Shown: piece by piece, positions 1 through 64,000 of the stretch
How the letters are laid out: each line of letters starts with the position of its first letter
How positions within the stretch are numbered: position 1 is the stretch's first letter
Sequence record: PP526941.1
Strand: one strand, 5' to 3'
Length of the DNA: 64,000 nucleotides
Origin: Escherichia phage vB_EcoM_ECO78
Translations under genes and position numbers: made by a program
Notes under the pieces: model-generated
Seen by the model: the letters and a program-made list of their open reading frames with translations, nothing else
What the model was told of the DNA's origin: nothing
The model's database searches: none

Positions 1-515
1 ACGAATTTATCAAAAAGATCATCAACAATAGTTAAGATATTCTTTTTACTAAGAATACGCTTATTTTCATGCTTTGTTTCAGAATCAACTATAAGAGTAA
101 AGAAATATTTCTTTCCCTGAAATTTTACCGTAGTATCAATATAAAATAAATTTGACTTTTGTAAATTACGTTTAAACCATGCGTCACTTAAACTATAAAT
201 GCCAAGATAATCATAATCGTCATTTAAATAACAAACTGTCCATTCAGGAGAAATGAAATCAGTAAATTCAACATCAAAATCACATGTCAATGAATGAATT
301 GATTCAATACTTTTAATGAGTATTCCAGGACGTATTAAAGACTTTTTACCTCTACAAAATCTTCCAGAAAGGCTTTCATCAGTTTCATATGAAGACCCCC
401 AATAGTAATTACGTCCTTCTGCCATGCGTTTAAGAGCATTTAGTAATTGGTCTGGAACATCAACCTGTCTTTGGAACTCTTCAAACATTGAATTGAAATC
501 ACTTTGCATTTTCAT
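1..515 (-). CDS. hypothetical early protein, partial (N-terminal ~171 aa; continues past window start)
   Basis: ATG at 513-515 preceded by GGAG RBS; open frame runs to position 1 with no stop (MKMQSDFNSMFEEFQRQVDVPDQLLNALKRMAEGRNYYWGSS...). Not in ORF track because it is unterminated. Confidence 0.5.
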   Translation of the reverse strand, partial: MKMQSDFNSMFEEFQRQVDVPDQLLNALKRMAEGRNYYWGSSYETDESLSGRFCRGKKSLIRPGILIKSIESIHSLTCDFDVEFTDFISPEWTVCYLNDDYDYLGIYSLSDAWFKRNLQKSNLFYIDTTVKFQGKKYFFTLIVDSETKHENKRILSKKNILTIVDDLFDKF

Positions 516-556
516 TCCTATTTACTCCAAGTAATAGGGGCCGAAGCCCCTTATCA

Positions 557-1150
557 TTATTTCAGAGAATTAATGTATTCCTGAACATCGGCAGAGGTGG
601 TTTCAACCCCAGAAATATTACCGTTAAAGGTTTCAACTCGAGCGAGAGTATCTTCAATATCAACCTTAGTCAGTGCTGCAATTTCAACTACATCATCAGC
701 AGTACTAATTCCAAGGGCATTTGCTGCACGAGTTTCACGGATATATTCCAATTTAACTGCAAGTTCTTGACGAGCATCATCTAACTCAACTACTTTCTTG
801 GCGATTTCAATTCGCATTTCAGCATAACCATCAGCTTTAGTAGTCAACTGCTCAGCTGTTCGACGATATAGTAAACCGAGTTTAGCATGCATTGTTACAT
901 CTTGACCTTCAAAAAGAAGCTTGCGAATTTCACGCTCTTTTGATTCGGCCTGCTTATTCTTTTCGACAATAAGTTCACGAATACGTTTTTCTTCATTAAT
1001 AGATTTAACAGAAGCAGTTTTTAGGTCTTTAATTTTATCAAGTAGTTTTGCTGCTGCAGCAGTATACTGTTCTTCAACAGATAGATTTTTAGCCATAGCA
1101 GAACCAAGTTTAGTGCGAATAAACTCAACAATTTTCTTCAGTGTGTTCAT
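557..1150 (-). CDS. hypothetical protein, 197 aa, predicted coiled-coil
   Basis: ATG with AGGAA RBS; heptad-like charged sequence; own sigma70-like promoter upstream. Confidence 0.6.
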
Positions 1151-1192
1151 AGTATTTCCTTAGGTTGATTAAGATTTAAAATCCGTGGAAGA

Positions 1193-1221
1193 ATTATATC
1201 ATGTTATCTGAGTGATGTAAA
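1193..1221 (-). promoter_or_regulatory. early promoter (sigma70-like: -35 GTTTACA, 17-bp spacer, -10 TATAAT)
   Basis: Minus-strand reading gaataaGTTTACA-17nt-TATAAT about 40 nt upstream of the ATG at 1150. Confidence 0.5.
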
Positions 1222-1222
1222 C

Positions 1223-1558
1223 TTATTCTTCGTCTAGCTCATCGATAAAACCGTCGATGGCCTCGATAACTGCATCATTGATAGCCAATAAAGTAAAATC
1301 ATCGTCAGTGCCTTTAGAAAATTCTAAAGCATTGATATATGCTTGATTAGCAAGTTCCCAAGCCTTTTTAAAATAAGGAGCTTCATCATCAGGGCCAACG
1401 AAACGTACACCTTCAAAGATACGGTTAGCATAATCCAATACCCACTGTACAGGCATATTTTGAGAACGTTCGTTAAACTCTTTAAAGTCCTTAGATTCAA
1501 AAAGCTCTTCGGGATAATTATTTCTATTACAAAAAGCTTTACTAAAGTTACGTTTCAT
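1223..1558 (-). CDS. hypothetical early protein, 111 aa
   Basis: ATG with GAGGAG RBS; acidic C-terminus. Confidence 0.6.
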   Translation of the reverse strand: MKRNFSKAFCNRNNYPEELFESKDFKEFNERSQNMPVQWVLDYANRIFEGVRFVGPDDEAPYFKKAWELANQAYINALEFSKGTDDDFTLLAINDAVIEAIDGFIDELDEE

Positions 1559-1581
1559 ATTGTTCTCCTCAAGTTGGGCTC

Positions 1582-1610
1582 ATAATATCTCAATCATGAG
1601 CCCATGTAAA
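1582..1610 (-). promoter_or_regulatory. early promoter (-35 TTTACA, 17 bp, -10 TATTAT) embedded in an inverted repeat
   Basis: Minus strand TTTACA-17nt-TATTAT; spacer lies inside the inverted repeat GGGCTCAT...ATGAGCCC (1576-1603). Confidence 0.45.
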
Positions 1611-1611
1611 C

Positions 1612-1875
1612 TTATTTCATATTATTGAAATATTCTTCTGCGATTTCGTCGTTATCATGGTAAACTTTAGAAGACAGTTTAACATAACCTTCAGCAGCGA
1701 ACATGTTAATCACAACCTTTACAGTATACCACTGACCGTCTTCATTACCCATTACTGCATAGGTTTCAAACATCGGATGGTCAGGACCGATAACTTTAAT
1801 ATCATTCACCGTACGACCAAAATCTTCTGAAACACATTTCATAAAGAAGTTGAACAGTTCGCCGTAATTATCCAT
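1612..1875 (-). CDS. hypothetical early protein, 87 aa from the ATG (track shows a TTG-extended 91 aa form)
   Basis: ATG at 1873-1875 preceded by GGAGA RBS at 5-nt spacing; the track start at 1887 is TTG. Confidence 0.55.
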   Translation of the reverse strand: MDNYGELFNFFMKCVSEDFGRTVNDIKVIGPDHPMFETYAVMGNEDGQWYTVKVVINMFAAEGYVKLSSKVYHDNDEIAEEYFNNMK

Positions 1876-1918
1876 TTTATTCTCCAAGTTGTTTTCTGTA
1901 TCAGTAGTTGATAGTTGT

Positions 1919-1947
1919 ATAGTACCATGGAAGAACAGGGATGTAAA
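1919..1947 (-). promoter_or_regulatory. early promoter (-35 GTTTACA, 17 bp, -10 TACTAT)
   Basis: Minus strand tttcacaaaacgGTTTACA-17nt-TACTAT; same extended motif recurs at 7025-7053 and 7391-7419. Confidence 0.5.
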
Positions 1948-2081
1948 CCGTTTTGTGAAAAAAATTTTTAAAAAGTTTTAGGGAATTCTAGGGTCAGGAG
2001 GGGCAATTAAAAGATAGGATAATATATTATAAAGGGTAGAAACTAAATGATGCCTAGAGAGGTCCAGAAAGGCCTAGATAC

Positions 2082-2107
2082 CAAAAAGCCCTATCATTTA
2101 GATAGGG
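2082..2107 (-). terminator. rho-independent terminator (hairpin CCCTATC/GATAGGG plus U-run) after the 187-aa IP-like gene
   Basis: Plus strand aaaaag-CCCTATC-attta-GATAGGG; on the minus strand this is hairpin then CUUUUU. Confidence 0.5.
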
Positions 2108-2115
2108 ATTTAAGA

Positions 2116-2679
2116 TTATTTGCTTAGTTTAGTTATTATAGCTTCGGCAGCAGCTTTTAGCTTAGATGCGGTGTTAATACGATTTTTAATTTCAGTATAC
2201 GCATCGCCAAGAACATCAAGGCTATCGGAATAAACACTTACACTATTGCGTTCGCTATTTGAAATAGAACCTTTAGTTTTACGATCAAAATCAGTGTACA
2301 CGTCTTGAAGATCACGGGCTGCCTTCTTTGCATCATCCAATGCATCAAGAGCTTTATTCAAAGCATTAACATATTTTTTAGTATCGAACATATTCTTAGA
2401 AATTTTAACAGGTGCACGTTCAGGAGTAGCTAAGGCAGATTTAGGAACCTGAGCGCCTGATGCTAATTTCTTAGAAATTTTGAAAAATGCTTTATTGAAT
2501 TTATTTTCTTGACTCATCGTAAAAGAACTATTATCAATGTTATACATTTCAATAGCTTTAGCTTTCCACTTAAGAAAATCGCCACGGTCTTTTGGGTCTA
2601 ATTGGAAGAATACTTTAGTAAGATCTGCTTCAGATGGTAATTTTGCTGCTTCGGTTAAAAATTCGGCGTAGGTTTTCAT
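2116..2679 (-). CDS. internal-protein-like capsid-targeted protein (IPIII-like), 187 aa
   Basis: N-terminus MKTYAEFLTEA resembles the T4 internal-protein capsid targeting sequence; AGGA RBS. Confidence 0.6.
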   Translation of the reverse strand: MKTYAEFLTEAAKLPSEADLTKVFFQLDPKDRGDFLKWKAKAIEMYNIDNSSFTMSQENKFNKAFFKISKKLASGAQVPKSALATPERAPVKISKNMFDTKKYVNALNKALDALDDAKKAARDLQDVYTDFDRKTKGSISNSERNSVSVYSDSLDVLGDAYTEIKNRINTASKLKAAAEAIITKLSK

Positions 2680-2761
2680 TTAAAATCCTTGAAATAATTT
2701 ATTGGTTATTAATTATTTATCACGTTGTTATATGTAACAGTATTATCCGAGCGATTCAAAC

Positions 2762-2790
2762 TAAAAAGCCCCAACCTTTCGGCTGAGGCT
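2762..2790 (-). terminator. rho-independent terminator; copy 1 of a repeated ~29-bp element
   Basis: AGCCCCAACCTTTCGGCTGAGGCT hairpin followed on the minus strand by UUUUU; near-identical to 3318-3345. Confidence 0.5.
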
Positions 2791-2797
2791 AAGAATG

Positions 2798-3271
2798 TTA
2801 TTTGATTTGTTTAGCAGACCAAATGCGGTCTTTAATAATTTTTTGGATGTCTTCAACATATTCAAGAGAGTGAACATGTGGGTTATCTTTGAAACTATAA
2901 GCACGAGCTAACTTTTGGCCTTCGGTTTTGATTACTAAAAGCTCTTTAAGGATAGCTTCATATTTAGCGATAATGCCTTTAACAATATTTTTTTCTTGTG
3001 CAGCTTTAGGATCTGCTTTAGGAGCAGGTTTACCCGAAGCCTTTGCAAAAGCAGCTCCAGTAGCAACTAAACTTTTCCAAGCCATACTAACTGCATTCCC
3101 TGTAAATCCTTCTGCTTTCATATCGCGAGCAAATTGGAATCGTGATTCATCGGAAGCATCTTTATAGGAATATTTACCCGCGGCAATGGCAGCTTTTGCA
3201 ACAGCTTGAATTTCGGTGCTAGATGCTTCATTTAACACCGCTTCATTTAAAAATTGAGCATATGATTTCAT
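2798..3271 (-). CDS. internal-protein-like capsid-targeted protein (IPII/IPIII-like), 157 aa
   Basis: N-terminus MKSYAQFLNEA (CTS-like); AGGAA RBS; minus-strand TATAAATA late promoter upstream. Confidence 0.6.
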   Translation of the reverse strand: MKSYAQFLNEAVLNEASSTEIQAVAKAAIAAGKYSYKDASDESRFQFARDMKAEGFTGNAVSMAWKSLVATGAAFAKASGKPAPKADPKAAQEKNIVKGIIAKYEAILKELLVIKTEGQKLARAYSFKDNPHVHSLEYVEDIQKIIKDRIWSAKQIK

Positions 3272-3307
3272 CTTATTTCCTGTTTTAATTCGTGGTTTTA
3301 ATATACT

Positions 3308-3315
3308 TATTTATA
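3308..3315 (-). promoter_or_regulatory. T4-type late promoter TATAAATA (minus strand)
   Basis: Exact TATAAATA on the minus strand about 35 nt upstream of the ATG at 3271. Confidence 0.55.
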
Positions 3316-3317
3316 CT

Positions 3318-3345
3318 AAAAAGCCCCAACCTTTCGGCTGGGGCT
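3318..3345 (-). terminator. rho-independent terminator; copy 2 of the repeated element
   Basis: AGCCCCA-ACCTTTCGGC-TGGGGCT hairpin followed on the minus strand by UUUUU; ends the non-coding block 3346-3656. Confidence 0.55.
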
Positions 3346-3656
3346 AAGCCTTGCGGCAACCTTGTCGGGGTTCCACCTGCTAAGGCAAGTGTTTGTACGA
3401 AACGCCGGGATTCGAACCCGGTTACCAAGCAGTTGACGCTACTCAATATTTTTAAAAGGCCATATCTCGACCATATCCGAACGTTCCGTCAAAAACGCTA
3501 CTCGGCTTACGGCAAAGATATTTCCTCGAATCGATAATTCGGTGCGCCGTTTCTGCTGTGATGTAAGGGGGCATTAACCGATCGCAAAGATTTGTTAATG
3601 CCAGTCCTTACCCAGGGAACATCAGTCCGACGACTTACCGGTAGCGACCCGGTTTC
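3346..3656 (-). ncRNA. candidate stable small RNA(s), positionally like T4 rnaC/rnaD at the distal end of the tRNA cluster
   Basis: 310 bp with no ORF of 60 aa or more on the transcribed strand; locally GC-richer; T-arm-like CCGGG-TTCGAAT-CCCGG on minus strand; terminator directly downstream. Confidence 0.35.
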
Positions 3657-4007
3657 TTAATATTCTTTTAAAGCATCAATCTGTTCACGGCGTTTACGCC
3701 ATAAATCAATTGCTTCATACGCAGATTCAGCATTTCGAATTAGCCGACATTTATATAAAGACTTATGATTTTGATATTGTGTAGATAACGGAATTTTATC
3801 TAAAAGGTCTTTACGTTCAAAATATTCGTAACCATCTAAACCAAATGAACGATTTTTAAGAAATTGCCAATGTCCAAATTCGTTTTCAACATAAACATAA
3901 TCTGCATGCTGATAAAGTAAATTAATTACACGTTCAGAAATAACAGTATCATTATGATTAAAATAGAATGTTAAATCATGAACTACTAAATAAACATTAC
4001 CTTTCAT
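3657..4007 (-). CDS. hypothetical protein, 116 aa
   Basis: ATG with GAGGAAA RBS immediately downstream of tRNA-Arg. Confidence 0.55.
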   Translation of the reverse strand: MKGNVYLVVHDLTFYFNHNDTVISERVINLLYQHADYVYVENEFGHWQFLKNRSFGLDGYEYFERKDLLDKIPLSTQYQNHKSLYKCRLIRNAESAYEAIDLWRKRREQIDALKEY

Positions 4008-4025
4008 ATTTTCCTCACTTATAAT

Positions 4026-4101
4026 TGGTCGAGGCAGTAGGGATCGAACCTACGACCCAGGACTTAGAAGGTCCTTGCTCTTCCTTCTGAGCTATGCCCC
4101 G
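4026..4101 (-). tRNA. tRNA-Arg (anticodon TCT), CCA encoded
   Basis: Manual fold: acceptor CGGGGCA/TGCCTCG, anticodon loop CTTCTAA, T-loop TTCGATC. Confidence 0.8.
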
Positions 4102-4105
4102 TAAT

Positions 4106-4181
4106 TGGGGTGACCGATGGGAGTCGAACCCATGACTACGAGAATCACAATCTCGAGTTCTACCAACTAAACTACGGCCAC
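4106..4181 (-). tRNA. tRNA-His (anticodon GTG), CCA encoded, no encoded G-1
   Basis: Manual fold: acceptor GTGGCCG/CGGTCAC, anticodon loop TTGTGAT, T-arm ATGGG-TTCGACT-CCCAT. Confidence 0.7.
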
Positions 4182-4294
4182 ATTAATACCTACTCCAACA
4201 ATCAAGATGTCTTCACACGAAATTAAGAGAAGAGTGATCAGTTCAACCCTATAATCGCGTCAAGTAGATATTAATGTGACAGTTGTCACAAATT

Positions 4295-4369
4295 TGGCGG
4301 ACGTGATAGGATTCGAACCTATAACCAATCGCTTAACAGGCGATCGCTCTGCCATTGAGCTACACATCC
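4295..4369 (-). tRNA. tRNA-Asn (anticodon GTT), CCA encoded
   Basis: Manual fold: acceptor GGATGTG/CACGTCC, anticodon loop CTGTTAA, T-arm ATAGG-TTCGAAT-CCTAT. Confidence 0.75.
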
Positions 4370-4373
4370 AAAT

Positions 4374-4460
4374 TGGTGGGGAGTGATGGAGTCGAACCAC
4401 CCGAGTCGCAATGACAATGGATTTACAGTCCACACCGCTACCTCTACGGGATAACTCCCC
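4374..4460 (-). tRNA. tRNA-Tyr (anticodon GTA), class II long variable arm, CCA encoded
   Basis: Manual fold: acceptor GGGGAGT/ACTCCCC, anticodon loop CTGTAAA, T-loop TTCGACT; 87 nt. Confidence 0.75.
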
Positions 4461-4473
4461 TTAATTCTTAATT

Positions 4474-4548
4474 TGGTGGCCCTGGGTGGAATTGAACCAC
4501 CATCTGGCGATTATGAGTCGCTTGCTTGAACCTTCCAGCTACAGGGCC
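4474..4548 (-). tRNA. tRNA with anticodon CAT (Met or lysidine-type Ile2), CCA encoded
   Basis: Manual fold: acceptor GGCCCTG/CAGGGCC, anticodon loop CTCATAA, T-arm GGTGG-TTCAATT-CCACC. Met versus Ile cannot be decided from sequence. Confidence 0.7.
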
Positions 4549-4556
4549 AAATTTTC

Positions 4557-5039
4557 TTATTTTATGTAATATTTATTTAAAAACTTTCTAGCTTGAGTAT
4601 GGCTAACATTTATAGCGTTTGCATAATTTTTAATAAAACCTCGTTCATCCATATTAAAATTTTCTAATATTTTTAATCGTCTAGTTATCTCATCTTGACT
4701 TAAGGTACTTGCATTATTTTTAGAAATTTTTTCTAAGGACTGTGCCGAGTGTTTTCTACCATTAAAATTAAAATTTTTAGATTTTGGAGGAAATCTAGCA
4801 TTTAATCTCGCATCTTTTGTATTTTGATTATTAGTTGCGCAATATATGTTATTTAATGAATATGGTCCTTTATCGCCGAAACGGCACATGCAGTATTCAT
4901 GACCCTTTCTTCCACGCTTATCATAATTTCCCGTCGATTTCCACCAATGCAGCCATTCATCAAAAGTTAAATTCCATTCAATGTTTCTACGTATAGCAGA
5001 ATTCCGCTGAGAAATATATTTTGCATAATCTTCTTTCAT
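4557..5039 (-). CDS. putative homing-endonuclease-like protein (Cys/His-rich core plus C-terminal HTH-like tail), 160 aa
   Basis: Sits between the two tRNA blocks, where T4 carries segB; motif GHEYCMCRFGDKGPYS...NNQN and basic C-terminus resembling an endonuclease DNA-binding domain. Track start is GTG; ATG at 5037-5039 preferred. Confidence 0.45.
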   Translation of the reverse strand: MKEDYAKYISQRNSAIRRNIEWNLTFDEWLHWWKSTGNYDKRGRKGHEYCMCRFGDKGPYSLNNIYCATNNQNTKDARLNARFPPKSKNFNFNGRKHSAQSLEKISKNNASTLSQDEITRRLKILENFNMDERGFIKNYANAINVSHTQARKFLNKYYIK

Positions 5040-5086
5040 CACAAATTTCTCTACTTATTCAATACACTGAGCTAAATCAGCAAAAC

Positions 5087-5176
5087 TGGCGGAGGCGATA
5101 GGATTTGAACCTATGAGTCGCCGGAGCGACTGCCGGTTTTCAAGACCGGTGCATTAAACCACTCTGCCACGCCTCC
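5087..5176 (-). tRNA. tRNA-Ser (anticodon TGA), class II, CCA encoded
   Basis: Manual fold: acceptor GGAGGCG/CGCCTCC, anticodon loop CTTGAAA, long variable arm, T-loop TTCAAAT. Confidence 0.8.
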
Positions 5177-5178
5177 AG

Positions 5179-5252
5179 TCTCCATACAAGGATTTGAACC
5201 TTGGACCTCCTGATCCCAAATCAGGCGCTCTACCAAACTGAGCTACACGGAG
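5179..5252 (-). tRNA. tRNA-Pro (anticodon TGG), CCA not encoded
   Basis: Manual fold: acceptor CTCCGTG/TATGGAG, anticodon loop TTTGGGA, T-arm CAAGG-TTCAAAT-CCTTG. Confidence 0.75.
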
Positions 5253-5262
5253 TAAATTAAAT

Positions 5263-5336
<74 letters not shown>

Positions 5337-5341
5337 AAATT

Positions 5342-5428
5342 TGGTGCGAGAAGTGGGACTCGAACCCACAAGGAAATCATTCCGCAGCATTTTAAGTGCT
5401 GTGCCTTTACCAATTTGACCATTCTCGC
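5342..5428 (-). tRNA. tRNA-Leu (anticodon TAA), class II, CCA encoded
   Basis: Manual fold: acceptor GCGAGAA/TTCTCGC, anticodon loop CTTAAAA, long variable arm, T-arm GTGGG-TTCGAGT-CCCAC. Confidence 0.8.
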
Positions 5429-5429
5429 G

Positions 5430-5502
5430 CTGGGAATAAAGGACTCGAACCTTTGCATCCTGGAATCAAAATCCAGTGCCTTACCAACTTGGCTAATTCC
5501 CA
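5430..5502 (-). tRNA. tRNA-Gln (anticodon TTG), CCA not encoded
   Basis: Manual fold: acceptor TGGGAAT/ATTCCCA, anticodon loop TTTTGAT, T-arm AAAGG-TTCGAGT-CCTTT. Confidence 0.8.
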
Positions 5503-5588
5503 ATTATTAACAAAGGCTCTCAAACAAGAACCCTTGATGATAGAGGGTATTAATCAGTGCGGTATGAATTAATAATAACAAATAATTC

Positions 5589-6104
5589 TTAAAGCAAATT
5601 AAACATTTTAACGGTCGGCAAAACAATTTCTTCTTCTATATAAGAGTATTTAACACTCTCAACTACACGCAAAAAATCATAATCATAATACTCAGAAGCA
5701 TTACCTAAAATATTAATAAGTCCTTCAAGCACTTTATTACCATTCGCAAAGAATAAGTCAAATACACGTTCTTCGTCTTCTTCGGATTTATTACCAAGGT
5801 CAACTTCTATATCAAATACCTTTTTAATGAATTCTGGATAAAGTTGTTCTGAGAACAGTCCTTCAACCAAGTATTCATAAATAAAAAGCGATTGCTCGCT
5901 GAACAAGCCATTACCACAATAGCGTTCAGCTTTAGTACTAGAATGTCTGCTTTTAAACTTCTTTAAAAGATATTGGAATTGTAAGATTTCATGCTCTTCT
6001 ACGCCAAACAATGTTTTGGTTTTATAGTTATCACCGTCATTTTCCCAGGTAGTGACATCAATTACGTAACCCTGCGGAATTGTAGTACCTAAACAAATAT
6101 TCAT
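5589..6104 (-). CDS. hypothetical early protein, 171 aa from the ATG
   Basis: Track start is GTG at 6113; ATG at 6102-6104 lies 2 nt after the stop of the upstream ORF (coupled). Confidence 0.5.
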   Translation of the reverse strand: MNICLGTTIPQGYVIDVTTWENDGDNYKTKTLFGVEEHEILQFQYLLKKFKSRHSSTKAERYCGNGLFSEQSLFIYEYLVEGLFSEQLYPEFIKKVFDIEVDLGNKSEEDEERVFDLFFANGNKVLEGLINILGNASEYYDYDFLRVVESVKYSYIEEEIVLPTVKMFNLL

Positions 6105-6106
6105 TT

Positions 6107-6397
6107 TCACCACGCTGCATTAATATAAGTATATTTAATACATTCAAGACCCAAAGGATTCTTGAAAATATCATATTCAAGAGGACCTTTTTCTGTTTCG
6201 ATAAAGAAATCAAAATTTACTGTATTAAATTTACGGTCTTCCTTCACTAATTTAACTTGAGAAGATGAACGGTCAATGTAAACCTTTTCAACTTCAAAAC
6301 ATGTTAAAATGCCATAATCATCAATCAAGGCTTTAGCCGCGTCTTGATCATATTTATATCCATTTTCAATGGACGATACTTTCGCATAAAGAATCAT
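6107..6397 (-). CDS. hypothetical early protein, 96 aa
   Basis: ATG adjacent to the stop of the upstream ORF (TAATAATG). Confidence 0.5.
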   Translation of the reverse strand: MILYAKVSSIENGYKYDQDAAKALIDDYGILTCFEVEKVYIDRSSSQVKLVKEDRKFNTVNFDFFIETEKGPLEYDIFKNPLGLECIKYTYINAAW

Positions 6398-6399
6398 TA

Positions 6400-6810
6400 T
6401 TAACCTTTATCAACAATAGTATGAGTATGGGCATTTACAATTTGCCACCAGTCGAAACTATCGCCAAATCGTTTTGATTTATTGTCTTCAATAATTTGGC
6501 GTAATTCATCTTCTGTTTCAGCATACGCAATCAAATCATCATATCCACCACAAGGATAGTAATTATCGCCTGCGAACAAAAGAAAATTTACTTTAGATGG
6601 GTCTACATAATAATGCTCTTTAGGATATTTAGTTCCTTTCCAATCAGTTACTTCAACATAACGGTAAGAAAATCCATTTTTACTTTCAACCCAACTCCAC
6701 GCTTCAAAAGGAGTATTAAAAACTTTATCAGGTATTAAATTACCTTCAAAATGAGAAGGATTTGCATAATCCCCAGCATAAACATAGTATTCGTTAATGT
6801 TAATACTCAT
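6400..6810 (-). CDS. hypothetical early protein, 136 aa
   Basis: ATG with AGGTGA RBS; aromatic-rich sequence. Confidence 0.55.
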   Translation of the reverse strand: MSININEYYVYAGDYANPSHFEGNLIPDKVFNTPFEAWSWVESKNGFSYRYVEVTDWKGTKYPKEHYYVDPSKVNFLLFAGDNYYPCGGYDDLIAYAETEDELRQIIEDNKSKRFGDSFDWWQIVNAHTHTIVDKG

Positions 6811-6996
6811 CTATTCACCTTTAGAAATTTTATCCATAACGATAGCAATTAAACCAATTAAAAATGCTACTACAAGTGAAAACACGTTTTCTGCTGTAGT
6901 CAATAATCCGCATATAAATCCAACAAACATTGAAAAACTAAAAGCAGAAGCAGAAATTGCAATAGCAACATTTCGAATTAATTCACAACGTTTCAT
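6811..6996 (-). CDS. small predicted membrane protein, 61 aa
   Basis: ATG with AGGAG RBS; two hydrophobic stretches (AIAISASAFSFSMFVGFICGLL and VFSLVVAFLIGLIAIV). Confidence 0.5.
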   Translation of the reverse strand: MKRCELIRNVAIAISASAFSFSMFVGFICGLLTTAENVFSLVVAFLIGLIAIVMDKISKGE

Positions 6997-7024
6997 TTTA
7001 TTCTCCTCGGTAGTTGATAGGGTA

Positions 7025-7053
7025 ATAGTATCACAACTAAAACCCTATGTAAA
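7025..7053 (-). promoter_or_regulatory. early promoter (-35 GTTTACA, 17 bp, -10 TACTAT)
   Basis: Minus strand atttcacaaagttGTTTACA-17nt-TACTAT, then AGGAG RBS and ATG at 6996. Confidence 0.55.
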
Positions 7054-7072
7054 CAACTTTGTGAAATATTTA

Positions 7073-7360
7073 TTACAAAAGATTTTTAGCAATAATCTTG
7101 AGATGTGCCGCAGAAATGTGTTTAGCTTTAAACAACGCAGTTTCTTCAGCAGGAGAGATAACGATTGTAGCACCATCCTTTTTAGCAGACCACCCATCAC
7201 CTAGGTAAACAGTACCTTTGATTTCTTCGCCATCAACCAAACTAATCATTGGTTTACCTTCTCGTCCTTTATTTGCTTTAATAACTTCAGAAGTAAGAGT
7301 AGCTTCAGTAATAGTAGAAACCGGGATAGTTGTAGAAGTAAATTCTTTGAAAGTTTTCAT
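7073..7360 (-). CDS. ipI: internal protein I (capsid-packaged, injected anti-restriction protein), 95 aa
   Basis: N-terminal CTS MKTFKEF...ITE; sequence and 95-aa length match T4 IPI as recalled; AGGAA RBS. Confidence 0.75.
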   Translation of the reverse strand: MKTFKEFTSTTIPVSTITEATLTSEVIKANKGREGKPMISLVDGEEIKGTVYLGDGWSAKKDGATIVISPAEETALFKAKHISAAHLKIIAKNLL

Positions 7361-7390
7361 TTTATTTTCCTAATTAATTTTGATGAGATA

Positions 7391-7419
7391 ATAGTATCAC
7401 TACCTCATCAGTATGTAAA
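7391..7419 (-). promoter_or_regulatory. early promoter (-35 GTTTACA, 17 bp, -10 TACTAT)
   Basis: Minus strand tttcacaaagttGTTTACA-17nt-TACTAT upstream of ipI; motif near-identical to 7025-7053. Confidence 0.55.
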
Positions 7420-7432
7420 CAACTTTGTGAAA

Positions 7433-8129
<697 letters not shown>

Positions 8130-8130
<1 letters not shown>

Positions 8131-8855
8131 TATAGTACCTTTAGTGTATTTTTAATTTTAGAAAAAAGTTCTTCAAGAGAACCATCGTTTGTAATTACTA
8201 AATCGCCATCACGAATTGGCAATCCAGCTTCTGTAATATGTGTATCATTGGATTTTTGACCAGGACGAACTACATGAATTACTGTAGCACCCATCGCCCT
8301 AGCCGCATCCATTTCATGATCTTGACGGGTATCAGGAACGATATAATAATCATAACCTGAGTTAAATTTATCAAGATAATCTAAAGCAAATAATTTTACC
8401 CAATACATGCGGTCGAAGTTATTAACAATCAAATCCGTACCTAGGGCTTGCATCAGACGACGGACTGACCATTGATCTTCAATATTATTTATAACGTCAG
8501 CAATCTTGTTAAATGCTACGAAAGTAACTGATTCTTTTCCTTCGTCATCAAAAACAAACACGCCTTTAATTGGGCTTTTACTATTAAGATAGCAAAATGC
8601 TTGTTCCATAATCGTAATTACTTCTAATTTAGTCAGATTTAAATTAGTCTCACGATCATAGTCAATTCCTTCAAACTCTCTACGAGTTAAGCAAGGATAA
8701 TCAGTGTTTGCTGCAAATACGCCCCATGCATAAGCCAATGCATCCTTAATAGGACCAGCAAGTTGGTATTTAATTGCAGAATAATTGCTCATGATAAAAT
8801 CGGCAGTAGTATCTTTTCCACTACGCTTTACACCGCTTAAAAAGATTAGTTTCAT
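8130..8855 (-). CDS. 1: deoxynucleoside monophosphate kinase (gp1), 241 aa
   Basis: MKLIFLSGVKRSGKDT P-loop N-terminus; GAGGAG RBS before the ATG at 8855 (track start at 8894 is an upstream extension). Confidence 0.9.
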
Positions 8856-8904
8856 GTGTTTCTCCTCAAATTTAATTAAGATTATAACACACAAAACTGA
8901 AGCA

Positions 8905-9435
8905 TTAAACTTCTGCTATAATTTTTCCATCTTTTTCTACTTGAAAATAGGTGTAAGGAATCGTTGCTGTACATACTAAAGCCGGGTCTGAATCTTCTGT
9001 ATAGCTAAATTCTACTTCAGACAGGTCAGAAACCCAAGGCTTATAAAAATTTATTGACATCACGATTTCAGTTTTGCTATTATCTAAGATGTAAAGCGTA
9101 ATGTACTCAGGACCTGTTTTTTGGGAAGTATTTTCACCTGTAAGATAGTTGCTAGTTCCTAGCATCCATTCATACATTCCTATCCACGACTTAAGTTCTT
9201 CATCAACTATAAATCTCACGATGAGTGGATCGTACTCAAATGTAGCACCTGGACGTTGTGCTCGGCCCAGTCCAAACGGCCCAGTCACGGTATCAGTAAC
9301 AGGTATTCTAATTCCTGGAATAGGAACTGACTGAGCATTTAAAGTAAAAGCAGATGTAGTATTACTATGTGGTATTGATACTACAAAGTTAGTTGTATTT
9401 GCTTGGTTAAAAATTTGTTGCAGAGCTTGCGACAT
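8905..9435 (-). CDS. 3: gp3, tail tube terminator/sheath stabiliser, 176 aa
   Basis: MSQALQQIFNQANTTNFVV...; ATG at 9433-9435 with GAGGA RBS; the track's 203-aa form starts at an upstream TTG. Confidence 0.8.
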   Translation of the reverse strand: MSQALQQIFNQANTTNFVVSIPHSNTTSAFTLNAQSVPIPGIRIPVTDTVTGPFGLGRAQRPGATFEYDPLIVRFIVDEELKSWIGMYEWMLGTSNYLTGENTSQKTGPEYITLYILDNSKTEIVMSINFYKPWVSDLSEVEFSYTEDSDPALVCTATIPYTYFQVEKDGKIIAEV

Positions 9436-9541
9436 ATATTCCTCATAATGCTTTATAACTGTTGGTGGTATAATGGGTCTAAGTCCCTTCCATTCAATTC
9501 CATTTAGAACAAACAACAGAAAAGAATGGAAGATAATAGAA

Positions 9542-10366
9542 TTAAATATTTGACCAGACTTTGTTTGCAGAGAAACGTTTTCCTTTTGAAACGAACTGCT
9601 GAAGTGGCATTAACACAACGTTCGCCCAGTCTTTCGGGGCGATTTCAACAAGGCTACCCATAATATTACCGGGTATATATGCCTTAATCATTTGGTCTGC
9701 ACCCCTAAATCCTTTCACTTGACTCCAATCAATTTTTAATTTCGTTTTATTAGTAATAGTAGGTGTATTTGAATATTGCTTTAAAAGCTCTTCTAGGAAT
9801 TGCTGACGAGCTTTAGGTGGAATATAGTGCAAGTTTAATCCGTACATTAAATTATGCTTACCTAAACCAAGGTAAATTATCAAAGGAAATTTATCCCAGT
9901 AAGGAAGAGTTTCCTTGTGTTTAGCATCATAAGCAAAAGCATATATTCGTCCCGGCTGCGGGCGAACAACTTTATGTCCTTTTACTTGCTTAATAGTTTC
10001 AGCAAACCACTTTCTAGTTTTATTATTAATTGCTGCGCCTTCATTACGAATTTTATCACGCAATGTTTGCCTGAATGAATTTATCATAAGCAGTTGTCTT
10101 TCTTGCTTATTGAGTTTATTCATTGGTTTTGATTCAAGCTTTTGAATCTTTTCAGCTGTTTTAATTCCTGAAGCATATTTTGACATTGCTGAAGTAAACG
10201 TAGAGTATTTTATTCCTCTTTCTTCAGCAAATTGCTTTCCTGTCATTCCTTTTGCTTTGGCCTTTTTATATTCAAGACCTATCTGAATCCATTTCTTTTC
10301 GTTTAATGATTGCTTAACCTTTGGAACTTGGGGAGTGCTTTCATTAATTATTTGAAAAATAGCCAT
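9542..10366 (-). CDS. 2: gp2, DNA end-protector protein, 274 aa
   Basis: Length and position (between 3 and 4) as in T4; basic protein; start overlaps the gene 4 stop. Confidence 0.85.
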
Positions 10367-10818
10367 TATGCCCCCTTAAAGCCAAGAGCTCGTAATCCAT
10401 CTTCTGTTAGAATTCTAAATTTTATTCCACGCTTTTCAGCTAAAGATTGTGCTGCTTTCCATTTGTCAGTATTAACAGAATATGTATAAATTTCATTCAT
10501 AAATCTTTTCTTCGCTGCGGTTGTTAGATGTGCTGGTTTAACTGGTGGTTGTGTTTCTTTTTTAGGTTTTATTTCAATGAAAAATTCTTGTCCAGAAGAA
10601 TCTTTCATCCAAATATCCATGAAGTATCTACGTTTTTTCCCTTCTGCATTACAAAAATAAGGAATTACTGCTGTTTCACTACCCCATGCAATAATTTCTG
10701 GATTTTTATCTAACCATTCAAAAAAGAATTTTTCCCAATTTGATCTATACGTAATTTTTTTAGGGTCACCTCTATATTTTGATATATTTTTAGGAACCCA
10801 TTTTCCAGAATATGCCAT
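10366..10818 (-). CDS. 4: gp4, head completion protein, 150 aa
   Basis: Length and synteny as in T4; divergent from gene 53 with late promoters between. Confidence 0.85.
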
Positions 10819-10829
10819 TGGATTCTCCT

Positions 10830-10837
10830 TATAAATA
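10830..10837 (+). promoter_or_regulatory. late promoter TATAAATA for gene 53
   Basis: Exact TATAAATA about 28 nt upstream of the ATG at 10866. Confidence 0.6.
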
Positions 10838-10844
10838 GATAATA

Positions 10845-10852
10845 TATTTATA
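10845..10852 (-). promoter_or_regulatory. late promoter TATAAATA (minus strand) for genes 4-2-3
   Basis: Exact TATAAATA on the minus strand upstream of the gene 4 ATG at 10818; divergent partner of 10830-10837. Confidence 0.55.
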
Positions 10853-10865
10853 AACAGGAGGGCCC

Positions 10866-11456
10866 ATGCTCTTTACATTTTTTGATCCGATTGAATATGC
10901 GGCCAAAACGGTGAATAAAAACGCGCCGACTATTCCTATGACAGATATTTTTAGAAACTATAAAGACTATTTCAAACGTGCTCTTGCGGGATACCGCTTA
11001 CGTACTTATTATATCAAAGGTTCACCACGCCCGGAAGAATTAGCAAATGCTATATATGGAAATCCGCAGTTGTATTGGGTTTTATTGATGTGTAATGATA
11101 ATTATGATCCATATTATGGATGGATTACTTCACAAGAAGCAGCTTATCAAGCATCTATACAAAAATACAAAAATGTAGGTGGAGACCAAATAGTATATCA
11201 CGTGAATGAGAATGGTGAAAAATTTTATAATTTAGTATCATACGATGATAATCCACATGTTTGGTATGACAAAGGCGATAAAGCTAGAAAATATCCTCAA
11301 TATGAAGGAGCACTTGCTGCTGTCGATACGTATGAAGCGGCTGTTCTTGAAAATGAAAAACTTCGTCAAATAAAAATAATAGCAAAATCAGACATCAATT
11401 CATTTATGAACGACCTTATACGTATAATGGAGAAATCTTATGGAAATGATAAGTAA
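10866..11456 (+). CDS. 53: gp53, baseplate wedge protein, 196 aa
   Basis: Length and synteny as in T4; late promoter upstream. Confidence 0.9.
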   Translation: MLFTFFDPIEYAAKTVNKNAPTIPMTDIFRNYKDYFKRALAGYRLRTYYIKGSPRPEELANAIYGNPQLYWVLLMCNDNYDPYYGWITSQEAAYQASIQKYKNVGGDQIVYHVNENGEKFYNLVSYDDNPHVWYDKGDKARKYPQYEGALAAVDTYEAAVLENEKLRQIKIIAKSDINSFMNDLIRIMEKSYGNDK

Positions 11457-13167
11457 TAACCTTAATTGGTTTGTTGGTGTTGTTGAAGATAGAATGGACC
11501 CATTAAAATTAGGTCGTGTTCGTGTTCGTGTGGTTGGTCTGCATCCACCACAAAGAGCACAAGGTGATGTAATGGGTATTCCAACCGATAAATTACCATG
11601 GATGTCAGTTATTCAACCTATAACTTCTGCAGCAATGTCTGGAATTGGAGGTTCTGTTACTGGACCGGTAGAAGGAACTAGAGTTTATGGTCATTTTTTA
11701 GACAAATGGAAAACTAACGGAATTGTCCTTGGCACGTATGGCGGGATAGTTCGCGAAAAACCTAATAGACTTGAAGGATTTTCTGACCCAACTGGACAGT
11801 ATCCTAGACGTCTAGGAAATGATACTAACGTATTAAACCAAGGCGGAGAAGTAGGATATGATTCGTCTTCTAATATTATCCAAGATAGTAATCTAGACAC
11901 TGCGATAAATCCCGATGATAGACCGCTATCAGAGATTCCAACTGATGATAATCCAAATATGTCAATGGCTGAAATGCTTCGCCGTGATGAAGGATTAAGA
12001 CTAAAAGTTTATTGGGATACAGAAGGATATCCGACAATTGGTATTGGTCATCTTATCATGAAGCAGCCAGTTCGTGATATGGCTCAAATTAATAAAGTTT
12101 TATCAAAACAGGTTGGTCGTGAAATTACCGGAAATCCAGGTTCTATTACAATGGAAGAAGCGGTAACTTTATTTGAACGTGATTTAGCTGATATGCAACG
12201 TGACATTAAATCACATTCTAAAGTTGGCCCAGTCTGGCAGGCAGTTAATCGTTCTCGTCAAATGGCATTAGAAAATATGGCATTTCAGATGGGTGTTGGC
12301 GGTGTAGCTAAATTTAACACAATGTTAACTGCTATGTTAGCTGGAGATTGGGAAAAAGCATATAAAGCCGGTCGTGATTCATTGTGGTATCAACAAACAA
12401 AAGGCCGTGCATCCCGTGTTACCATGATTATTCTTACGGGAAATTTGGAATCATATGGTGTTGAAGTGAAAACCCCAGCTAGGTCTTTATCAGCAATGGC
12501 TGCTACTGTAGCTAAATCTTCTGACCCTGCTGACCCTCCTATTCCAAATGACTCGAGAATTTTATTTAAAGAGCCAGTTTCTTCATATAAAGGTGAATAT
12601 CCTTATGTGCATACAATGGAAACTGAAAGCGGACATATCCAAGAATTTGATGATACCCCTGGGCAAGAACGATATAGATTAGTTCATCCAACTGGAACTT
12701 ATGAAGAAGTATCACCGTCAGGAAGAAGAACAAGAAAAACTGTTGATAATTTGTATGATATAACCAACGCTGATGGTAATTTTTTGGTAGCCGGTGATAA
12801 AAAGACTAACGTCGGTGGATCAGAAATTTATTACAACATGGATAATCGTCTTCACCAAATAGATGGAAGCAATACAATATTTGTACGTGGCGATGAAACT
12901 AAGACGGTTGAAGGTAATGGAACTATCCTAGTTAAAGGTAATGTTACTATTGTAGTTGAAGGTAATGCTGACATTACAGTTAAAGGAGATGCTACCACTT
13001 TAGTTGAAGGAAATCAAACTAACACAGTAAATGGAAATCTTTCTTGGAAAGTTGCTGGGACAGTTGATTGGGACGTTGGTGGTGATTGGACAGAAAAAAT
13101 GGCATCTATGAGTTCTATTTCATCTGGTCAATACACAATTGATGGATCGAGGATTGACATTGGCTAA
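11440..13167 (+). CDS. 5: gp5, baseplate hub subunit and tail lysozyme, 575 aa
   Basis: MEMISNNLNWFVGVVED... OB-fold N-terminus, central lysozyme domain, C-terminal beta-helix repeats (VEGN...TVKG...). Confidence 0.95.
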   Translation: MEMISNNLNWFVGVVEDRMDPLKLGRVRVRVVGLHPPQRAQGDVMGIPTDKLPWMSVIQPITSAAMSGIGGSVTGPVEGTRVYGHFLDKWKTNGIVLGTYGGIVREKPNRLEGFSDPTGQYPRRLGNDTNVLNQGGEVGYDSSSNIIQDSNLDTAINPDDRPLSEIPTDDNPNMSMAEMLRRDEGLRLKVYWDTEGYPTIGIGHLIMKQPVRDMAQINKVLSKQVGREITGNPGSITMEEAVTLFERDLADMQRDIKSHSKVGPVWQAVNRSRQMALENMAFQMGVGGVAKFNTMLTAMLAGDWEKAYKAGRDSLWYQQTKGRASRVTMIILTGNLESYGVEVKTPARSLSAMAATVAKSSDPADPPIPNDSRILFKEPVSSYKGEYPYVHTMETESGHIQEFDDTPGQERYRLVHPTGTYEEVSPSGRRTRKTVDNLYDITNADGNFLVAGDKKTNVGGSEIYYNMDNRLHQIDGSNTIFVRGDETKTVEGNGTILVKGNVTIVVEGNADITVKGDATTLVEGNQTNTVNGNLSWKVAGTVDWDVGGDWTEKMASMSSISSGQYTIDGSRIDIG

Positions 13168-13696
13168 TATACTTCCAATGAGCGCTGATTTAGGAGAATC
13201 CATGGAAGGTTCTTCTATCGACGTCACCTTTACCGCTCAATTAGAAACAGGTGAAACGTTAGTATCTATAAATATAACTAGTTACGAAGAAACTCCTGGG
13301 GTTTTAGTAGAAGAAAATCGCTTATATGGAACATATGAATCTGTATTTGGTTTTGGAAATGACGCGTTGAAATATCGTTTAGGCGATGAATTTAAAACTG
13401 CTGCTTCATGGGAAGAACTTCCTACTGATTCTGACACTCAGTTGTATTTGTGGAAAGCTCCTCAGAATCTCCAGAAGACATTCACTTACGAAGTAACATT
13501 AATATATGACTACCAAGAACAAAGTGAATCTGGAGGTTCTGGCAGTAATTCTAGATCATCTTCTGATACTACTGAACCAACGGATCCTCCTGCTCCAGTA
13601 AGAAAAACTCTCGTTAAAAATTATACTAAAACTATAGTTGGAAATTGGAGCCGTTGGGCTAATAAATTGAGAAGCTATGTGTATGAGAGGCCATAA
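13142..13696 (+). CDS. 5.1: gp5.1-like hypothetical protein (start uncertain)
   Basis: ORF overlapping the gene 5 end; track start is TTG at 13139; first ATG at 13142 has a weak RBS. Confidence 0.45.
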
Positions 13697-13990
13697 ATGT
13701 CAGGATTAAGTTATGATAAGTGTGTTACTGCTGGCCATGAAGCGTGGCCTCCAACAGTTGTGAATGCTACACAAAGTAAAGTATTCACTGGAGGAATTGC
13801 TGTTCTCGTAGCAGGCGATCCAATTACAGAACACACAGAAATTAAAAAGCCATATGAAACACATGGCGGAGTGACACAACCTAGAACTTCTAAGGTATAT
13901 GTCACTGGAAAGAAAGCTGTTCAAATGGCTGATCCAATATCATGCGGTGATACTGTGGCTCAGGCATCATCTAAAGTATTCATTAAATAG
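13697..13990 (+). CDS. 5.4: gp5.4, PAAR-repeat spike-tip protein, 97 aa
   Basis: Small Gly-rich protein with PAAR-like segments ([14 protein letters not shown]..., GDTVAQ) directly after 5/5.1. Confidence 0.8.
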
Positions 13991-13998
13991 GATTTAAA

Positions 13999-15981
13999 AT
14001 GGCAAATACCCCTGTAAATTATCAATTAACAAGAACAGCAAATGCTATTCCCGAGATATTCGTCGGGGGTACGTTTGCTGAAATAAAACAAAACCTCATT
14101 GAATGGCTTAATGGCCAAAATGAATTTTTGGATTATGATTTTGAAGGCTCAAGATTAAACGTTCTGTGTGACCTTTTGGCTTATAATACGCTGTACATTC
14201 AGCAGTTTGGTAATGCTGCTGTATATGAAAGCTTTATGCGTACTGCTAACTTACGAAGTTCAGTTGTTCAAGCTGCACAAGATAACGGATATTTACCTAC
14301 TTCAAAATCAGCTGCTCAAACTGAAATTATGCTAACTTGTACAGACGCATTGAATAGAAATTACATTACAATTCCTCGCGGAACTCGCTTTTTAGCATAT
14401 GCAAAAGATACTTCTGTTAATCCATATAACTTCGTTTCTACCGAAGACGTTATTGCTATTCGTGATAAAAATAACCAATATTTTCCACGTTTAAAATTGG
14501 CCCAGGGACGTATAGTAAGAACTGAAATCATTTATGATAAATTAACACCTATTATCATTTATGATAAAAATATTGATAGAAACCAGGTTAAATTATATGT
14601 TGATGGAGCGGAATGGATTAACTGGACGAGAAAGTCAATGGTTCATGCTGGTTCTACATCAACAATTTATTATATGCGTGAAACTATTGATGGAAACACT
14701 GAATTCTATTTTGGCGAAGGTGAAATTTCTGTTAATGCTTCTGAAGGAGCTTTGACTGCTAATTATATTGGAGGTCTTAAACCTACTCAGAACTCTACGA
14801 TTGTCATTGAGTACATCAGTACTAATGGTGCTGAAGCGAACGGCGCAGTCGGATTTTCATACGCAGATACATTAACAAATATAACTGTCATCAATATTAA
14901 TGAAAATCCAAACGATGACCCAGATTTTGTTGGGGCAGATGGAGGCGGTGATCCAGAAGATATTGAGCGTATCCGCGAATTGGGTACTATTAAACGCGAA
15001 ACTCAGCAACGATGCGTAACTGCAACTGACTATGATACATTCGTTTCAGAGAGATTTGGTTCTATTATTCAAGCTGTTCAGACTTTCACTGATTCTACTA
15101 AACCTGGTTATGCATTTATTGCTGCTAAACCTAAATCAGGCCTGTATTTAACTACCGTACAGCGTGAAGATATTAAAAATTATCTCAAAGACTATAATTT
15201 AGCTCCTATTACGCCATCAATTATTTCTCCTAATTATCTTTTTATTAAGACTAATTTAAAAGTCACATATGCTTTAAATAAACTGCAAGAATCCGAGCAG
15301 TGGCTTGAAGGTCAAATAATTGATAAAATTGATCGCTATTATACCGAAGATGTAGAAATTTTTAACTCGTCTTTTGCCAAGTCTAAGATGTTAACTTATG
15401 TAGATGATGCAGACCATTCTATCATTGGTTCATCAGCGACAATTCAAATTGTTCGTGAAGTACAAAACTTCTATAAAACACCTGAAGCAGGTATTAAATA
15501 CAATAATCAAATAAAAGATCGTTCTATGGAATCTAATACGTTTTCATTTAATTCTGGACGAAAGGTTGTAAATCCTGATACTGGTTTAGAAGAAGATGTA
15601 TTATATGACGTTCGTATAGTATCAACAGACCGAGATTCTAAAGGAATTGGTAAAGTTATTATTGGTCCATTTGCTTCTGGCGATGTTACAGAAAATGAAA
15701 ACATTCAGCCGTATACAGGCAACGATTTTAACAAATTAGCAAATTCTGATGGACGCGACAAATACTATGTTATCGGTGAAATAAATTATCCAGCTGATGT
15801 GATTTATTGGAATATCGCTAAAATTAATTTAACATCTGAAAAATTTGAGGTTCAGACTATTGAATTATATTCTGACCCAACCGATGATGTTATCTTTACT
15901 CGCGATGGTTCACTGATTGTATTTGAAAATGACTTACGTCCACAATACTTAACTATCGATTTGGAGCCTATATCACAATGA
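13999..15981 (+). CDS. 6: gp6, baseplate wedge protein, 660 aa
   Basis: Length and synteny as in T4. Confidence 0.93.
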   Translation: MANTPVNYQLTRTANAIPEIFVGGTFAEIKQNLIEWLNGQNEFLDYDFEGSRLNVLCDLLAYNTLYIQQFGNAAVYESFMRTANLRSSVVQAAQDNGYLPTSKSAAQTEIMLTCTDALNRNYITIPRGTRFLAYAKDTSVNPYNFVSTEDVIAIRDKNNQYFPRLKLAQGRIVRTEIIYDKLTPIIIYDKNIDRNQVKLYVDGAEWINWTRKSMVHAGSTSTIYYMRETIDGNTEFYFGEGEISVNASEGALTANYIGGLKPTQNSTIVIEYISTNGAEANGAVGFSYADTLTNITVININENPNDDPDFVGADGGGDPEDIERIRELGTIKRETQQRCVTATDYDTFVSERFGSIIQAVQTFTDSTKPGYAFIAAKPKSGLYLTTVQREDIKNYLKDYNLAPITPSIISPNYLFIKTNLKVTYALNKLQESEQWLEGQIIDKIDRYYTEDVEIFNSSFAKSKMLTYVDDADHSIIGSSATIQIVREVQNFYKTPEAGIKYNNQIKDRSMESNTFSFNSGRKVVNPDTGLEEDVLYDVRIVSTDRDSKGIGKVIIGPFASGDVTENENIQPYTGNDFNKLANSDGRDKYYVIGEINYPADVIYWNIAKINLTSEKFEVQTIELYSDPTDDVIFTRDGSLIVFENDLRPQYLTIDLEPISQ

Positions 15982-18900
15982 CAGTAAAAGCACCTTCAGT
16001 CACTAGTCTCAGAATTTCCAAGTTATCCGCAAATCAGGTGCAAGTACGCTGGGATGACGTTGGTGCTAATTTCTACTATTTTGTAGAAATCGCTGAGACA
16101 AAAACAGACTCGGGGGAAAATCTCCCGAGCGATCAATATCGTTGGATTAATTTAGGATATACAGCAAACAATAGTTTCTTTTTTGATGATGCTGATCCAC
16201 TAACATCATACATCATTAGAGTAGCTACAGCTGCACAAGATTTTGAGCAATCTGATTGGGTTTATACAGAAGAGTTTGAAACTTTTGCTACGAATGCTTA
16301 CACATTTCAAAACATGATTGAAATGCAATTAGCCAATAAATTCATTCAGGAAAAATTTACTCTTAATAATTCTGATTATGTTAATTTTAATAATGATACT
16401 ATAATGGCTGCATTGATGAATGAATCATTTCAATTCAGCCCATCATATGTTGATGTTTCATCAATCAGTAATTTTATTATTGGTGAAAATGAGTATCATG
16501 AAATACAAGGTTCTATTCAACAAGTATGTAAGGATATTAACCGAGTTTATTTGATGGAATCAGAAGGGATTCTATATCTTTTTGAGCGTTATCAACCTGT
16601 AGTTAAAGTATCCAATGATAAAGGACAAACTTGGAAAGCTGTAAAGCTCTTCAATGACCGTGTAGGATATCCTTTATCTAAGACAGTATATTACCAATCT
16701 GCGAACACAACATACGTTCTAGGATACGACAAGATTTTCTACGGCCGCAAATCTACTGATGTTAGATGGTCAGCCGATGATGTCAGATTTAGTTCTCAGG
16801 ATATAACATTTGCTAAACTTGGCGACCAATTACATTTAGGATTTGATGTAGAAATTTTTGCCACTTACGCGACTTTACCAGCGAATGTATATCGCATTGC
16901 AGAAGCTATTACTTGCACCGATGATTACATTTACGTTGTCGCCAGAGACAAAGTTAGATACATAAAAACGAGTAATGCACCTATAGATTCTGATCCATTA
17001 TCTCCAACATATTCGGAAAGACTTTTTGAACCTGATACAATGACTATAACCGGAAATCCTAAAGCAGTATGCTATAAAATGGATTCTATCGGTGATAAAG
17101 TTTTTGCTCTTATTATTGGTGAAGTTGAAACATTAAATGCTAATCCTAGAACATCAAAAATAATTGATTCTGCTGATAAAGGAATATATGTTTTAAATCA
17201 TGACGAAAAGACGTGGAAAAGAGTTTTTGGTAATACCGAAGAAGAAAGAAGACGTATTCAACCCGGATATGCGAATATGTCAACTGACGGTAAATTAGTT
17301 TCTCTGTCTTCGAGTAATTTTAAATTTTTAAGCGATAATGTTGTTAATGACCCTGAAACTGCAGCAAAATATCAGTTAATTGGCGCTGTTAAATATGAAT
17401 TTCCTCGTGAATGGTTAGCTGATAAGCATTATCATATGATGGCATTTATAGCGGATGAAACATCTGATTGGGAGACTTTTACTCCTCAACCAATGAAATA
17501 CTACGCAGAACCATTCTTTAACTGGTCTAAAAAATCTAACACACGTTGTTGGATAAACAACTCTGATAGAGCTGTAGTAGTTTATGCTGATTTAAAATAC
17601 ACCAAAGTTATAGAAAATATTCCGGAAACATCACCAGATAGATTAGTTCATGAATACTGGGATGATGGTGATTGCACTATAGTAATGCCAAATGTCAAAT
17701 TCACTGGATTTAAAAAATACGCATCAGGAATGCTTTTCTACAAAGCCTCCGGTGAAATAATTTCTTACTATGATTTTAACTATCGTGTGAGAGATACAGT
17801 AGAAATTATTTGGAAACCTACTGAAGTATTTTTAAAAGCATTTTTACAAAACCAAGAGCATGAGACTCCTTGGTCACCAGAAGAAGAGCGTGGACTAGCT
17901 GACCCTGATTTAAGACCATTAATTGGCACAATGATGCCTGATTCTTATTTGTTACAGGATTCAAATTTTGAGGCATTTTGCGAAGCATATATTCAATATC
18001 TTTCTGATGGATACGGAACTCAATATAATAATTTACGGAATCTTATTCGTAATCAGTATCCACGAGAAGAGCATGCATGGGAATATTTGTGGTCAGAGAT
18101 ATATAAAAGAAACATTTATTTAAATGCTGATAAACGTGATGCTGTTGCGAGATTCTTTGAATCACGTAGCTATGATTTTTATTCTACTAAAGGAATTGAA
18201 GCATCATACAAGTTTCTTTTTAAAGTTCTTTATAATGAAGAAGTTGAAATTGAAATTGAATCTGGGGCTGGTACTGAATATGATATAATCGTTCAATCTG
18301 ATTCTTTGACTGAAGATTTAGTAGGACAAACGATTTATACGGCAACAGGAAGATGTAATGTTACTTATATAGAAAGAAGCTATTCTAATGGTAAATTGCA
18401 ATGGACCGTAACTATTCATAATCTTTTAGGACGATTAATTGCTGGTCAAGAAGTTAAAGCAGAAAGACTCCCTAGTTTTGAAGGCGAAATTATTCGTGGG
18501 GTTAAAGGAAAGGATTTGCTTCAAAACAATATAGACTATATTAATAGAAGTAGATCATACTATGTAATGAAAATTAAATCCAATTTACCTTCTTCTCGTT
18601 GGAAATCTGACGTTATTCGTTTTGTTCATCCAGTAGGATTTGGATTTATAGCAATTACACTTTTAACAATGTTTATTAATGTTGGTTTAACTCTTAAACA
18701 TACAGAGACTATAATTAATAAATACAAAAACTATAAATGGGATTCTGGATTGCCTACTGAATATGCTGATAGAGTAGCTAAATTAACTCCAACCGGCGAA
18801 ATTGAGCATGACTCAGTAACAGGCGAAGCAATTTATGAGCCTGGCCCAATGGCTGGTGTAAAATATCCTCTTCCTGATGACTATAATGCTGAAAATAATA

Positions 18901-19076
18901 ATTCAATATTTCAAGGTCAATTGCCGTCTGAACGACGTAAATTAATGAGTCCTTTATTTGATGCATCTGGAACAACATTTGCACAATTTAGGGATTTAGT
19001 TAATAAACGTCTAAAAGACAATATAGGAAATCCAAGAGACCCTGAAAATCCAACACAGGTTAAAATAGATGAATGA
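15978..19076 (+). CDS. 7: gp7, baseplate wedge initiator, 1032 aa
   Basis: Length and synteny as in T4; overlaps the gene 6 stop. Confidence 0.93.
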   Translation: MTVKAPSVTSLRISKLSANQVQVRWDDVGANFYYFVEIAETKTDSGENLPSDQYRWINLGYTANNSFFFDDADPLTSYIIRVATAAQDFEQSDWVYTEEFETFATNAYTFQNMIEMQLANKFIQEKFTLNNSDYVNFNNDTIMAALMNESFQFSPSYVDVSSISNFIIGENEYHEIQGSIQQVCKDINRVYLMESEGILYLFERYQPVVKVSNDKGQTWKAVKLFNDRVGYPLSKTVYYQSANTTYVLGYDKIFYGRKSTDVRWSADDVRFSSQDITFAKLGDQLHLGFDVEIFATYATLPANVYRIAEAITCTDDYIYVVARDKVRYIKTSNAPIDSDPLSPTYSERLFEPDTMTITGNPKAVCYKMDSIGDKVFALIIGEVETLNANPRTSKIIDSADKGIYVLNHDEKTWKRVFGNTEEERRRIQPGYANMSTDGKLVSLSSSNFKFLSDNVVNDPETAAKYQLIGAVKYEFPREWLADKHYHMMAFIADETSDWETFTPQPMKYYAEPFFNWSKKSNTRCWINNSDRAVVVYADLKYTKVIENIPETSPDRLVHEYWDDGDCTIVMPNVKFTGFKKYASGMLFYKASGEIISYYDFNYRVRDTVEIIWKPTEVFLKAFLQNQEHETPWSPEEERGLADPDLRPLIGTMMPDSYLLQDSNFEAFCEAYIQYLSDGYGTQYNNLRNLIRNQYPREEHAWEYLWSEIYKRNIYLNADKRDAVARFFESRSYDFYSTKGIEASYKFLFKVLYNEEVEIEIESGAGTEYDIIVQSDSLTEDLVGQTIYTATGRCNVTYIERSYSNGKLQWTVTIHNLLGRLIAGQEVKAERLPSFEGEIIRGVKGKDLLQNNIDYINRSRSYYVMKIKSNLPSSRWKSDVIRFVHPVGFGFIAITLLTMFINVGLTLKHTETIINKYKNYKWDSGLPTEYADRVAKLTPTGEIEHDSVTGEAIYEPGPMAGVKYPLPDDYNAENNNSIFQGQLPSERRKLMSPLFDASGTTFAQFRDLVNKRLKDNIGNPRDPENPTQVKIDE

Positions 19077-20073
19077 TTCAAGTGTTATCTATCGTGCGAT
19101 AGTTACTTCAAAATTTAGAACAGAAAAAATGTTGAATTTTTATAATTCAATTGGAAGTGGTCCGGATAAAAACACTATCTTTATCACATTTGGAAGATCA
19201 GAACCGTGGTCATCAAATGAAAATGAGGTGGGCTTTGCCCCACCTTATCCAACCGATTCTGTATTAGGCGTAACTGACATGTGGACGCATATGATGGGAA
19301 CCGTAAAAGTTCTTCCATCAATGCTTGATGCAGTTATTCCTCGTCGAGATTGGGGAGATACTCGATATCCTGATCCATACACATTTAGAATTAACGATAT
19401 TGTAGTGTGTAACTCAGCTCCTTACAACGCTACTGAATCAGGCGCAGGCTGGTTAGTATATCGTTGTTTAGATGTTCCTGATACCGGAATGTGTTCAATA
19501 ACATCTTTAACTGATAAGGATGAATGCCTTAAGTTAGGTGGAAAATGGACTCCTTCTGCTAGGTCAATGACTCCGCCTGAAGGCCGAGGAGATGCTGAAG
19601 GAACAATTGAACCCGGAGACGGGTATGTGTGGGAATATCTATTTGAGATTCCGCCTGATGTATCTATAAACAGATGCACGAATGAATATATCGTGGTTCC
19701 TTGGCCTGAGGAATTAAAAGAAGACCCGACTAGATGGGGGTATGAAGATAATCTCACTTGGCAACAAGATGATTTTGGATTAATTTATCGTGTTAAGGCA
19801 AATACTATCCGTTTTAAAGCATATTTAGATTCAGTTTATTTTCCTGAAGCTGCATTGCCGGGAAATAAAGGATTTAGACAAATATCAATAATCACGAATC
19901 CTCTTGAAGCTAAAGCTCATCCAAATGACCCAAACGTTAAAGCTGAAAAGGATTATTATGACCCAGAAGATTTAATGAGGCATTCGGGTGAAATGATTTA
20001 TATGGAAAATAGGCCACCTATTATTATGGCAATGGATCAAACAGAAGAAATCAATATTCTGTTTACATTTTAA
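19069..20073 (+). CDS. 8: gp8, baseplate wedge protein, 334 aa
   Basis: Length and synteny as in T4. Confidence 0.93.
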   Translation: MNDSSVIYRAIVTSKFRTEKMLNFYNSIGSGPDKNTIFITFGRSEPWSSNENEVGFAPPYPTDSVLGVTDMWTHMMGTVKVLPSMLDAVIPRRDWGDTRYPDPYTFRINDIVVCNSAPYNATESGAGWLVYRCLDVPDTGMCSITSLTDKDECLKLGGKWTPSARSMTPPEGRGDAEGTIEPGDGYVWEYLFEIPPDVSINRCTNEYIVVPWPEELKEDPTRWGYEDNLTWQQDDFGLIYRVKANTIRFKAYLDSVYFPEAALPGNKGFRQISIITNPLEAKAHPNDPNVKAEKDYYDPEDLMRHSGEMIYMENRPPIIMAMDQTEEINILFTF

Positions 20074-20078
20074 ATTAA

Positions 20079-20105
20079 GGGAGCCCATGGGCTCCCTTTT
20101 TCTTT
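20079..20105 (+). terminator. rho-independent terminator after gene 8
   Basis: GGGAGCCC-AT-GGGCTCCC hairpin followed by TTTTTTCTTT. Confidence 0.6.
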
Positions 20106-20112
20106 ATAAATA
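20105..20112 (+). promoter_or_regulatory. late promoter TATAAATA for gene 9
   Basis: Exact TATAAATA 25 nt upstream of the ATG at 20137. Confidence 0.6.
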
Positions 20113-20136
20113 CTATAAACTCATAAGGAAACCGCT

Positions 20137-21003
20137 ATGTTCATTCAAGAACCAAAGAAATTGATTGATACCGGCGAAATTGGTAACGCTTCTACTGGTG
20201 ATATCTTATTCGACGGTGGTAATAAAATTAATAGTGATTTTAACGCAATTTATAATGCGTTTGGCGATCAGCGTAAAATGGCAGTAGCAAATGGTACTGG
20301 CGCTGATGGCCAAATTATCCATGCTACTGGATATTATCAAAAACACACTATCGCAGAGTATGCAACTCCTGTAAAAGTTGGTACTAGGCATGATATTGAT
20401 ACTTCTACCGTAGGCGTAAAAGTTATTATTGAAAGAGGAGAACTTGGTGATTGTGTTGAATTTATTAACTCTAATGGATCAATATCAGTTACTAATCCTT
20501 TAACTATTCAAGCCATTGATTCAATTAAAGGCGTTTCAGGTAATTTAGTAGTAACTAGCCCATATAGTAAAGTTACTTTACGCTGTATTTCATCTGATAA
20601 TTCTACGTCGGTTTGGAATTATTCTATTGAAAGTATGTTTGGACAAAAGGAATCACCAGCTGAAGGTACATGGAATATTTCTACATCCGGATCAGTTGAT
20701 ATTCCATTATTTCATCGTACTGAATACAATATGGCTAAATTGCTAGTTACGTGCCAATCGGTAGATGGAAGAAAAATTAAAACAGCAGAAATAAATATTC
20801 TTGTGGATACTGTTAATTCAGAGGTAATTTCTTCTGAATATGCTGTCATGCGGGTTGGGAATGAAACCGAAGAAGACGAAATCGCTAATATTGCATTTAG
20901 TATTAAAGAAAATTACGTAACGGCGACTATAAGTTCTTCAACTGTCGGTATGAGAGCAGCAGTTAAAGTTATCGCTACGCAGAAAATCGGGGTGGCTCAA
21001 TAA
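20137..21003 (+). CDS. 9: gp9, baseplate wedge / long tail fibre socket, 288 aa
   Basis: Length and synteny as in T4. Confidence 0.93.
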   Translation: MFIQEPKKLIDTGEIGNASTGDILFDGGNKINSDFNAIYNAFGDQRKMAVANGTGADGQIIHATGYYQKHTIAEYATPVKVGTRHDIDTSTVGVKVIIERGELGDCVEFINSNGSISVTNPLTIQAIDSIKGVSGNLVVTSPYSKVTLRCISSDNSTSVWNYSIESMFGQKESPAEGTWNISTSGSVDIPLFHRTEYNMAKLLVTCQSVDGRKIKTAEINILVDTVNSEVISSEYAVMRVGNETEEDEIANIAFSIKENYVTATISSSTVGMRAAVKVIATQKIGVAQ

Positions 21004-22811
21004 TGAAACAAAATATTAATATCGGTAATGTTGTAGATGATGGTACCGGTGACTACCTGCGTAAAGGTGGTATAAAAATAAATGAAAACTTTGATGAGCT
21101 TTATTATGAACTCGGTGATGGTGATGTTCCATATTCAGCCGGTGCCTGGAAAACTTATAATGCTTCATCAGGACAAACATTAACAGCAGAATGGGGAAAA
21201 TCATACGCTATTAATACATCTTCTGGAAGAGTGACTATAAATCTTCCAAAGGGTACAGTTAATGATTACAACAAGGTAATTAGAGCTAGAGACGTATTTG
21301 CTACATGGAACGTTAATCCAGTTACACTCGTAGCTGCTTCCGGCGATACGATTAAAGGGTCTGCAGTACCAGTTGAAATTAATGTTCAATTCAGCGATTT
21401 AGAACTAGTGTATTGCGCCCCAGGACGTTGGGAATATGTCAAAAATAAACAAATTGACAAAATTACCAGTTCAGACATTAGTAATGTAGCTCGTAAAGAA
21501 TTTTTAGTTGAAGTTCAAGGACAAACGGACTTTTTAGATGTTTTCCGTGGAACTAGTTATAATGTAAATAACATCAGAGTAAAACATCGTGGTAACGAAT
21601 TGTATTACGGCGATGTATTTAGTGAAAACAGCGATTTTGGCTCTCCGGGCGAAAATGAAGGAGAACTAGTTCCTCTTGATGGATTTAATATTCGATTAAG
21701 ACAGCCTTGTAATATTGGCGACACTGTTCAAATTGAAACATTTATGGATGGTGTATCGCAGTGGAGAAGTTCATATACAAGACGTCAAATTAGACTGTTA
21801 GATTCAAAATTAACGTCAAAAACTTCTCTAGAAGGAAGCATTTACGTTACTGATTTATCAACAATGAAATCAATTCCATTTTCTGCTTTTGGATTAATTC
21901 CAGGAGAACCTATTAATCCAAACTCTCTTGAGGTTCGTTTTAATGGAATTTTGCAGGAATTGGCTGGCACAGTTGGAATGCCATTATTTCATTGTGTTGG
22001 TGCCGATTCAGACGATGAAGTAGAATGCTCTGTTTTAGGTGGAACTTGGGAACAATCTCATACCGATTATTCAGTTGAAACTGATGAAAACGGCATACCG
22101 GAAATTTTACATTTCGATAGAGTATTTGAGCATGGTGACATTATCAATATCACCTGGTTTAATAATGATTTGGGTACATTATTAACAAAAGATGAGATTA
22201 TTGATGAAACTGATAATCTCTATGTATCGCAAGGACCGGGAGTAGATATTTCTGGTGATGTAAATTTAACAGACTTCGATAAAATTGGTTGGCCAAATGT
22301 AGAAGCAGTTCAATCTTATCAACGCGAATTTAATGCTGTTTCAAATATCTTTGATACGATTTATCCTATTGGAACTATATATGAAAACGCTGTTAATCCA
22401 AACAACCCTGTTACATATATGGGATTCGGCTCATGGAAATTATTTGGGCAAGGAAAAGTTTTAGTTGGATGGAATGAAGATATTTCGGACCCTAACTTTG
22501 CTCTAAATAACAACGATTTAGATTCGGGTGGAAATCCTTCGCATACTGCAGGTGGAACAGGTGGTTCTACTTCTGTTACATTGGAAAATGCTAATCTTCC
22601 TGCAACTGAAACAGATGAAGAAGTTCTAATAGTTGATGAAAATGGATCAGTCATTGTTGGTGGGTGTCAATACGATCCAGATGAATCCGGTCCAATCTAC
22701 ACTAAATACCGTGAATCTAAAGCATCTACTAACTCTACTCACACTCCGCCAACATCAATAACTAACATTCAACCATATATTACAGTTTATCGTTGGATAA
22801 GGATTGCATAA
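21003..22811 (+). CDS. 10: gp10, baseplate wedge / short-fibre attachment, 602 aa
   Basis: Length and synteny as in T4. Confidence 0.93.
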
Positions 22812-23470
22812 TGAGTTTACTTAATAATAAAGCGGGAGTTATTTCCCGCTTAGCCGATTTTCTTGGTTTTAGACCTAAAGCTGGTAATATAGATGTAATG
22901 AATCGTCAATCAGTTGGGTCAGTGACAATTTCTCAATTAGCGAAAGGATTTTATGAACCAAACGTAGAATCAGCTATTAATGACGTTCATAATTTTTCTA
23001 TAAAAGACGTTGGTACAATTATTACTAATAAAACTGGTGTTTCTCCTGAGGGTGTTTCTCAAACTGATTATTGGGCATTTTCTGGAACTGTAACAGACGA
23101 TTCTCTTCCTCCTGGTTCTCCTGTTACAGTATTAGTATTTGGTCTTCCAGTTTCAGCAACAACTGGAATGACGGCAATTGAGTTTGTTGCAAAAGTTCGT
23201 GTTGCCCTTCAAGAAGCTATTGCGTCATTTACTGCTATCAACTCATATAAAGACCATCCAACAGATGGTAGTAAATTAGAAGTTACTTATTTAGATAATC
23301 AAAAACATGTATTAAGCACATATTCTACATATGGAATAACTATTTCGCAGGAAATTATTTCTGAGTCTAAACCTGGCTATGGTACATGGAATTTATTAGG
23401 CGCGCAAACTGTAACTTTAGATAATCAGCAGACTCCTACAGTATTTTATCATTTTGAGAGAACAGCATGA
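22811..23470 (+). CDS. 11: gp11, baseplate wedge / short tail fibre connector, 219 aa
   Basis: [20 protein letters not shown]...; ATG at 22811 overlaps the gene 10 stop (track start is an upstream TTG). Confidence 0.9.
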
Positions 23471-25050
23471 GTAATAATACATATCAACACGTTTCTAATG
23501 AATCTCGTTATGTAAAATTTGATCCTACCGATACGAATTTTCCACCAGAGATTACTGATGTTCAGGCTGCTATAGCAGCCATTTCTCCTGCTGGCGTAAA
23601 TGGAGTTCCTGATGCATCGTCAACAACAAAGGGAATTTTATTTCTTGCCACTGAACAGGAAGTTATAGATGGAACTAATAATACCAAAGCAGTTACACCA
23701 GCAACGTTGGCAACAAGATTATCATATCCAAACGCAACTGAAACTGTTTACGGATTAACAAGATATTCAACCAATGATGAAGCCATTGCCGGAGTTAATA
23801 ATGAATCTTCTATAACTCCAGCTAAATTTACTGTTGCTCTTAATAATGCTTTTGAAACGCGAGTTTCAACTGAATCCTCGAATGGTGTTATTAAAATTTC
23901 ATCTCTACCGCAAGCATTAGCTGGCGCAGATGATACTACTGCAATGACTCCATTAAAAACACAGCAGTTAGCTATTAAATTAATTGCGCAAATTGCTCCT
24001 TCTGAAACTACGGCTACAGAGTCTGACCAGGGTGTTGTTCAATTAGCAACAGTAGCACAGGTTCGTCAGGGAACTTTAAGAGAAGGCTATGCAATTTCTC
24101 CTTATACGTTTATGAATTCATCTGCTACTGAAGAATATAAAGGCGTAATTAAATTAGGAACACAGTCAGAAGTTAACTCAAATAATGCTTCTGTTGCGGT
24201 TACTGGCGCAACTCTTAATGGTCGTGGTTCTACAACGTCAATGAGAGGCGTAGTTAGATTAACAACAACGGCTGGTTCACAGAGTGGAGGCGATGCTTCA
24301 TCAGCCTTAGCTTGGAATGCTGATGTTATCCACCAAAGAGGCGGTCAAACTATTAATGGAACACTTCGCATTAATAACACACTTACAATAGCTTCAGGTG
24401 GAGCAAATATTACCGGAACAGTTAACATGACTGGCGGTTATATTCAAGGTAAGCGTGTCGTAACACAAAATGAAATTGATAGAACTATTCCTGTCGGAGC
24501 TATTATGATGTGGGCCGCTGATAGTCTTCCTAGTGATGCTTGGCGTTTTTGCCACGGTGGAACCGTTTCAGCGTCAGATTGTCCATTATATGCTTCTAGA
24601 ATTGGAACAAGATATGGCGGAAGCTCATCAAATCCTGGATTGCCTGACATGCGTGGTCTTTTTGTTCGTGGCTCTGGTCGTGGCTCTCACTTAACAAATC
24701 CAAATGTTAATGGTAATGACCAATTTGGTAAGCCTAGATTAGGTGTAGGTTGTACTGGTGGATATGTTGGTGAAGTACAAAAACAACAGATGTCTTATCA
24801 TAAACATGCTGGTGGATTTGGTGAATGGGATGATTCTGGGGCATTCGGTAATACCCGTAGATCAAATTTTGTTGGTACACGTAAAGGACTTGACTGGGAT
24901 AACCGTTCATACTTCACCAATGATGGATATGAAATTGACCCAGCATCACAACGAAATTCCAGATATACGTTAAATCGTCCCGAATTAATTGGAAATGAAA
25001 CACGTCCATGGAATATTTCTTTAAACTACATAATTAAGGTAAAAGAATGA
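23467..25050 (+). CDS. 12: gp12, short tail fibre, 527 aa
   Basis: Length and synteny as in T4; fibrous repeat-rich sequence. Confidence 0.93.
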
Positions 25051-26510
25051 CAGATATTGTACTGAATGACTTACCATTCGTTGACGGCCCTCCTGCAGAG
25101 GGCCAGAGCCGCATTTCCTGGATTAAAAACGGCGAAGAAATTTTAGGAGCTGACACACAGTATGGAAGTGAAGGCTCAATGAATAGGCCTACAGTTTCTG
25201 TATTAAGAAATGTTGAAGTTCTCGATAAAAACATTGGAATACTTAAAACATCTTTAGAAACTGCAAATAGTGATATTAAAACAATTCAGGGCATCTTAGA
25301 TGTATCTGGTGATATTGAAGCTTTGGCCCAAATAGGTATCAATAAAAAGGATATTTCTGACCTCAAAACGCTAACCAGTGAACATACAGAAATATTAAAT
25401 GGTACTAATAATACGGTTGACAGTATTCTTGCCGATATTGGTCCATTTAACGCCGAGGCCAACTCTGTATACAGAACGATCAGAAATGATTTACTGTGGA
25501 TAAAGCGTGAACTTGGACAATACACTGGTCAAGATATTAATGGTCTTCCTGTTGTAGGAAATCCTAGTAGTGGAATGAAGCATCGCATTATTAATAATAC
25601 TGATGTCATTACTTCACAGGGAATACGTTTAAGCGAATTAGAAACAAAATTTATTGAATCTGATGTAGGTTCTTTGACTATTGAAGTTGGTAATCTTCGT
25701 GAAGAGCTTGGACCGAAACCGCCATCATTTTCACAGAACGTTTATAGTCGTTTAAATGAAATTGACACTAAACAGACAACATTTGAATCTGACATTAGTA
25801 CTATTAAGACCTCAATAGGATATCCAGGAAATAATTCGATTATCACGAGTGTTAATACAAACACTGATAATATTGCATCTATTAATTTAGAGCTAAATCA
25901 AAGTGGAGGTATTAAACAACGTTTAACCGTTATTGAAACTTCTATTGGTTCAGACGATATTCCTTCGAGTATTAAAGGCCAAATTAAAGATAATACAACT
26001 TCAATCGAATCTTTAAATGGAATCGTCGGTGAAAACACTTCATCTGGTTTAAGAGCGAATGTTTCGTGGTTAAACCAAATTGTTGGAACTGATTCTAGCG
26101 GTGGACAACCTTCTCCTCCTGGGTCTCTTTTAAACCGAGTTTCTACAATTGAAACTTCTGTTTCAGGCTTGAATAATGATGTTCAAAACCTACAAGTAGA
26201 GATTGGTAATAACAGCACAGGAATTAAAGGGCAAGTTGTAGCGTTAAATACTTTAGTAAATGGAACTAATCCAAACGGTTCAACTGTTGAAGAACGCGGA
26301 TTAACCAATTCAATAAAAGCTAACGAAACTAACATTGCATCAGTTACACAAGAAGTGAATACAGCTAAAGGCAATATATCTTCTTTACAAGGCGATGTTC
26401 AAGCTCTCCAAGAAGCCGGTTATATTCCTGAAGCTCCAAGAGATGGGCAAGCTTACGTTCGTAAAGACGGCGAATGGGTATTGCTTTCTACCTTTTTATC
26501 ACCAGCATAA
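25047..26510 (+). CDS. wac: fibritin (whisker antigen control), 487 aa
   Basis: Coiled-coil heptad segments; C-terminal foldon [27 protein letters not shown]. Confidence 0.95.
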
Positions 26511-26514
26511 CATG

Positions 26515-26530
26515 GGGCCGCAAGGCCCCA
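26515..26530 (+). other. intercistronic GNRA-tetraloop hairpin (GGGGCC-GCAA-GGCCCC) between wac and 13
   Basis: Perfect 6-bp stem with GCAA loop; no U-run, so probably an RNA-stability or processing element. Confidence 0.4.
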
Positions 26531-26541
26531 AAGGATTTTAA

Positions 26542-28243
<1,702 letters not shown>

Positions 28244-28284
28244 TAAATATTATAAACTAATTAAAGCCCAGATTAGGAGAAATC

Positions 28285-31425
<3,141 letters not shown>

Positions 31426-31453
31426 TATTAAAGCATATTAAAGAGGATTAAAA

Positions 31454-33433
31454 ATGACTTTATTATCTCCGGGCATTGAGCTCAAAGAAACTACGGTTCA
31501 AAGCACCGTGGTTAATAACTCTACTGGTACAGCAGCTTTGGCCGGTAAATTCCAGTGGGGTCCTGCTTTTCAGATTAAACAGGTTACAAATGAAGTAGAT
31601 TTAGTTAACACTTTTGGTCAACCAACCGCTGAAACTGCTGACTATTTTATGTCTGCGATGAATTTCTTGCAGTACGGAAATGACTTACGAGTAGTTCGTG
31701 CTGTTGATAGAGATACCGCTAAAAACTCATCGCCAATTGCTGGTAATATTGAATACACAATTTCTACCCCAGGTAGTAACTATGCGGTTGGAGATAAAAT
31801 CACGGTCAAATATGTTTCAGAAGATGTTGAAACAGAATGTAAAGTTACCGAAGTAGATGCTGATGGAAAAATTAAGAAAATTAATATTCCTACCGCAAAA
31901 ATTATCGCTAAAGCTAAAGAAGTCGGTGAATATCCAGAATTAGGTTCTAACTGGACTGCGGAAATTTCTTCGTCTTCCTCTGGTTTAGCTGCAGTAATAA
32001 CTCTTGGAAAAATTATTACTGATTCTGGTATTTTATTAGCTGAAATTGAAAATGCCGAAGCTGCTATGACAGCTGTTGACTTTCAAGCAAATCTCGAAAA
32101 ATATGGAATTCCAGGAGTAGTAGCTCTTTATCCAGGCGAGTTGGGCGATAAAATCGAAATTGAAATCGTATCTAAAGCTGACTACGCAAAAGGTGCTTCT
32201 GCATTACTCCCAATTTATCCAGGTGGCGGAACACGCGCATCTACTGCCAAAGCAGTGTTTGGATATGGACCACAAACTGATTCGCAGTATGCTATTATAG
32301 TTCGTCGTAATGATGCTATTGTTCAAAGCGTTGTTCTTTCAACTAAGCGTGGTGAAAAAGATATTTACGATAGTAACATCTATATCGATGACTTTTTCGC
32401 AAAAGGTGGCTCAGAATATATTTTTGCAACTGCACAAAACTGGCCAGAAGGCTTCTCTGGAATTTTAACTCTGTCTGGTGGATTATCATCAAATGCTGAA
32501 GTAACAGCAGGAGATTTGATGGAAGCTTGGGACTTCTTTGCTGACCGTGAATCTGTTGATGTTCAGTTGTTTATTGCGGGTTCTTGTGCCGGTGAATCTT
32601 TAGAAACAGCATCTACTGTCCAAAAACACGTCGTTTCAATTGGGGATGCTCGCCAAGATTGCTTAGTATTGTGCTCTCCTCCGCGTGAAACTGTAGTTGG
32701 AATTCCTGTAACTCGTGCAGTAGATAATTTAGTTAACTGGAGAACTGCAGCAGGTTCATACACTGATAATAACTTTAATATCAGTTCAACCTATGCAGCA
32801 ATTGATGGTAACTACAAATATCAGTATGACAAATATAATGATGTGAATCGTTGGGTTCCATTAGCAGCTGATATTGCTGGTTTATGCGCAAGAACTGATA
32901 ACGTTTCTCAGACTTGGATGTCACCAGCTGGTTATAATCGTGGTCAGATTTTGAACGTTATTAAACTGGCTATTGAAACTCGCCAGGCTCAGCGCGACCG
33001 TTTATACCAAGAAGCTATCAACCCGGTAACTGGTACAGGTGGTGATGGTTACGTATTGTATGGTGATAAAACAGCTACTTCTGTTCCTTCTCCATTTGAT
33101 CGTATTAACGTTCGTCGTCTGTTTAACATGTTGAAAACGAATATCGGACGTAGTTCAAAATATCGTTTGTTCGAATTAAACAACGCGTTTACTCGTTCAT
33201 CATTCCGCACAGAAACTGCCCAGTACTTACAGGGAATTAAAGCTCTCGGTGGAATTTATGAATATCGTGTAGTTTGCGATACAACAAATAACACTCCGTC
33301 AGTAATTGATAGAAATGAGTTTGTTGCAACATTCTACATCCAACCGGCTAGAAGCATTAACTACATTACCTTAAACTTCGTAGCAACTGCTACTGGTGCA
33401 GATTTCGATGAGTTAACTGGTCTTGCAGGTTAA
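31454..33433 (+). CDS. 18: gp18, contractile tail sheath, 659 aa
   Basis: Length and synteny as in T4. Confidence 0.95.
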   Translation: MTLLSPGIELKETTVQSTVVNNSTGTAALAGKFQWGPAFQIKQVTNEVDLVNTFGQPTAETADYFMSAMNFLQYGNDLRVVRAVDRDTAKNSSPIAGNIEYTISTPGSNYAVGDKITVKYVSEDVETECKVTEVDADGKIKKINIPTAKIIAKAKEVGEYPELGSNWTAEISSSSSGLAAVITLGKIITDSGILLAEIENAEAAMTAVDFQANLEKYGIPGVVALYPGELGDKIEIEIVSKADYAKGASALLPIYPGGGTRASTAKAVFGYGPQTDSQYAIIVRRNDAIVQSVVLSTKRGEKDIYDSNIYIDDFFAKGGSEYIFATAQNWPEGFSGILTLSGGLSSNAEVTAGDLMEAWDFFADRESVDVQLFIAGSCAGESLETASTVQKHVVSIGDARQDCLVLCSPPRETVVGIPVTRAVDNLVNWRTAAGSYTDNNFNISSTYAAIDGNYKYQYDKYNDVNRWVPLAADIAGLCARTDNVSQTWMSPAGYNRGQILNVIKLAIETRQAQRDRLYQEAINPVTGTGGDGYVLYGDKTATSVPSPFDRINVRRLFNMLKTNIGRSSKYRLFELNNAFTRSSFRTETAQYLQGIKALGGIYEYRVVCDTTNNTPSVIDRNEFVATFYIQPARSINYITLNFVATATGADFDELTGLAG

Positions 33434-33449
33434 TACAGTGCATTCTAAA

Positions 33450-33467
33450 GGCCTGTTTCGGCAGGCC
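33450..33467 (+). terminator. hairpin after gene 18 (GGCCTG-TTTCGG-CAGGCC)
   Basis: 6-bp stem immediately upstream of the late promoter boxes for gene 19; weak U-run. Confidence 0.4.
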
Positions 33468-33468
33468 A

Positions 33469-33476
33469 TATAAATA
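33469..33476 (+). promoter_or_regulatory. late promoter TATAAATA (distal) for gene 19
   Basis: Exact TATAAATA. Confidence 0.5.
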
Positions 33477-33527
33477 CACTATATCCTTAATTCTTTAATT
33501 CTATATGCCCTAGGTTAAACATAGGGA

Positions 33528-33535
33528 TATAAATA
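33528..33535 (+). promoter_or_regulatory. late promoter TATAAATA (proximal) for gene 19
   Basis: Exact TATAAATA 14 nt upstream of the ATG at 33550. Confidence 0.55.
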
Positions 33536-33549
33536 CTACAGAGGCTAAT

Positions 33550-34041
33550 ATGTTTGTAGATGATGTAACACGAGCGTTTGAATCTGGTGATTTTGCTCGA
33601 CCTAACTTATTCCAAGTAGAAATTTCTTATCTTGGACAAAATTTTACGTTTCAATGTAAAGCTACTGCTTTACCAGCTGGTATTGTAGAAAAAATTCCAG
33701 TCGGATTTATGAACCGTAAAATTAACGTAGCAGGCGATCGTACATTCGATGACTGGACTGTTACAGTAATGAACGATGAGGCACATGATGCTCGTCAGAA
33801 GTTCGTTGATTGGCAAAGCATTGCCGCTGGGCAAGGAAACGAAATTACTGGTGGAAAACCTGCAGAGTATAAAAAGAGCGCTATCGTTCGTCAATATGCT
33901 CGTGACGCTAAAACAGTAACAAAAGAAATTGAAATTAAAGGTCTGTGGCCTACTAACGTGGGTGAACTTCAATTAGATTGGGATTCAAACAATGAAATCC
34001 AAACATTTGAAGTAACTCTTGCTCTCGATTATTGGGAATAA
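33550..34041 (+). CDS. 19: gp19, tail tube protein, 163 aa
   Basis: Length and synteny as in T4. Confidence 0.95.
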   Translation: MFVDDVTRAFESGDFARPNLFQVEISYLGQNFTFQCKATALPAGIVEKIPVGFMNRKINVAGDRTFDDWTVTVMNDEAHDARQKFVDWQSIAAGQGNEITGGKPAEYKKSAIVRQYARDAKTVTKEIEIKGLWPTNVGELQLDWDSNNEIQTFEVTLALDYWE

Positions 34042-34046
34042 AATGA

Positions 34047-34064
34047 ATGGGGAGAAATCCCCAT
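34047..34064 (+). other. GNRA-tetraloop hairpin after gene 19 (ATGGGGA-GAAA-TCCCCAT)
   Basis: Perfect 7-bp stem with GAAA loop. Confidence 0.4.
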
Positions 34065-34073
34065 CCTGCTTAA

Positions 34074-35698
<1,625 letters not shown>

Positions 35699-35699
<1 letters not shown>

Positions 35700-35947
35700 T
35701 GGAAGGTTTAATTGAAGCTATTAAATCAAACGACCTCGTAGCCGCTCGTAAATTATTTGCTGAAGCCATGGCTGCAAGAACGATTGATTTAATTAAAGAA
35801 GAAAAAATCGCTATCGCTCGTAATTTCTTAATTGAAGGTGAAGAACCTGAAGACGAGGATGATGACGAAGACGAAGATAGTGATGATAAAGACGACAAAA
35901 AAGACAAAGACTCTGATGAAGATGACGAAGACGAGGATGATGAATAA
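35699..35947 (+). CDS. 67: gp67, prohead core protein, 82 aa in this frame, acidic C-terminal tail
   Basis: Position between 20 and 68; Asp/Glu-rich tail. Confidence 0.85.
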
Positions 35948-36372
35948 TGCTTCTGATCCCTGAAACTCATGAATTAGTTCTCGAGAATGTCGAAGCACTT
36001 ATTCCTGAAGCACGGGGTCGCTTTGACAAATTGTCTTCTGCTTTAAATAAAGACGATATAAATACAATTGTCGAGAATATGCTTGATGATGAAACTGATT
36101 TAGCGGTTGCATTAGCTTCTATTAATGAAAATATGCCGTTAAATGAATTCATCGTTAAACATGTTTCCGCCCGTGGTGAAATTACTCGCACTAAAGACCG
36201 CAAAACGCGTGAACGTAATGCATTTCAAACCACTGGGCTGTCTAAAGCAAAACGTAGACAAATTGCTCGTAAAGCTACCAAAACGAAGATTGCCAATCCA
36301 GCAGGTCAATCTCGTGCTCAGCGTAAGCGTAAAAAAGCTCTTAAACGCCGTAAAGCATTAGGATTAAGCTAA
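35947..36372 (+). CDS. 68: gp68, prohead core protein, 141 aa
   Basis: Length and synteny as in T4. Confidence 0.88.
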
Positions 36373-37010
36373 TGAATGAACCCCAATTACTAATTGAAAC
36401 TTGGGGTCAACCTGGCGAAATTATTGATGGCGTACCAATGCTTGAATCTCATGATGGAAAAGACTTAGGTTTAAAACCGGGTTTATACATCGAAGGAATA
36501 TTCATGCAAGCGGAAGTCGTCAATAGAAATAAACGTCTTTATCCAAAACGTATATTAGAAAAAGCGGTAAAAGACTATATTAATGAGCAAGTTTTAACTA
36601 AACAAGCTCTCGGAGAATTAAATCATCCTCCACGCGCTAATGTTGACCCAATGCAAGCCGCTATCATTATAGAAGATATGTGGTGGAAAGGAAATGACGT
36701 ATACGGACGAGCTCGTGTTATTGAAGGTGACCATGGTCCTGGAGATAAATTAGCAGCTAATATTCGTGCCGGATGGATTCCAGGAGTTTCTTCTCGTGGA
36801 TTAGGTTCATTGACTGACACAAATAAAGGTTATCGTATCGTAAACGAAGGATTCAAATTAACTGTAGGTGTTGATGCAGTATGGGGTCCAAGTGCTCCAG
36901 ATGCATGGGTAACTCCTAAGGAAATTACCGAATCACAGACGGCGGAAGCCGATACAAGTGCCGATGACGCCTATATGGCTCTCGCAGAGGCCATGAAAAA
37001 AGCGTTATAA
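36372..37010 (+). CDS. 21: gp21, prohead core protease, 212 aa
   Basis: Length and synteny as in T4. Confidence 0.93.
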   Translation: MNEPQLLIETWGQPGEIIDGVPMLESHDGKDLGLKPGLYIEGIFMQAEVVNRNKRLYPKRILEKAVKDYINEQVLTKQALGELNHPPRANVDPMQAAIIIEDMWWKGNDVYGRARVIEGDHGPGDKLAANIRAGWIPGVSSRGLGSLTDTNKGYRIVNEGFKLTVGVDAVWGPSAPDAWVTPKEITESQTAEADTSADDAYMALAEAMKKAL

Positions 37011-37013
37011 ATA
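37006..37013 (+). promoter_or_regulatory. late promoter TATAAATA for gene 22
   Basis: Exact TATAAATA 27 nt upstream of the ATG at 37041. Confidence 0.6.
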
Positions 37014-37040
37014 TTATTATCTAAACAACAGGACTACAAA

Positions 37041-37850
37041 ATGCTTAAAGAACAACTGATTGCCGAAGCGCAGAAAATTGATGCTTCCGTTGCTCTTGAT
37101 AGTATTTTCGAATCAGTTAATATTTCTCCGGAAGCAAAAGAAACTTTCGGCACTGTATTCGAAGCTACCGTCAAGCAGCACGCCGTTAAATTAGCTGAAT
37201 CTCATATCGCTAAAATTGCTGAAAAAGCAGAAGAAGAAGTAGAAAAAAATAAAGAAGAAGCCGAAGAAAAAGCTGAGAAGAAAATCGCTGAGCAAGCTTC
37301 TAAATTCATTGACCATCTTGCGAAAGAATGGCTCGCTGAAAATAAATTAGCAGTTGATAAAGGTATCAAAGCCGAACTGTTTGAATCCATGCTTGGTGGA
37401 TTAAAAGAGCTCTTTGTTGAACACAACGTTGTTGTTCCAGAAGAATCAGTTGATGTTGTAGCTGAAATGGAAGAAGAGCTGCAAGAACATAAAGAAGAAT
37501 CAGCTCGTCTGTTCGAAGAACTCAATATGCGCGACGCATATATCAATTATGTGCAGCGTGAAGTGGCATTGAGCGAAAGTACTAAAGATCTGACTGAGTC
37601 TCAAAAAGAAAAAGTCTCTGCTCTGGTCGAAGGTATGGATTATTCAGATGCATTCTCAAGTAAATTGAGTGCAATCGTAGAAATGGTGAAGAAATCTAAT
37701 AAAGATGAAAGCACTATTACTGAGAGTATAAATACTCCTGATACTGAAGCAGCCGGACTGAATTTCGTCACTGAAGCTGTAGAAGATAAAGCTGCACAGG
37801 GTGCAGAAGATATTGTAAGTGTATATGCGAAAGTCGCATCTCGTTTCTAA
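37041..37850 (+). CDS. 22: gp22, major prohead scaffolding core protein, 269 aa
   Basis: Acidic coiled-coil scaffold; length as in T4. Confidence 0.93.
   Translation: MLKEQLIAEAQKIDASVALDSIFESVNISPEAKETFGTVFEATVKQHAVKLAESHIAKIAEKAEEEVEKNKEEAEEKAEKKIAEQASKFIDHLAKEWLAENKLAVDKGIKAELFESMLGGLKELFVEHNVVVPEESVDVVAEMEEELQEHKEESARLFEELNMRDAYINYVQREVALSESTKDLTESQKEKVSALVEGMDYSDAFSSKLSAIVEMVKKSNKDESTITESINTPDTEAAGLNFVTEAVEDKAAQGAEDIVSVYAKVASRF
37727..37734 (+). promoter_or_regulatory. late promoter TATAAATA inside the 3' end of gene 22 (gene 23 promoter)
   Basis: Exact TATAAATA about 135 nt upstream of the gene 23 ATG. Confidence 0.55.
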
Positions 37851-37868
37851 TTTTAAAGGTTAACACAA

Positions 37869-39434
37869 ATGACTATCAAAACTAAAGCTGAACTTTTGAA
37901 CAAATGGAAGCCATTACTGGAAGGTGAAGGTTTACCGGAAATTGCTAATAGCAAACAAGCGATTATCGCTAAAATCTTTGAAAACCAGGAAAAAGATTTC
38001 CAGACAGCTCCGGAATATAAAGACGAAAAAATTGCTCAGGCATTCGGTTCTTTCTTAACAGAAGCTGAAATCGGTGGTGACCATGGTTACAATGCTACTA
38101 ACATCGCTGCAGGTCAGACTTCTGGCGCAGTAACCCAGATTGGCCCAGCTGTTATGGGTATGGTACGTCGTGCTATTCCTAACCTGATTGCTTTCGATAT
38201 TTGCGGTGTTCAGCCGATGAACAGCCCGACTGGCCAGGTATTCGCACTGCGTGCAGTATATGGTAAAGACCCAATCGCTTCCGATGCTAAAGAAGCATTC
38301 CACCCAATGTATGGTCCAGATGCAATGTTCTCTGGCCAGGGTGCTGCTAAGAAATTCCCAGCTCTGGCTGCTAGCACACAAACCGTTGTAGGTGATATCT
38401 ATACTCACTTCTTCCAGGAAACTGGTACTGTGTATCTGCAAGCTTCCGCTGTAGTAACAATCGATGCTGGTGCGACTGATGCTGCTAAATTAGATGCTGA
38501 AATTAAGAAACAAATGGAAGCTGGTGCACTGGTAGAAATCGCTGAAGGTATGGCTACTTCTATCGCTGAACTTCAGGAAGGTTTCAACGGTTCTACCGAT
38601 AACCCATGGAATGAAATGGGCTTCCGTATCGATAAACAAGTTATCGAAGCTAAATCTCGTCAGCTGAAAGCTGCTTACTCTATTGAATTAGCACAAGACC
38701 TCCGCGCTGTTCACGGTATGGATGCTGATGCTGAACTGTCTGGTATTCTGGCTACAGAAATTATGCTGGAAATCAACCGCGAAGTTGTTGATTGGATTAA
38801 CTACTCAGCTCAGGTTGGTAAATCTGGTATGACCCTGACTCCAGGTTCTAAAGCTGGTGTATTTGACTTCCAGGATCCGATTGATATTCGTGGTGCTCGC
38901 TGGGCGGGTGAATCCTTTAAAGCTCTGTTGTTCCAGATTGACAAAGAAGCAGTTGAAATTGCTCGTCAGACTGGTCGCGGCGAAGGTAACTTCATTATCG
39001 CTTCCCGTAACGTAGTTAACGTTCTGGCTTCAGTTGATACTGGCATTTCTTATGCTGCACAGGGTCTGGCTACCGGCTTCAACACTGATACTACCAAGTC
39101 AGTATTTGCTGGTGTTCTGGGTGGTAAATACCGTGTATATATCGATCAGTATGCTAAACAGGATTATTTCACTGTAGGTTATAAAGGTCCGAACGAAATG
39201 GATGCTGGTATTTACTACGCTCCATATGTAGCTCTGACTCCGCTGCGTGGTTCCGATCCGAAGAACTTCCAACCAGTAATGGGATTCAAAACTCGTTACG
39301 GTATCGGTATCAACCCATTTGCAGAATCCGCTGCTCAGGCTCCGGCTTCTCGCATCCAGAGCGGTATGCCTTCTATTCTGAATAGCCTTGGTAAAAACGC
39401 TTACTTCCGCCGTGTATATGTTAAAGGTATCTAA
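37869..39434 (+). CDS. 23: gp23, major capsid protein, 521 aa
   Basis: Length and synteny as in T4; strongly biased codon usage typical of a very highly expressed gene. Confidence 0.96.
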   Translation: MTIKTKAELLNKWKPLLEGEGLPEIANSKQAIIAKIFENQEKDFQTAPEYKDEKIAQAFGSFLTEAEIGGDHGYNATNIAAGQTSGAVTQIGPAVMGMVRRAIPNLIAFDICGVQPMNSPTGQVFALRAVYGKDPIASDAKEAFHPMYGPDAMFSGQGAAKKFPALAASTQTVVGDIYTHFFQETGTVYLQASAVVTIDAGATDAAKLDAEIKKQMEAGALVEIAEGMATSIAELQEGFNGSTDNPWNEMGFRIDKQVIEAKSRQLKAAYSIELAQDLRAVHGMDADAELSGILATEIMLEINREVVDWINYSAQVGKSGMTLTPGSKAGVFDFQDPIDIRGARWAGESFKALLFQIDKEAVEIARQTGRGEGNFIIASRNVVNVLASVDTGISYAAQGLATGFNTDTTKSVFAGVLGGKYRVYIDQYAKQDYFTVGYKGPNEMDAGIYYAPYVALTPLRGSDPKNFQPVMGFKTRYGIGINPFAESAAQAPASRIQSGMPSILNSLGKNAYFRRVYVKGI

Positions 39435-39449
39435 TCTTTGACGATTTAA

Positions 39450-39480
39450 GGGACCTTCGGGTCCCTTTAGTTGTTTTTAT
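39450..39480 (+). terminator. rho-independent terminator after gene 23 (UUCG tetraloop hairpin plus U-run)
   Basis: GGGACC-TTCG-GGTCCC followed by TTTAGTTGTTTTT. Confidence 0.65.
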
Positions 39481-39482
39481 GG

Positions 39483-39490
39483 TATAAATA
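39483..39490 (+). promoter_or_regulatory. late promoter TATAAATA for gene 24
   Basis: Exact TATAAATA 27 nt upstream of the ATG at 39518. Confidence 0.6.
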
Positions 39491-39517
39491 AATCATATAA
39501 ACCAAAAGGAAAGCGCA

Positions 39518-40801
39518 ATGGCTAAAATCAACGAACTTCTGCGCGAATCAACCACAACGAATAGCAACTCAATCGGTCGCCCAAATCTCGTTGCTTTGAC
39601 TCGCGCTACCACTAAATTAATATATTCTGACATTGTAGCAACGCAAAGAACTAATCAACCTGTTGCTGCTTTTTATGGTATCAAATACCTTAACCCAGAT
39701 AACGAATTTACATTTAAAACTGGTGCTACTTACGCTGGCGAAGCTGGGTATGTAGACCGAGAACAAATCACAGAATTAACAGAAGAGTCTAAATTAACTC
39801 TCAATAAAGGCGATTTATTCAAATATAATAATATCGTTTATAAAGTATTAGAAGATACACCATTTGCTGATATTGAAGAAAGCGATTTAGAATTAGCTCT
39901 TCAGATTGCAATTGTTCTTTTAAAGGTTCGTCTATTTTCTGATGCTGCAGTAACAAGCAAATTTGAAAGCTCTGATAGTGAAATTGCGGATGCTAGATTC
40001 CAGATTAATAAATGGCAAACCGCGGTTAAATCTCGTAAACTTAAAACTGGCATCACAGTTGAATTAGCACAAGATTTAGAAGCAAATGGATTCGATGCTC
40101 CTAATTTCTTGGAAGATTTGCTTGCAACCGAAATGGCAGATGAAATCAATAAAGATATTCTACAGTCTTTGATTACAGTGTCAAAACGCTATAAAGTTAC
40201 AGGAATTACTGATACTGGATTCATTGATTTGAGTTATGCATCTGCACCCGAAGCGGGTCGTTCATTATACCGAATGGTATGTGAAATGGTTTCGCATATC
40301 CAAAAAGAATCAACTTATACAGCAACGTTCTGTGTTGCTTCAGCTCGTGCTGCTGCGATTCTTGCTGCATCAGGTTGGTTAAAACATAAACCAGAAGATG
40401 ATAAATATCTTTCACAAAATGCCTATGGGTTCTTAGCTAATGGTTTACCGCTTTATTGCGATACTAACAGCCCATTAGATTATGTAATCGTTGGCGTAGT
40501 AGAAAATATCGGTGAAAAAGAAATTGTTGGATCAATTTTCTATGCTCCGTATACAGAAGGTCTCGACTTAGATGACCCTGAACATGTAGGTGCATTTAAA
40601 GTTGTGGTTGATCCAGAAAGCTTACAACCGTCTATCGGTTTATTAGTTAGATATGCTTTATCAGCAAATCCTTACACTGTAGCAAAAGATGAAAAAGAAG
40701 CAAGAATAATTGACGGTGGAGACATGGATAAAATGGCAGGTCGTTCAGATTTGTCTGTTTTATTAGGTGTTAAATTACCAAAAATTATTATCGATGAATA
40801 A
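39518..40801 (+). CDS. 24: gp24, capsid vertex protein, 427 aa
   Basis: Paralog-like similarity to gp23; length as in T4. Confidence 0.95.
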   Translation: MAKINELLRESTTTNSNSIGRPNLVALTRATTKLIYSDIVATQRTNQPVAAFYGIKYLNPDNEFTFKTGATYAGEAGYVDREQITELTEESKLTLNKGDLFKYNNIVYKVLEDTPFADIEESDLELALQIAIVLLKVRLFSDAAVTSKFESSDSEIADARFQINKWQTAVKSRKLKTGITVELAQDLEANGFDAPNFLEDLLATEMADEINKDILQSLITVSKRYKVTGITDTGFIDLSYASAPEAGRSLYRMVCEMVSHIQKESTYTATFCVASARAAAILAASGWLKHKPEDDKYLSQNAYGFLANGLPLYCDTNSPLDYVIVGVVENIGEKEIVGSIFYAPYTEGLDLDDPEHVGAFKVVVDPESLQPSIGLLVRYALSANPYTVAKDEKEARIIDGGDMDKMAGRSDLSVLLGVKLPKIIIDE

Positions 40802-40807
40802 AACAAA

Positions 40808-40830
40808 GGGACCGAAAGGTCCCTTTTTAT
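40808..40830. terminator. bidirectional terminator between convergent genes 24 and rnlB
   Basis: GGGACC-GAAA-GGTCCC with T-run on the plus side (TTTTTATTT) and T-rich on the minus side (TTTGTTTTA). Confidence 0.6.
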
Positions 40831-41835
40831 TTAGCTCACCAACTCAATCCAAGCTGGACGAAGTACATCTTGTACCATTTTAACTAATTCCTTTTTAATC
40901 AAAGAAGGATTATCTGCTTGAGTTAGAGTAATACCTTCACGAGAAGTTTCTTCCAAAATATCTTGAACAGTTAGTCCCATCACCTTTCCAAAATCATTTG
41001 GACCAATTTCGCCAATTTTAGAAATAACGTTATTTACTCGGTTCAGTGTAACATAACAAGCTAAAATTCCCAGCAATTTATTATCAGCTTCTGACAGTTC
41101 AACTTTAGCTTTAATAGGCTTATCAGACTTTTTCTTTTCGCTAAATTTAGAGTTCTTGCATTTGATGGCTACACGATTGCGATTAGGCAGCCAAGAAGGA
41201 TAACAAGGTTTCAATACATATCCTTCAGCGGTAAATACTTCGCCTTTTGCTTCAGAATTCCAAACGCATTTATTTGCATCAACTAATCCAGCGTGGTCTA
41301 CTGTAAAATTATAATCTTGGACGACAGAATCTAAATCATTTGGCAATTTAATAAGCTCTTCAAATTTACCGCGACCTAAAAGTGGAGCCATTTTAAATTT
41401 AAACGTATTACAGAATGATTCCATCATATAATCATCGACATAAGTCACATCACCACTTTCTGTAGTAACAATAATGTCAAATACATAAAAATCTTTATCG
41501 CCATAATCGACATTCTTCTGAATGCCAGGTCCAGCGAATTCGCCAAAGACTTGATAAGATACAACCGCTGAGGTTTCCATAATATCTTGTACTGCTTTAA
41601 TGGAATCAGCATAATTCTTTAGAATAATTTCATACCCAAAGAAATCTTCAGCAGGAAGAATAGGACCAGTACGTTTAGCACAAGTTACTTTATCACGCTC
41701 AATAATCAATGAGAAATTTGTGCCGTGAATCTTTTCACGAGCTACCCACTCCCCACCAGTCAATCCCAAGCTATAAAGTTTTTCAATGAATTTAGAATTG
41801 TAATGATTTTCAAGACTGCTATATTTTTTAAACAT
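40831..41835 (-). CDS. rnlB: RNA ligase 2 (RnlB), 334 aa
   Basis: N-terminus [13 protein letters not shown]... with KIHGTN ligase motif I (lysine nucleophile). Confidence 0.9.
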
Positions 41836-41844
41836 AATTAATCC

Positions 41845-42123
41845 TCAAAATATAATTTCTAACCAATCACCATCACGCTGATCACTATTAACTTTAAAGC
41901 TGAATCCTTCTTTTCTCAGCCAATCACCAATTTCTTCAGTAATCAATTTATCACGAGCAATACAATAATAATTAAAATGTGTTTTACCTTGTTCAGCTGC
42001 TTTATTAGCAAGTTCCGAAAAATCTTTAATAAAACACTCTAGCTTAAACTGTTTACTTTTTAATGCTTTTTCGCGTAATTGATTAGCAAAAGATTCATTT
42101 TCATAAAGATCATACTGTTCCAT
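41845..42123 (-). CDS. hypothetical protein, 92 aa (24.2-like position)
   Basis: ATG start; located between rnlB and hoc. Confidence 0.55.
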   Translation of the reverse strand: MEQYDLYENESFANQLREKALKSKQFKLECFIKDFSELANKAAEQGKTHFNYYCIARDKLITEEIGDWLRKEGFSFKVNSDQRDGDWLEIIF

Positions 42124-42325
42124 TTTTCACCTTTTTATTAATATGTCTTTTTCTATAGACAACTTTTTCTCGAGTTTCAAATTTATTCTTAGCAGTCATA
42201 GCTCGAGCCCATAATACAGCCACTTCTTTAGCCTGTAAGTTTAATTCACGAGCAATTTCAATGAATGACTTTCCAGACTCATGAAGAGTAAACACCACAA
42301 CCTCAGTTCTCATAATCAATCTCAT
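42110..42325 (-). CDS. hypothetical small protein with HTH-like segment, 71 aa (start uncertain)
   Basis: Segment SFIEIARELNLQAKEVAVLWARA resembles a helix-turn-helix; no clear RBS for either candidate ATG. Confidence 0.4.
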   Translation of the reverse strand: MRLIMRTEVVVFTLHESGKSFIEIARELNLQAKEVAVLWARAMTAKNKFETREKVVYRKRHINKKVKNGTV

Positions 42326-42382
42326 GTTATCGAGTTGGTGCCATTATATACATCATTTTCTGATTATGTTTTGTGTGCTTTC

Positions 42383-42408
42383 AAAATGAAGAAAGGGGCC
42401 GAAGCCCC
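42383..42408 (-). terminator. rho-independent terminator after hoc (GGGGC-UUCG-GCCCC plus U-run)
   Basis: Minus strand GGGGCTTCGGCCCC followed by TTTCTTCATTTT. Confidence 0.6.
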
Positions 42409-42414
42409 TTATGA

Positions 42415-43833
42415 TTATGGATAGGTATAGATGATACCAGTTTCTAAAGCAGTTTTGTGAATGATGTATCCATTACGCGATTCTTGGACATCAACTTCTG
42501 GATAATCTTTCATCATCTTCTGGAGAGTGTAACGATGCAGATAGTATTTACTATCTGGGTCTTCAGTTTTCCAATCTTTACCTTCTTCAGTCATTTTTTG
42601 AATTTCATCCATAACCCACCAACCGCACCAGATATAAGCTGAAGTACGATGTGGAAGAGGATGAACATAAGGCAATTCACCTTCTGGTTCTGGAGCAACT
42701 TTATCAGTCACTTGAACTTGACCTTCTGCTGTGATAGTTTTGCTATCATAATCAGTGGCAGTAACAGTTGCAGTAACTTCAATAGTTTGACTTCCAATAG
42801 ATGATGTATCAACGGTGTATACATTAGTTGACCCTTCTACAGGAGAAGAATCTTTCTTCCATGAATAAGTAATTTGTGCTTCTTCTGGAGCATCCGTAAC
42901 ATTAGCAGTAAATGTAGCCGAAGCATCTTGCTGAACGTTAATAGAAGGAGGAGTCAATGTAACCCGTGGATTCATTGTTTTCTTATTAACTGTCAATGAT
43001 ACTTCATTCGAAGTAACTTCCTTTTCATTGTAATTTTCAGCAGTTACTTGGGCTACGCATTTAATTCTTTTTACTCCACTTGTAGTTGGAGTATAGTTAA
43101 ATGTAGAGTTAGTTTCTCCACCAACTTGTGAATCATCTACATACCACTGATACGTAGCAGACGCTCCAACTGGTTGAGAAGCTAAGGCAGCAGTAAATTG
43201 AACTGGGGTTCCAATCACTCCAGCAGCAGGACTATCAGGAGTTACTGCCAAGGTAGTTGTCTGCGTCTTTTTATTAACAGTCAGTGACACTTCATTAGAA
43301 GTAACGCTTAGTGTATCATAATCTGTCGCGGTTACTTGAGCCACACACTTAATTGTTTTAACTCCGCTTGTGGTAGGAGTGTAATTGAATGTAGCAGAAG
43401 TTGCTTCGCCAACAGGAGAACCGTCAACGTGCCATTGATACGTAGCAGATGCACCTGGTGGCTGCGAAGCTAAAGCGGCAGTAAATTCAATAGCTGTTCC
43501 GATTACTCCAGCGTCAGGGCTATTAGGAGTTACAGCTAAGGTGGTCGTTTGTGTCTTATTTTGAACTGTGATAGTTGTAGTAGCTTCTGCTGTTTCAGCA
43601 TCAGTATCTGGAACTGTATTTGTTGCAACTACTTTAATAGTCTTTTGCCCGGCAGGTCCTTTTAGTACATAACTAAAAGTTGCTTCAGCTCCATCTTGTG
43701 GAACATCATCCACAGTCCAAGCATATGTAATAGTTCCGCCTCCAGTTTCACCACTGGGTGTAGCAGTAAACTGCTTAGTTTCATCAATAACCCCTGTCGA
43801 TGTTTTAGGAGTTATATCAACTGTAAAAGCCAT
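42415..43833 (-). CDS. hoc: Hoc, highly immunogenic outer capsid protein, 472 aa with four Ig-like domains
   Basis: N-terminus MAFTVDITPKT..., C-terminal capsid-binding region WCGWWVMDEIQ; contains two near-identical 96-aa Ig-like units in tandem. Confidence 0.9.
   Translation of the reverse strand: MAFTVDITPKTSTGVIDETKQFTATPSGETGGGTITYAWTVDDVPQDGAEATFSYVLKGPAGQKTIKVVATNTVPDTDAETAEATTTITVQNKTQTTTLAVTPNSPDAGVIGTAIEFTAALASQPPGASATYQWHVDGSPVGEATSATFNYTPTTSGVKTIKCVAQVTATDYDTLSVTSNEVSLTVNKKTQTTTLAVTPDSPAAGVIGTPVQFTAALASQPVGASATYQWYVDDSQVGGETNSTFNYTPTTSGVKRIKCVAQVTAENYNEKEVTSNEVSLTVNKKTMNPRVTLTPPSINVQQDASATFTANVTDAPEEAQITYSWKKDSSPVEGSTNVYTVDTSSIGSQTIEVTATVTATDYDSKTITAEGQVQVTDKVAPEPEGELPYVHPLPHRTSAYIWCGWWVMDEIQKMTEEGKDWKTEDPDSKYYLHRYTLQKMMKDYPEVDVQESRNGYIIHKTALETGIIYTYP
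42979..43554 (-). repeat. intragenic tandem duplication (2 x 288 bp) encoding two Ig-like Hoc domains
   Basis: Protein segments 94-189 and 190-285 share most residues (TQTTTLAVTP...VSLTVNKK). Confidence 0.75.
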
Positions 43834-43842
43834 AAGTTATCC

Positions 43843-44523
43843 TTATTTTAATGTTACGAAAGAAGAGTTGCGTGTTTCACGAATTAAAACTGATCCATCA
43901 CGGTTAATGTAATAAATTAAGCTAAATAAAGTTTGATGTGCTGACGCATGTTCAAAACTAGTTGGGTGAGATTTCCAATCAGGAGTTTCAGCAATCCATT
44001 GATAAATCCACCAAGGAACAGTACAGAATCCTGGATTTTTTCCAATCAGCTGAAGATTCGGACTAAAGTTTTCCGGAAGAGTAAATACAGACGGCTTTTC
44101 AGATTCAATAATCTCAGCTACAGCCTGTTCAAATTTTTCTTCAACAAAGGGAGTATCTTCAATCAAAATATCAGTATTTTCAGGAATTTTATCCGTTTCT
44201 ACTACTTCAATTTTAATGTCAGATTTAACCGGAGAATCAATCAGAAGTGCTGCTTCTGGATTGACTTCTTCATCGTCATATTTTAATCCCTCTGCAGCAT
44301 CAGCAGCATCAATTAAGTCTTTAATAGATAACCCATCAGTCTCTGGCATAGGTTCACTAGCGAGCTTCTGGAGGGCTTCTTCAATATCAACAACGATATT
44401 ATCAAAAGATTTATTCTTTTTGACCTTTATACCAAACTGTTCAGCATATTCAGCTAATTTAGCTTTAGCTTCTTTATTATCATCAAGAGCCTTCAGCTCT
44501 GCAATATAATCTTTATCTATCAT
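43843..44523 (-). CDS. inh: Inh, inhibitor of prohead protease gp21, 226 aa
   Basis: Length and position (hoc-inh-segE-uvsW) as in T4. Confidence 0.8.
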   Translation of the reverse strand: MIDKDYIAELKALDDNKEAKAKLAEYAEQFGIKVKKNKSFDNIVVDIEEALQKLASEPMPETDGLSIKDLIDAADAAEGLKYDDEEVNPEAALLIDSPVKSDIKIEVVETDKIPENTDILIEDTPFVEEKFEQAVAEIIESEKPSVFTLPENFSPNLQLIGKNPGFCTVPWWIYQWIAETPDWKSHPTSFEHASAHQTLFSLIYYINRDGSVLIRETRNSSFVTLK

Positions 44524-44536
44524 AATATTTCCTCAG

Positions 44537-44544
44537 TATAAATA
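44537..44544 (+). promoter_or_regulatory. late promoter TATAAATA upstream of the segE-like gene
   Basis: Exact TATAAATA 29 nt upstream of the ATG at 44573. Confidence 0.5.
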
Positions 44545-44572
44545 TAGATATATTTATTACTCGGAAAATAGT

Positions 44573-45190
44573 ATGTACCACTTTGTATATGAAACAACAA
44601 ATCTAATAAATGGTAAAAAGTATATAGGAAAGCACTCTACTGATGACTTGAATGATGGTTACCTTGGTTCCGGTAAGGCAATTCAGCAGGCTATAAAGAA
44701 ATATGGTGAAAACAATTTCTCTAGAACAATACTAAAAGAGTTTAAAACTTCCGAAGAAGCGTACATGTATGAAGAAGAAATTATAACTCCTGAACTAATA
44801 AAAAGCAAAAATTATTATAATATGAAACCTGGTGGAATTGGTGGAATTGTTATGACTACAGATGTTATAGCAAAGATGAAAGAATCTTCCGCTAAAAGAT
44901 TTGAAAACTCACCGGGCACGGTATTAGGTAAAACTTGTTACACTAATGGAACTAAAAATATTTTTATTAAACCTGGAGAACTTGTTCCAGAAGGATTTGT
45001 AAAAGGGATGGTTCATCCTAATAGAAAGTCCAGAAAAGGATGTAAAGTCAAACCGACTACCACAGGAACTTTTTGGGTCAATAATGGCGCAATAAATAAA
45101 TTAATACAACCAGACGGTATTATTCCCGACGGATTTATTAAAGGTCGTCTCATGAAAAGAGATTCTAAAGGCAAATTTAGTAAGGCATAA
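44573..45190 (+). CDS. segE: GIY-YIG homing endonuclease (SegE-like), 205 aa
   Basis: N-terminal GIY-YIG motif (HFVYETTNLINGKKYIGKH) with downstream conserved R, E, N; same position and length as T4 segE. Confidence 0.8.
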   Translation: MYHFVYETTNLINGKKYIGKHSTDDLNDGYLGSGKAIQQAIKKYGENNFSRTILKEFKTSEEAYMYEEEIITPELIKSKNYYNMKPGGIGGIVMTTDVIAKMKESSAKRFENSPGTVLGKTCYTNGTKNIFIKPGELVPEGFVKGMVHPNRKSRKGCKVKPTTTGTFWVNNGAINKLIQPDGIIPDGFIKGRLMKRDSKGKFSKA

Positions 45191-45192
45191 TT

Positions 45193-46701
45193 ATGGATAT
45201 TAAAGTACATTTTCACGACTTCAGTCATGTACGCATCGATTGTGAAGAGAGCACGTTCCACGAATTAAGAGATTTCTTTTCGTTTGAGGCCGATGGATAT
45301 AGATTTAATCCTCGCTTCAGATATGGCAACTGGGATGGACGAATCCGTCTTTTAGATTATAATCGACTTCTTCCATTCGGCTTAGTCGGGCAAATTAAAA
45401 AGTTCTGCGATAACTTTGGCTATAAAGCCTGGATTGACCCACAAATTAACGAAAAAGAAGAATTATCAAGAAAAGATTTTGATGAATGGCTTTCTAAATT
45501 AGAAATCTATTCAGGAAATAAAAGAATTGAACCGCACTGGTATCAAAAAGATGCAGTGTTCGAAGGATTAGTTAATCGTCGTAGAATTCTTAATCTTCCA
45601 ACATCCGCTGGTAAATCTTTAATTCAAGCTTTGCTTGCGCGATATTATTTGGAAAATTATGAAGGTAAAATTCTTATCATTGTTCCAACAACTGCTCTGA
45701 CAACTCAGATGGCTGATGACTTTGTTGACTATCGTTTATTCAGTCATGCAATGATAAAGAAAATCGGCGGTGGAGCATCAAAAGATGATAAATATAAAAA
45801 TGATGCACCAGTCGTTGTTGGTACATGGCAAACTGTAGTAAAACAACCGAAAGAATGGTTCTCACAGTTTGGAATGATGATGAATGATGAATGCCATCTT
45901 GCTACAGGAAAAAGTATTTCATCTATCATATCAGGTTTAAATAACTGTATGTTTAAATTTGGTTTGTCTGGTTCATTACGTGATGGCAAAGCTAATATCA
46001 TGCAGTATGTTGGAATGTTTGGTGAAATATTTAAGCCAGTAACGACTTCTAAATTAATGGAAGATGGACAAGTAACTGAGCTAAAAATTAATAGTATTTT
46101 TCTTCGCTATCCCGATGAGTTCACTACTAAATTAAAGGGAAAAACTTACCAAGAAGAAATAAAAATTATCACTGGACTCAGTAAAAGAAATAAATGGATC
46201 GCTAAATTAGCTATTAAGCTTGCACAAAAAGATGAAAACGCTTTTGTCATGTTTAAACACGTATCACACGGTAAAGCTATTTTCGATTTAATTAAAAATG
46301 AATACGATAAAGTTTATTACGTATCAGGGGAAGTTGATACCGAAACCCGCAATATAATGAAAACCTTAGCTGAAAACGGTAAAGGAATAATTATAGTAGC
46401 TAGTTATGGTGTATTTTCTACCGGTATTTCAGTTAAAAATCTGCATCACGTTGTTTTAGCACACGGTGTTAAATCTAAAATTATTGTATTGCAAACAATC
46501 GGTCGTGTATTACGTAAGCATGGTTCCAAAACAATCGCAACAGTCTGGGACCTCATCGATGATTGTGGTGTTAAGCCAAAATCTGCTAATACGAAAAAGA
46601 AATACGTTCATTTGAACTATCTTTTAAAACACGGCATTGATCGTATTCAGCGCTACGCAGATGAAAAATTTAATTACGTAATGAAAACAGTTAATTTATA
46701 A
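45193..46701 (+). CDS. uvsW: UvsW, RNA-DNA / DNA-DNA helicase (SF2), 502 aa
   Basis: Walker A LPTSAGKS, DECH box MMNDECH; N-terminus MDIKVHFHDFSHVRIDCEE... Confidence 0.93.
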   Translation: MDIKVHFHDFSHVRIDCEESTFHELRDFFSFEADGYRFNPRFRYGNWDGRIRLLDYNRLLPFGLVGQIKKFCDNFGYKAWIDPQINEKEELSRKDFDEWLSKLEIYSGNKRIEPHWYQKDAVFEGLVNRRRILNLPTSAGKSLIQALLARYYLENYEGKILIIVPTTALTTQMADDFVDYRLFSHAMIKKIGGGASKDDKYKNDAPVVVGTWQTVVKQPKEWFSQFGMMMNDECHLATGKSISSIISGLNNCMFKFGLSGSLRDGKANIMQYVGMFGEIFKPVTTSKLMEDGQVTELKINSIFLRYPDEFTTKLKGKTYQEEIKIITGLSKRNKWIAKLAIKLAQKDENAFVMFKHVSHGKAIFDLIKNEYDKVYYVSGEVDTETRNIMKTLAENGKGIIIVASYGVFSTGISVKNLHHVVLAHGVKSKIIVLQTIGRVLRKHGSKTIATVWDLIDDCGVKPKSANTKKKYVHLNYLLKHGIDRIQRYADEKFNYVMKTVNL

Positions 46702-46713
46702 GGGCTTCGGCCC
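46702..46713 (+). other. UUCG-tetraloop hairpin (GGGC-TTCG-GCCC) immediately after the uvsW stop
   Basis: Perfect 4-bp stem with UUCG loop followed by TTT. Confidence 0.45.
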
Positions 46714-46726
46714 TTTGGAGAAAAAG

Positions 46727-46957
46727 ATGTTACTAGAATTTAAACAATTTCTTTATGAAGCTTCTATTGATGAATTTATGGGTAAAATTGCCTCTTGTCA
46801 AACAATAGAAGGTCTAGAAGAACTTGAAGCTTATTATAAGAAAAGAGTTAAAGAAACTGAATTAAAAGATACTGATGACATCTCCGTGAGAGATGCTTTG
46901 GCAGGAAAAAGAGCTGAATTAGAAGATTCAGACGATGAAGTAGAAGAAAGCTTTTAA
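46727..46957 (+). CDS. uvsW.1: UvsW.1, small acidic protein, 76 aa
   Basis: MLLEFKQFLYEASIDEF...; GGAG RBS before the ATG at 46727 (track start is an upstream TTG). Confidence 0.8.
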   Translation: MLLEFKQFLYEASIDEFMGKIASCQTIEGLEELEAYYKKRVKETELKDTDDISVRDALAGKRAELEDSDDEVEESF

Positions 46958-47012
46958 ATTAAAAAAGGCCCAACCAAAAAGGAAGGGCCAAAACTATAGA
47001 CTAAAGGTCACA

Positions 47013-47180
47013 CTATAGCAAAAGTTGTGTTTCATTTAATTGTTCTTCCGAACTTTCTGAAACTGGTAGTTCTTTAATGTAATTATAACAAGGCCCAGGA
47101 TGTACAGGACCTTTGTCTGTTTCAACAACCAATGCAGAATCGATTGGAGTTTTACAGACAACGCAAATCTTATCTGACAT
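47013..47180 (-). CDS. small Cys-containing protein, 55 aa, not in the ORF track
   Basis: ATG at 47178-47180 with GGAGA RBS; MSDKICVVCKTPIDSALVVETDKGPVHPGPCYNY...; minus-strand TATAAATA 26 nt upstream. Confidence 0.5.
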   Translation of the reverse strand: MSDKICVVCKTPIDSALVVETDKGPVHPGPCYNYIKELPVSESSEEQLNETQLLL

Positions 47181-47205
47181 GATTGTCTCCTCTAAATTAT
47201 ATATC

Positions 47206-47213
47206 TATTTATA
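47206..47213 (-). promoter_or_regulatory. late promoter TATAAATA (minus strand)
   Basis: Exact TATAAATA on the minus strand upstream of the 55-aa ORF. Confidence 0.5.
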
Positions 47214-47433
47214 TAACTCTCATATGCATATCAATGCCCATATCTTTAGAATAAAAATATTCATCAAGATATCCGGCAAATTTTCCTTTAACATAAAGTA
47301 CATCTTCACCGCATGGGTGGTCGGCCAGGATACGAATATCCTGACGCTTGAGATTATACTTTTTCATTAAGAATTGAATTTCCGTTTCGAATTCTTCTTC
47401 ATAATTAAAAGCATCATCAATGCTATATTTCAT
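47209..47433 (-). CDS. hypothetical protein, 74 aa (uvsY.-2-like position)
   Basis: ATG overlapping the uvsY stop (TAATG); contains HPCGEDVLY. Confidence 0.6.
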   Translation of the reverse strand: MKYSIDDAFNYEEEFETEIQFLMKKYNLKRQDIRILADHPCGEDVLYVKGKFAGYLDEYFYSKDMGIDMHMRVI

Positions 47434-47846
47434 TATTTTCCAGCCTCAAATGCTCGCATGTCTTGAATATGCTTAATAGCAAATCCGCGTGATTTAATAG
47501 CATCAAGAGCTCCGCTACAGAAATCCAATAAAATTCCCCAATATTGTAATGAAGTATCAACTTTTAAAACATCCTTATCAGCTGATAGAACTGTCTTCAT
47601 TTCTGATTTCTCATAACGGTCCATACTAAATTCATCACCATCTCCTCGTCCCGAGTAGTAGTCTAATCTAGCTTTAAGAGCAACTTTTTTCTGTGCGTCA
47701 ATTCTAAGCATTTCCTTTTTAATACTTGAATGCTTATTAAGCCATTTACTATATAACATCACATTATTAGCTGCTTCATACTGTAATTTAGTCGAATCTA
47801 TAAATACATCTTTCTTCAATTCTTCTTGAAGATCTTCTAATCTCAT
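47433..47846 (-). CDS. uvsY: UvsY, recombination mediator protein, 137 aa
   Basis: MRLEDLQEELKKDVFIDSTKLQYEAANNVMLYSKWL...; length as in T4. Confidence 0.93.
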   Translation of the reverse strand: MRLEDLQEELKKDVFIDSTKLQYEAANNVMLYSKWLNKHSSIKKEMLRIDAQKKVALKARLDYYSGRGDGDEFSMDRYEKSEMKTVLSADKDVLKVDTSLQYWGILLDFCSGALDAIKSRGFAIKHIQDMRAFEAGK

Positions 47847-47886
47847 ATTATTCTCTATTCAATTGTTATTGGATGGACTTAGATTC

Positions 47887-47914
47887 ATTATACCACGTTT
47901 TAACGTGAAGCATT
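47887..47914 (-). promoter_or_regulatory. middle (MotA-dependent) promoter for uvsY: MotA box aaTGCTTCA plus -10 TATAAT
   Basis: Minus strand ataaTGCTTCAcgttaaaacgtggTATAAT; MotA-box-like element about 13 nt upstream of the -10. Confidence 0.45.
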
Positions 47915-48311
47915 ATACCCTATTACTGGAAGCCAGTTGCAGTTTTATCTGCTCAATATCATCGGGGTTATCGATGACTGAAAAGCGTATTTCTACTATC
48001 AGAGTATAATCATCATAAACGGGTATCACATTAACTGATAATTTATCAATACGTGGCTCATAGTTTCTTACTGCGCTTTCGATGTTACGCTCAACCGTAT
48101 CAGCAGTAAGAGGAGTCATATTTTCAAAAAGCTGGTCTGATAAATCACATCCAAATTCAGGGTCAAACGGTCTTGAACCTTTTCTTGTTGTAATAATTCC
48201 CAAAAGACTGTTTTTAATTGACCTTAATCCAAGCGATCTGGAAACGTCTTTGTTCCAATCCATTTTCATTTCCGGGTCAATGTCAGAATAAAGCTTATTA
48301 ATATTTGACAT
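47913..48311 (-). CDS. 25: gp25, baseplate wedge (gpW/lysozyme-like), 132 aa
   Basis: Length and synteny as in T4. Confidence 0.9.
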   Translation of the reverse strand: MSNINKLYSDIDPEMKMDWNKDVSRSLGLRSIKNSLLGIITTRKGSRPFDPEFGCDLSDQLFENMTPLTADTVERNIESAVRNYEPRIDKLSVNVIPVYDDYTLIVEIRFSVIDNPDDIEQIKLQLASSNRV

Positions 48312-48937
48312 TATAGTAACTCAAAGAACTCTTTGAGGCCTCTTATTACGTGAGCATGGGTTTTTCCACACTCTGGACACTTAATTGGAACAGCCAAATA
48401 AACAGTAGGCTTTAAAAGCATATCTTTTATAGCTACAATATCTGACTCTGTGATGATAGAATATAAATCTTCCAGTTCTTTTTCATTTAAGTCTTCAACT
48501 GGAATGCTTTCCCCGTTAGCATGAATCGTTTCTATGCATGATACTATCATGTGGGCTATATTTTTATCATCAAAAATTTTAGGGTATCGGAATTTAATTT
48601 TAATGTCACCCAGTGTATACCAGAGGTCTTCTGGTGCATCTATTTGTGTATGTAATAGATTTATATGGGTTGGTATTTCAGTTCCACAGGTGCACTTCCA
48701 GGAGTTTTCGTGATTAACTTCGCCGAGAGAATGTGCCCATAAATGAATCAACAATAGTTCTGATTCTTGGCGGTTTAAATCTTTTGCATTTGTGCAGTCT
48801 TTGATTAGCTTTTTAACAATTACTTCTACAGAACCATTATTTTTGGCAGTAATAAGTTCTAGATATTCTTTAAGCGTGAATGCGCGACAATTGATTATTT
48901 TAGAACCAACTCTCACATCAAATTTGTATTCATACAT
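48311..48937 (-). CDS. 26: gp26, baseplate hub subunit, 208 aa
   Basis: Length and synteny as in T4; Cys-containing motifs CTCG and CPECG. Confidence 0.9.
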
Positions 48938-48958
48938 ATTTAGCTCCTTTATTTATCA

Positions 48959-48966
48959 TATTTATA
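48959..48966 (-). promoter_or_regulatory. late promoter TATAAATA (minus strand) for genes 26-25
   Basis: Exact TATAAATA on the minus strand; overlaps the plus-strand late promoter by 4 bp. Confidence 0.55.
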
Positions 48967-48970
48967 AATA
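48963..48970 (+). promoter_or_regulatory. late promoter TATAAATA for gene 51
   Basis: Exact TATAAATA 17 nt upstream of the ATG at 48988. Confidence 0.55.
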
Positions 48971-48987
48971 GAATAAAAGGAGCATCT

Positions 48988-49737
48988 ATGGCAAACATTA
49001 TTCGTTGTAAATTACCAGATGGTGTTCATCGTTTTAAACCATTTACGGTAGAAGATTATCGAGATTTTTTGTTAGTTCGAAACGATATAGAACATCGGTC
49101 ACCACAAGAACAAAAAGAAATAATTACTGATTTAATTGATGATTATTTTGGAGACTATCCGAAGACTTGGCAACCATTTATATTTTTGCAGGTATTTGTA
49201 GGGTCAATAGGTAAAACTAAAGTACCGGTTACATTTGTATGTCCAAAATGTAAAAAAGAAAAGACAGTTCCATTTGAAATATACCAAAAAGAATTAAAGG
49301 AACCTGTTTTTGATGTAGCTAATGTTAAAATTAAATTAAAGTTTCCTTCTGAGTTTTATGAAAATAAAGCAAAGATGATTACTGAAAATATTCATTCTGT
49401 TCAAGTAGATGAAATATGGTATGATTGGAAGGAAATTAGTGAATCAAGCCAAATAGAACTTGTTGATGCTATCGAGATAGAAACATTAGAAAAAATTCTC
49501 GATGCAATGAATCCTATTAATTTAACTCTACATATGTCATGCTGCAATAAGTACATTAAAAAATACACTGATATAGTAGACGTGTTTAAGCTATTAGTTA
49601 ACCCAGATGAGATATTTACTTTTTATCAAATTAATCACACACTCGTAAAAAGTAATTATAGCTTAAATTCAATAATGAAAATGATTCCTGCTGAGCGCGG
49701 ATTCGTATTAAAACTGATTGAGAAGGATAAACAATAA
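48988..49737 (+). CDS. 51: gp51, baseplate hub assembly catalyst, 249 aa
   Basis: Length and synteny as in T4; Cys pairs CPKCKK and CCNKY. Confidence 0.9.
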
Positions 49738-50912
49738 TGAGTATGTTGCAACGCCCAGGATATCCAAATCTCAGCGTTAAATTATTTGATAGCTACGACG
49801 CTTGGAGTAATAATAGATTTGTTGAATTAGCTGCTACTATTACCACATTAACTATGCGGGATTCTCTTTATGGTCGAAATGAAGGAATGCTGCAGTTTTA
49901 TGATTCTAAAAACATCCATACAAAAATGGATGGAAATGAAATAATTCAGATTTCTGTAGCTAATGCAAATGATATTAATAATGTTAAAACACGAATTTAT
50001 GGATGTAAGCATTTTTCCGTGTCAGTAGATTCAAAAGGTGATAACATCATTGCTATTGAATTGGGAACTATTCATTCTATAGAAAACCTTAAATTTGGTA
50101 GGCCGTTTTTCCCTGATGCAGGTGAATCTATAAAGGAAATGCTTGGTGTCATTTATCAGGATCGCACGTTATTAACTCCAGCAATAAATGCTATAAATGC
50201 TTATGTTCCTGATATTCCATGGACTAGTACGTTTGAAAATTATTTGTCCTATGTAAGAGAAGTTGCTCTAGCTGTAGGAAGTGACAAATTTGTATTTGTG
50301 TGGCAAGACATCATGGGAGTTAACATGATGGACTATGATATGATGATAAATCAAGAACCGTATCCAATGATTGTCGGTGAGCCATCTTTAATAGGTCAAT
50401 TCATCCAAGAATTAAAATATCCATTAGCATATGATTTCGTTTGGTTGACTAAATCGAATCCTCATAAACGCGACCCAATGAAAAATGCTACTATCTATGC
50501 TCATTCATTTTTAGATTCTTCATTGCCAATGATTACTACAGGAAAGGGCGAAAACTCTATTGTGGTGTCAAGGTCAGGTGCTTATTCTGAAATGACTTAT
50601 AGGAATGGCTATGAAGAAGCTATTCGTCTTCAAACTATGGCACAATATGACGGCTATGCTAAATGTTCTACTGTCGGTAATTTTAACTTGACTCCTGGTG
50701 TTAAAATTATTTTTAATGATAGTAAAAACCAATTTAAAACAGAATTTTACGTTGATGAAGTTATCCATGAATTATCCAATAATAATTCAGTAACTCATCT
50801 ATATATGTTCACTAATGCAACGAAACTGGAAACAATAGACCCAGTTAAGGTTAAAAATGAATTTAAATCTGATACTACCACTGAAGAAAGTAGTTCTTCC
50901 AATAAGCAATAA
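49737..50912 (+). CDS. 27: gp27, baseplate hub subunit, 391 aa
   Basis: Length and synteny as in T4. Confidence 0.93.
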
Positions 50913-51390
50913 AGAAGTTTCTATTCCTAAAATGGGTCTTAAACATTATAACATTTTAAAAGATGTTAAAGGTCCTGATGAAAATTTAAAACTTCTTATT
51001 GATTCTATTTGTCCGAATTTATCACCGGCAGAAGTTGATTTCGTTTCTATTCATTTATTGGAATTTAATGGAAAGATTAAATCTCGTAAAGAAATAGATG
51101 GTTATACTTATGACATTAATGATGTTTATGTGTGCCAAAGATTAGAATTTCAATACCAAGGAAATACATTTTATTTTAGACCTCCTGGAAAATTTGAACA
51201 ATTTTTAACGGTGAGCGATATGTTATCTAAATGCTTACTTAGGGTCAATGATGAAGTTAAAGAAATTAATTTTCTTGAGATGCCAGCATTCGTTTTAAAA
51301 TGGGCAAATGATATTTTTACAACTTTAGCAATTCCTGGCCCTAATGGTCCAATAACCGGAATTGGCAATATTATTGGATTATTTGAATGA
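50857..51390 (+). CDS. 28: gp28, baseplate hub distal subunit, 177 aa
   Basis: ATG at 50857; overlaps the gene 27 3' end by 56 nt in another frame. Confidence 0.88.
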
Positions 51391-53159
51391 AAAAGCCACA
51401 AGAAATGCAAACGATGCGTAGAAAAGTTATTTCAGATAATAAACCAACACAGGAAGCGGCTAAATCCGCTTCCAACACTTTATCTGGACTTAACGATATA
51501 TCTACGAAATTGGATGATGCTCAAGCTGCTTCTGAATTAATTGCTCAAACTGTCGAAGAAAAATCGAATGAAATAATTGGAGCAATTGACAATGTAGAAA
51601 GCGCAGTGAGTGATACTACTGCCGGTTCTGAGTTAATTGCTGAAACTGTTGAAATTGGCAACAATATTAATAAAGAAATCGGTGAATCACTCGGGAGCAA
51701 ATTAGATAAATTAACAAGTTTACTAGAGCAAAAAATTCAGACAGCTGGAATTCAACAGACTGGAACTAGTTTAGCCACGGTTGAAAGCGCTATTCCTGTT
51801 AAAGTTGTTGAGGATGATACAGCCGAATCTGTGGGTCCTTTATTACCGGCCCCCGAAGCAGTTAATAATGATCCTGATGCTGATTTTTTCCCTACCCCTC
51901 AGCCAGTTGAGCCAAAGCAAGAATCACCAGAAGAAAAACAGAAAAAAGAAGCATTTAACTTAAAATTATCTCAAGCTTTAGATAAATTAACAAAGACAGT
52001 TGATTTTGGATTTAAGAAATCTATTTCAATTACTGATAAAATATCAAGCATGCTATTTAAGTACACCGTCAGTGCTGCTATTGAAGCTGCTAAAATGACT
52101 GCAATGATATTGGCTGTTGTTGTTGGAATAGACCTTTTGATGGTGCACTTTAAATACTGGTCAGGTAAATTTTCACAAGCCTGGGACTTGTTTAGTGCAA
52201 ACTTTACTAAATTCTCTAGCGAAACCGGAACATGGGGTCCTTTATTACAGAGCATCTTTGGTTCTATTGATAAAATTCAACAATTTTGGGAAAAGGGAGA
52301 TTGGGGCGGATTGACAGCAGCTATCATAGAAGGACTCGGAAGTGTTCTTTTTAATTTAGGAGAGCTTATTCAATTAGGTATGGCTAAATTATCTGCTGCA
52401 ATTCTTCGAGTCATTCCTGGCATGAAAGACACTGCTGATGAAGTAGAAGGAAGAGCACTGGAAAATTTCCAAAATACTACTGGAGCATCTCTCAATAAAG
52501 AAGACCAGGAAAAAGTTGCAAATTATCAGTACAAAAGAATGAATGGAGACCTTGGTCCAATAGCAAAAGGATTAGACAAAATTGCGAACTGGAAAACTCG
52601 TGCATCTAACTGGATTCGTGGTGTAGATAATAAAGAAGCACTAACAACTGATGAAGAGAGAGCAGAGGAAGAAGAAAAATTAAAGCAGCTTTCTCCAGAG
52701 GAAGCTAAAATTGCTTTAATGAAAGCTAATGAAGCTCGTGCTGCGATGAATCGTTTTGAAAAATATGCTGATTCAGCTGATATGAGTAAAGACTCAACGG
52801 TTAAATCTGTTGAATCTGCCTATGAAGACCTTAAAAAACGGATGGATGACCCGGATTTAAACAATTCACCGGCAGTTAAAAAAGAACTTGCTGCTAGATT
52901 TTCTAAAATTGATGCTACTTATCAAGAGCTCAAGAAAAATCAGCCTAATGCCAAACCTGAAACTTCTGCTAAATCGCCAGAAGCAAAACAAGTCCAGGTA
53001 ATAGAAAAGAACAAAGCACAGCAAGCTCCTGTTCAACAAGCATCTCCTTCGATCAATAATACTAATAATGTTGTTAAGAAAAATACTGTCGTTCATAATA
53101 TGACACCTGTCACAAGCACAACTGCTCCTGGTGTATTTGATGCGACTGGAGTTAATTAA
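51387..53159 (+). CDS. 29: gp29, tail tape-measure / baseplate hub protein, 590 aa
   Basis: Length and synteny as in T4. Confidence 0.93.
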   Translation: MKKPQEMQTMRRKVISDNKPTQEAAKSASNTLSGLNDISTKLDDAQAASELIAQTVEEKSNEIIGAIDNVESAVSDTTAGSELIAETVEIGNNINKEIGESLGSKLDKLTSLLEQKIQTAGIQQTGTSLATVESAIPVKVVEDDTAESVGPLLPAPEAVNNDPDADFFPTPQPVEPKQESPEEKQKKEAFNLKLSQALDKLTKTVDFGFKKSISITDKISSMLFKYTVSAAIEAAKMTAMILAVVVGIDLLMVHFKYWSGKFSQAWDLFSANFTKFSSETGTWGPLLQSIFGSIDKIQQFWEKGDWGGLTAAIIEGLGSVLFNLGELIQLGMAKLSAAILRVIPGMKDTADEVEGRALENFQNTTGASLNKEDQEKVANYQYKRMNGDLGPIAKGLDKIANWKTRASNWIRGVDNKEALTTDEERAEEEEKLKQLSPEEAKIALMKANEARAAMNRFEKYADSADMSKDSTVKSVESAYEDLKKRMDDPDLNNSPAVKKELAARFSKIDATYQELKKNQPNAKPETSAKSPEAKQVQVIEKNKAQQAPVQQASPSINNTNNVVKKNTVVHNMTPVTSTTAPGVFDATGVN

Positions 53160-53167
53160 GGAATAAT

Positions 53168-54262
53168 ATGGCAATTGTTAAAGAAATAACTACTGATTTA
53201 ATTAAAAAGTCCGGTGAGAAAATTTCAGCCGGACAGAGTACTAAATCAGAAGTAGGAACTAAAACATACACTGCCCAGTTTCCAACTGGGCGTGCTAGTG
53301 GTAATGACACTACAGGGGACTTCCAGGTAACAGATCTATATAAGAATGGATTATTATTTACTGCATACAATATGTCATCTAGGGATTCTGGAAGTCTTAG
53401 ATCAATGAGATCTAACTACTCTTCTTCATCTTCGAGTATTTTAAGTACAGCTAGAAACACTATTAGTAGTACAGTATCAAAACTATCAAATGGATTAATA
53501 TCAAATAATAATTCAGGAACAATAAGTAAAGCTCCTGTCGCAAACATTCTTTTACCGAGATCTAAATCTGATGTTGACACATCATCACATAGATTTAATG
53601 ATGTTCAAGAAAGCCTTATCAGCAGAGGCGGAGGTACTGCTACTGGTGTGCTAAGTAATATTGCTTCAACCGCAGTATTTGGGGCACTGGAAAGTATAAC
53701 ACAAGGTATAATGGCTGATAATAATGAGCAGATTTATACGACAGCCAGAAGTATGTACGGTGGTGCTGAAAATAGAACTAAAGTGTTTACATGGGATTTG
53801 ACTCCACGTTCAACAGAAGATTTAATGGCTATTATTAATATCTATCAGTATTTTAACTATTTTTCTTATGGTGAAACAGGTAAATCTCAATATGCTGCTG
53901 AAATAAAGGGGTATTTAGATGATTGGTATCGTTCTACATTAATTGAACCTTTATCTCCGGAAGACGCAGCTAAAAATAAAACACTATTTGAGAAAATGAC
54001 AGCAAGTTTAACGAACGTTCTTGTAGTTTCAAACCCGACAATTTGGATGGTGAAAAACTTTGGTGCAACATCTAAGTTTGATGGAAAAACGGAAATATTT
54101 GGTCCATGCCAAATACAGAGCATTAGATTTGATAAAACACCTAATGGTAACTTTAACGGATTAGCTATTGCTCCAAACCTCCCTAGTACATTTACTCTCG
54201 AGATTACTATGAGAGAAATTATCACGTTAAACCGTGCTTCTTTATATGCGGGGACTTTTTAA
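53168..54262 (+). CDS. 48: gp48, baseplate tail-tube cap, 364 aa
   Basis: Length and synteny as in T4. Confidence 0.93.
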   Translation: MAIVKEITTDLIKKSGEKISAGQSTKSEVGTKTYTAQFPTGRASGNDTTGDFQVTDLYKNGLLFTAYNMSSRDSGSLRSMRSNYSSSSSSILSTARNTISSTVSKLSNGLISNNNSGTISKAPVANILLPRSKSDVDTSSHRFNDVQESLISRGGGTATGVLSNIASTAVFGALESITQGIMADNNEQIYTTARSMYGGAENRTKVFTWDLTPRSTEDLMAIINIYQYFNYFSYGETGKSQYAAEIKGYLDDWYRSTLIEPLSPEDAAKNKTLFEKMTASLTNVLVVSNPTIWMVKNFGATSKFDGKTEIFGPCQIQSIRFDKTPNGNFNGLAIAPNLPSTFTLEITMREIITLNRASLYAGTF

Positions 54263-55227
54263 TGTATTCTTTAGAGGAATTTAATAATCAAGCAATAAAT
54301 GCAGATTTCCAACGTAATAATATGTTTAGCTGCGTTTTTGCAACAACTCCATCAACTAAAAGCTCTTCGTTGATAAGTTCAATTAGCAACTTTTCTTATA
54401 ATAACTTGGGCCTAAATTCAGATTGGTTAGGATTAACTCAAGGTGATATTAATCAGGGAATTACCACGCTAATTACAGCTGGCACACAAAAACTGATAAG
54501 AAAATCAGGGGTTAGTAAATATCTTATTGGTGCCATGAGTCAACGTACAGTTCAAAGTTTATTAGGCTCATTTACAGTTGGTACATATTTAATTGACTTC
54601 TTTAACATGGCATATAACTCATCTGGATTGATGATATACTCTGTAAAAATGCCAGAGAATAGATTATCCTATGAAACTGACTGGAACTATAATTCTCCTA
54701 ATATTCGTATAACTGGGAGAGAATTAGACCCTTTGGTTATTTCATTTAGAATGGATTCAGAAGCTTGTAACTATCGTGCAATGCAAGACTGGGTTAACTC
54801 TGTTCAAGACCCAGTAACTGGACTGCGTGCTTTGCCACAAGATGTCGAGGCAGATATTCAGGTTAATCTTCATTCTCGCAATGGATTACCTCATACTGCG
54901 GTGATGTTCACCGGATGCATTCCAATATCAGTGAGCGCTCCTGAGTTATCATATGATGGAGATAACCAAATAACTACATTTGATGTTACTTTTGCGTACA
55001 GAGTGATGCAGGCTGGAGCGGTTGATAGGCAAGCTGCGCTTGAATGGCTTGAATCTGCTGCTATAAATGGTATTCAAAGCGTTCTCGGAAATAGTGGAGG
55101 TGTTACTGGACTATCTAATTCGCTTTCACGACTTAGTAGATTAGGAGGAACTGCAGGAAGCATTTCAAACATTAACACTATGACAGGAATTGTCAATTCG
55201 CAGAGTAAAATATTAGGAGCAATATAA
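54262..55227 (+). CDS. 54: gp54, baseplate tail-tube initiator, 321 aa
   Basis: Length and synteny as in T4. Confidence 0.93.
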   Translation: MYSLEEFNNQAINADFQRNNMFSCVFATTPSTKSSSLISSISNFSYNNLGLNSDWLGLTQGDINQGITTLITAGTQKLIRKSGVSKYLIGAMSQRTVQSLLGSFTVGTYLIDFFNMAYNSSGLMIYSVKMPENRLSYETDWNYNSPNIRITGRELDPLVISFRMDSEACNYRAMQDWVNSVQDPVTGLRALPQDVEADIQVNLHSRNGLPHTAVMFTGCIPISVSAPELSYDGDNQITTFDVTFAYRVMQAGAVDRQAALEWLESAAINGIQSVLGNSGGVTGLSNSLSRLSRLGGTAGSISNINTMTGIVNSQSKILGAI

Positions 55228-55231
55228 CAAT

Positions 55232-55258
55232 GGGGACCTTTCGGTCCCCATATTTTTA
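55232..55258 (+). terminator. terminator after gene 54 (GGGGACC-TTTC-GGTCCCC plus U-run); also downstream of the convergent 96-aa gene
   Basis: Perfect 7-bp stem followed by ATATTTTTATTT. Confidence 0.6.
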
Positions 55259-55546
55259 TTTACGGAATGAAATGAAAGCAGCAACTGAAGCAACTAAACT
55301 GTCTTCAATATAAACTTCAATTTTTACCGGAGCTTCTGACTCAAATTTACCTGTTACTACACCCTGAAAAATACTTTCAGTCTGTTCTGGTTTTGAAAAA
55401 TTTTCAGAAGGAAAAATTCCGAACTTTTTATCTGTTCCAAAAATTTTGATAAATTCATCGTAAACTGCTTCATTAAAAGCATTATCAGCAGGAATAACGC
55501 CTTCAACTACAAGTTCTTGACCTAAAAAGCGTAAAGAAGATTTCAT
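55256..55546 (-). CDS. hypothetical protein, 96 aa (alt-downstream small gene)
   Basis: ATG with AGGAA RBS. Confidence 0.6.
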   Translation of the reverse strand: MKSSLRFLGQELVVEGVIPADNAFNEAVYDEFIKIFGTDKKFGIFPSENFSKPEQTESIFQGVVTGKFESEAPVKIEVYIEDSLVASVAAFISFRK

Positions 55547-55606
55547 TTTGTGTTCCTCATGTTATGTCAGTAAGACTACTATAACACAACACGAGGGACT
55601 TGTAAA

Positions 55607-57664
55607 CTACATTTTGAACTTTTTAGACATTCCGTTGATGTTAACCAAAGAAGCTAAGATTTGAGAAACTTCATTTTCCTCTTCTTTTGATTCTTCTACA
55701 AGGAATTGATTAAATCCAGCCATTGGACGAACTTCACCAGTTTCCATTAGATGGTCGCCATCATATACCGATTCCTCTAATTGTTCAGAAGGAGGAACGA
55801 TTGTACCTTCGATTAGATACTTGTTATAAGCAGTTTCTTTCATAAAGTACGTACTTACTTTATTAATCTTCAGTAAAATTCCACGTGGTAGAATAACTTC
55901 AGCTTCTGATGGAAATCCTGATAAATGACCTGGAACGATAACTTTGATTCGTTCAGCTCCTTTAATTACCATACCCACGCTAGTTTCAGCATCTTCATTA
56001 GCATATGTAGAATGACTACCCATATGCATCAAATCTTCTGCATCAACGGAACCTTCTCCTTCACCAGAAAATACTGCGCCGGAATCATCTAGAGCCATAT
56101 AGTTTTTACCATGCTCGCCGAAGATATTTGGTTTAAGTGATGTTGATACGAAGTTCTTGAAATAGAACATTTTATTTTCAATGTTATGACGCAAAGTTTT
56201 AAAGGTAACTTCTTGTCCGCGATAAAGCGTAGTTCCTGGAGGAAGAACTGATCCTTTGGCAAAGGCAGAATCAAGCGTCTCAATATGTTTAATAGCTCGT
56301 TCCATATATTCTTCACGGGTAGAATCTGGTTTACCCAAAAGGAACGAGTTCATTTCAACATATGAATCTGCACAATAATCTTCAATTACATCAGATTCAG
56401 CTTGAGTTAATCCTTTTGGAGTTACTTCAGTACTTGCATATTCATACGCCTGAGCGGCAGATTCATTAATCAATTTATAAATGCCATTCATTACAAATTG
56501 AATAATAGCTGTCTTTTCATCTGGCGTGGCTTTAGAACCTTTAACTAAATCATTAATAATTTTCTTAATAACATCAAAGCTATTAGAAATATTAATGTCA
56601 GCAAGATCGCTTAAAATTTTATCAGTTTTATAATCAAAGAATTCTTTATTCTTTAAATATTCTTGAGAACCTTGATATGTTATATCGCTCTGCAACTTGA
56701 TAGATGGATCACGTAAACGTGCATGGGCTAATGCAATATGATTTCGGAAGTTTTCTAGTTCATAATCGCTAGATTTAAAACGAGAAGCACTTCTCATACC
56801 ACCAATAGCTCCTTTGTTGAAGTTTGAACCAATCTGAATAACGCCAGAGTTCATCGGACCTTCTGCTTTATATACCGGAACCTTAGATTCAAACTCTTGA
56901 TATTTCTTAGCAGCGAAGCTATCACCCTGAAGTGAAGCATCAACAGTAGAATATTGAGCTTGTGCTGCTAATCGACGACTAATTTTAGTTTTCTGAATAA
57001 CAGCTTGATCAGTGCGCTTATCATTTTCTAAAGCAATAGAAGCAGCAACAGCGACAGCTTTAGGAACAGCATTACCTGTTTTAACGTCTACATAAACATC
57101 ACCAACCTTTGATTCAACTTTTGTGAATAACTCAGTTGAAATAGGAGGTACACCTGGAATGTCTTCTAAATTGGCATTTTTACGGTAAACCATAATATAT
57201 GCATACTTTTTATCATAGTCCCAGATTTCCTTTAAAAGAACATAACGACCTGCTCCTTTAGTACGTACTAAACGGTCAGCAATAACTTGCATTTGACGAG
57301 CTGCGCCATTTGTTTTACTTTTTAGTACGCGGAATAAGCATGCATCAATTTTATACTGTTTCATTGTTTGAAGAGCAGTATCAAAAACAGCATTAATGAC
57401 ACCAATTGGATTTCCACCCAAGTTTTTAAGCTTAACCAGCGATAGTTTCTCATTAACACCTATCATTACGATATGCATCATTTTATCGCCTGGCTTAACG
57501 TTTTTATTTGTATCACCGCCAGAGGTGTATGTACAAAATCTAAATCCAGGAAGCACGCTTTCTTCACCAGCTTGAATAGCAAAAATTTGAGGTATTTTAT
57601 GCTTAGGATTTAAGTTAACAACCGGCGCCGAAGCGCCGTCAAATAATTCTGTAATAAGTTCCAT
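55607..57664 (-). CDS. Alt-like ADP-ribosyltransferase paralog (arginine-specific ART motifs), 685 aa
   Basis: N-terminus MELITELFD... closely similar to the upstream Alt over about 240 aa; C-terminal half has YRGQ, FVSTSL and SEAEVILPRG (R-S-ExE) but is otherwise divergent; ATG 3 nt after the upstream stop. Confidence 0.8.
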   Translation of the reverse strand: MELITELFDGASAPVVNLNPKHKIPQIFAIQAGEESVLPGFRFCTYTSGGDTNKNVKPGDKMMHIVMIGVNEKLSLVKLKNLGGNPIGVINAVFDTALQTMKQYKIDACLFRVLKSKTNGAARQMQVIADRLVRTKGAGRYVLLKEIWDYDKKYAYIMVYRKNANLEDIPGVPPISTELFTKVESKVGDVYVDVKTGNAVPKAVAVAASIALENDKRTDQAVIQKTKISRRLAAQAQYSTVDASLQGDSFAAKKYQEFESKVPVYKAEGPMNSGVIQIGSNFNKGAIGGMRSASRFKSSDYELENFRNHIALAHARLRDPSIKLQSDITYQGSQEYLKNKEFFDYKTDKILSDLADINISNSFDVIKKIINDLVKGSKATPDEKTAIIQFVMNGIYKLINESAAQAYEYASTEVTPKGLTQAESDVIEDYCADSYVEMNSFLLGKPDSTREEYMERAIKHIETLDSAFAKGSVLPPGTTLYRGQEVTFKTLRHNIENKMFYFKNFVSTSLKPNIFGEHGKNYMALDDSGAVFSGEGEGSVDAEDLMHMGSHSTYANEDAETSVGMVIKGAERIKVIVPGHLSGFPSEAEVILPRGILLKINKVSTYFMKETAYNKYLIEGTIVPPSEQLEESVYDGDHLMETGEVRPMAGFNQFLVEESKEEENEVSQILASLVNINGMSKKFKM

Positions 57665-57667
57665 GAT

Positions 57668-59761
57668 TTATCCTTGAACGAACTTGTAAGGCATGTTTGT
57701 AATATCTATGCAAGACGCAATAATTCCAAGAGATGATTCTACTTTTTGTTTAACATTTGATGAAACAAACGATGCAAAGTCAACTCTGTCTTCTATTTCA
57801 ATATCACCTGTCATTGCAACTACTTCACCGGTTTCCATTAGACGGTCACCGTCATAAATTACTGATTCGGTGAGTTCTTCCGTAGTCATAACTTCAGCTT
57901 GAATGAGTTTTGTATTATTAGATGTTGTTCCGTCATTATTAGAAGCATCAGTTATTTTATTAACTTTGACCATCAATCCGCGTGGTAGAATAACTTCAGC
58001 TTCTGTTGCTATTCCGAGACTTCCTGGATATACAACATTAACTTTATGAGCTCCATCAATTGCCCATCCTATTTGAACTTTAACGTATTCAGGATTTTCT
58101 TTATACGCTCTTATTTCGTTTGGATTAATAGTTATTCCTTCTTCATTTTTATCAACTGTCAATTCATTACGAGCTTCTGGTTCTAAAAGACCAATACCAG
58201 CATGCGTAATTCCAAAACGTCCAAAAATGATAGGAGTTAAAGAAGTAGATACAAAATTTCTGAAATAAAACACTTTATTTTTAACTAGTGCTTCGTATAT
58301 AGGAGCAGTCATGCTTTGAGCACGATAAACTGTAATGCCTTCTGGTATACGGTCACCGTTTTCAAAAGCTGAATCTAAGTTATTTATAGCAGATTCAATT
58401 TCTTTTTCACTCATTACATCATATCGTTCTGGATTGTAGCGACCCAAAAGAAGATTATTGATGTCAGTATATCCTGAACCGCAATACTCTCTAATGCCGC
58501 GCTTTTGTGATGGAGTATATTTAGAACCATCACGGGCAATAGTAATATCAATCATTGGACCTGCACCAATTCCAGAAAAGCTATAAATCATTCGTTTGAG
58601 GAATTTAGTTTTTGCTGCGTTCCAGGAATTTTTAGTTATTTCTTCCCAGACTTCATCTGGCTGTCCTTTACGGGTTTTATTATGTTTATCAAGCCAATTA
58701 TCTTTATATTCTTCAAAGAATTTATTAACAGCTGCTGCGTATTTCTCTAAACATTTTATTGAAGTAGTTGGTTCATTTTTAATCGCATTAAGAATTACAT
58801 CTTTAATTTTTTCAGAAACTTCATCAACCTCACTTTTTGAAAAGAATTTATAGTCATAGTGAAGTTCATTTGCAGTTCCTTCAGCAATAATTTTTGCTGC
58901 CTTAGTTTTAGAAGCTAATGAATTAATTCCAAGCTTCATTTCTTCTGCTTCGGGAATTAAAGGAGCGGTAGCAGGTTTATTAAAATTAGCTGCGGTAGAT
59001 TCATACTTCTGGAATAATTCACTTTCAAATCTAGAAGATTCTAATGATTGACTTTGCGCAATTGCTCTACGGGAAATTTTAACTTTAACAATAACAGCTT
59101 GGTCAGAACGTTTATCATTTTCTTGTGCAATAGATGCTGCAATTGCCTCATTTTTAGTTACTTGAGCTCCAGTATCTTTATTGATATAAACATCACCGAC
59201 CTTCGATTCAACTTTAGTAAAGAGCTCGGTACTAATTTCCGGAACTCCTGGAATGTCTTCTAGTGATACATTTTTGCGATGTATAAGAATATATGCATAC
59301 TTTTTATCATAATCCCAGAGTTCCTTAAGAAGGACGTATCTGCCACCTGAACGACTACGGATGAGCCTATCAGCAATAACTTGAATTTGTCGAGCTTGGC
59401 CAGCAGTTTTAGACTTAAGAATACGAAGCATACAAGCATCAATTTTATACTGACGCATAGTTTGCATTGCAACAGTAAAAACTGAATTGATATAATTAAT
59501 TGGGCTTGGTCCAAGACCTTTTAATTTAGCAATTGAACCTTTAGCAGTTAATGTAAAAGGAACAATATGCATCATTTTATCGCCCATCTTTAAATCACGA
59601 TTAGTATCACCTCCAGATGTATAGGTACATAAACGAAAGCCTGGTTGTTCAATTGCATCATCAACATGAACTGAAAAAATTTGCGGTATTTTCTTCTTTG
59701 GATTTAAGTTTGTAATCGGAAGAGTAGTATCTTCGTCAAATAATTCTGTAATGAGTTCCAT
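57668..59761 (-). CDS. alt: Alt, capsid-packaged NAD:protein ADP-ribosyltransferase, 697 aa from the second ATG
   Basis: MELITELFDEDTTLPITNLNPKKK...; ART motifs YRAQ, FVSTSL, TEAEVILPRG; GAGAGGA RBS; late promoter upstream. Confidence 0.88.
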   Translation of the reverse strand: MELITELFDEDTTLPITNLNPKKKIPQIFSVHVDDAIEQPGFRLCTYTSGGDTNRDLKMGDKMMHIVPFTLTAKGSIAKLKGLGPSPINYINSVFTVAMQTMRQYKIDACMLRILKSKTAGQARQIQVIADRLIRSRSGGRYVLLKELWDYDKKYAYILIHRKNVSLEDIPGVPEISTELFTKVESKVGDVYINKDTGAQVTKNEAIAASIAQENDKRSDQAVIVKVKISRRAIAQSQSLESSRFESELFQKYESTAANFNKPATAPLIPEAEEMKLGINSLASKTKAAKIIAEGTANELHYDYKFFSKSEVDEVSEKIKDVILNAIKNEPTTSIKCLEKYAAAVNKFFEEYKDNWLDKHNKTRKGQPDEVWEEITKNSWNAAKTKFLKRMIYSFSGIGAGPMIDITIARDGSKYTPSQKRGIREYCGSGYTDINNLLLGRYNPERYDVMSEKEIESAINNLDSAFENGDRIPEGITVYRAQSMTAPIYEALVKNKVFYFRNFVSTSLTPIIFGRFGITHAGIGLLEPEARNELTVDKNEEGITINPNEIRAYKENPEYVKVQIGWAIDGAHKVNVVYPGSLGIATEAEVILPRGLMVKVNKITDASNNDGTTSNNTKLIQAEVMTTEELTESVIYDGDRLMETGEVVAMTGDIEIEDRVDFASFVSSNVKQKVESSLGIIASCIDITNMPYKFVQG

Positions 59762-59784
59762 CATATCCTCTCTAGTGTTTATTC

Positions 59785-59792
59785 TATTTATA
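59785..59792 (-). promoter_or_regulatory. late promoter TATAAATA (minus strand) for alt
   Basis: Exact TATAAATA on the minus strand about 24 nt upstream of the alt ATG. Confidence 0.55.
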
Positions 59793-59797
59793 AAATT

Positions 59798-59815
59798 AAA
59801 GGCCCGAAGGCCTTT
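59798..59815 (-). other. intercistronic UUCG-tetraloop hairpin (AAAGGCC-UUCG-GGCCUUU) upstream of alt
   Basis: Perfect 7-bp stem; lies between the 62-aa ORF stop and the alt late promoter. Confidence 0.45.
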
Positions 59816-60002
59816 AATAATCTATTGGTAAGAGAGTACGATATATTTCAAACTTTGGACCTTTTTCATAGGCATCAAATGTTTCTGTGAATTTATTATA
59901 AGCATATGCATCTATAAATTCAATCATGATTTGTGATACAGAAGTAGAAACATCTCCACCTTCTTTTTGAGCCACGACAATTGTTTCTAAGTAAGCTTTC
60001 AT
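59814..60002 (-). CDS. hypothetical small protein, 62 aa
   Basis: ATG overlapping the ligase stop (ATGA). Confidence 0.5.
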   Translation of the reverse strand: MKAYLETIVVAQKEGGDVSTSVSQIMIEFIDAYAYNKFTETFDAYEKGPKFEIYRTLLPIDY

Positions 60003-61462
60003 AAACCAGTTACCTCATGAAAATCACCAAATACATCTTCGAATGTATTAGCTTTAGTTTTATCTTCACGCAAACGAATCGCAATTGGAAGAAATAATTT
60101 AACGTAATCGGTGCGGCCATCAGATTTTAACCAACCGTTGCATTCGCACTCTAGAATTTTTCCAATATAATAATTTTGGTTTTCCATAATGCGAGTACGG
60201 TCAAGTTCATGCGATTTTACACCGGCTTTATCTTTTAAGCCTGAACCAGCATTTACTTTAATTTTTCCACACTCTGACTCAAGAATAAATCCACCCGCTT
60301 TAGTAGGGTCTTTACGGTGAGGATAAATTCCTACAATTTTTAAATCAACATCAATTACTTCTTTAAATTTATAGAGATTTTTTGAACGAGCATTTTCCCA
60401 TAATCCATCGATATTTTTGAGAATAATACCTTCAAGACCTTGGTCAATATACTTTTTATAAATTACCTTAGCTTCATCCAGGTTATTTACTACTTGGTTT
60501 TCAATTAAAATTACTTTATCATAGCCTGATGTCATTTGTTCTAGTTTAGAAAAACGTACATCATATTTCAAACGAAATGCTGGAAGACCGTATATTTCTA
60601 CCAACGGTACATAATCCCAGACCTGAAACTTCATGCATTGTGCTTCTTTTTCTGAAATAGTTCCCTTTAAAGATTTATTGGCGATGCCATTAGATGCAGT
60701 ACGTGATTCAGCTACTTCTGTGAAGTCTTTAGCTTTACTGTTTTCAGGGTGAGCATCAAAAAGAAAATCTAGGCCTTCTGGTTCCTTTTCAACTTGCTCA
60801 TGGTATACCAATTCGCCATCAATTAACACACCTTCTGGATGAATCTGGCGGGCTTCAGCAGTCATTTTGATTAATTCTTCCTTAAGAAGATCTAATCCTA
60901 GATATTCATTACCAGCTCGTGATAAAAGACGAACATCATCTAATTCATCGCCTCGGACTTCAGCAAAACACCGAGCTCCATCAGCTTTTAACTGGGCAAA
61001 GGCTGGAAATTTGATATTCTTATTAATGCCTTTTTCATCATAAGAACTTGCTAGCATTTGAGGTTGTTCAGGAATTAAACCTGGCCAAACTTTGTTTGCA
61101 ATAGATACTGAAGCACCACATTCAAGGTCTCGCATCATCACTCGACGCAAAACTTCAACATCATCTTTTTTACCGTCAGTAATATAACCTACTAATTCCT
61201 CAATTGCCGCATTTCCAGTCAATTTCCGAGTAGCTAACGTGAATTCAATGAAGTCAAGCATATCGGTAAGAGTCAACATTCCAAAACTCTGGGTAGCAAT
61301 ACCAGGTTTAGGCCATTTCTTGATATAATATTGTAACCCACGAGAATAAGTCAGACGATATACTCGTTTAAGCAATTCATTATCTTTATTCTTTTCAAGA
61401 ATTGCTTGCTTCTGCTTAGTTGAACCAATAGATGCTATTTCGTTCAGAATTTTAAGAATCAT
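59999..61462 (-). CDS. 30: ATP-dependent DNA ligase (gp30), 487 aa
   Basis: MILKILNEIASIGSTKQKQAILEKNKDNELLKRVY...; adenylation motif KADGARC. Confidence 0.95.
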   Translation of the reverse strand: MILKILNEIASIGSTKQKQAILEKNKDNELLKRVYRLTYSRGLQYYIKKWPKPGIATQSFGMLTLTDMLDFIEFTLATRKLTGNAAIEELVGYITDGKKDDVEVLRRVMMRDLECGASVSIANKVWPGLIPEQPQMLASSYDEKGINKNIKFPAFAQLKADGARCFAEVRGDELDDVRLLSRAGNEYLGLDLLKEELIKMTAEARQIHPEGVLIDGELVYHEQVEKEPEGLDFLFDAHPENSKAKDFTEVAESRTASNGIANKSLKGTISEKEAQCMKFQVWDYVPLVEIYGLPAFRLKYDVRFSKLEQMTSGYDKVILIENQVVNNLDEAKVIYKKYIDQGLEGIILKNIDGLWENARSKNLYKFKEVIDVDLKIVGIYPHRKDPTKAGGFILESECGKIKVNAGSGLKDKAGVKSHELDRTRIMENQNYYIGKILECECNGWLKSDGRTDYVKLFLPIAIRLREDKTKANTFEDVFGDFHEVTGL

Positions 61463-61728
61463 TGCTCATCCTTTAGAGTTTGGTTTACAGCTCTATTATA
61501 AATCAATTCATCATTAAGCTCAGTCAAAGACCTATGATATGTAGTTCTAACTTTATTTCCTTGCATCCAATGCTTGACGTAAATGAAACCTTGCTCTACA
61601 CATTTTTTAAAAATTCGTTCGTCTTTTTGAGCTCGGAATTCTGGATTGCATCTAAAAAATTGATTTACGTGACCATAATCACGTGTAGTATTACCTTCAT
61701 TTTCATAAATAGTGTGAACAACAAACAT
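61459..61728 (-). CDS. hypothetical protein, 89 aa (30.1-like position)
   Basis: ATG overlapping the upstream stop; coupled gene series. Confidence 0.6.
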   Translation of the reverse strand: MFVVHTIYENEGNTTRDYGHVNQFFRCNPEFRAQKDERIFKKCVEQGFIYVKHWMQGNKVRTTYHRSLTELNDELIYNRAVNQTLKDEQ

Positions 61729-62582
61729 TAGAATGCTCCTTGGAAAATATTATCACCACTACCACTAGTAAGTCTATTAAAATACCCTGCATCGCCGGGC
61801 TTAATATAACTCCACGTATGGAATGGATGCATCTGGTGTGAGTGCGTATAATATGGATGATATGGATTATAAGGATTAAATCCAGGAGTTCTCCAGGTAG
61901 TGTTCCAGCGAAAAGAATCGTTTTTAATCATCTTCTCAATTACATCTTTTATAGCTTTTTCACTATCAAAATTTTCTTTATTTTCCTTCAATGGAAAAAG
62001 CTTATTCTCTACATCATTCCATGTATAAACTCGCTGTGCAGTTTTTGGAATATTGTCACGCTCTCCTCGAGCCATCCAATACACAGGAACACGTAATATT
62101 TCACTCGCATGATCGCAGTGGTGAGCGAGATCGTCAATATAACAAATTACGTTATATTTCTCTTTTGCCTTTTTGAACAACTCTTCTTTTGAAGAATCAT
62201 GACCACACATCATTACTTCCGAGAAGGCACCAGGAAAAAGAGCATTCAAATTAAATTGACGATTCAACAAAGCGTCAATAGAATCACCCAATGCTGTAAC
62301 AGCTACAAAATTATAATCTTCTTTTAATTTGTTAATTACACACAGGGCATCTTTATATGGAGACAAATAACGAATAAAATCTGATCGATTGTATTTTTCA
62401 ATTAGCTTAACGCCAAGTTCTTCATCACAATTAAAGAGTTTACCTGGAGAAATAAATTTCTCATCCTGGATCATTTTTAAAATATGTTCCAACGGAAGAT
62501 TATATTTCTGAGCAAAATAAGGAAGGCCTGATTGCCAGCTTAAACATACTCCATCAATATCAGTTAAAATAGTAGGCTTCAT
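61728..62582 (-). CDS. HAD-superfamily hydrolase-like protein (possible nucleotidase/phosphatase), 284 aa
   Basis: N-terminal motif ILTDIDGV (DxDG HAD motif I); C-terminal low-complexity Pro/Tyr/His-rich tail. Confidence 0.6.
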   Translation of the reverse strand: MKPTILTDIDGVCLSWQSGLPYFAQKYNLPLEHILKMIQDEKFISPGKLFNCDEELGVKLIEKYNRSDFIRYLSPYKDALCVINKLKEDYNFVAVTALGDSIDALLNRQFNLNALFPGAFSEVMMCGHDSSKEELFKKAKEKYNVICYIDDLAHHCDHASEILRVPVYWMARGERDNIPKTAQRVYTWNDVENKLFPLKENKENFDSEKAIKDVIEKMIKNDSFRWNTTWRTPGFNPYNPYHPYYTHSHQMHPFHTWSYIKPGDAGYFNRLTSGSGDNIFQGAF

Positions 62583-63043
62583 AGAGAGTCTCTTAATAGG
62601 TTTAACACATCAATAAATTCAGCTTCGGTTAGTATTGTATCATCTTTTGTTAGACCACTAGCCATGCTGTGCTTCAAAACTTTTCCTTTCGAGGCTTGTA
62701 ATGCATCACGAAAGCCCTTGTTTTGGATCGCTGCTTCAAAATATGCATTTGTGTATAATTCTTTCCACGCCGGGGAGTATCTTGAAAATGGAACTCCAAG
62801 CCAGAAGAGGGTCCCACGGTCCTGAGCTCTAGCATAAGCTCGTCCAGCTTGTTGGGCGGCAAGCCCGGATAACCCAAATATACGTCTTTGCTGTTCAACA
62901 TTTTTCACTTTACATCCTTGAAGGAATCCTTCGAGACCTCCAAATTGAATGCCATCCATAACGAAAGGCCATTGGGCGAAATTACTTAATGCACATGATG
63001 GCCATCTAAAATTACTTCTAATCTCTAACTCAGACATTTTCAA
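62579..63043 (-). CDS. NADAR (YbiA/DUF1768)-like protein, possible ADP-ribose-processing enzyme, 154 aa
   Basis: Motif LSNFAQWPFVMDGIQF...EGFLQGCKV resembles the NADAR N-terminal core (SNF..WP...DG....E.F.Q.K). Confidence 0.5.
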   Translation of the reverse strand: MKMSELEIRSNFRWPSCALSNFAQWPFVMDGIQFGGLEGFLQGCKVKNVEQQRRIFGLSGLAAQQAGRAYARAQDRGTLFWLGVPFSRYSPAWKELYTNAYFEAAIQNKGFRDALQASKGKVLKHSMASGLTKDDTILTEAEFIDVLNLLRDSL

Positions 63044-63236
63044 TGCTTATAATTTCAACATCAGCCCAATGACCATAGCAAGGAAGACGAAATTCAACTG
63101 GCCAGTTAGGGTCCTTTTCTAATATAATAGACTCAACTTGTGGTTCTTCGTGTTCATCAGTATACGGATTTTTATCTGTTACTTTATATGTGACCTTAAT
63201 GTACTGAATTCCAAAAATCTTATTAATTATATTCAT
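63030..63236 (-). CDS. hypothetical protein, 68 aa
   Basis: ORF overlapping its neighbours in a coupled minus-strand series. Confidence 0.5.
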   Translation of the reverse strand: MNIINKIFGIQYIKVTYKVTDKNPYTDEHEEPQVESIILEKDPNWPVEFRLPCYGHWADVEIISIENV

Positions 63237-63430
63237 ACTAATTCCTTTAATCCGTAAATAGGAGATAATTCATCACCCATACGAAGGTCTTCATTTCCAT
63301 CTACCCAGGAAACAATATAAGCCTCTTTTATTTGAATACCACTCCATTTAAATGGAGATAGAACCTTAGAAATTAATCCAGGTATACCAACTCCCTTTAA
63401 TTCAACAGTTTGACCTAAAAAGAATTTCAT
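63233..63430 (-). CDS. hypothetical protein, 65 aa
   Basis: ORF in the coupled series; start overlaps the upstream stop. Confidence 0.5.
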   Translation of the reverse strand: MKFFLGQTVELKGVGIPGLISKVLSPFKWSGIQIKEAYIVSWVDGNEDLRMGDELSPIYGLKELV

Positions 63431-63717
63431 TAGAACCTCATCTGAAAACCGTGCGATTTAACATTACCTCCGCCAATATCAGAAATATTAATTTCACGCG
63501 CAATTGAAGGGTCAATGTCAATTTCACGATTGAGTTTAGTGATAGCTAAAGTATCGCGCCCATTTACAGTACGGAACTCTAAAGGACAAACCACATCAAC
63601 GTAGTTTTTAATCGATTCGCTAGTAGGTTGCAAATGTGCAGGAAGGTCTTTAGGTGCCTTTGAGAAAACCACTTCACAGAAATTTTTGCGGGTATCAAAA
63701 TAAGTAGTCATAAACAT
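63430..63717 (-). CDS. hypothetical protein, 95 aa
   Basis: ATG with GAGGAAA RBS; preceded on the mRNA by a GGGGC-UUCG-GCCCC hairpin. Confidence 0.6.
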   Translation of the reverse strand: MFMTTYFDTRKNFCEVVFSKAPKDLPAHLQPTSESIKNYVDVVCPLEFRTVNGRDTLAITKLNREIDIDPSIAREINISDIGGGNVKSHGFQMRF

Positions 63718-63757
63718 AACATTTTCCTCAATAGGGGCCGAAGCCCCTCATTTATTT

Positions 63758-63988
63758 TTAAATATCAAATTCGTTAAGAACTACATCAAAGACTGCTTCC
63801 AAGTGCTCAGGTTTAGCTTTGTTACTCAGAATATGACGAATCCAAGTTTTAACTAAGAGTTTACGATTAACACCATTCCAGCAAGGATGAGTCCCTAAAT
63901 CGCGTTGACGAAAATCATCATCCAAAGCGATTTTGAAGTTGGAACCTTCCATTGTGATTGAAACCGTGATGCCATTTTCAAATCGCAT
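63758..63988 (-). CDS. hypothetical protein, 76 aa or longer (start may lie beyond the window end)
   Basis: ATG at 63986-63988 without an obvious RBS; the frame stays open to position 64000. Confidence 0.4.
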   Translation of the reverse strand: MRFENGITVSITMEGSNFKIALDDDFRQRDLGTHPCWNGVNRKLLVKTWIRHILSNKAKPEHLEAVFDVVLNEFDI

Positions 63989-64000
63989 ATAAACGTAGTT

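Follow-up and report, generated by a model that had tools for sequence, protein, structure and literature searches.

Two neighboring genes on the minus strand of a Tequatrovirus (T4-like) genome segment, ORF1 (2116..2679) and ORF2 (2798..3271), probably encode internal proteins (Ips) that are made late, packaged by means of a capsid-targeting sequence (CTS), trimmed by the prohead protease gp21 and injected at the next infection, where they would most likely counter host defenses. The segment, 64,000 nucleotides of Escherichia phage vB_EcoM_ECO78 (PP526941.1), is called the window below; over positions 1900-3500, its top database match is 96.7% identical. Internal proteins defined by a CTS have been known as a kind since 1994. 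[quoted passage not shown] Positions, lengths and N termini were all confirmed, and so was the likeness, since both proteins carry Y4, F7, L8 and E10, followed by Ala, and both gp21 and gp22 are encoded in the window. In T4 IPIII, mutagenesis of the leader assigned targeting to residues 4 and 7 and processing to residues 8 and 10 (PMC9026906). The CTS of ORF1, MKTYAEFLTE (2650..2679, minus strand), ends at the predicted gp21 cut after Glu10 (LTE↓A). The leader of ORF2, MKSYAQFLNE↓AVLNE↓A (3227..3271, minus strand), combines the CTS with a second LNE↓A motif at residues 13-16, the cleavage motif being repeated five residues downstream; a second [LI]xE[AS] site located 5 to 7 residues further on is also found in many members of the protein family described below (phrog_2280).

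Within the window, this type of N terminus is rare. Both strands together offer 1087 start-stop combinations with a length of 40 amino acids or more, of which only three matched ^MK[TS][YF].[EQ]F at the N terminus, namely, ORF1, ORF2 and ipI (7073..7360, minus strand; Pfam IPI_T4, E 7e-54), an internal protein already known from this phage. Over their first 11 codons, ORF1 and ORF2 show three synonymous differences (TAC/TAT, GCC/GCT and GCA/GCG), thus indicating that the constraint on the CTS acts on the peptide and not on the DNA. Overall, these data support the conclusion that the N termini of ORF1 and ORF2 are T4-type CTSs with a gp21 site, at which cleavage is predicted.

The gp21 prohead protease (36372..37010, plus strand; Pfam Peptidase_S77, E 1.5e-111) is the expected remover of the CTS, and the gp22 scaffolding core protein (37041..37850, plus strand; Pfam T4_CASP, E 3.9e-89) is its expected binding partner; gp67 and gp23 are likewise encoded in the window. 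In the mechanism that we propose, ORF1 and ORF2 would each be transcribed late from their own promoter, and the 10-residue CTS would bind the gp22 scaffolding core, so that the protein would become enclosed in the prohead. There, gp21 would cut after Glu10 and, in ORF2, probably after Glu15 too, and the basic two-domain mature protein would remain among the packaged DNA until its injection at the next infection. Cleavage after E10 would yield a mature ORF1 protein of 177 amino acids (19.7 kDa, pI 9.54) with AAKLPSEADLTK as its N-terminal peptide, while cleavage of ORF2 after E10 or E15 would leave 142 to 147 amino acids (~15.5 kDa, pI 9.6) starting with AVLNEASSTEIQAVAK or ASSTEIQAVAK, respectively. 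With 14 to 15% K, 13 to 18% A and a pI of 9.5 to 9.6, the predicted mature proteins nearly equal T4 IPII and IPIII in composition, and the description of their bodies as Lys/Ala rich in the original prediction was thus accurate. In ORF1, [LI]xE occurs at the leader site alone and nowhere internally, which is also the case in T4 IPI, IPII and IPIII. ORF2 has its leader sites and one internal site, LKE110; this internal site counts against the reading of ORF2 as an Ip.

A late-promoter element was found upstream of both genes. A perfect motif, TATAAATA (3308..3315, minus strand), lies 36 nt 5' of the ORF2 ATG, and the same motif is enriched in the window, with 22 occurrences observed versus 9 expected. 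Only one of the two genes had initially been credited with a late promoter; this holds for the perfect motif of ORF2, but a late-promoter-like box, GATAAATA (2714..2721, minus strand), is likewise present 34 nt 5' of the ORF1 ATG. The position of the ORF1 box reads AATAAATA in three relatives. Among T4 late promoters, an A at position -13, the form represented by AATAAATA, is the most frequent natural variant, being present at 9 of 50 sites (PMC2988020).

Each gene is also followed by a terminator of its own, as had been predicted. The hairpin after ORF2 (2767..2790, minus strand) is a near-identical copy of the one located after the stable RNA rnaC (3322..3345, minus strand), which marks the upstream edge of the cassette array, while the hairpin after ORF1 (2089..2107, minus strand) is different from both. 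ORF2 is hence flanked on both sides by near-identical terminator copies (3345-3322 and 2790-2767), and the final bases of the ORF1 terminator, GGGCTTTTT, meet the e.8 upstream region precisely at the position of the single terminator of T4. In an alignment of the junctions, T4 showed the order rnaC, terminator AGCCCCGACCGAAAGGTTGGGGCTTTTT, GGTAT-CTAAGCC and e.8 upstream region. Filled loci diverged directly 3' of the terminator (GTAT-AAATA, the late promoter), continuing with a CTS gene and a further terminator. The rnaC and rnaD homologs of the window were located by alignment to T4, an Rfam search over positions 1800-5700 having returned tRNAs only. As laid out in the DNA, ORF1 and ORF2 are self-contained cassettes, each composed of a putative late promoter, a CTS gene and a predicted terminator, and these cassettes would have been inserted after the rnaC terminator. 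The presence, after rnaC, of a CTS-bearing ORF between a late promoter and a terminator could serve as a search rule for more Ips. Arbiol et al. reportedly described, in 2010, promoter and stem-loop units (PeSLs) flanking novel ORFs in T4-like phages. PeSLs would resemble the present arrangement in having repeated stem-loop and promoter units around variable ORFs, with indel junctions at the stem-loop, but the units found here consist of a late promoter and, as the stem-loop, the terminator of rnaC.

ORF1 and ORF2 are both placed between rnaC and e.8, an interval whose content varies between phages. It is empty in T4 and T6, contains only an ORF2-type gene in fD1, RB18 and five metagenomic loci and only an ORF1-type gene in RB14, and harbors both types in the window, Phaginator, Bas37 and three others; a 205-amino-acid type occupies two further loci. 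In a Klebsiella Jiaodavirus, a homolog lies within the corresponding tRNA-to-e.x interval. At the protein level, ORF1 is identical to bas37_0243 at 184 of 187 residues and ORF2 to bas37_0244 at 156 of 157, and ORF2 shares 97.5% identity with g140 of fD1. By tblastn, 511 phage records were found to contain an ORF2-type gene and 164 an ORF1-type gene, many of these phages being therapeutic candidates, and all of the genes were annotated as hypothetical proteins. A 2025 study counts two Ip loci. Since published work names just these two, the rnaC-e.8 interval, judged by the predicted nature of its products, is a third Ip locus that is variable between phages.

Curated genomes list the genes of this family, phrog_2280, under the names RB14ncORF136c, RB32ORF132c and RB69ORF148c/149c, and a literature search on these ORF names gave nothing relevant. 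None of the phrog_2280 genes was named as an Ip in the records examined, a scope outside which Repoila et al. 1994 falls. Relative to the same sources, again with Repoila et al. 1994 set apart, the assignment of the family to the Ips, the third locus and the cassette structure are new.

We then considered the bodies of the two proteins, which had been described as not obviously matching each other. This stood up in direct comparison, where, beyond the leader, ORF1 and ORF2 resembled each other only weakly and over a C-terminal stretch (23 columns, hhalign E 0.045), but not when intermediates were taken into account, through which a remote match became apparent. Both proteins gave full-length profile matches to phrog_2280, a family of unknown function (E 2.8e-53 for ORF1 and E 1.7e-60 for ORF2). 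The 205-amino-acid CTS protein that other phages encode at this locus aligned, starting at or close to the N terminus and for the greater part of its length, with residues 1-178 of ORF1 (E 7e-5) as well as with residues 1-137 of ORF2 (E 1e-9). This protein, the Klebsiella-phage members and the intermediate members match the phrog_2280 profile too, and the intermediates, including P0037 and P0045, bridge the domain types of the family. Because intermediate members link both proteins where the direct comparison is weak, we conclude from the profile alignments that ORF1 and ORF2 are distant paralogs of one diverged family.

The phrog_2280 proteins have a common layout, consisting of the CTS, an N-domain of three to four helices that comes in two types, a disordered Lys/Pro/Ala linker and a helical C-domain. 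AF2 models of ORF1 and ORF2 (pLDDT 79 and 81) showed the same layout, with the CTS and the linker below a pLDDT of 50. The linker is much longer in the 205-amino-acid variants. Searched exhaustively with the family profile, a library of 1.8 billion representatives returned 25 family members, whose T4-like origin is an apparent one, given that this library carries no source names; in an earlier profile search, nearly all of the sources named were T4-like phages. The motif [FY]xx[FI][LIV]xE lay within residues 1-14 in 21 of the 24 full-length members in spite of a pairwise identity of only about 20% elsewhere, suggesting that targeting by the CTS is likely functional. The architecture is shared across Tequatrovirus, Jiaodavirus and Yersinia phages. 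Conservation of this kind across genera is unusual for an arms-race effector and counts against an anti-defense reading.

Searches against known families and folds gave little. In Pfam, ORF1 and ORF2 produced sub-threshold noise only (for example, Cytochrom_B562, E 0.008), PADLOC and NCBIfam returned no family match, and the best hit of a sequence-profile search of the PDB was occludin (E 0.077). Compared with PDB folds, the AF2 models retrieved nothing better than E 0.7, the hits being generic ferritin-like helical bundles with a TM score below 0.35, and a search of BFVD with the ORF1 model returned family members alone. In none of the Pfam, PADLOC, NCBIfam, PDB and fold searches did ORF1 or ORF2 match a known restriction inhibitor in sequence or fold.

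The closest counterparts among known internal proteins are instructive in both their likeness and their differences. The CTS of T4 IPII and IPIII is 10 residues long and has an (L/I)xE↓A site, and 8 of 11 to 8 of 12 of their leader residues are identical to those of ORF1 and ORF2. They are also Lys/Ala rich, the mature IPIII (183 amino acids, pI 9.65) being close to the predicted mature ORF1 (177 amino acids), and their genes are monocistronic cassettes, as are ORF1 and ORF2. However, their bodies show no similarity to ORF1 or ORF2, which, unlike IPII and IPIII, are predicted to consist of two helical domains and a disordered linker, and their genes are located between denV and e instead of between rnaC and e.8. 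The alignment with IPII and IPIII that the original prediction had proposed as a check was thus restricted to the leader, and it placed ORF1 and ORF2 outside these two protein families and at a separate, third locus. The promoters differ as well, those of the T4 ip genes being of the early type (GTTTAC...TAnnAT), in contrast to the late boxes of ORF1 and ORF2. T4 IPI (PF11634), an inhibitor of GmrSD, is directed by a CTS, processed by gp21 and injected, and its longer, two-site leader is shared by ORF2; IPI has, however, a compact alpha/beta fold, and its Pfam match is missing from ORF1 and ORF2. Homology to any of IPI, IPII and IPIII was rejected, as BLASTP aligned the first 11 to 12 residues only and PF11634 was not matched. 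Ip4-Ip13 of T-even phages, reportedly treated by Repoila et al. in 1994, and Bas37_0260 are, like ORF1 and ORF2, unrelated small proteins encoded at variable loci with only the CTS in common, but their genes are found at the ipI locus.

Published data bear on the presence of this family in virions. In an LC-MS/MS analysis of ultracentrifugation-purified particles of Yersinia phage fD1 (phiD1), g140, the ORF2 ortholog, was listed as a full-confidence phage-particle-associated protein (PPAP), as were two other CTS proteins, g129 and g146 (PMC8309999 Table S3), the CTS proteins besides g140 having been counted in the scanned region from ipI to tk. The PPAP flag is unspecific, in that it is carried by 10 of the 28 genes g114-g141, including those for DenV, lysozyme and NudE. 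This published experiment shows that the ORF2 ortholog g140 is made and copurifies with fD1 particles. For ORF1-type proteins, the Sfk20 and fPS-65/90 papers contained no virion proteomics. Cleavage and injection of ORF1 and ORF2 themselves are inferred.

Injected internal proteins act ahead of all phage gene expression, and in the case of the four Ips whose targets are known, what is disarmed is always a type IV restriction system that attacks modified T-even DNA. GmrSD enzymes are the targets of IPI (Ip1), Ip2 and Ip3, a different one being blocked by each (PMC12373910), and Bas37_0260, which shares only the CTS, inhibits McrBC. By the precedent of these four proteins, injected ORF1 and ORF2 would most likely disarm host defenses before any phage gene is expressed, possibly through inhibition of type IV restriction, and they represent two concrete candidates for new anti-defense activities. 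None of Ip4-10 produced a reproducible hit when assayed on a GmrSD panel, thus indicating that not every Ip need inhibit GmrSD.

The main alternative is that ORF1 and ORF2 are packaged, DNA-associated proteins that neutralize charge and aid genome condensation or ejection and that have no specific host target. The net charge of +8 to +9 and the histone H1-like linker, a disordered K/P/A-rich segment that would bind DNA, are in line with such a role, and so are the finding that in T4 heads only the lysines of internal proteins contact DNA phosphates (PMC3012670), the retention of the architecture across Tequatrovirus, Jiaodavirus and Yersinia phages, and the intolerance of the ORF1 ortholog to transposon insertions described below. 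We nevertheless regard this alternative as unlikely, since the family has no member at all in T4 and T6, its presence at the locus varies, the ORF2 ortholog is dispensable, and the best-conserved parts of the proteins are the folded domains and not the linker. It is highly improbable that ORF1 and ORF2 are accessory components of the prohead core that, like gp67 and gp68, are degraded to peptides and expelled instead of being injected. They do have the core-targeting and cleavage motifs and the late expression in common with such components, but degradable core proteins are rich in [LI]xE sites (16 in gp22 and 5 in gp68), compared to the leader site alone in ORF1 and the leader sites plus one in ORF2, and mature virions were found to contain the fD1 ortholog. 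That the N-terminal likeness is a functionless inheritance or accident, and that ORF1 and ORF2 are ordinary cytoplasmic late proteins, is likewise highly improbable: a looser CTS regular expression also matched UvsW.1, which is not a head protein, at its N terminus, so that evidence from short motifs has its limits, as these can arise by chance, but in ORF1 and ORF2 the motif is at the exact N terminus, is in register and includes a cleavage site, it was conserved while the family diverged, and an ortholog was found in virions.

We finally compared the reading of ORF1 and ORF2 as injected Ips with published transposon data. The HIDEN-SEQ screen included the BASEL phage Bas37 (KarlGJung, MZ501089), in which the ORF2 ortholog, bas37_0244, was called non-essential, with insertions at 29 of its 34 TA sites, while the ORF1 ortholog, bas37_0243, was hit at only 1 of 48 TA sites and was called "Essential" (bioRxiv 10.1101/2025.11.20.689424, Extended Data Table 7). 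The TA sites of bas37_0243 cover the entire gene, with seven of them in the last 25 nt (positions 540-562 of 564), and the other 17 of the 18 CDS listed in bas37_0235-0263 showed a saturation of 0.85 to 1.0, bas37_0246-0255 being tRNA genes that have no entry in the screen. In the same screen, T4 ipI, ipII and ipIII were non-essential (bioRxiv 10.1101/2025.11.20.689424). The "Essential" call, which sets bas37_0243 apart from the known Ips, counts against a simple Ip reading. A polar or antisense effect may lie behind it, but the genes downstream of bas37_0243 were non-essential, and the strand opposite ORF1 has trivial ORFs only. The text of the HIDEN-SEQ paper does not mention bas37_0243. As the screen miscalls hoc and inh, we take the call as a lead and not yet as a result.

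It is conceivable, although doubtful, that the 187-amino-acid protein is an injected Ip that is indispensable on E. coli K-12 despite its absence from T4 and T6. If the call were confirmed, this protein would be the first indispensable Ip and, together with its dispensable paralog, would define a third Ip locus conserved across genera. In that case, it might neutralize an unrecognized barrier of K-12 other than McrA, McrBC, Mrr or EcoKI, or else the filling of the head or the delivery of the genome might depend on it where the ipII/ipIII locus is empty. The ipII/ipIII locus of Bas37 is indeed empty, and in the genome of this phage, Ip5-like and Ip6-like genes occur alongside the ORF1 and ORF2 orthologs.

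ORF2 (2798-3271, minus strand), the shorter of the two internal-protein (Ip) candidates between rnaC and e.8, is flanked on both sides by near-exact copies of the rnaC terminator hairpin (2767-2790 and 3322-3345, both minus strand), and a further terminator of the same array lies at 2089-2107 on the minus strand. When T4, Yersinia phage fD1 and the window were compared, all presence/absence junctions were found directly 3' of GGGGCTTTTT, the empty locus reading GTAT/CTAAG and the filled locus GTAT/AAATA. The Ip genes have the appearance of mobile "late promoter-gene-terminator" cassettes, which would be swapped via recombination at the stem-loop.

Both ORF1 (2116-2679, minus strand) and ORF2 harbor only late-promoter boxes, whereas an early-type promoter (GTTTAC...17 nt...TAnnAT) was found upstream of the window ipI (7390-7432, minus strand) and upstream of T4 ipII and ipIII (L002:3740-3800 and 4440-4500, minus strand), which suggests that the timing of expression is not uniform within the Ip class.

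In phage Bas37 (KarlGJung), the ortholog of ORF1 is bas37_0243 (MZ501089 141028-141591, or L020:10029-10592). In the HIDEN-SEQ transposon screen (bioRxiv 10.1101/2025.11.20.689424), the supplementary table labels this accessory gene "Essential", with 1 of 48 TA sites hit and all flanking genes saturated with insertions; the preprint does not discuss the call. Since hoc and inh were miscalled by the same screen, the "Essential" status of bas37_0243 may be a locus artefact. The classical ipII/ipIII locus of Bas37 (denV-e interval, L020:5206-5829) contains no gene, and scanning from tk to gene 1 identified only bas37_0243, 0244, 0260 and 0261 as proteins bearing the capsid-targeting sequence (CTS). 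A simple N-terminal motif scan of the ipI and ipII/III sites (loci L003-L012 and L014) revealed at least eight more distinct CTS-bearing proteins of 69 to 157 aa from ten related loci, the majority of them without a name, thus indicating an Ip repertoire much larger than the numbered Ip1-13.

UvsW.1 (46727-46957, plus strand; 76 aa; PDB 2JPN, E = 1e-43) begins with MLLEFKQFLYEAS, which matches a loose CTS-plus-cleavage motif offset by one residue, probably by chance. The question of its packaging seems never to have been raised.

In Klebsiella phage KpV477, the homolog of the ORF1/ORF2 family (L015:2841-3231) is split in the annotation into a pair of short ORFs that overlap (kpv477_139 and kpv477_138), and this copy may be undergoing decay or carry a frameshift.

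A 116-aa RB51ORF141-like ORF of unknown function (phrog_3355; 3657-4007, minus strand) separates the rnaD homolog from tRNA-Arg, an interval that is without a gene in T4, and is a further small insertion into this variable region. Within the tRNA cluster, a 161-aa ORF without Pfam match (phrog_16521; 4557-5042, minus strand) occupies about the position of the T4 homing endonuclease segB. Nor does the window share the tRNA complement of T4: it has His, Asn, Tyr and Met but lacks the Thr tRNA of T4, and the tRNA termed Met by ARAGORN is probably the CAU-anticodon "Ile" tRNA of T4. The 113 nt separating tRNA-His from tRNA-Asn (4182-4294) gave no tRNA or Rfam call, and this gap is also found in RB18 and Bas37.

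Follow-up and report, generated by a model that had tools for sequence, protein, structure and literature searches.

The stretch of DNA analysed here (the window) comprises 64,000 nt of Escherichia phage vB_EcoM_ECO78 (PP526941.1), a Tequatrovirus with a T2-type tRNA region, and the features described below lie on its minus strand unless stated otherwise. A first-pass annotation had marked a structured, non-coding block of 310 bp at nt 3346 – 3656, at the distal end of the tRNA cluster. Sequence comparison with other T4-like phages identifies this block, with high confidence, as the rnaD-rnaC gene pair, which specifies the species 2 and species 1 RNAs; that confidence concerns identity and anatomy, and does not extend to function. 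Both RNAs are already known, and their occurrence in this phage is an ordinary find, T4 rnaD and rnaC having been known for about 50 years.

The tRNA cluster consists of 10 genes (nt 4026 – 5502) and ends with tRNA-Arg(UCU) (nt 4026 – 4101), recognised by both ARAGORN and Rfam. It is followed by an ORF of 116 aa (nt 3657 – 4007, 351 nt) belonging to phrog_3355 (E = 9.6e-54), the TAA stop codon of which overlaps the start of the rnaD orthologue (about 120 nt, nt 3541 – 3660). The limits first given for the block need a small shift at the upstream side, where the functional block begins some 4 nt earlier, at approximately nt 3660. An A/U-rich spacer, GAAUUA (nt 3535 – 3540), separates rnaD from the rnaC orthologue (139 nt, nt 3396 – 3534) and forms the 5' leader of the latter, resembling the AAUUAU or AAUAAU leaders that stand before rnaC, and after tRNA-Trp-CCA, in Karamvirus, Gelderlandvirus and an Erwinia phage. 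Downstream of rnaC are a conserved, structured 3' trailer of the tRNA-cluster transcript (50 nt, nt 3346 – 3395), kept in T4, Aplg8 and Kha5h, and an intrinsic terminator detected by a terminator scan (AGCCCCAGCC-GAAA-GGUUGGGGCU plus UUUUU, nt 3317 – 3345). The hairpin and U-run noticed beforehand are real: a stem of 10 bp, with 7 G-C pairs, occupies nt 3345 – 3322 and runs into TTTTT, and the terminator is also annotated in Kha5h, Aplg8 and G4507. The ends of the rnaD and rnaC transcripts in the window were taken over from the T4 annotation.

The block occupies the 3' end of the tRNA-cluster transcription unit, before the conserved trailer and the intrinsic terminator. An independent promoter for it was considered and rejected, since the late-promoter motif TATAAATA was not found between nt 3346 and the tRNA genes, and sigma-70-like sites were not above chance. 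The local G+C content is raised, as had been remarked (46 – 50% over nt 3275 – 3650 vs 24 – 35% in the flanking ORFs), and the description of the block as structured is borne out by its minimum free energy (MFE) of -131.9 kcal/mol, compared with -102.5 ± 5.6 kcal/mol for 100 dinucleotide shuffles (z = -5.2), none of which was as good.

The suggested fit to the T4 species 1 and 2 RNAs holds over the full length of the block, which aligns end to end with T4 rnaD, rnaC, trailer and terminator, and the same DNA is labelled rnaD and rnaC in the curated records of Aplg8, Kha5h, RB5 and RB27. Matches to the block were present in 810 phage records, and at least 80% of it is covered in 679 of these. 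T4 rnaC (T4s001, NC_000866 70908 – 71046), also at the distal end of the tRNA cluster and with the same trailer and terminator, is identical at 135 of 139 positions (97.1%); two of the four substitutions turn U-A pairs of arm P3 (see below) into U-G, and there is no structural difference. T4 rnaD (T4s002, NC_000866 71053 – 71171) shares the 5' hairpin, the closing stem and the overall long hairpin, and is identical in 106 of 121 columns of a global alignment, just 87.6%, owing to a divergent apical hairpin in which compensatory changes have occurred. In T4, rnaD begins 1 nt after tRNA-Arg and the ORF at nt 3657 – 4007 is missing, whereas in the window this ORF lies between the two. The ORF is real, as first supposed, but it gives no sign of a different RNA. 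The intervening ORF is a common T2-type arrangement, shared by G4507, Kha5h and Aplg8, which still carry and annotate rnaD or rnaC, and by T2L (PMC2330249); a phrog_3355 CDS is likewise located 3' of the tRNA array in Karamvirus. A start directly after tRNA-Arg is a feature of the arrangement, and is not essential to the rnaD family.

Covariation in rnaC was examined in 31 distinct homologues from at least nine phage genera (alignment A6), and indicates that the RNA is a tRNA-like four-way junction, composed of a 7-bp acceptor-like stem (P1), a T-arm, a long arm (P2) and a 10-bp arm (P3). The consensus pairing is formed in 89.7% of cells, vs 37 – 46% when the 3' partners are slid by 1 – 3 columns, and 32 pairs have changed on both sides, vs 6 – 10 in the slid controls. 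None of 500 shuffles matched the observed pairing or covariation score, and a MAFFT alignment (A3) agrees. MFE folds of seven sequences from separate lineages each arrived independently at the same four-way junction. The earlier statement that the block has no complete cloverleaf is correct for the canonical form, but comparative analysis points to a junction that is cloverleaf-like, and the compensatory changes that had been proposed as a check are present in both genes (for rnaD see below). A covariance model of the rnaC family (R1) has one match in the whole window, at nt 3533 – 3394 (153.6 bits); its weak matches are genuine tRNAs, the best being tRNA-Ser (26.6 bits).

The 5' strand of P1, CGAUUCG (nt 3527 – 3533), pairs with nt 3404 – 3398, and the 3' strand, CGUUUCG (nt 3398 – 3404, defined by covariation and by alignment to T4), is followed by U-ACA. 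Pair 3 is G-C in 19 of the 31 sequences, A-U in 11 and G-U in one. Pairs 4 and 5 form a tandem U.U mismatch in 30 of the 31; in the PM2 homologue they are U-A, U-A. In the window and in T4, U-ACA occupies the place of the tRNA discriminator base and CCA; the Marfavirus and PM2 homologues have U-CCA after the stem. The ends of P1 coincide with the T4-annotated mature ends, at -1 and +2. Directly abutting the 3' strand of P1, with no linker, as in tRNA, is the T-arm, CCGGG-UUCGAAU-CCCGG (nt 3405 – 3421), an element that the first-pass annotation had correctly picked out. It is paired in 100% of cells; at the middle pair, 17 sequences have U-A, 13 have G-C and one has U-G. The T-loop consensus is lost in the MY742-type lineage. 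The T-loop could also pair with the 5' strand of P1 (94.9% of cells), which leaves an alternative conformer possible; this helix shows no change on both sides, and was not adopted in the model.

Arm P2 (nt 3457 – 3526) has about 25 bp with bulges, and 19 of 25 pairs have changed on both sides among the 31 sequences. Its apical loop of 8 nt, UUUGACGG (nt 3493 – 3486), is invariant except for a concerted change in Marfavirus and a variant in PM2. Arm P3 (nt 3423 – 3448) has 10 bp, of which 9 have changed on both sides, with 94% of cells paired, and carries a loop of 6 nt, CGUCAA (nt 3438 – 3433). By the comparative model, these two arms stand where a tRNA has its D and anticodon arms.

The P2 loop (UUGACG) and the P3 loop (CGUCAA) are predicted to base-pair with each other as a kissing loop. 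This helix has 6 pairs, formed in 99.5% of cells in the 31 sequences, and in all six Marfavirus sequences UUGACG/CGUCAA is replaced by UUGGCG/CGCCAA, exchanging an A-U for a G-C pair. The covariation is confined to one lineage and may therefore represent a single evolutionary event. It may reflect either an intramolecular contact or dimerisation, which covariation does not distinguish. To our knowledge, this fold has no Rfam entry.

Among known RNAs, one close in topology is tRNA, particularly class II tRNA with its long variable arm, which shares the four-way junction. The likeness extends to a 7-bp terminal stem that passes without linker into a T-stem of 5 bp capped by a UUCGAAU loop, to the location in tRNA arrays with tRNA-like spacing, and to the weak recognition of real tRNAs by the rnaC model. 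Covariation supports an acceptor stem stacked on a T-arm with a UUCRANY loop. The differences are considerable: rnaC is 139 nt in length, has a tandem U.U in its stem and a U-ACA 3' end, is rejected by tRNA detectors, and has no anticodon, D-arm or anticodon arm with 5-bp stem and 7-nt loop, P2 and P3 having instead about 25 bp and 10 bp, and loops of 8 and 6 nt, respectively. In tRNA the D-loop contacts the T-loop, whereas in rnaC the two other arms would kiss each other. YrlA (RF02553) and other tRNA mimics are likewise stable non-coding RNAs that copy part of a tRNA, including the T-arm. In YrlA, however, the tRNA-like module lies inside the molecule, whose ends pair as the Ro-binding stem, whereas the ends of rnaC make up the acceptor-like stem. 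RF02553 had no match in the block at E <= 10; its weak matches in the rest of the region span pairs of genuine tRNAs.

Comparison of rnaD sequences shows two hairpins: a small one that is invariant and, 3' of it, a long one in which the base is conserved and the tip can be exchanged. The consensus fold comprises 32 pairs, with 96.3% of cells paired vs 32 – 52% when the partners are slid, and 9 pairs have changed on both sides, vs 1 – 4 in slid controls. Stem variation was counted across 15 sequences. In the 5' hairpin H1, ACCGG-GUCGCUA-CCGGU (nt 3637 – 3653), the closing pair is A-U, G-C or G-U, and the other four pairs and the 7-nt loop never vary. The closing stem S1 of the long hairpin is formed by GUCGUCG (nt 3628 – 3634) and CGGCG(C)AC (nt 3549 – 3542); the 3' strand, CGGCGCAC (nt 3542 – 3549), lies 1 nt short of the T4-annotated 3' end. 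S1 has 7 bp, with a single bulged C, and shows no variation among the 15 sequences. The apical hairpin, GGGUAAGG...GGCAUUAAC / GUUAAUGCC...CCUUAC in the window (nt 3563 – 3613), is a variable cassette, and at least four unrelated apical sequences are found on the one conserved base, including the T4/window, G4507/L008/BW-1 and L054 types. In phage BW-1, a convergent SNP in rnaD arose in three independent selections on host ECOR34 (PMC12685909). This SNP maps to the apical hairpin, where it restores a C-G pair and lowers the predicted MFE from -25.9 to -31.0 kcal/mol.

Classical work on T4 described the processing of rnaD and rnaC by RNase E and RNase P. Together with the sequence context, this suggests that host tRNA-processing enzymes would excise both RNAs from the polycistronic tRNA precursor. 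RNase E would probably cut in the A/U-rich AAUUA spacer, RNase P may act at the acceptor-like stem of rnaC, and the 3' ends of both RNAs would be trimmed by exonucleases; being excised in this way, rnaD and rnaC would accumulate as stable RNAs. For T4, RNAC has been seen on Northern blots as a stable RNA of about 140 nt, and both RNAC and RNAD were placed among the late RNAs (PMC9697503).

The function of both RNAs has been described as unknown (PMC3014915, PMC9697503, PMC12685909). Their interest lies in this function having gone unassigned since the 1970s in RNAs present in hundreds of sequenced T-even phages. A tentative reading, held with low confidence, is that rnaC may be a trans-acting tRNA mimic by which a host or phage tRNA-binding factor is occupied or titrated, with rnaD as an accessory RNA in its own right, the folded tip of which would be of importance in some hosts. 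In such a role, rnaC would present solely the acceptor/T-arm half of a tRNA, with no anticodon. A stricter version, about which we are more doubtful, is that rnaC might be a dedicated tRNA mimic on a rigid body locked by the kissing loops, serving as a decoy or inhibitor of a host tRNA-directed factor, and rnaD a host-specific counter-measure whose tip tracks host variation. Candidate targets of such a decoy would be a defence nuclease, a tRNA-modifying toxin or a processing enzyme. rnaC is conserved in T4-like phages of Enterobacterales. Were the decoy reading true, the T4 species 1 and 2 RNAs would gain a function and the kissing-loop fold would constitute a new RNA family. The comparative model offers handles for mutagenesis, pull-downs and host-range tests, namely the tRNA-like stem with its T-arm, the kissing loops, the tandem U.U and the rnaD cassette tip with its adaptive SNP.

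An unlikely alternative to a role in trans is that the block acts in cis alone, as a structured 3' region from which the upstream tRNAs gain processing sites and a shield against exonucleases, in which case rnaC and rnaD would be stable by-products. This would suit their position in Tequatrovirus, at the 3' end of the tRNA transcript and adjoining trailer and terminator, and about 50 years have passed with no function found (PMC3014915). It would also suit the loss of each gene in some lineages. Dhakavirus VR5 has a precise deletion of rnaC and retains the trailer, and no rnaD was seen at the rnaC loci of Karamvirus, Kanagawavirus and Marfavirus, so that neither RNA is universally needed. However, many genera carry rnaC within the tRNA array or apart from it, in places other than the 3' end. 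In Karamvirus, Gelderlandvirus and the Erwinia phage it is found between tRNA-Trp and tRNA-Gly with tRNA-like spacing, and in Karamvirus the rnaC segment is the sole part of the block that can be aligned with the window (query 124 – 274, 84 – 87% identity). rnaC likewise follows tRNA-Trp in Citrobacter phage Ursula, where a CDS lies between it and tRNA-Gly, and in Kosakonia phage 305 it comes after a CDS annotated as 'tail protein'. Complementary loops and arm geometry have been kept through complete replacement of the stem sequences, which goes beyond what a spacer or protective hairpin needs, and the rnaD SNP of BW-1, which restores structure and was selected on one host in three independent instances (PMC12685909), also argues against a role in cis alone.

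A part for rnaC in translation, as a tRNA-like RNA that can be charged (a miniature tmRNA-like molecule or an aminoacylated mimic), appears improbable. An acceptor/T-arm minihelix is present, and in the PM2 homologue the acceptor stem is paired throughout, with G3.U70, and U73 is followed by an encoded CCA; the Marfavirus homologues also have U73 and CCA. The window and T4, however, have A-U at 3:70, the tandem U.U and a U-ACA 3' end, and with this T4-type end rnaC is no obvious substrate for CCA-requiring enzymes. The tRNA-like domain of tmRNA (SsrA) is comparable in placing an acceptor/T-arm 'top half' on a non-tRNA body with tertiary (pseudoknot-type) pairing, but rnaC is much smaller and lacks the G3.U70 pair (except in PM2), the encoded ACCA and the tag frame. 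ARAGORN, run for tRNA and tmRNA, reported neither in the window, T4 and Karamvirus copies and found no tag reading frame; the block is also without a match to the tmRNA models of Rfam.

It is very improbable that the block represents a decaying remnant of tRNA genes, i.e. pseudogenes under no selection, as might be supposed from a T-arm in the absence of a cloverleaf. Every helix shows compensatory changes across at least nine genera, and the 97% identity of rnaC to T4 is equally at odds with decay. No tRNA was found at nt 3346 – 3660 by ARAGORN or RF00005, even at E <= 10. In the copy of G4507 alone, ARAGORN calls a 94-nt tRNA-Lys(ttt), using the internal sequence ACGGAACG as acceptor strand, a call that would favour a tRNA remnant. 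This pairing was rejected, as it has no covariation support, is unpaired at one position in 17 of 31 sequences, and is equalled by 500 of 500 shuffles.

Slightly harder still to sustain is the view that the block codes for small proteins, although CDSs are annotated here in many GenBank records. Most records leave rnaC and rnaD unannotated or carry wrong entries ('hypothetical protein', or the 94-nt 'tRNA-Lys' of G4507). The absence of minus-strand ORFs of 60 aa or more was confirmed, the longest overlapping the block being of 53 aa (nt 3285 – 3446, TTG start) and 40 aa (nt 3452 – 3574). On the plus strand there is an antisense ORF of 81 aa (nt 3292 – 3537, GTG start), whose frame is disrupted in T4 and no fewer than five further relatives; neither it nor the other open frames have a PHROG match. 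A conserved small ORF, named beforehand as a finding that would speak against a structured RNA, did not emerge from the comparison on either strand, the frames being interrupted or shifted in T4, L005, L008, L045, L054 and L061. A coding reading was rejected on these grounds; base-pairing, and not codons, governs the substitutions.

The idea of a new processed RNA with no relation to T4 species 1 and 2, prompted by the ORF that, unlike in T4, separates the block from tRNA-Arg, and compatible with the lack of an Rfam family match, is almost certainly wrong, since the block aligns end to end with the T4 genes, rnaC being nearly identical and rnaD having T4's conserved base with a variant of its apical part, and Rfam has no model for either RNA. 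The Rfam 15 scan that had been recommended, run on nt 2500 – 6000 at E <= 10, recovered the 10 tRNAs and otherwise only noise; no match within the block was credible (isrK, 15 bits; anti-hemB, 14 bits).

A blastn search with rnaD and rnaC gave no match in 5,426 complete E. coli genomes, from which it appears that there is no host homologue. Two other patterns searched in IMG/VR recovered lineages already found and chance matches, and no new lineage. The pattern TTCGAGGA...AACCNGG...CCNGGCG, searched in metagenomes and bacterial genomes, gave no bacterial copy among the loci listed; these included random GC-rich matches and at least two new copies of rnaC.

The block at the promoter-distal end of the tRNA cluster (about 3346–3660, minus strand) is the already known rnaD/rnaC pair, and the first-pass annotation had recognised a real feature and its kind correctly. 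In the annotated T4 genome, tRNA-Arg is followed by rnaD (species 2 RNA, 119 nt), a 6-nt spacer and rnaC (species 1 RNA, 139 nt), and the alignment of the block to this part of T4 runs over its full length, trailer and terminator included. On the minus strand rnaD lies at 3660..3541 (106/121 identical to T4 rnaD) and rnaC at 3534..3396 (135/139 identical to T4 rnaC); the corresponding DNA is labelled rnaD and rnaC in the curated relatives Aplg8, Kha5h, RB5 and RB27. The proposed likeness to T4 species 1 and 2 is therefore right and the option of a novel processed RNA wrong, the DNA being orthologous to T4 rnaD/rnaC, and the chance that the block is an unrelated RNA is negligible. In Rfam, named earlier as a covariance-model check, no family of release 15 matches the block, and no homologue of either RNA was found in the complete E. 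coli genomes searched.

Ten tRNA genes lie in the region of the block on the minus strand (4026–5502; ARAGORN and Rfam). A blastn search with 3300–3680 matched 806 phage records, nearly all Tequatrovirus, with Shigella phage SH7 the best match (98.4%), and since the tRNA region and block match hundreds of T-even phages, the window belongs to a T4-like coliphage. The sole difference in arrangement from T4 is the 116-aa ORF 3657–4007 (minus strand; phrog_3355, E = 1e-53, no function assigned), which is real and lies between tRNA-Arg and rnaD as first described, an arrangement shared with G4507, Aplg8 and Kha5h. Its TAA stop overlaps the first conserved rnaD bases. ORFs without assigned function have been described in the tRNA region of T2L (PMC2330249).

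The physical properties noted from the sequence were also borne out. The block has 46–50% G+C against 24–35% in neighbouring ORFs, and its 343-nt RNA folds with an MFE of -131.9 kcal/mol, compared with -102.5 ± 5.6 for shuffles (z = -5.2). The strong terminator is a 10-bp hairpin with 7 GC at 3345..3322, followed by a T-run, and the T-arm CCGGG-TTCGAAT-CCCGG is present on the minus strand at 3421..3405, where neither ARAGORN nor the Rfam tRNA model finds a tRNA.

Homologues of rnaC were gathered by outward-stepping blastn and IMG/VR pattern scans, giving 31 distinct sequences from Tequatrovirus, Karamvirus, Kanagawavirus, Kagamiyamavirus, Moonvirus, Gelderlandvirus, Mosugukvirus (PM2), Marfavirus and several unclassified phages. 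In blastn comparison of the window with Karamvirus, alignment is confined to the rnaC segment (84–87%). The same four-way junction appears in the MFE structure of each of seven sequences, folded independently and drawn from separate lineages. In the alignment of all members to an rnaC covariance model (R1), standard pairs fill 89.7% of pair cells, against 37–46% with partners slid by 1–3 columns, and 32/53 pairs show two-sided changes, against 6–10 in slid controls; none of 500 shuffles matches the observed values, and a plain MAFFT alignment agrees. The compensatory changes proposed earlier as a check are present, and the fold is under evolutionary constraint.

In rnaC numbering (window coordinate = 3533 - (position - 1)), the acceptor-like P1 pairs 1–7 with 130–136; its pair 3 alternates between A-U and G-C, and a tandem U.U at pairs 4 and 5 is present in 30/31 sequences. 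The long arm P2 (8–77) is irregular, has about 25 bp and carries the 8-nt apical loop UUUGACGR; an A-rich linker (78–85) follows it. P3 (86–95 with 102–111) has 10 bp, nine of them covarying, and the loop CGUCAA. The T-arm (113–117 with 125–129, loop UUCGAAU) abuts the 3' strand of P1 without a linker, as in tRNA. The annotated mature ends of T4 rnaC fall at -1 and +2 relative to P1. Positions 2–8 (GAUUCGA, 3526–3532) are also complementary to 119–125 of the T-loop (UCGAAUC, 3409–3415); this pairing holds in 94.9% of cells across the family, with two-sided changes at no pair, and might represent a second conformer or just follow from UUCGAA being a palindrome.

The loops of P2 (UUGACG) and P3 (CGUCAA) are perfect complements, and both are invariant where both stems have been completely rewritten, PG7 for example having AAAUUGUGA/UCGCAAUUU in P3 in place of UGAGUAG/CUACUUA. 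All six Marfavirus sequences show a concerted change to UUGGCG and CGCCAA. Across the 31 sequences, 99.5% of cells in the six loop-loop pairs are paired, and PM2 keeps 4/6. The lengths of P3 (10 bp), the kissing helix (6 bp) and the P2 tip (6 bp) suggest that the three could form one stack of about 22 bp, which would run back beside the lower 19 bp or so of P2 with a conserved 3–4-nt bulge as the turn. Contact between the loops of two rnaC molecules, as a dimer, is equally compatible with the covariation.

For rnaD, 15 distinct sequences give a consensus of 32 pairs, with 96.3% of cells paired (32–52% when slid) and two-sided changes at nine pairs (1–4 in slid controls). In the 5' hairpin, (A/G)CCGG-GUCGCUA-CCGG(U/C), the loop never varies and the closing pair covaries; the closing stem (7 bp, bulged C) is invariant, and the internal region contains one covarying U-A/A-U pair. 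The apical hairpin changes as a whole from phage to phage, the common base carrying at least four cassette types. The sole functional hint in the literature concerns this hairpin: a single SNP (T>C at 164264) was reported in all three lines of phage BW-1 adapted to E. coli ECOR34 (PMC12685909). On the deposited genome (L376, OR125554.1) the change corresponds to A>G in the RNA strand, within the apical hairpin, where CACAG...CUAUG becomes CACAG...CUGUG; a C-G pair is regained, the G4507-type sequence and pair result, and the predicted MFE falls from -25.9 to -31.0 kcal/mol. The pair-restoring interpretation is our own and is not made in that paper. On that reading, the SNP speaks for a host-dependent importance of the folded rnaD tip.

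The T4 RNAs of this region are described as products of the tRNA-cluster transcript (PMC2330249), and as no late-promoter motif occurs between block and tRNA genes, the same is most likely true of the window. Both RNAs are probably cut out of the tRNA precursor by host tRNA-processing enzymes: RNase P would act on the acceptor/T-arm minihelix of rnaC, and the A/U-rich leader of rnaC would be an RNase E-type site. Such a minihelix is a classical RNase P substrate shape. Work on T4 in the 1970s–80s, which agrees with this excision, reportedly found an RNase E-dependent dimeric precursor of species 2 and species 1, and RNase III is said to cleave species 1 in vitro within the long arm.

The roles of RNAC and RNAD are stated as not known in reviews and recent papers (PMC3014915; PMC9697503; PMC12685909); RNAC of T4 has been detected by Northern blot, and both are classed as late RNAs (PMC9697503). 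As a discovery the block is of low interest, the pair being already known; what remains of interest is some 50 years without an assigned function, the lack of an Rfam model and widespread mis-annotation, and the comparative structures provide testable handles. Tentatively, rnaC might act in trans by mimicking a tRNA, its acceptor/T-arm half serving to engage a tRNA-binding factor.

That the block works only in cis, as a module for processing or stability, is unlikely. In Karamvirus, Gelderlandvirus and an Erwinia phage, rnaC stands between tRNA-Trp (CCA encoded) and tRNA-Gly behind a leader AAUUAU or AAUAAU, similar to the A/U-rich GAAUUA between rnaD and rnaC in the window; in Citrobacter phage Ursula it likewise follows tRNA-Trp, with a CDS before tRNA-Gly, and in Kosakonia phage 305 it occurs alone after a CDS. 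Dhakavirus VR5 (L007, 1495–1700) keeps rnaD, trailer and terminator, rnaC being cleanly deleted between spacer and trailer (…GGCGCACCG|AACACUUGCC…); rnaD and rnaC are independent modules.

That rnaC is a chargeable, tmRNA-like RNA is improbable. The 3' end is U-CCA in Marfavirus (loci L013, L014, L021, L031, L033 and L174) and PM2; in the T4 type it is U-ACA. The homologue of Pectobacterium phage PM2 (L366, 330–469; L373) has an acceptor stem paired throughout, with G3.U70, then U73 and an encoded CCA, and so looks chargeable by AlaRS. Further R1 matches were all weak and all genuine tRNAs, tRNA-Ser at the top. That the block consists of neutral tRNA remnants is highly improbable. In the Enterobacter phage MY742 type (L017, L040, L110) the T-loop UUCGAAU is replaced by UGCAUGC, and all helices and both kissing loops are kept.

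Still less credible is a block encoding small proteins. 'Hypothetical protein' CDSs are annotated over its DNA in many GenBank records, and an antisense ORF of 81 aa (3292–3537) overlaps it. On the transcribed strand the longest ORFs in the block have 53 and 40 aa, in line with the stated absence of any of 60 aa or more. The antisense ORF was rejected as a gene, its frame being broken in T4 and several relatives and having no PHROG match; the conserved small ORF that would have spoken against an RNA was not found. Most GenBank records give the rnaC DNA as 'hypothetical protein' CDSs, with rnaC/rnaD labels in few genomes, and in G4507 (L005, 1673–1766) and G4500 it is annotated as a 94-nt tRNA-Lys(ttt), an annotation artefact.

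Downstream of the block, the minus-strand ORFs 2116–2679 and 2798–3271 are paralogues (both phrog_2280), and a hairpin at 2767–2790 after the first downstream ORF (AGCCTCAGCCGAAAGGTTGGGGCT) nearly repeats the rnaC terminator at 3322–3345 (AGCCCCAGCCGAAAGGTTGGGGCT), which looks like a duplicated ORF-plus-terminator module. The T4 late-promoter motif TATAAATA occurs at 3308–3315 (minus strand), directly past the rnaC terminator and before ORF 2798–3271; this motif is over-represented across the window (22 matches, 9 expected).

Within the tRNA cluster, the first 16 nt of a tRNA-Thr, identical to the 5' end of Kha5h tRNA-Thr, remain at 5066–5081 (minus strand) after tRNA-Ser. The other 60 nt or so are replaced by ORF 4557–5042 (minus strand, 161 aa, phrog_16521), which has no Pfam match; at its position, related phages have ORFs carrying HNH or homing endonuclease annotations. 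With this remnant and the ORF in its place, tRNA-Thr was apparently lost through insertion of a mobile ORF. A 113-nt non-coding spacer at 4182–4294 (minus strand), between tRNA-Asn and tRNA-His, holds the hairpin GTGACAACTGTCAC and a promoter-like TTGACG...TATAGG, and the gap between these two tRNAs is also found in Aplg8 and G4507.

Follow-up and report, generated by a model that had tools for sequence, protein, structure and literature searches.

An early gene block upstream of the tRNA cluster in Escherichia phage vB_EcoM_ECO78: three T4 orthologs and an optional gene shared with T2

Introduction

Bacteriophage T4 is the best-studied virulent phage, and about half of its early genes are without a function. 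The products of ipI and 57B were recognized as anti-restriction and anti-CBASS factors, respectively, long after the genes had been sequenced. Both are small phage proteins: IPI is packaged and injected, and Acb1, encoded by 57B, is a 2H phosphodiesterase. Other small early proteins with an assigned activity include T4 55.2, MotB and Emp/Gp94 of Mosigvirus AV110, which had a previously unknown fold, bind host proteins and are toxic in Escherichia coli, and T4 Imm, a two-helix protein of the inner membrane with 83 aa.

Variable ORFs of T4-like phages may be bordered by PeSL (promoter-early stem-loop) cassettes (Arbiol 2010; Comeau 2014), in which an early promoter is embedded in an inverted repeat. 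For PST/T4 the consensus TTTACW-N17-TAYWAT was reported, and according to the same authors the T4 IP locus is where such shuffling was first noticed (PMC4122927).

The DNA analyzed here (the window) is a stretch of 64,000 nucleotides from Escherichia phage vB_EcoM_ECO78 (PP526941.1). It belongs to a T4-like (Tequatrovirus) genome distinct from T4, and its best DNA match over positions 5400-7400 is Shigella phage ESh18 (95.8%). An initial annotation, made from the sequence alone, had proposed that four ORFs between ipI and the tRNA genes form an undescribed early system, such as one for superinfection exclusion or defense evasion. The present analysis contributes structural and evolutionary detail on what proved to be known hypothetical genes; the new elements are the duplication in Trna.3 with its swappable N-terminal copy, the orf171 model, the PeSL promoter, and the lack of a clear terminator before the tRNA genes.

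Gene Identity and Coding Status

The four ORFs (171, 96, 136, and 61 aa, all on the minus strand) were recovered exactly where they had been placed (Table 1). Their tight coupling was corroborated as well: the intergenic gaps measure 0, 2, and 2 nt, and a Shine-Dalgarno-like motif accompanies every start (GAGGAG, AAGGTGA, AAAGG, and GGTGA). The 61-aa product is 100% identical over 61 aa to T4 Trna.4 (NP_049748), the 136-aa product shares 86% identity with T4 Trna.3 (NP_049747), from which it differs in a short stretch at residues 102-119, and the 96-aa product shares 93% identity with T4 Trna.2 (NP_049746), from which it differs in its last residues. The fourth gene, orf171, has no counterpart in T4 according to the DNA alignment and the T4 reference; its product is 87% identical to the T2 protein XUQ82627.1, and in both phages the gene is located directly upstream of tRNA-Gln. 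On these sequence comparisons it is almost certain that three of the ORFs are orthologs of T4 trna.4, trna.3, and trna.2 and that the remaining one, an optional gene, is shared with T2. Annotated hypothetical T-even genes have thus been re-identified, and the description of the block as undescribed has to be abandoned, since the fourth member is likewise a known hypothetical gene, of T2 and of numerous other phages.

Table 1. Features of the ipI-tRNA region of vB_EcoM_ECO78 (positions refer to the window).
Feature	Position	Strand	Remarks
gene 1 (dNMP kinase)	upstream of 57A	minus	
57A	7888-8130	minus	
57B	7433-7891	minus	Pfam Acb1, E 3e-60
ipI	7073-7360	minus	Pfam IPI_T4, E 7e-54
PeSL-type early promoter	7018..7063	minus	promoter scan and match to published consensus
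trna.4	6811-6996	minus	61 aa, predicted two-TM membrane hairpin
trna.3	6400-6810	minus	136 aa, acidic, two tandem domain copies
trna.2	6107-6397	minus	96 aa, acidic
late-promoter-like motif TATAAATA	6351..6358	minus	inside trna.2
orf171	5589-6104	minus	171 aa from ATG, acidic
MotA-type middle promoter	5566..5599	minus	pattern search, T4 alignment; overlaps orf171 stop codon
tRNA cluster	4026-5502	minus	ten genes, split by a 161-aa ORF
first tRNA block (Gln, Leu, Gly, Pro, Ser)	5087..5502	minus	ARAGORN and Rfam

The locus resembles that of T4 in gene order, in the sequence of the upstream promoter, in its flanks (ipI upstream, tRNA-Gln downstream) and in the early timing known from T4, and differs from it in having a further gene, orf171, ahead of the Mot box. 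With respect to T4, orf171 is a clean insertion/deletion between the trna.2 end and this box, and T4 homology picks up exactly at the box; its sequence, TGCTTTAAG, overlaps the stop codon of orf171. A GTG located upstream, at 6113, would provide an alternative start giving a product of 174 aa; the ATG was preferred because every homolog starts with MNI.

Each product matches a PHROG family: phrog_1692 for trna.4 (E 6e-35), phrog_1411 for trna.3 (E 3e-50), phrog_2023 for trna.2 (E 4e-48) and phrog_2290 for orf171 (E 7e-69 over residues 1-170), and all four families carry the label "unknown function". Precomputed assignments to PF26894 and PF27001 are found on 17/17 Trna.3 homologs and 45/45 Trna.2 homologs, respectively; a description of either family was not found in the literature. 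Comparison of the four proteins with Pfam (in a set without the PF26894 model), NCBIfam and PADLOC returned nothing above noise. Likewise, a literature search covering trna.3, trna.4, the protein accessions, the Pfam and PHROG identifiers and T4 early-gene screens retrieved no functional study. The earlier statement that no motif can be assigned is upheld.

In T4, time-resolved RNA-seq and proteomics place trna.2 and trna.3 among the early RNAs and early proteins, and trna.4 together with the downstream tRNAs in the early RNA class (PMC9697503, supplements). Pairwise dN/dS values are 0.00-0.43 for all four genes wherever dS is estimable (12-19 relatives per gene), a substitution pattern that indicates purifying selection on every ORF. 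All four are thus genuine genes with early expression, in agreement with their designation as an early operon.

Transcription Signals

The early promoter, proposed at 7025-7053, was located at exactly these positions. It consists of TTTACA (7053-7048), a spacer of 17 nt and TACTAT (7030-7025) with an extended -10 TG (7033-7032), and is conserved in five phages, T4, ESh18, SA21RB, T2, and AV110. It also has an upstream block, CACAAAGTTG, and the inverted repeat TAGGGT (7047-7042)/ACCCTA (7023-7018) flanks the -10 element. The ipI promoter is built in the same manner, with TTTACA-17-TACTAT at 7419-7391 and TGATGAG/CTCATCA flanking its -10 element. The two promoters share an exact 17-nt block, CACAAAGTTGTTTACAT, at 7063-7047 and 7429-7413; none of 100 shuffles yielded three or more matches to the block at up to three mismatches. 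A generic sigma-70 scan showed no enrichment (8 sites vs 9.2 expected).

The trna.4 promoter has the consensus form reported for PeSLs and an inverted repeat that recurs at the border, and on these sequence features it is classed as a composite promoter/stem-loop of the PeSL type. It is like the described cassettes in that the promoter, placed within an inverted repeat, borders variable ORFs and is repeated on either side of ipI. The stem TAGGGT/ACCCTA is retained in T2, while the stem at that place in AV110 is a different one, ATAGGACTA/TAGTCCTAT. Unlike in those cassettes, no PeSL delimits the orf171 insertion/deletion, whose boundaries are the trna.2 end and the Mot box. The ip genes vary between loci and their flanks are conserved; PeSL-mediated shuffling of the flanked ORFs may, on indirect evidence, have taken place here.

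At the 3' end of the block, a Mot box (ATTTGCTTTA, 5599-5590) is followed by a 14-nt spacer and the -10 element TATTAT (5577-5572). According to a passage in PMC2330249, citing Broida and Abelson 1985, transcription of the T4 tRNAs is driven by a middle promoter just upstream of the cluster, and the MotA-type promoter at 5599-5572 corresponds to it. Between orf171 and tRNA-Gln (5589 to 5502) no terminator-like site was detected, and because of this the early transcript probably runs through into the tRNA genes.

Distribution and Co-inheritance

Nineteen T-even-type loci were compared, 15 of which were found via the neighboring core gene 57A; one of them, L020, ends within trna.2. The gene order trna.4, trna.3, trna.2, orf171, tRNAs is invariant. 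trna.4 occurs in all 19 loci, trna.3 in 18, trna.2 in 16, and orf171 in 10. T4 lacks orf171, three loci lack trna.2, and T2 lacks both trna.3 and a T4-type ipI, so that the four-gene combination of the window is like that of neither T2 nor T4. Obligate co-inheritance of the genes as a unit was not observed in the 19 loci.

The presence pattern indicates that the block is a conserved T-even feature with independently variable members; it is not cargo that moves about freely, nor are its four genes obligatorily kept together. The interval had been described as variable, and this is true of trna.3, trna.2, and orf171, which are lost or swapped, but does not extend to trna.4, present at every locus and conserved in hundreds of records (see below). 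Identical conservation of the operon in all T-even phages was what the initial annotation had set against its own proposal, and the conservation of trna.4 comes close to such a pattern.

tblastn searches of 50,697 phage records gave 779 matches for Trna.4, 428 of them at ≥99% identity, and 798 for Trna.2. Trna.3 was matched in 760 records, mostly at 36-98% identity and in 470 cases below 60%. For orf171, 571 records were retrieved, 253 at ≥60%, and the remaining matches lie in T4-like phages of Klebsiella, Aeromonas, Enterobacter, Cronobacter, and Yersinia.

Features of the Encoded Proteins

Remote-homology and structure searches, suggested together with the initial annotation, were carried out. 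Sequence and profile searches of the three soluble proteins against solved structures gave no credible relative, and the BFVD fold search returned uncharacterized phage proteins alone. Family-library, solved-structure, and fold searches give no function for any of the four proteins.

Trna.4 contains hydrophobic segments at approximately residues 9-31 and 36-56 with charged ends, a hydropathy profile in agreement with the two transmembrane helices previously noted. It is predicted to be an inner-membrane hairpin of two TM segments with both termini in the cytoplasm. T4 Imm is likewise small, early, two-helix and located in the inner membrane; however, it is larger than the 61-aa Trna.4 and has longer loops, and no sequence similarity between the two was detected by BLASTP (E 1.2). 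Relative to Tequatrovirus relatives trna.4 shows dN = 0 at dS 0.075-0.13. Near-invariance across hundreds of phages, which is unlike most proteins engaged in an arms race, suggests a conserved, housekeeping-like partner for Trna.4.

Trna.3 is, by its profile and its model, a tandem duplication of a widespread phage domain of ~60 aa. The AlphaFold2 model (pLDDT 80, pTM 0.48) comprises two small alpha/beta domains and has no significant neighbor in the PDB by fold search. The C-terminal copy bears FLLFAGDNYYPxGG...DWWQIV and the N-terminal copy is degenerate and variable. In the profile search, 477 cluster representatives out of 1.84 billion were matched, nearly all of them stand-alone proteins of 55-100 aa that match the C-terminal domain alone and display the motif (F/L)L(F/L)(A/G)G..YYP.GG..D...T.EEA...DWW(Q/H)IVD. 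When the N-terminal domain was aligned with this stand-alone family in hhalign, the result was a probability of 96% and an E of 4e-9. Cluster look-ups of ten stand-alone homologs gave no informative names. A 2031-aa match of the same search (P0090) was discarded as a false positive, being an unrelated repeat protein.

The two copies vary to different extents. In the 14 of 17 Trna.3 alleles with less than 90% overall identity, the N-terminal domain is 23-51% identical and the C-terminal domain 64-100% identical, and two alleles (P0003 and P0007) are clear recombinants. Tequatrovirus genomes in which trna.4 is 100% identical and the flanking dS is ~0.1 carry trna.3 alleles that share 50-85% identity (dS 0.26 to 1.45 or more). 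This comparison points to replacement by old alleles and not to rapid divergence in place.

Trna.2 is acidic (pI 4.8). During T4 infection, a pull-down of wild-type DRT1 enriched just two phage proteins over an RT-knockout control, Trna.2 and Inh, and sensitivity to DRT1 tracked with Dda, not with Trna.2 (PMC13275509). Non-specific binding to DNA adducts could be an alternative source of this enrichment of Trna.2. As a separate observation, trna.2 contains the late-promoter-like motif TATAAATA; the minus strand of the 64 kb has just 8 motifs of this kind, and the one in trna.2 is kept at the same position in T4.

The orf171 protein is also acidic (pI 4.5, net charge -14). Its model is confident, with a three-stranded sheet, five helices and TWENDGDNYKT as the conserved motif of a hairpin, and matched no known fold. 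A weak match to GFP-based sensors was dropped as meaningless, since it involves a common beta-hairpin motif only; its source is presumably the GFP sequence DDGNYKT, which resembles NDGDNYKT. Karamvirus EnC15, Tegunavirus TG1 and Klebsiella phage Lion_ER11 carry homologs of orf171 within their tRNA clusters. For homologs outside the Tevenvirinae and for those of Aeromonas phages, no tRNA gene lies within 2.5-5 kb, and one distant homolog is found among genes for cREC, NAMPT, NMNAT/Nudix, a Pif1-like helicase, and RNA ligase 1 (Rnl1).

Possible Functions of the Gene Products

The explanation that we judge best, with modest confidence, is that of a T-even gene string with orf171 added, read as a PeSL-driven early transcript and encoding proteins that act independently as binders. 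The four genes are transcribed immediately after infection from the PeSL promoter at the edge of the ip locus, and the four cistrons are translated from closely spaced starts. Without a clear terminator downstream, the early transcript would continue into the tRNA genes, for which the MotA-dependent middle promoter within the 3' end of orf171 is a second source of transcription. The block encodes a two-helix inner-membrane hairpin and three small acidic soluble proteins lacking a catalytic motif or a known fold. Each of them may act alone early in infection, binding some macromolecule of the host or the phage stoichiometrically, in host takeover or counter-defense. Whether they are binders, rather than enzymes or parts of one complex, we regard as an even call.

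A role in host takeover or counter-defense is plausible because the block is flanked by the anti-defense genes for IPI and Acb1 and because Trna.2 co-purified with DRT1. The anti-defense character attributed to the neighborhood is borne out by the family assignments of ipI and 57B, which lie on the same strand and in the same block. As regards takeover, a screen of 45 early proteins of AV110 identified six growth inhibitors (gp94, 135, 204, 208, 214, and 263). By our own count (sequential numbering from gp95 = MotA), the AV110 orthologs of the four genes are gp247-250 and thus outside these six; if they were in the screened set they are non-toxic, and a strong role in host shut-off is not favored. 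In this respect they would differ from the toxic 55.2, MotB, and Emp/Gp94, which they resemble in being small and early with no known fold. The inhibitor gp135 was considered as a possible ortholog and rejected, as it maps elsewhere in the AV110 genome.

A narrower proposal, tentative in our estimation, is that one or more of the products serve as a dedicated inhibitor or decoy against a specific bacterial immune system and so extend the IPI/Acb1 island, the leading candidates being Trna.2, acting on DRT1, and Trna.3, whose swappable N-terminal domain would match variable host targets. The proven anti-defense genes ipI and 57B lie immediately upstream, and early expression, small acidic proteins without a known fold, and the enrichment of Trna.2 with wild-type DRT1 (PMC13275509) would all be in line with such a function, as would the cassette-like variation of the Trna.3 N-terminal domain beside a constant C-terminal one, the presence or absence of orf171 across strains, and the distant orf171 homolog amid NAMPT, NMNAT/Nudix, cREC, and Rnl1 genes. 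However, the four proteins have no sequence or fold similarity to characterized anti-defense families (Acb1, IPI, Tad, Acr, and others), and neither an enzyme motif nor features of the ip type are present in them. Moreover, all four genes have dN/dS values well below 1, conservation is high in Trna.4 and Trna.2, Dda and not Trna.2 tracked with DRT1 sensitivity, and the argument from neighborhood amounts to guilt by association, in a region where accessory genes of all kinds gather.

Somewhat less probable again, and in our view rather unlikely, is a counter-defense factor of new fold and mechanism, most plausibly Trna.2 binding or neutralizing the DRT1 reverse-transcriptase filament, or Trna.3 working as an adaptor. 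In the adaptor version, the C-terminal domain with YYPxGG...DWWQIV would hold a constant partner while the N-terminal copy tracks variable host immune proteins; if true, it would provide the first function for at least some 470 clusters of ~65-aa phage proteins. Should any of the four be a counter-defense or takeover factor, a gap in the model system would be filled, and if it were Trna.3, the annotation would extend to a large family of small phage proteins.

The two remaining functional proposals are weaker than independent binding and counter-defense. The first, which seems improbable to us, holds that the proteins serve the adjacent tRNAs through their maturation or protection or by blocking host nucleases that target tRNA. 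The operon stands directly upstream of the tRNA cluster in every T-even-type locus that reaches the cluster, orf171 homologs are found inside the tRNA clusters of EnC15, TG1, and Lion_ER11, no terminator was seen before tRNA-Gln, and the distant homolog adjacent to the genes for cREC and RNA ligase 1 has an RNA-repair context. This role was nevertheless downgraded because the distant homologs, those outside the Tevenvirinae and those of Aeromonas phages, are without nearby tRNA genes. In addition, the region of the tRNA genes is known to be hyperplastic, so that adjacency may be mere synteny, the proteins show no detectable motif related to RNA binding or nucleases, and the T4 tRNA genes are, according to the passage in PMC2330249, expressed mainly from their own middle promoter.

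The second, the one-system proposal of the initial annotation, is still a little less credible, and the distribution makes it unlikely. A single early system, e.g., for superinfection exclusion with Trna.4 as its membrane part and the others as soluble partners, would be consistent with the tight spacing, adjacent stop and start codons and fixed gene order, as well as with the general architecture that Trna.4, a small early protein with two predicted helices, has in common with T4 Imm. However, T4 without orf171, T2 without trna.3, and the three loci without trna.2 all represent viable phages, and independent loss or swapping of these genes argues against an obligate four-part system. Likewise, trna.3 alleles swap without a matching change in trna.4, and Trna.4 is not similar to Imm.

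Finally, the T4 tRNA region is dispensable in laboratory hosts and no function is detectable in the ORFs, as would be expected of functionless filler or a mere transcribed leader for the tRNA genes, but this reading is effectively excluded by selection and proteomics: the genes are under strong purifying selection (dN/dS 0-0.43, and dN = 0 at dS ~0.1 for trna.4), are kept in hundreds of genomes of several genera, and in T4 the products of trna.2 and trna.3 have been seen by mass spectrometry.

Homologs of orf171 in Other Genomic Contexts

The 171-aa product of orf171 has a distant homolog, P0032, which carries an extra N-terminal extension and is encoded on a metagenomic contig, where genes for cREC_REC and NAMPT flank it. 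Genes for a Pif1-like helicase and a T4-type RNA ligase 1 are found in its vicinity, and an NMNAT/Nudix gene is located just upstream of the neighborhood span. The neighborhood of P0032 is a NAD-salvage and RNA-repair context. The tRNA clusters of Enterobacter phage EnC15 and Klebsiella phage Lion_ER11 each contain a conserved gp30.3-like gene downstream of the orf171 homolog. In Lion_ER11 this gene comes immediately after the homolog; in EnC15 two small ORFs lie between them. The two gp30.3-like proteins share 89% identity, and that of EnC15 matches the Pfam family Phage_30_3 (E 1e-59).

The C-terminal domain of Trna.3, the conserved one of its two tandem copies, defines a large protein family with the motif YYPxGG...DWWQIVD, which comprises 477 cluster representatives at E<=1e-3. 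Its members are stand-alone proteins from phages or metagenomes, most of them 55-100 aa long; one, P0125, carries an Xre-type HTH domain as a fusion.

Features of the region and of the comparison loci
Feature	Location	Strand	Remarks
tRNA cluster	window 4026-5502	-	Gln, Leu, Gly, Pro, Ser, Met, Tyr, Asn, His, Arg
116-aa ORF	window 3657-4007	-	immediately past tRNA-Arg
161-aa ORF	window 4557-5042	-	between tRNA-Ser and tRNA-Met, interrupting the tRNA cluster
Weak AT-rich inverted repeat GAATTA/TAATTC	window 5566-5588	-	around the -10 of the middle promoter
Small terminator-like hairpin, AGCGA-GCAA-TCGCT then T-run	window 5887-5908	-	inside the orf171 coding sequence
Late-promoter consensus TATAAATA	window 6351-6358	-	within trna.2
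Trna.3-domain family	window 6400-6810	-	proteins P0082-P0226
PeSL promoters	window 6997-7072 and 7361-7432	-	on either side of ipI
orf171 homolog P0032	L027 (metagenomic contig) 5001-5603		neighborhood span L027 4147-9603
NMNAT/Nudix gene	L027 2528-3526
gp30.3-like gene	L023 (EnC15) 4447-4896		within tRNA cluster
gp30.3-like gene	L005 (Lion_ER11) 3058-3507		within tRNA cluster

Promoters and Inverted Repeats

The gene ipI is flanked by near-identical PeSL (promoter-early stem-loop) promoters, and this paired arrangement is consistent with the differing ip-gene content among T4, T2 and other loci: T2 encodes two different ip genes at the equivalent position and the T4-type ipI is missing from many loci. 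Within trna.2, the late-promoter motif TATAAATA is kept at identical codon positions in T4, and late transcripts over orf171 and the tRNA genes could originate from this putative promoter.

The number of terminator-like hairpins in the region of the one inside orf171 is within chance expectation. The repeat at the middle promoter resembles the "PmSL" of vibriophage nt-1, a PeSL variant, and may be a chance occurrence.

The tRNA Cluster and Its Associated ORFs

Compared with the eight tRNAs of T4, the set of the window additionally contains His, Asn and Tyr and lacks Thr, and its tRNA-Met(CAT) is the counterpart of the T4 gene annotated as tRNA-Ile. Sampled relatives encode from 2 to 11 tRNAs at the same locus, and a more distant locus (L022) encodes 14.

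The 161-aa ORF that interrupts the cluster matched phrog_16521 (E 5e-55) and showed no match in Pfam. It is situated near the position at which T4 carries the homing endonuclease gene segB, between tRNA-Ile and tRNA-Arg, and may represent a mobile-element gene, either degenerate or novel. The 116-aa ORF gave no match in Pfam, matched phrog_3355, and has an ORF of equal size at the corresponding position in T2.

Follow-up and report, generated by a model that had tools for sequence, protein, structure and literature searches.

The window analysed here, a stretch of 64,000 nucleotides of Escherichia phage vB_EcoM_ECO78 (record PP526941.1), carries an ATG-initiated open reading frame whose product matches the head decoration protein Hoc of phage T4 (PDB 5vf3_Z and four other PDB entries) with E = 1e-217. 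The first-pass annotation had assigned this 472-aa reading frame to hoc, and both the name and the length are borne out. The gene order around it is that of T4 (NC_000866): rnlB, 24.2, 24.3, hoc, inh, segE and uvsW, with hoc lying between inh and 24.3/24.2/rnlB, which is its position in the T4 late region. Pfam backs rnlB, DUF2774 (24.3), SegE and UvsW as neighbours; inh had no Pfam match in the window and is named from its size and position. Over 24 kb, the backbone of the window shares 97.3% identity with Serratia phage PhiZZ30 and 97.2% with RB3/RB5, which makes the phage a Tequatrovirus. The computed isoelectric point of the protein (pI 4.5) is acidic, as is usual for Hoc. The features of the locus are collected in Table 1.

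A terminator is annotated in the fPS-65 and WFK records at the place equivalent to that of the hairpin next to the hoc stop codon. An Rfam scan of positions 41800-44700 on both strands yielded nothing further at the hoc locus, and neither did an inverted-repeat scan of the hoc gene. The exact T4 late-promoter motif TATAAATA does not occur upstream of hoc or inh on the minus strand, and the only late-promoter-like sequence facing these genes there is a one-mismatch copy, AATAAATA, at 44558-44551. On the plus strand, an exact TATAAATA lies in the inh-segE intergenic region (44515-44600), at 44537-44544, facing segE. The latter gene, which encodes a SegE-type GIY-YIG homing endonuclease (44573-45190, plus strand), lies between inh and uvsW at a distance of some 740 bp from hoc. 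The window, T4, RB5, EP01 and PhiZZ30 all have it, and it is missing from the SHFML-11, fPS-65, UGKSEcP1, JK38-like, P0096 and P0020 loci, in which uvsW adjoins inh.

Table 1. Features of the hoc locus in the window (positions are those of the window).
Feature	Position	Strand	Residues	Basis or remark
hoc coding sequence, highly immunogenic outer capsid (head decoration) protein	42415..43833	-	472 aa + stop	ATG open reading frame; T4 Hoc match
Ig-like domain 1 (D1)	43555..43833	-	1-93	all-beta, pLDDT about 80-92
Unit A, first copy of Ig-like domain 2	43267..43554	-	94-189	without a counterpart copy in T4 Hoc; pLDDT >90
Unit B, second copy of Ig-like domain 2	42979..43266	-	190-285	counterpart of T4/RB5 domain 2; pLDDT >90
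Ig-like domain 3 (D3, T4 numbering), fourth Ig-like domain here	42691..42978	-	286-381	aligned to T4 Hoc residues 190-285
Capsid-binding C-terminal domain	42415..42690	-	382-472 + stop	96-98% nt identical across Tequatrovirus
Terminator-like GC-rich hairpin and T run	42393..42410	-		AAGGGGCTTCGGCCCCTT then TCTTCATTTT, directly 3' of the hoc stop codon

The alignment of the window protein with T4 Hoc falls into two stretches, residues 1-106 with T4 residues 1-106 and residues 189-472, that is, the C-terminal 284 amino acids, with T4 residues 93-376. The window Hoc therefore contains exactly one extra 96-aa unit relative to T4. An AlphaFold2 model (mean pLDDT 83) displays four all-beta domains of about 95 aa at approximately residues 1-92, 94-188, 190-284 and 286-377, mostly with pLDDT >90, followed by an alpha/beta C-terminal domain of low pLDDT. 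The best PDB fold matches of the model are four-Ig tandem proteins, namely ICAM-5 D1-D4, Dscam1 and Sidekick. At the sequence level, Pfam PKD and BiPBP_C matches exceed the cut-off, the PKD match covering aa 195-267 of unit B above the gathering score, and the all-beta domain 3 (pLDDT about 87-94) has weak Ig_3/I-set matches. D1 shares 87-96% nucleotide identity with the D1 of other Tequatrovirus hoc genes.

With respect to the C-terminus, a published list of T4 Hoc residues that contact gp23* or are structural (Y293, H295, H299, R300, Y304, W306, W309, W310, D313, Q354, E355-G359 and Y360; PMC10385173) allows a direct comparison, and all 16 residues are kept in the window protein at +96. As modelled and aligned, the window Hoc is a protein of four Ig-like domains plus a capsid-binding C-terminus, the same architecture that the first-pass annotation had read from the open reading frame.

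That annotation had also described two consecutive, nearly identical 96-aa units at 42979-43554. The units and their coordinates stand, both copies beginning with TQTTTLAVTP and ending with VSLTVNKK; their near-identity does not, since the copies share 79% of their amino acids and 74% of their nucleotides (213 of 288). Their similarity is nonetheless far above chance (BLASTP, 76/96 identities, E = 5e-53). Third codon positions hold 48 of the 75 nucleotide differences, the divergence is even along the unit, and the longest exact DNA match between the copies is 14 nt. In this regard, Tandem Repeats Finder, run on positions 42000-44200, reported a 12-nt microrepeat only and missed the unit pair because the units are too diverged, and a repeat search of the window recovered the pair as 251 nt at 75% identity.

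These differences bear directly on the possibility that the repeat was wrongly expanded by the assembler, for which nothing can be adduced beyond the general risk that attends tandem repeats. With 75 mismatches in 288 positions, the units lack the long exact repeat that an assembler could collapse or expand. Moreover, the reading frame is intact, PhiZZ30, the closest backbone relative, has a gene of equal length (1419 nt), and roughly one in three of the matching records sampled has the same architecture. We consider a misassembly to be extremely improbable.

Synonymous divergence places the separation of the two units well in the past. By the Nei-Gojobori method, A and B differ with pS 0.66, dS about 1.55 and dN 0.14, and the resulting dN/dS of about 0.09 indicates that both units are under purifying selection. 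When the hoc flanks (D1, and D3 plus the C-terminus) of the window are compared with those of eleven Tequatrovirus genes, dS amounts to 0.06-0.31, and for the C-terminal domain alone, compared with other Tequatrovirus, to 0.14-0.27. The A/B dS is thus 5-10 times the synonymous divergence of the remaining hoc gene among Tequatrovirus phages, and any age estimate taken from it is a lower bound only, because synonymous sites are near saturation.

Each unit has, in addition, a much closer relative in another phage than in its neighbour. Unit A is 95.1% identical in nucleotides to the sole D2 unit of a 376-aa Hoc like that of Shigella phage JK38, and unit B is 96.9% identical to the sole unit of RB5 Hoc and 90.3% identical to that of T4. 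In 26 clusters of two-unit Hocs, identity between the two units within a protein ranges over 75-85% (mean 79.6%), units from different proteins average 80.6%, and units at the same position reach 89-90%. Units within a protein are no more alike than units between proteins, and hence none of the sampled genomes shows evidence of concerted evolution or of a young duplication; the former was considered for units A and B and rejected on the same figures.

It had been proposed, from a supposedly high DNA identity of the units, that domain 2 was recently duplicated in tandem and in frame within the lineage of the window phage. The adjacency of two 96-aa units with matching boundaries and 79% protein identity would agree with such an event, as would the single unit of T4. 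A young duplication is expected to leave copies that are nearly identical in DNA, with low synonymous divergence, and that are mutually closest and private to the lineage. The unit pair departs from this expectation throughout: nucleotide identity is 74%, dS is 1.55, exact matches end at 14 nt, counterparts of each unit at 95-97% nucleotide identity exist elsewhere, the within-protein comparison shows no excess of similarity, and the A-B pair is common to about a third of the sampled Tequatrovirus genomes. The inference of a recent duplication does not survive these results, and we regard such an event as very improbable. Units A and B are old, clearly diverged paralogues that belong to a widespread allele.

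How widespread this allele is became apparent from a comparison of hoc length among related phages, which the first-pass annotation had itself proposed and which brought to light one-, two- and three-unit forms. DNA for the comparison came from GenBank records and from look-ups of exact protein matches; an IMG/VR scan gave 21 loci, few of them close. Megablast matched hoc in 678 phage records, in which the gene is annotated as Hoc or head outer capsid protein. In a sample of 60 evenly spaced records out of these 678, about 21 have the 1419-nt form of the window, 30 the T4-length form of 1131 nt and 2 a form of 852 nt, the rest being partial matches; about one in three of the sampled Tequatrovirus genomes thus has a two-unit hoc gene. 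The best 120 protein clusters, a set biased toward long forms, comprise 81 of 376-378 aa, 30 of 468-472 aa and 9 of 567-570 aa, and some of the 472-aa clusters have 58-167 member sequences.

Clustering of 168 units resolved three main types that track position in the protein: A in first place, B in second, and C in third or sometimes second. Unit A of the window groups with the first-position units of two- and three-unit Hocs, and each of the three types is also found as the sole unit of 376-aa proteins. Architectures were counted in 121 Hoc sequences, made up of the 120 database clusters and the AB protein of the window. Single-unit proteins carry A (25), B (44) or C (8); two-unit proteins are AB (25, including the window), AC (3) or BC (1); three-unit proteins are ABC (6) or ABB (2); and a few have intermediate or divergent units. 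The orders BA, CA and CB do not occur among the 121 sequences.

Some single-unit alleles are clean products of crossover between the units of longer arrays. In the three-unit Hoc of UGKSEcP1, units 1 and 3 differ at 62 sites. At these informative sites, the sole unit of P0096 follows unit 1 in nt 1-120 and unit 3 in nt 124-288, with 61 sites in agreement and one exception, which falls in the unit 1 part. This is what an unequal crossover between the first and third units of such an array is expected to produce. Likewise, the sole unit of the IMG/VR locus L002, whose D1 is 96.4% identical to that of the window, is A-type over nt 3-54 and B-type thereafter. When the proteins were put through a one-breakpoint likelihood test, 20 of the 81 single units came out as chimeras, 17 of them forward (A to B or A to C) and 3 reverse, these counts being of 90%-identity clusters and not of independent events. 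The forward polarity of the chimeras is also what flank-guided recombination of long with short alleles would predict.

The domain 2 of T4 is itself mosaic: most of its length is of B type, and an A-type patch at unit nt 216-249 encodes TATDYDALSV (NC_000866, 2688-3818). By its sequence the patch looks like a gene conversion. Since the patch runs in reverse order, B and then A, simple deletion is insufficient to account for it and gene conversion is needed.

Exchange is not confined to single units. Two relatives whose backbones are 97% identical to that of the window differ from it in hoc: PhiZZ30 has an A-B gene whose unit A is only 87% identical in nucleotides to that of the window, and RB5 has a B unit only and a D1 that is 89% identical. 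The 5' part of hoc is thus swapped as a block on a near-constant backbone. The mosaicism of hoc might in part stem from homing of segE with co-conversion of its flanks.

Taken together, these findings lead us to propose, with good confidence, that the window carries an intact Tequatrovirus hoc gene with the common two-unit allele (D1, D2-A, D2-B, D3 and C-terminus) of an ordered, recombining array of one to three cassettes, and that, by analogy with T4, its fibre would be longer. According to this proposal, domain 2 of Tequatrovirus Hoc behaves as an array whose one, two or three cassettes stand in a fixed order, and A, B and C represent positional types of old paralogues kept across many phages. 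Changes in copy number would arise by unequal homologous recombination between units, probably in mixed infections, and hoc alleles would also be exchanged between genomes as blocks.

With the present sampling, the pair may have originated either by duplication of a unit in situ, followed by divergence of the copies, or by the joining of diverged alleles. In the second case, an out-of-register crossover between co-infecting phages, one with a single A and the other with a single B, would have set two diverged alleles in tandem, and the product would then have spread by recombination. A and B do each exist as the sole unit of 376-aa Hocs at 95-97% nucleotide identity to the units of the window, the window gene resembles JK38 in D1+A and RB5 in the B+D3+C-terminus that comes after, and the conserved unit ends (TQTTTLAVTP, VTSNEVSLTVNKK) could guide such a crossover. 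Nevertheless, an extra reason would be needed for a dS of about 1.5 between alleles whose flanks differ by 0.1-0.3, the order is invariably A before B before C, and the demonstrable events go from longer arrays to single units. We consider a joining of alleles unlikely as the source of the pair, and retain the ordered, recombining array as our reading of the locus.

A broader view can be advanced more tentatively: the ordered A-B-C array may be a standing polymorphism of copy number and sequence whose forms are interconverted by unequal recombination, the three-Ig Hoc of T4 being a derived, mosaic and reduced form, and fibre length and valency may be tuned by selection in mucosal or immune settings. 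We hold this view as possible, somewhat short of probable.

As regards function, in T4 one Hoc sits at the centre of each gp23* hexamer through its C-terminal domain, and the Ig fibre is 180 A long (PMC10385173). By analogy, the C-terminal domain of the window Hoc would seat at the gp23* hexamer centre and its four Ig-like domains would project as a fibre, which should be roughly 45 A, or one domain, longer than that of T4. In the Hoc of PNJ-9, residues S183, L184 and T185 of the motif NEVSLT (N180-T185), which lies at the end of D2, are needed for MUC2/fucose binding (PMC11853027). The motif occurs twice in the window Hoc, at aa 180-185 and 276-281. The longer fibre would have more reach and, with two copies of the motif, possibly a higher glycan valency or avidity. 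Changes in Hoc length may thus be adaptive, as the first-pass annotation had suggested.

The window gene matters little alone, being an ordinary allele of a form found in hundreds of sequenced T4-type phages. The unit types, their strict order, the crossover products and the mosaic of T4 could help the engineering of T4 Hoc display and work on mucus adherence. In addition, natural fibres of one, two and three units occur on nearly identical backbones, which makes a direct comparison possible.

Two further records of the hoc region deserve mention. In Escherichia phage vB_EcoM_WFK, labelled Mosigvirus, both parts of hoc (positions 1501-1995 of locus L026) match Tequatrovirus sequence at 95-100% identity, a pattern suggestive of a large in-frame deletion and perhaps of transfer between genera. 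In Shigella phage SHFML-11 (NC_030953; positions 1501-2920 of locus L023), the hoc region is 1420 nt long instead of 1419 and has an early frame break, and RefSeq annotates Hoc as a 930-nt 3' fragment only; the break is a genuine frameshift or else an error in the sequencing.

Gain and loss of Ig-like domains are also seen in a different lineage. Two IMG/VR contigs (L005 and L006) encode four-Ig Hocs of 471-472 aa, 48-49% identical to that of the window, in which a D3-like domain is doubled, each D3-like unit being about 50% identical to the D3 of the window. Loci L007-L009 have one D3-like copy, and L011 (282 aa) is without D2. The pattern across L005-L011 is one of parallel gain and loss of Ig-like domains in another lineage.

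Among known systems, T4 Hoc (376 aa; PDB 5vf3, 8t1x and others) agrees with the window in gene, genomic position and collinear D1, D3 and C-terminus, and differs in having one D2 unit, mostly of B type, where the window has two (+96 aa). The two-unit Hocs of 472 aa from Serratia phage PhiZZ30, Yersinia phage PST and Escherichia phage HP3 share the 1419-nt gene and the A-B order; identities to the window reach 94.9% in nucleotides and 96% in protein for the closest cluster, the differences are allelic only, and unit A is the most variable part (87% nucleotide identity to PhiZZ30). The 568-aa Hocs of Escherichia phages UGKSEcP1 and UGKSEcP2 likewise place A first and B second, and add a third unit that is of C type or a second B. 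The shorter Hoc of the PNJ-9/EP01 type (283 aa) has D1, one D2 unit and the C-terminal domain as in the window, without D3 (PMC11853027). In other genera, Hocs have Ig-like domains strung on a C-terminal capsid anchor that is conserved, as in the window, and the domains gained there are different ones.

Variation in the number of Hoc domains has been documented before. A survey of 650 Hoc homologues found up to 10 Ig-like domains in some of them (PMC10385173), a variant without domain 3 has been published (PMC11853027), and the Hoc of Klebsiella phage PMBT63 has an additional Ig-like domain, the domain number being said to vary widely (PMC13435897). Our literature search met general statements on domain number only, and no account of the 472-aa Tequatrovirus Hoc, of A/B/C unit types or of crossover products. 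Variable domain number in Hoc is already known, and the A, B and C types, together with the crossover products, are a refinement of this theme rather than a new system.

Follow-up and report, generated by a model that had tools for sequence, protein, structure and literature searches.

The window, by which we mean the whole 64,000-nucleotide stretch of Escherichia phage vB_EcoM_ECO78 (PP526941.1) that was analyzed, comes from a close relative of phage T4 (97.6% identity over 5.5 kb). An ATG-initiated frame of 55 amino acids, with the translation MSDKICVVCKTPIDSALVVETDKGPVHPGPCYNYIKELPVSESSEEQLNETQLLL (from the ORF listing and the raw sequence), occupies the slot between uvsW.1 (46715..46957, plus strand) and uvsY.-1 (47209..47433, minus strand); the elements around it and the parts of its product are collected in Table 1. 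The small ORF is the long-annotated phage T4 gene uvsY.-2, whose product belongs to the Pfam family DUF2685. The sequence-only reading that first drew attention to this site described an ORF between uvsW.1 and a uvsY-proximal gene (uvsY.-1), preceded by a GGAGA ribosome-binding site. The ORF is real, with the coordinates and translation quoted there and in the position given, and GGAGA is contained in the GAGGAG Shine-Dalgarno element. The same reading had called the ORF unannotated, which does not hold: it is a CDS of the T4 reference genome (114496..114663, minus strand), and its product has a Pfam family and a PHROG assignment (phrog_1043) of its own. As first reported, the ORF is a rediscovery of an annotated gene and adds nothing to the T4 gene catalogue.

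Table 1. Features of the uvsY.-2 locus in window coordinates, with the basis on which each was assigned.
Feature	Coordinates	Strand	Basis
uvsY.-2 CDS (55 codons + TAG), DUF2685 family member	47013..47180	-	ORF listing, Pfam, tblastn, T4 CDS match, dN/dS
T4-type late promoter box TATAAATA (positions -13..-6)	47206..47213	-	exact octamer match
Predicted late transcription start, 20-nt leader	47200..47200	-	inferred from consensus position -13..-6 (PMC1524935)
Shine-Dalgarno GAGGAG, 6 nt before ATG	47187..47192	-	read from sequence
Predicted C2HC zinc-knuckle module, codons 1-35	47076..47180	-	ligand conservation and AF2
Predicted ligand codons C6, C9, H27, C31	47165..47163; 47156..47154; 47102..47100; 47090..47088	-	
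Acidic low-confidence linker with invariant E42, then tip L-x-E-T-Q-L-L-L, codons 36-55	47016..47075	-	conservation and pLDDT
Intrinsic terminator: GGCCC..GGGCC hairpin 46989..46967, then U6 46966..46961	46961..46989	-	fold

The protein is identical in every residue (100% amino acid identity) to T4 UvsY.-2 (NP_049797.1, UniProt Q00778), and it matches PF10886 (DUF2685) with 119 bits against a cutoff of 25, its residues 3-55 covering profile positions 1-55 of 55. The same profile is matched by all 60 of 60 diverse relatives, and tblastn finds the gene in 1,251 phage records, with a coverage of at least 80% in 1,243; a search of NCBIfam with UvsY.-2 gave no match. Clustering at 50% identity divides the family into about 60 clusters, nearly all of which hold stand-alone proteins of 51-67 aa. 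The longer database entries of 67-101 aa were considered as possible domain fusions and rejected as start-codon or chimeric-contig artefacts. Proteus and Shigella phages encode a form of 123-126 aa that is a genuine ORF; its N-terminal 72 aa gave no known match and are unrelated to UvsY.-1. Comparison with five other genera gives dN/dS values of 0.04-0.32, and because of these values we conclude that the frame is under purifying selection. Conservation of the frame and of its cysteines in relatives, which the sequence-only reading had named as a check, is borne out by the 1,251 records and by the alignment of the cysteines described below.

Almost all related genomes inspected carry an annotation for the gene, and its position in the core genome is fixed in phages of Escherichia, Klebsiella, Proteus, Acinetobacter, Aeromonas and Vibrio. 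Throughout 11 genomes of different genera it lies downstream of uvsY and uvsY.-1 and converges on uvsW.1 and uvsW, with uvsY standing between it and gene 25 in all genera. Published work supplies the corresponding evidence for expression. UvsY.-2 has been detected by mass spectrometry in T4-infected cells, the proteomic check that had been suggested for this ORF; its RNA is classed as "middle" and its protein as "late", and the RNAs of uvsY and uvsY.-1 are classed as "early" (PMC9697503). Knock-down of uvsY.-2 was scored as "Semi-Fit" with smaller plaques and was rescued in trans, while knock-downs of uvsY and uvsW in the same screen were "Not Fit" (PMC11879866). The gene has a modest fitness role. 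That the ORF might be a chance open frame in AT-rich intergenic DNA is suggested by little besides its length of just 55 codons, and with a 119-bit Pfam match, conservation in 1,251 copies, dN/dS values clearly under 1, a protein seen by mass spectrometry and a knock-down phenotype that could be complemented, this explanation is refuted for practical purposes.

These data also bear on the possibility that UvsY.-2 is a host-directed protein, small and acidic, that inhibits either a DNA-binding protein or a defence system of the host. Its small size, very acidic character (median family charge -6) and lack of an enzymatic domain would suit such a role, as would the partial fitness effect, and the authors of the CRISPRi-ART screen list uvsY.-2 among the unknown genes that might reveal defence inhibition (supplement, PMC11879866). 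Anti-defence genes, however, are usually patchy in occurrence and sit in variable regions, whereas uvsY.-2 holds a fixed core position, and its protein class is late rather than early. We consider a host-directed role unlikely.

We took as a gp55-dependent late promoter an octamer TATAAATA at positions -13..-6, with no -35 element required; the T4 late promoter consensus lies at these positions and tolerates A or T at -13 (PMC1524935). The box upstream of uvsY.-2 and the TAA that ends uvsY.-1 overlap. The sequence-only reading had assigned the ORF its own late promoter 26 nt upstream, and the box itself is present, conserved in relatives and, in the near-identical genome fPS-90, annotated as a "predicted late promoter"; the distance to the ATG is 25 nt rather than 26, and 25 nt is a usual spacing for the window's other boxes. 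The window holds 22 copies of the octamer where 9.1 ± 2.7 are expected (none of 100 shuffles reached 22), and about 14 of the 22 boxes precede an ATG ORF of 50 aa or more at a distance of 14-36 nt. Across Tequatro-, Mosig-, Karam-, Dhaka- and Jiaodavirus, [T/A]ATAAATA is found at -31..-37 from the uvsY.-2 ATG, and these five Tevenvirinae genera with a conserved box have three different genes upstream of it. The leader GGAGACAATC is likewise identical in five Tevenvirinae genera. Taken together, uvsY.-2 probably uses a gp55-dependent late promoter, as judged from the placement and conservation of the box; the classing of its RNA as later than those of uvsY and uvsY.-1 supports this indirectly. 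In PM2, Acj9, Aes012, phi-Grn1 and PHB13 no such box precedes the gene, and among the genomes compared the box was not found in genera outside Tevenvirinae; given its absence from those five phages, the gene's own promoter is a feature of a lineage and not of the family. A promoter scanner also matched a sigma-70-type candidate (ATGAGA-16-TATAAT, 47223..47196), which we do not consider functional because only 3 nt separate the end of its -10 hexamer from the Shine-Dalgarno element, so that the transcript would start inside or past that element.

The late promoter and late-class protein would also suit a late morphogenesis factor, a baseplate-hub assembly chaperone or minor virion component acting with genes 25, 26 and 51. 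In keeping with this, uvsY.-2 follows genes 26 and 25 on a common strand, and gp26 and gp51 likewise have paired cysteines. Against it, uvsY intervenes between uvsY.-2 and gene 25 in all genera, and the tail of UvsY.-2 resembles the docking tails of DNA-transaction proteins rather than structural proteins. To our knowledge, no UvsY.-2-like protein has been reported in T4 baseplate structures, which we also count against this explanation. A role in morphogenesis seems very improbable.

Downstream, uvsY.-2 and uvsW.1 converge with 55 nt between them, and the terminator lies in this gap. The 66-nt stretch folds with -16.1 kcal/mol; read on the plus strand, the hairpin is followed by no U-run. A hairpin with a T-run, different in sequence, stands in the same place in eight other genomes (KP182, PHB13, Aes012, EnA02, IME281, PM2, AlbertHofmann and Pm5461), and a conserved terminator at this site has been reported (PMC1524935). 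A simple terminator scanner made no call here because it counted only the outer GGCCC/GGGCC stem and took the 13 nt between as the loop. An Rfam search over 46400..47900 gave no structured RNA match at E ≤ 1.

Within the protein, the first 35 residues contain the candidate metal ligands. C6, C9 and C31 are present in 60 of 60 diverse family members and H27 in 57 of 60, the replacements being two Cys and one Tyr (the latter in a truncated 46-aa entry). The spacing C-x2-C-x15..20-H-x3-C is kept in 57 of the 58 motif-bearing members, with x12 in the remaining one, and K10, which adjoins the knuckle, is nearly invariant in the 60-member alignment. Two AF2 models agree on a knuckle-plus-helix arrangement, and the deeper of them reaches a pLDDT of 83-90 over residues 1-40; the model has bridges at 4-5 and 12-13, a hairpin of strands 19-21 and 24-26 and a helix at 30-37. 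Since the Cys and His residues are invariant or swapped mostly for another ligand residue, and since the two models agree, they behave as a single zinc site, and UvsY.-2 probably binds one zinc through C6, C9, H27 and C31. A small zinc-binding module had already been suggested for this ORF from its Cys and His residues, and the ligand conservation and the predicted models speak for it, whereas the fold matches are not significant. The top Foldseek matches for the model are all LIM, L24e, RING, PHD and GATA fingers, with none significant in two PDB searches (best E 0.44 and 0.37), and against BFVD Foldseek returned uncharacterised family members and nothing else. A phmmer search for a homologue of solved structure yielded low-complexity noise in lysostaphin repeats and nothing else. 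Among the 60 members, all Pfam matches other than DUF2685 are below threshold; zf-Vps39_C appears in this sub-threshold range in 11 of 60, with a best E of 6.3e-4. The profile match to the VPS39 finger in PDB entry 6ze9 has a borderline E of 1.3e-3, for which the database searched was small, and the VPS39 structure that has been solved is not a native one.

Many small zinc fingers bind nucleic acid, and the single treble-clef-like finger predicted here could do so as well, for example in a translational or transcriptional regulator. The nearly invariant K10 by the knuckle would fit such a protein, and the strikingly conserved leader GGAGACAATC could be an autoregulatory site. The zinc module, however, has a median net charge of -1 in the family and the whole protein one of -6, leaving almost no basic surface, and the nearest folds, of LIM and VPS39 type, are protein-protein modules (PMC7384125). 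UvsY.-2, with a net charge of about -5, is too acidic to be a likely nucleic-acid binder, and we regard this explanation as highly improbable.

The remainder of the protein is an acidic segment (median tail charge -5) predicted with lower confidence, the pLDDT being 58 for residues 41-50 and 71 for residues 51-55. The last 8 residues are nonetheless conserved position by position in the 60 members, with a family tip of L-x-E-[TV]-[QE]-L-L-[LM], and a C-terminus of this type is unique among the 78 likely genes of the window under a pattern that was built after seeing the sequence. Within the supposed flexible linker E42 is invariant, so that the tail is more than a tether, a point that counts against the explanation proposed next.

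From these observations we propose an explanation in which UvsY.-2 would be a zinc-stabilised docking or competitor mini-protein. The gene would be transcribed by read-through from the upstream uvsY unit and, in T4-like Tevenvirinae, additionally from its own gp55-dependent late promoter TATAAATA, with the transcript ended by the hairpin and U-run terminator held in common with the convergent uvsW.1. Residues 1-35 would form a single treble-clef-type zinc knuckle on C6, C9, H27 and C31, and residues 36-55 an acidic flexible linker leading to the conserved acidic/hydrophobic tip L-x-E-T-Q/E-L-L-L. This tip would fit into a hydrophobic pocket on a phage hub protein for DNA transactions, and by docking there UvsY.-2 would adjust replication, recombination or late transcription in the late phase of infection. 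As a whole, the annotated uvsY.-2 with a zinc knuckle and docking tail, served by a late promoter and read-through, is the best explanation we can offer, and we are evenly divided on whether it holds in full. Docking through the tail is its more tentative part, a reading of the tail sequence that may or may not prove right. Of the candidate partners gp45 ranks highest, followed by the sites to which the gp32 tail binds; gp45 is a lead only, with the gp33, gp43 and gp55 tails as the apparent closest match.

The gene uvsY.-2 is one of few conserved T4-family genes without an assigned function but with a complemented fitness phenotype (PMC11879866). A literature search by family (DUF2685) and by gene name (uvsY.-2) found no paper describing its domain content. 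The gene now has a testable anatomy in the predicted C2HC knuckle, the acidic linker with its invariant Glu and the docking-type tip, and the conserved acidic/hydrophobic tail with its resemblance to the clamp-binding tails of gp33, gp43 and gp55 may be new.

Compared with T4 uvsY.-2, the gene in the window has the same protein sequence and length, the same slot between uvsY.-1 and uvsW.1, and the same promoter box and terminator. The two differ in the spacer (28 nt in the window vs. 26 nt in T4) and by two synonymous changes in the CDS, and otherwise in nothing of substance. For the N-terminal module the relevant comparison is with treble-clef zinc fingers such as LIM and L24e, which residues 1-35 resemble in the models. 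UvsY.-2 shares its C2HC arrangement of C-x2-C, about 17 residues and a closing His-Cys pair with the VPS39 finger and with one half, the first, of a LIM domain (C-x2-C-x16-23-H-x2-C); a knuckle would likewise supply its first two ligands, and the other two would lie where a hairpin ends and in the opening turn of a helix. VPS39 can also be aligned with UvsY.-2 along the signature CxxCK..I...G-V-x-H. The closing pair is H-x2-C in LIM and VPS39 and H-x3-C in UvsY.-2, and the scores are not significant and do not point to common descent. Fingers of the LIM and VPS39 type serve in protein-protein interaction (PMC7384125).

Two sets of acidic tails in T4 invite comparison with that of UvsY.-2. The first is the A-domain tip of gp32, and from it follows an explanation in which the UvsY.-2 tail mimics the acidic tip of gp32 (or of host SSB) and competes for docking sites on UvsY, UvsX or gp59. 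The tails of gp32 and of UvsY.-2 (...SESSEEQLNETQLLL) both pass from a Ser-rich through an acidic to a Leu-rich stretch, with Leu-Leu near the free C-terminus, and both are conserved across lineages, L-[DN]-[DAS]-L-L being kept in gp32 tips of six. gp59, UvsX, UvsY and Dda are recruited by gp32 (PMC11551737), and in all genera examined uvsY.-2 follows uvsY and converges with uvsW, a conserved position that would fit this explanation. The likeness is mostly compositional, however, with LDDLL (LxxLL) in gp32 against L-x-E-T-Q-L-L (LxxxxLL) in UvsY.-2, which is also without an OB fold, and the sole structurally defined contact of the gp32 tail, that with Dda, uses residues 250-264 and not the tip (PMC11551737). 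Synteny with uvsY and uvsW is weak functional evidence, because T4-like core gene order is conserved throughout, and the "Not Fit" scores of these two genes set them apart from the "Semi-Fit" uvsY.-2 in one screen (PMC11879866). We consider mimicry of gp32 quite unlikely.

The second set brings us back to UvsY.-2 as a docking mini-protein and to the gp45 sliding clamp, for whose ligands a sliding-clamp-binding motif (SCBM) has been defined (PMC2988020; see also PMC7892883). Its most specific version makes UvsY.-2 an unrecognised gp45 ligand, a late-boosted zinc-knuckle mini-protein whose E-T-Q-L-L-L tip would sit on the hydrophobic patch used by the tails of gp33, gp55 and DNA polymerase; we consider this rather unlikely. 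If true, UvsY.-2 would arbitrate the use of the clamp among replication, late transcription and recombination-dependent replication. The SCBM consensus [S/T]-L-D-F-L-[L/F/Y] differs from E-T-Q-L-L-L in that UvsY.-2 mostly has T, V or I in place of the first Leu anchor and Leu in place of Phe, and the UvsY.-2 linker holds an invariant Glu; because of the difference from the consensus we do not class UvsY.-2 as an SCBM member and say at the level of a hypothesis that it "works like" one. In a KVP40-like phage gp33 has a divergent tail (SASDLGQWV), but that of UvsY.-2 in the related phi-Grn1 still reads ETQLLNG, which argues against co-evolution on a shared pocket. The bacterial beta-clamp motif is QL[SD]LF or QLxLxL, and we set it aside for the UvsY.-2 tip, in which half of the family has Glu instead of Gln and the motif would be cut short by the C-terminus. 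What UvsY.-2 has in common with gp33, gp43 and gp55 is a folded body (here a predicted one), a low-complexity linker and a short acidic/hydrophobic C-terminal segment: the T4 proteins end in NTLDFLL (gp33), SLDFLFG (gp43), SLDFLYEAND (gp55) and NETQLLL (UvsY.-2), and the same relation is seen in PM2, IME08 and Acinetobacter and Aeromonas phages. Set against each other, N-T-L-D-F-L-L of gp33 and N-E-T-Q-L-L-L of UvsY.-2 share a final hydrophobic-L-hydrophobic triplet preceded, at position -4, by an acidic or polar residue.

The 55-codon ORF is, virtually without doubt, the T4 gene uvsY.-2. The sequence-only reading described the ORF, its ribosome binding site and its promoter box accurately, and all of these features were located in the region it indicated, but its description of the ORF as unannotated was wrong. 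The T4 reference genome already lists this gene as a CDS (NC_000866 114496..114663, minus strand, NP_049797.1) with a product 100% identical to ours, the protein matches Pfam family PF10886 (DUF2685) end to end with 119 bits and also phrog_1043, and it is annotated in nearly all related genomes inspected. It looked unannotated because it falls under the 60-aa display cutoff of that reading. The neighboring ORFs (segE, uvsW of 502 aa, uvsW.1, uvsY.-1, uvsY and genes 25, 26 and 51) are those of a T4-type phage; over 5.5 kb the window and T4 agree at 97.6% of positions, so its phage is a close relative of T4 and not T4 itself.

Features of the uvsY.-2 region, in window coordinates
Feature	Position	Strand	Remarks
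uvsY.-2 ORF, 55 codons, ATG start	47013..47180	minus	ORF listing and raw sequence; product MSDKICVVCKTPIDSALVVETDKGPVHPGPCYNYIKELPVSESSEEQLNETQLLL
E42 codon	47055..47057
Leader GGAGACAATC, 10 nt	47181..47190	minus	directly adjoins uvsY.-2 ATG
Shine-Dalgarno GAGGAG	47192..47187	minus	6 nt 5' of ATG
TATAAATA, exact match	47213..47206	minus	25 nt 5' of ATG; overlaps TAA stop of upstream ORF
Terminator hairpin GGCCC..GGGCC	46989..46967	minus	3' of uvsY.-2
U6 run	46966..46961	minus	follows hairpin
segE	44573..45190	plus	GIY-YIG homing endonuclease, 205 aa
uvsW region	45193..46957	plus	T4 NC_000866 112677..114440
Convergent ORF	46715..46957	plus
uvsY.-1 (upstream ORF)	47209..47433	minus	74 aa
gp26	48311..48937	minus	paired cysteines C82-x-C84, C187-x2-C190
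Two overlapping back-to-back TATAAATA boxes	48959..48970		between divergent genes 26 and 51
gp51	48988..49737	plus	paired cysteines C85-x2-C88, C185-C186

That uvsY.-2 is a real gene follows from its spread, its constraint and two published studies. A tblastn search found it in 1,251 phage records (1,243 with at least 80% coverage) with hosts including Escherichia, Klebsiella, Acinetobacter, Vibrio and Aeromonas, while an exhaustive profile search of 1.8 billion cluster representatives gave only 65 matches at E <= 1e-3; about 60 of these genuinely belong to the family, nearly all as free-standing proteins 51-67 aa long. Compared with five other genera, the gene has a dN/dS of 0.04-0.32, with synonymous sites near saturation. 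Conservation of the frame, proposed as a check by the sequence-only reading, is established. Proteomics of infected cells had also been suggested, and the time-resolved T4 proteome has already detected the protein (Q00778), with RNA class “middle” and protein class “late,” the RNA of uvsY and uvsY.-1 being “early” (PMC9697503). In a CRISPRi-ART screen, knock-down of uvsY.-2 was “Semi-Fit,” with plating efficiency lowered about 2-fold and plaque size about halved, a defect rescued in trans, whereas uvsY, uvsY.-1 and uvsW scored “Not Fit” when knocked down (PMC11879866), which counts against a simple recombination role. The gene and its family had thus been described before, as had its conservation, its translation and its effect on fitness.

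The promoter box is probably functional as well. TATAAATA occurs 22 times in the window against 9.1 +/- 2.7 expected (0 of 100 shuffles reach 22), and about 14 of these copies are followed, 14-36 nt further on, by an ATG ORF of 50 aa or more, the arrangement also seen at uvsY.-2. Five genera (Tequatrovirus, Mosigvirus, Karamvirus, Dhakavirus and Jiaodavirus) have the form [T/A]ATAAATA at a distance of 31-37 nt ahead of the uvsY.-2 start codon; the gene upstream varies (uvsY.-1, uvsY or an endonuclease) and its TAA stop lies inside the box each time. Nolan et al. locate the late promoter consensus at -13..-6, with A or T common at -13 among T4 relatives (PMC1524935), and the same box is annotated as a predicted late promoter in fPS-90. 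The later RNA class of uvsY.-2 relative to uvsY fits an extra late promoter, and we consider it probable that the predicted promoter is used. The upstream regions of PM2, Acj9, Aes012, phi-Grn1 and PHB13 showed no such box, so the gene there must rely on upstream read-through. At the other end, the hairpin and U6 fall within a 55-nt gap ahead of the convergent ORF; a hairpin with T-run, differing in stem sequence, follows uvsY.-2 in nine genomes, in agreement with the conserved terminator that has been described downstream of uvsW.1 (PMC1524935).

T4, Jiaodavirus KP182, Karamvirus EnA02, Dhakavirus IME281 and Mosugukvirus PM2 all share exactly the leader GGAGACAATC despite near-saturated synonymous sites in the adjacent CDS. 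Its conservation exceeds what a Shine-Dalgarno by itself calls for, and the leader may serve in translational control. In the Proteus phages Pm5461 (1001..1381 of its locus L018), PM2 and phiP4-3 and in Shigella phage vB_SdyM_006, an ORF of 123-126 aa begins at the uvsY stop codon, and DUF2685 makes up its C-terminal 54 aa. The N-terminal 72 aa of this ORF match phrog_26998 only, with no Pfam family and no similarity to UvsY.-1. Since the internal ATG (L018 1217) retains an AAGGA Shine-Dalgarno and the coding sequence contains TATAAATA about 95 nt upstream of it, the ORF may yield a long product and a short one nested within it, by analogy with T4 genes 26/26'.

Several neighbors deserve comment. 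T4 RefSeq keeps uvsW as a single 587-aa CDS, whereas a 502-aa uvsW and a separate uvsW.1 (~76-80 aa) are present in the window and in all relatives, a split reported after resequencing (PMC1524935); the “DNA helicase” label that UvsW.1 consequently bears in PHROGs and many genomes is a legacy error. segE lies directly upstream of uvsW, as in T4, and is absent from this position in fPS-90, although that phage and the window otherwise share ~99.6% identity over the neighboring kilobase. uvsY.-1, which has no Pfam family, occurs in some genera only, Tequatrovirus and Mosigvirus among the genera examined, and shows just a weak sub-threshold NCBIfam match (E = 0.004) to MvaT/MvaU nucleoid proteins, in their N-terminal region; elsewhere the slot between uvsY and uvsY.-2 holds an endonuclease (Dhakavirus) or a GatB/YqeY-like gene (KVP40-like phages). 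The cysteine pairs of the baseplate-hub assembly proteins gp26 and gp51 may be metal sites.

Conservation of UvsY.-2 was scored on an alignment of 60 diverse members. C6, C9, C31 and E42 are invariant (60/60), K10, G24 and G29 are kept in at least 90%, and position 27 is His in 57, Cys in two and Tyr in one truncated 46-aa entry; apart from the latter, His is swapped only for another metal ligand, as a zinc site predicts. The spacing C-x2-C-x15..20-H-x3-C holds in 57 of 58 motif-bearing members (x12 in the remaining one). AlphaFold2 models from 21 and 60 sequences (pLDDT 72 and 80; 83-90 over residues 1-40 in the latter) share one topology of N-terminal knuckle, hairpin 19-21/24-26 and helix 30-37, placing H27 where the hairpin ends and C31 in the first turn of the helix. 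Foldseek gave no significant match in the PDB (best E 0.44 and 0.37); nearly all the matches it listed were treble-clef zinc fingers, of the LIM half-domain (1.7 A over 29 columns), L24e/Rlp24, RING, PHD and GATA types. Pfam zf-Vps39_C is touched below threshold by 11 of 60 members, and the family profile aligns CxxCK..I...G-V-x-H..C with the VPS39 finger (PDB 6ze9, E = 1.3e-3), for which one zinc, four ligands and protein-protein contacts were predicted and whose solved structure is non-native (PMC7384125). The small zinc-binding module suggested earlier is hence well supported by ligand conservation and two concordant models: UvsY.-2 very likely carries a single C2HC treble-clef-like knuckle with a predicted zinc site, filed in no characterized finger family.

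AlphaFold2 confidence falls to 58 over residues 41-50. Net charge medians are -5 for residues 36-55, -6 for the whole protein and -1 for the zinc module, and these acidic values count against the explanation that UvsY.-2 binds nucleic acid. Conserved in the tail are an invariant Glu within [S/T]-E-[S/N/D] and the tip L-x-E-[T/V]-[Q/E]-L-L-[L/M]. This Glu, E42, lies in the stretch of lowest confidence yet is invariant, and the “linker” probably holds a second contact motif, P-V-S-E-S. In the most likely mechanism, UvsY.-2 is a zinc-stabilized mini-protein that is produced all through infection, with a late boost, and whose tip, probably with P-V-S-E-S, would dock on a phage DNA-transaction protein. 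We hold such tail docking only tentatively, at slightly under even weight, beside less likely explanations of UvsY.-2 as a host-directed inhibitor or a morphogenesis factor. Also less likely, it might mimic the gp32/SSB tail: gp32 keeps a tip L-[DN]-[DAS]-L-L in six lineages, but the spacing differs, and residues 250-264 make the one gp32 tail contact that is structurally defined (PMC11551737). We found no paper describing the zinc-knuckle-plus-docking-tail anatomy, which opens cheap, decisive experiments.

For docking, the best sequence-based candidate partner is the T4 sliding clamp gp45, which we nevertheless think unlikely. A clamp-binding tail motif, interchangeable among gp55, gp33 and gp43, docks on a hydrophobic patch of gp45 (PMC2988020; PMC7892883). 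The T4 C-termini are ...KTNTLDFLL (gp33), ...ASLDFLFG (gp43), ...SLDFLYEAND (gp55) and ...LNETQLLL (UvsY.-2), and gp33 ends in NTLDFLL in PM2 and IME08, STLDFLYG in an Acinetobacter phage and NTLDFLM in an Aeromonas phage. Three points count against the clamp: UvsY.-2 has Thr, Val or Ile in place of the first Leu anchor, it has Leu in place of Phe, and the KVP40-like gp33 tail diverges while that of UvsY.-2 does not. What UvsY.-2 shares with the gp45-binding tails is their architecture, in which a low-complexity linker joins a folded body to a short acidic and hydrophobic segment at or close to the C-terminal end, as well as an [acidic/polar]-hydrophobic-L-hydrophobic C-terminus. A pattern spanning all four tails, written after seeing the sequence, has UvsY.-2 as its sole match among 78 likely window genes.
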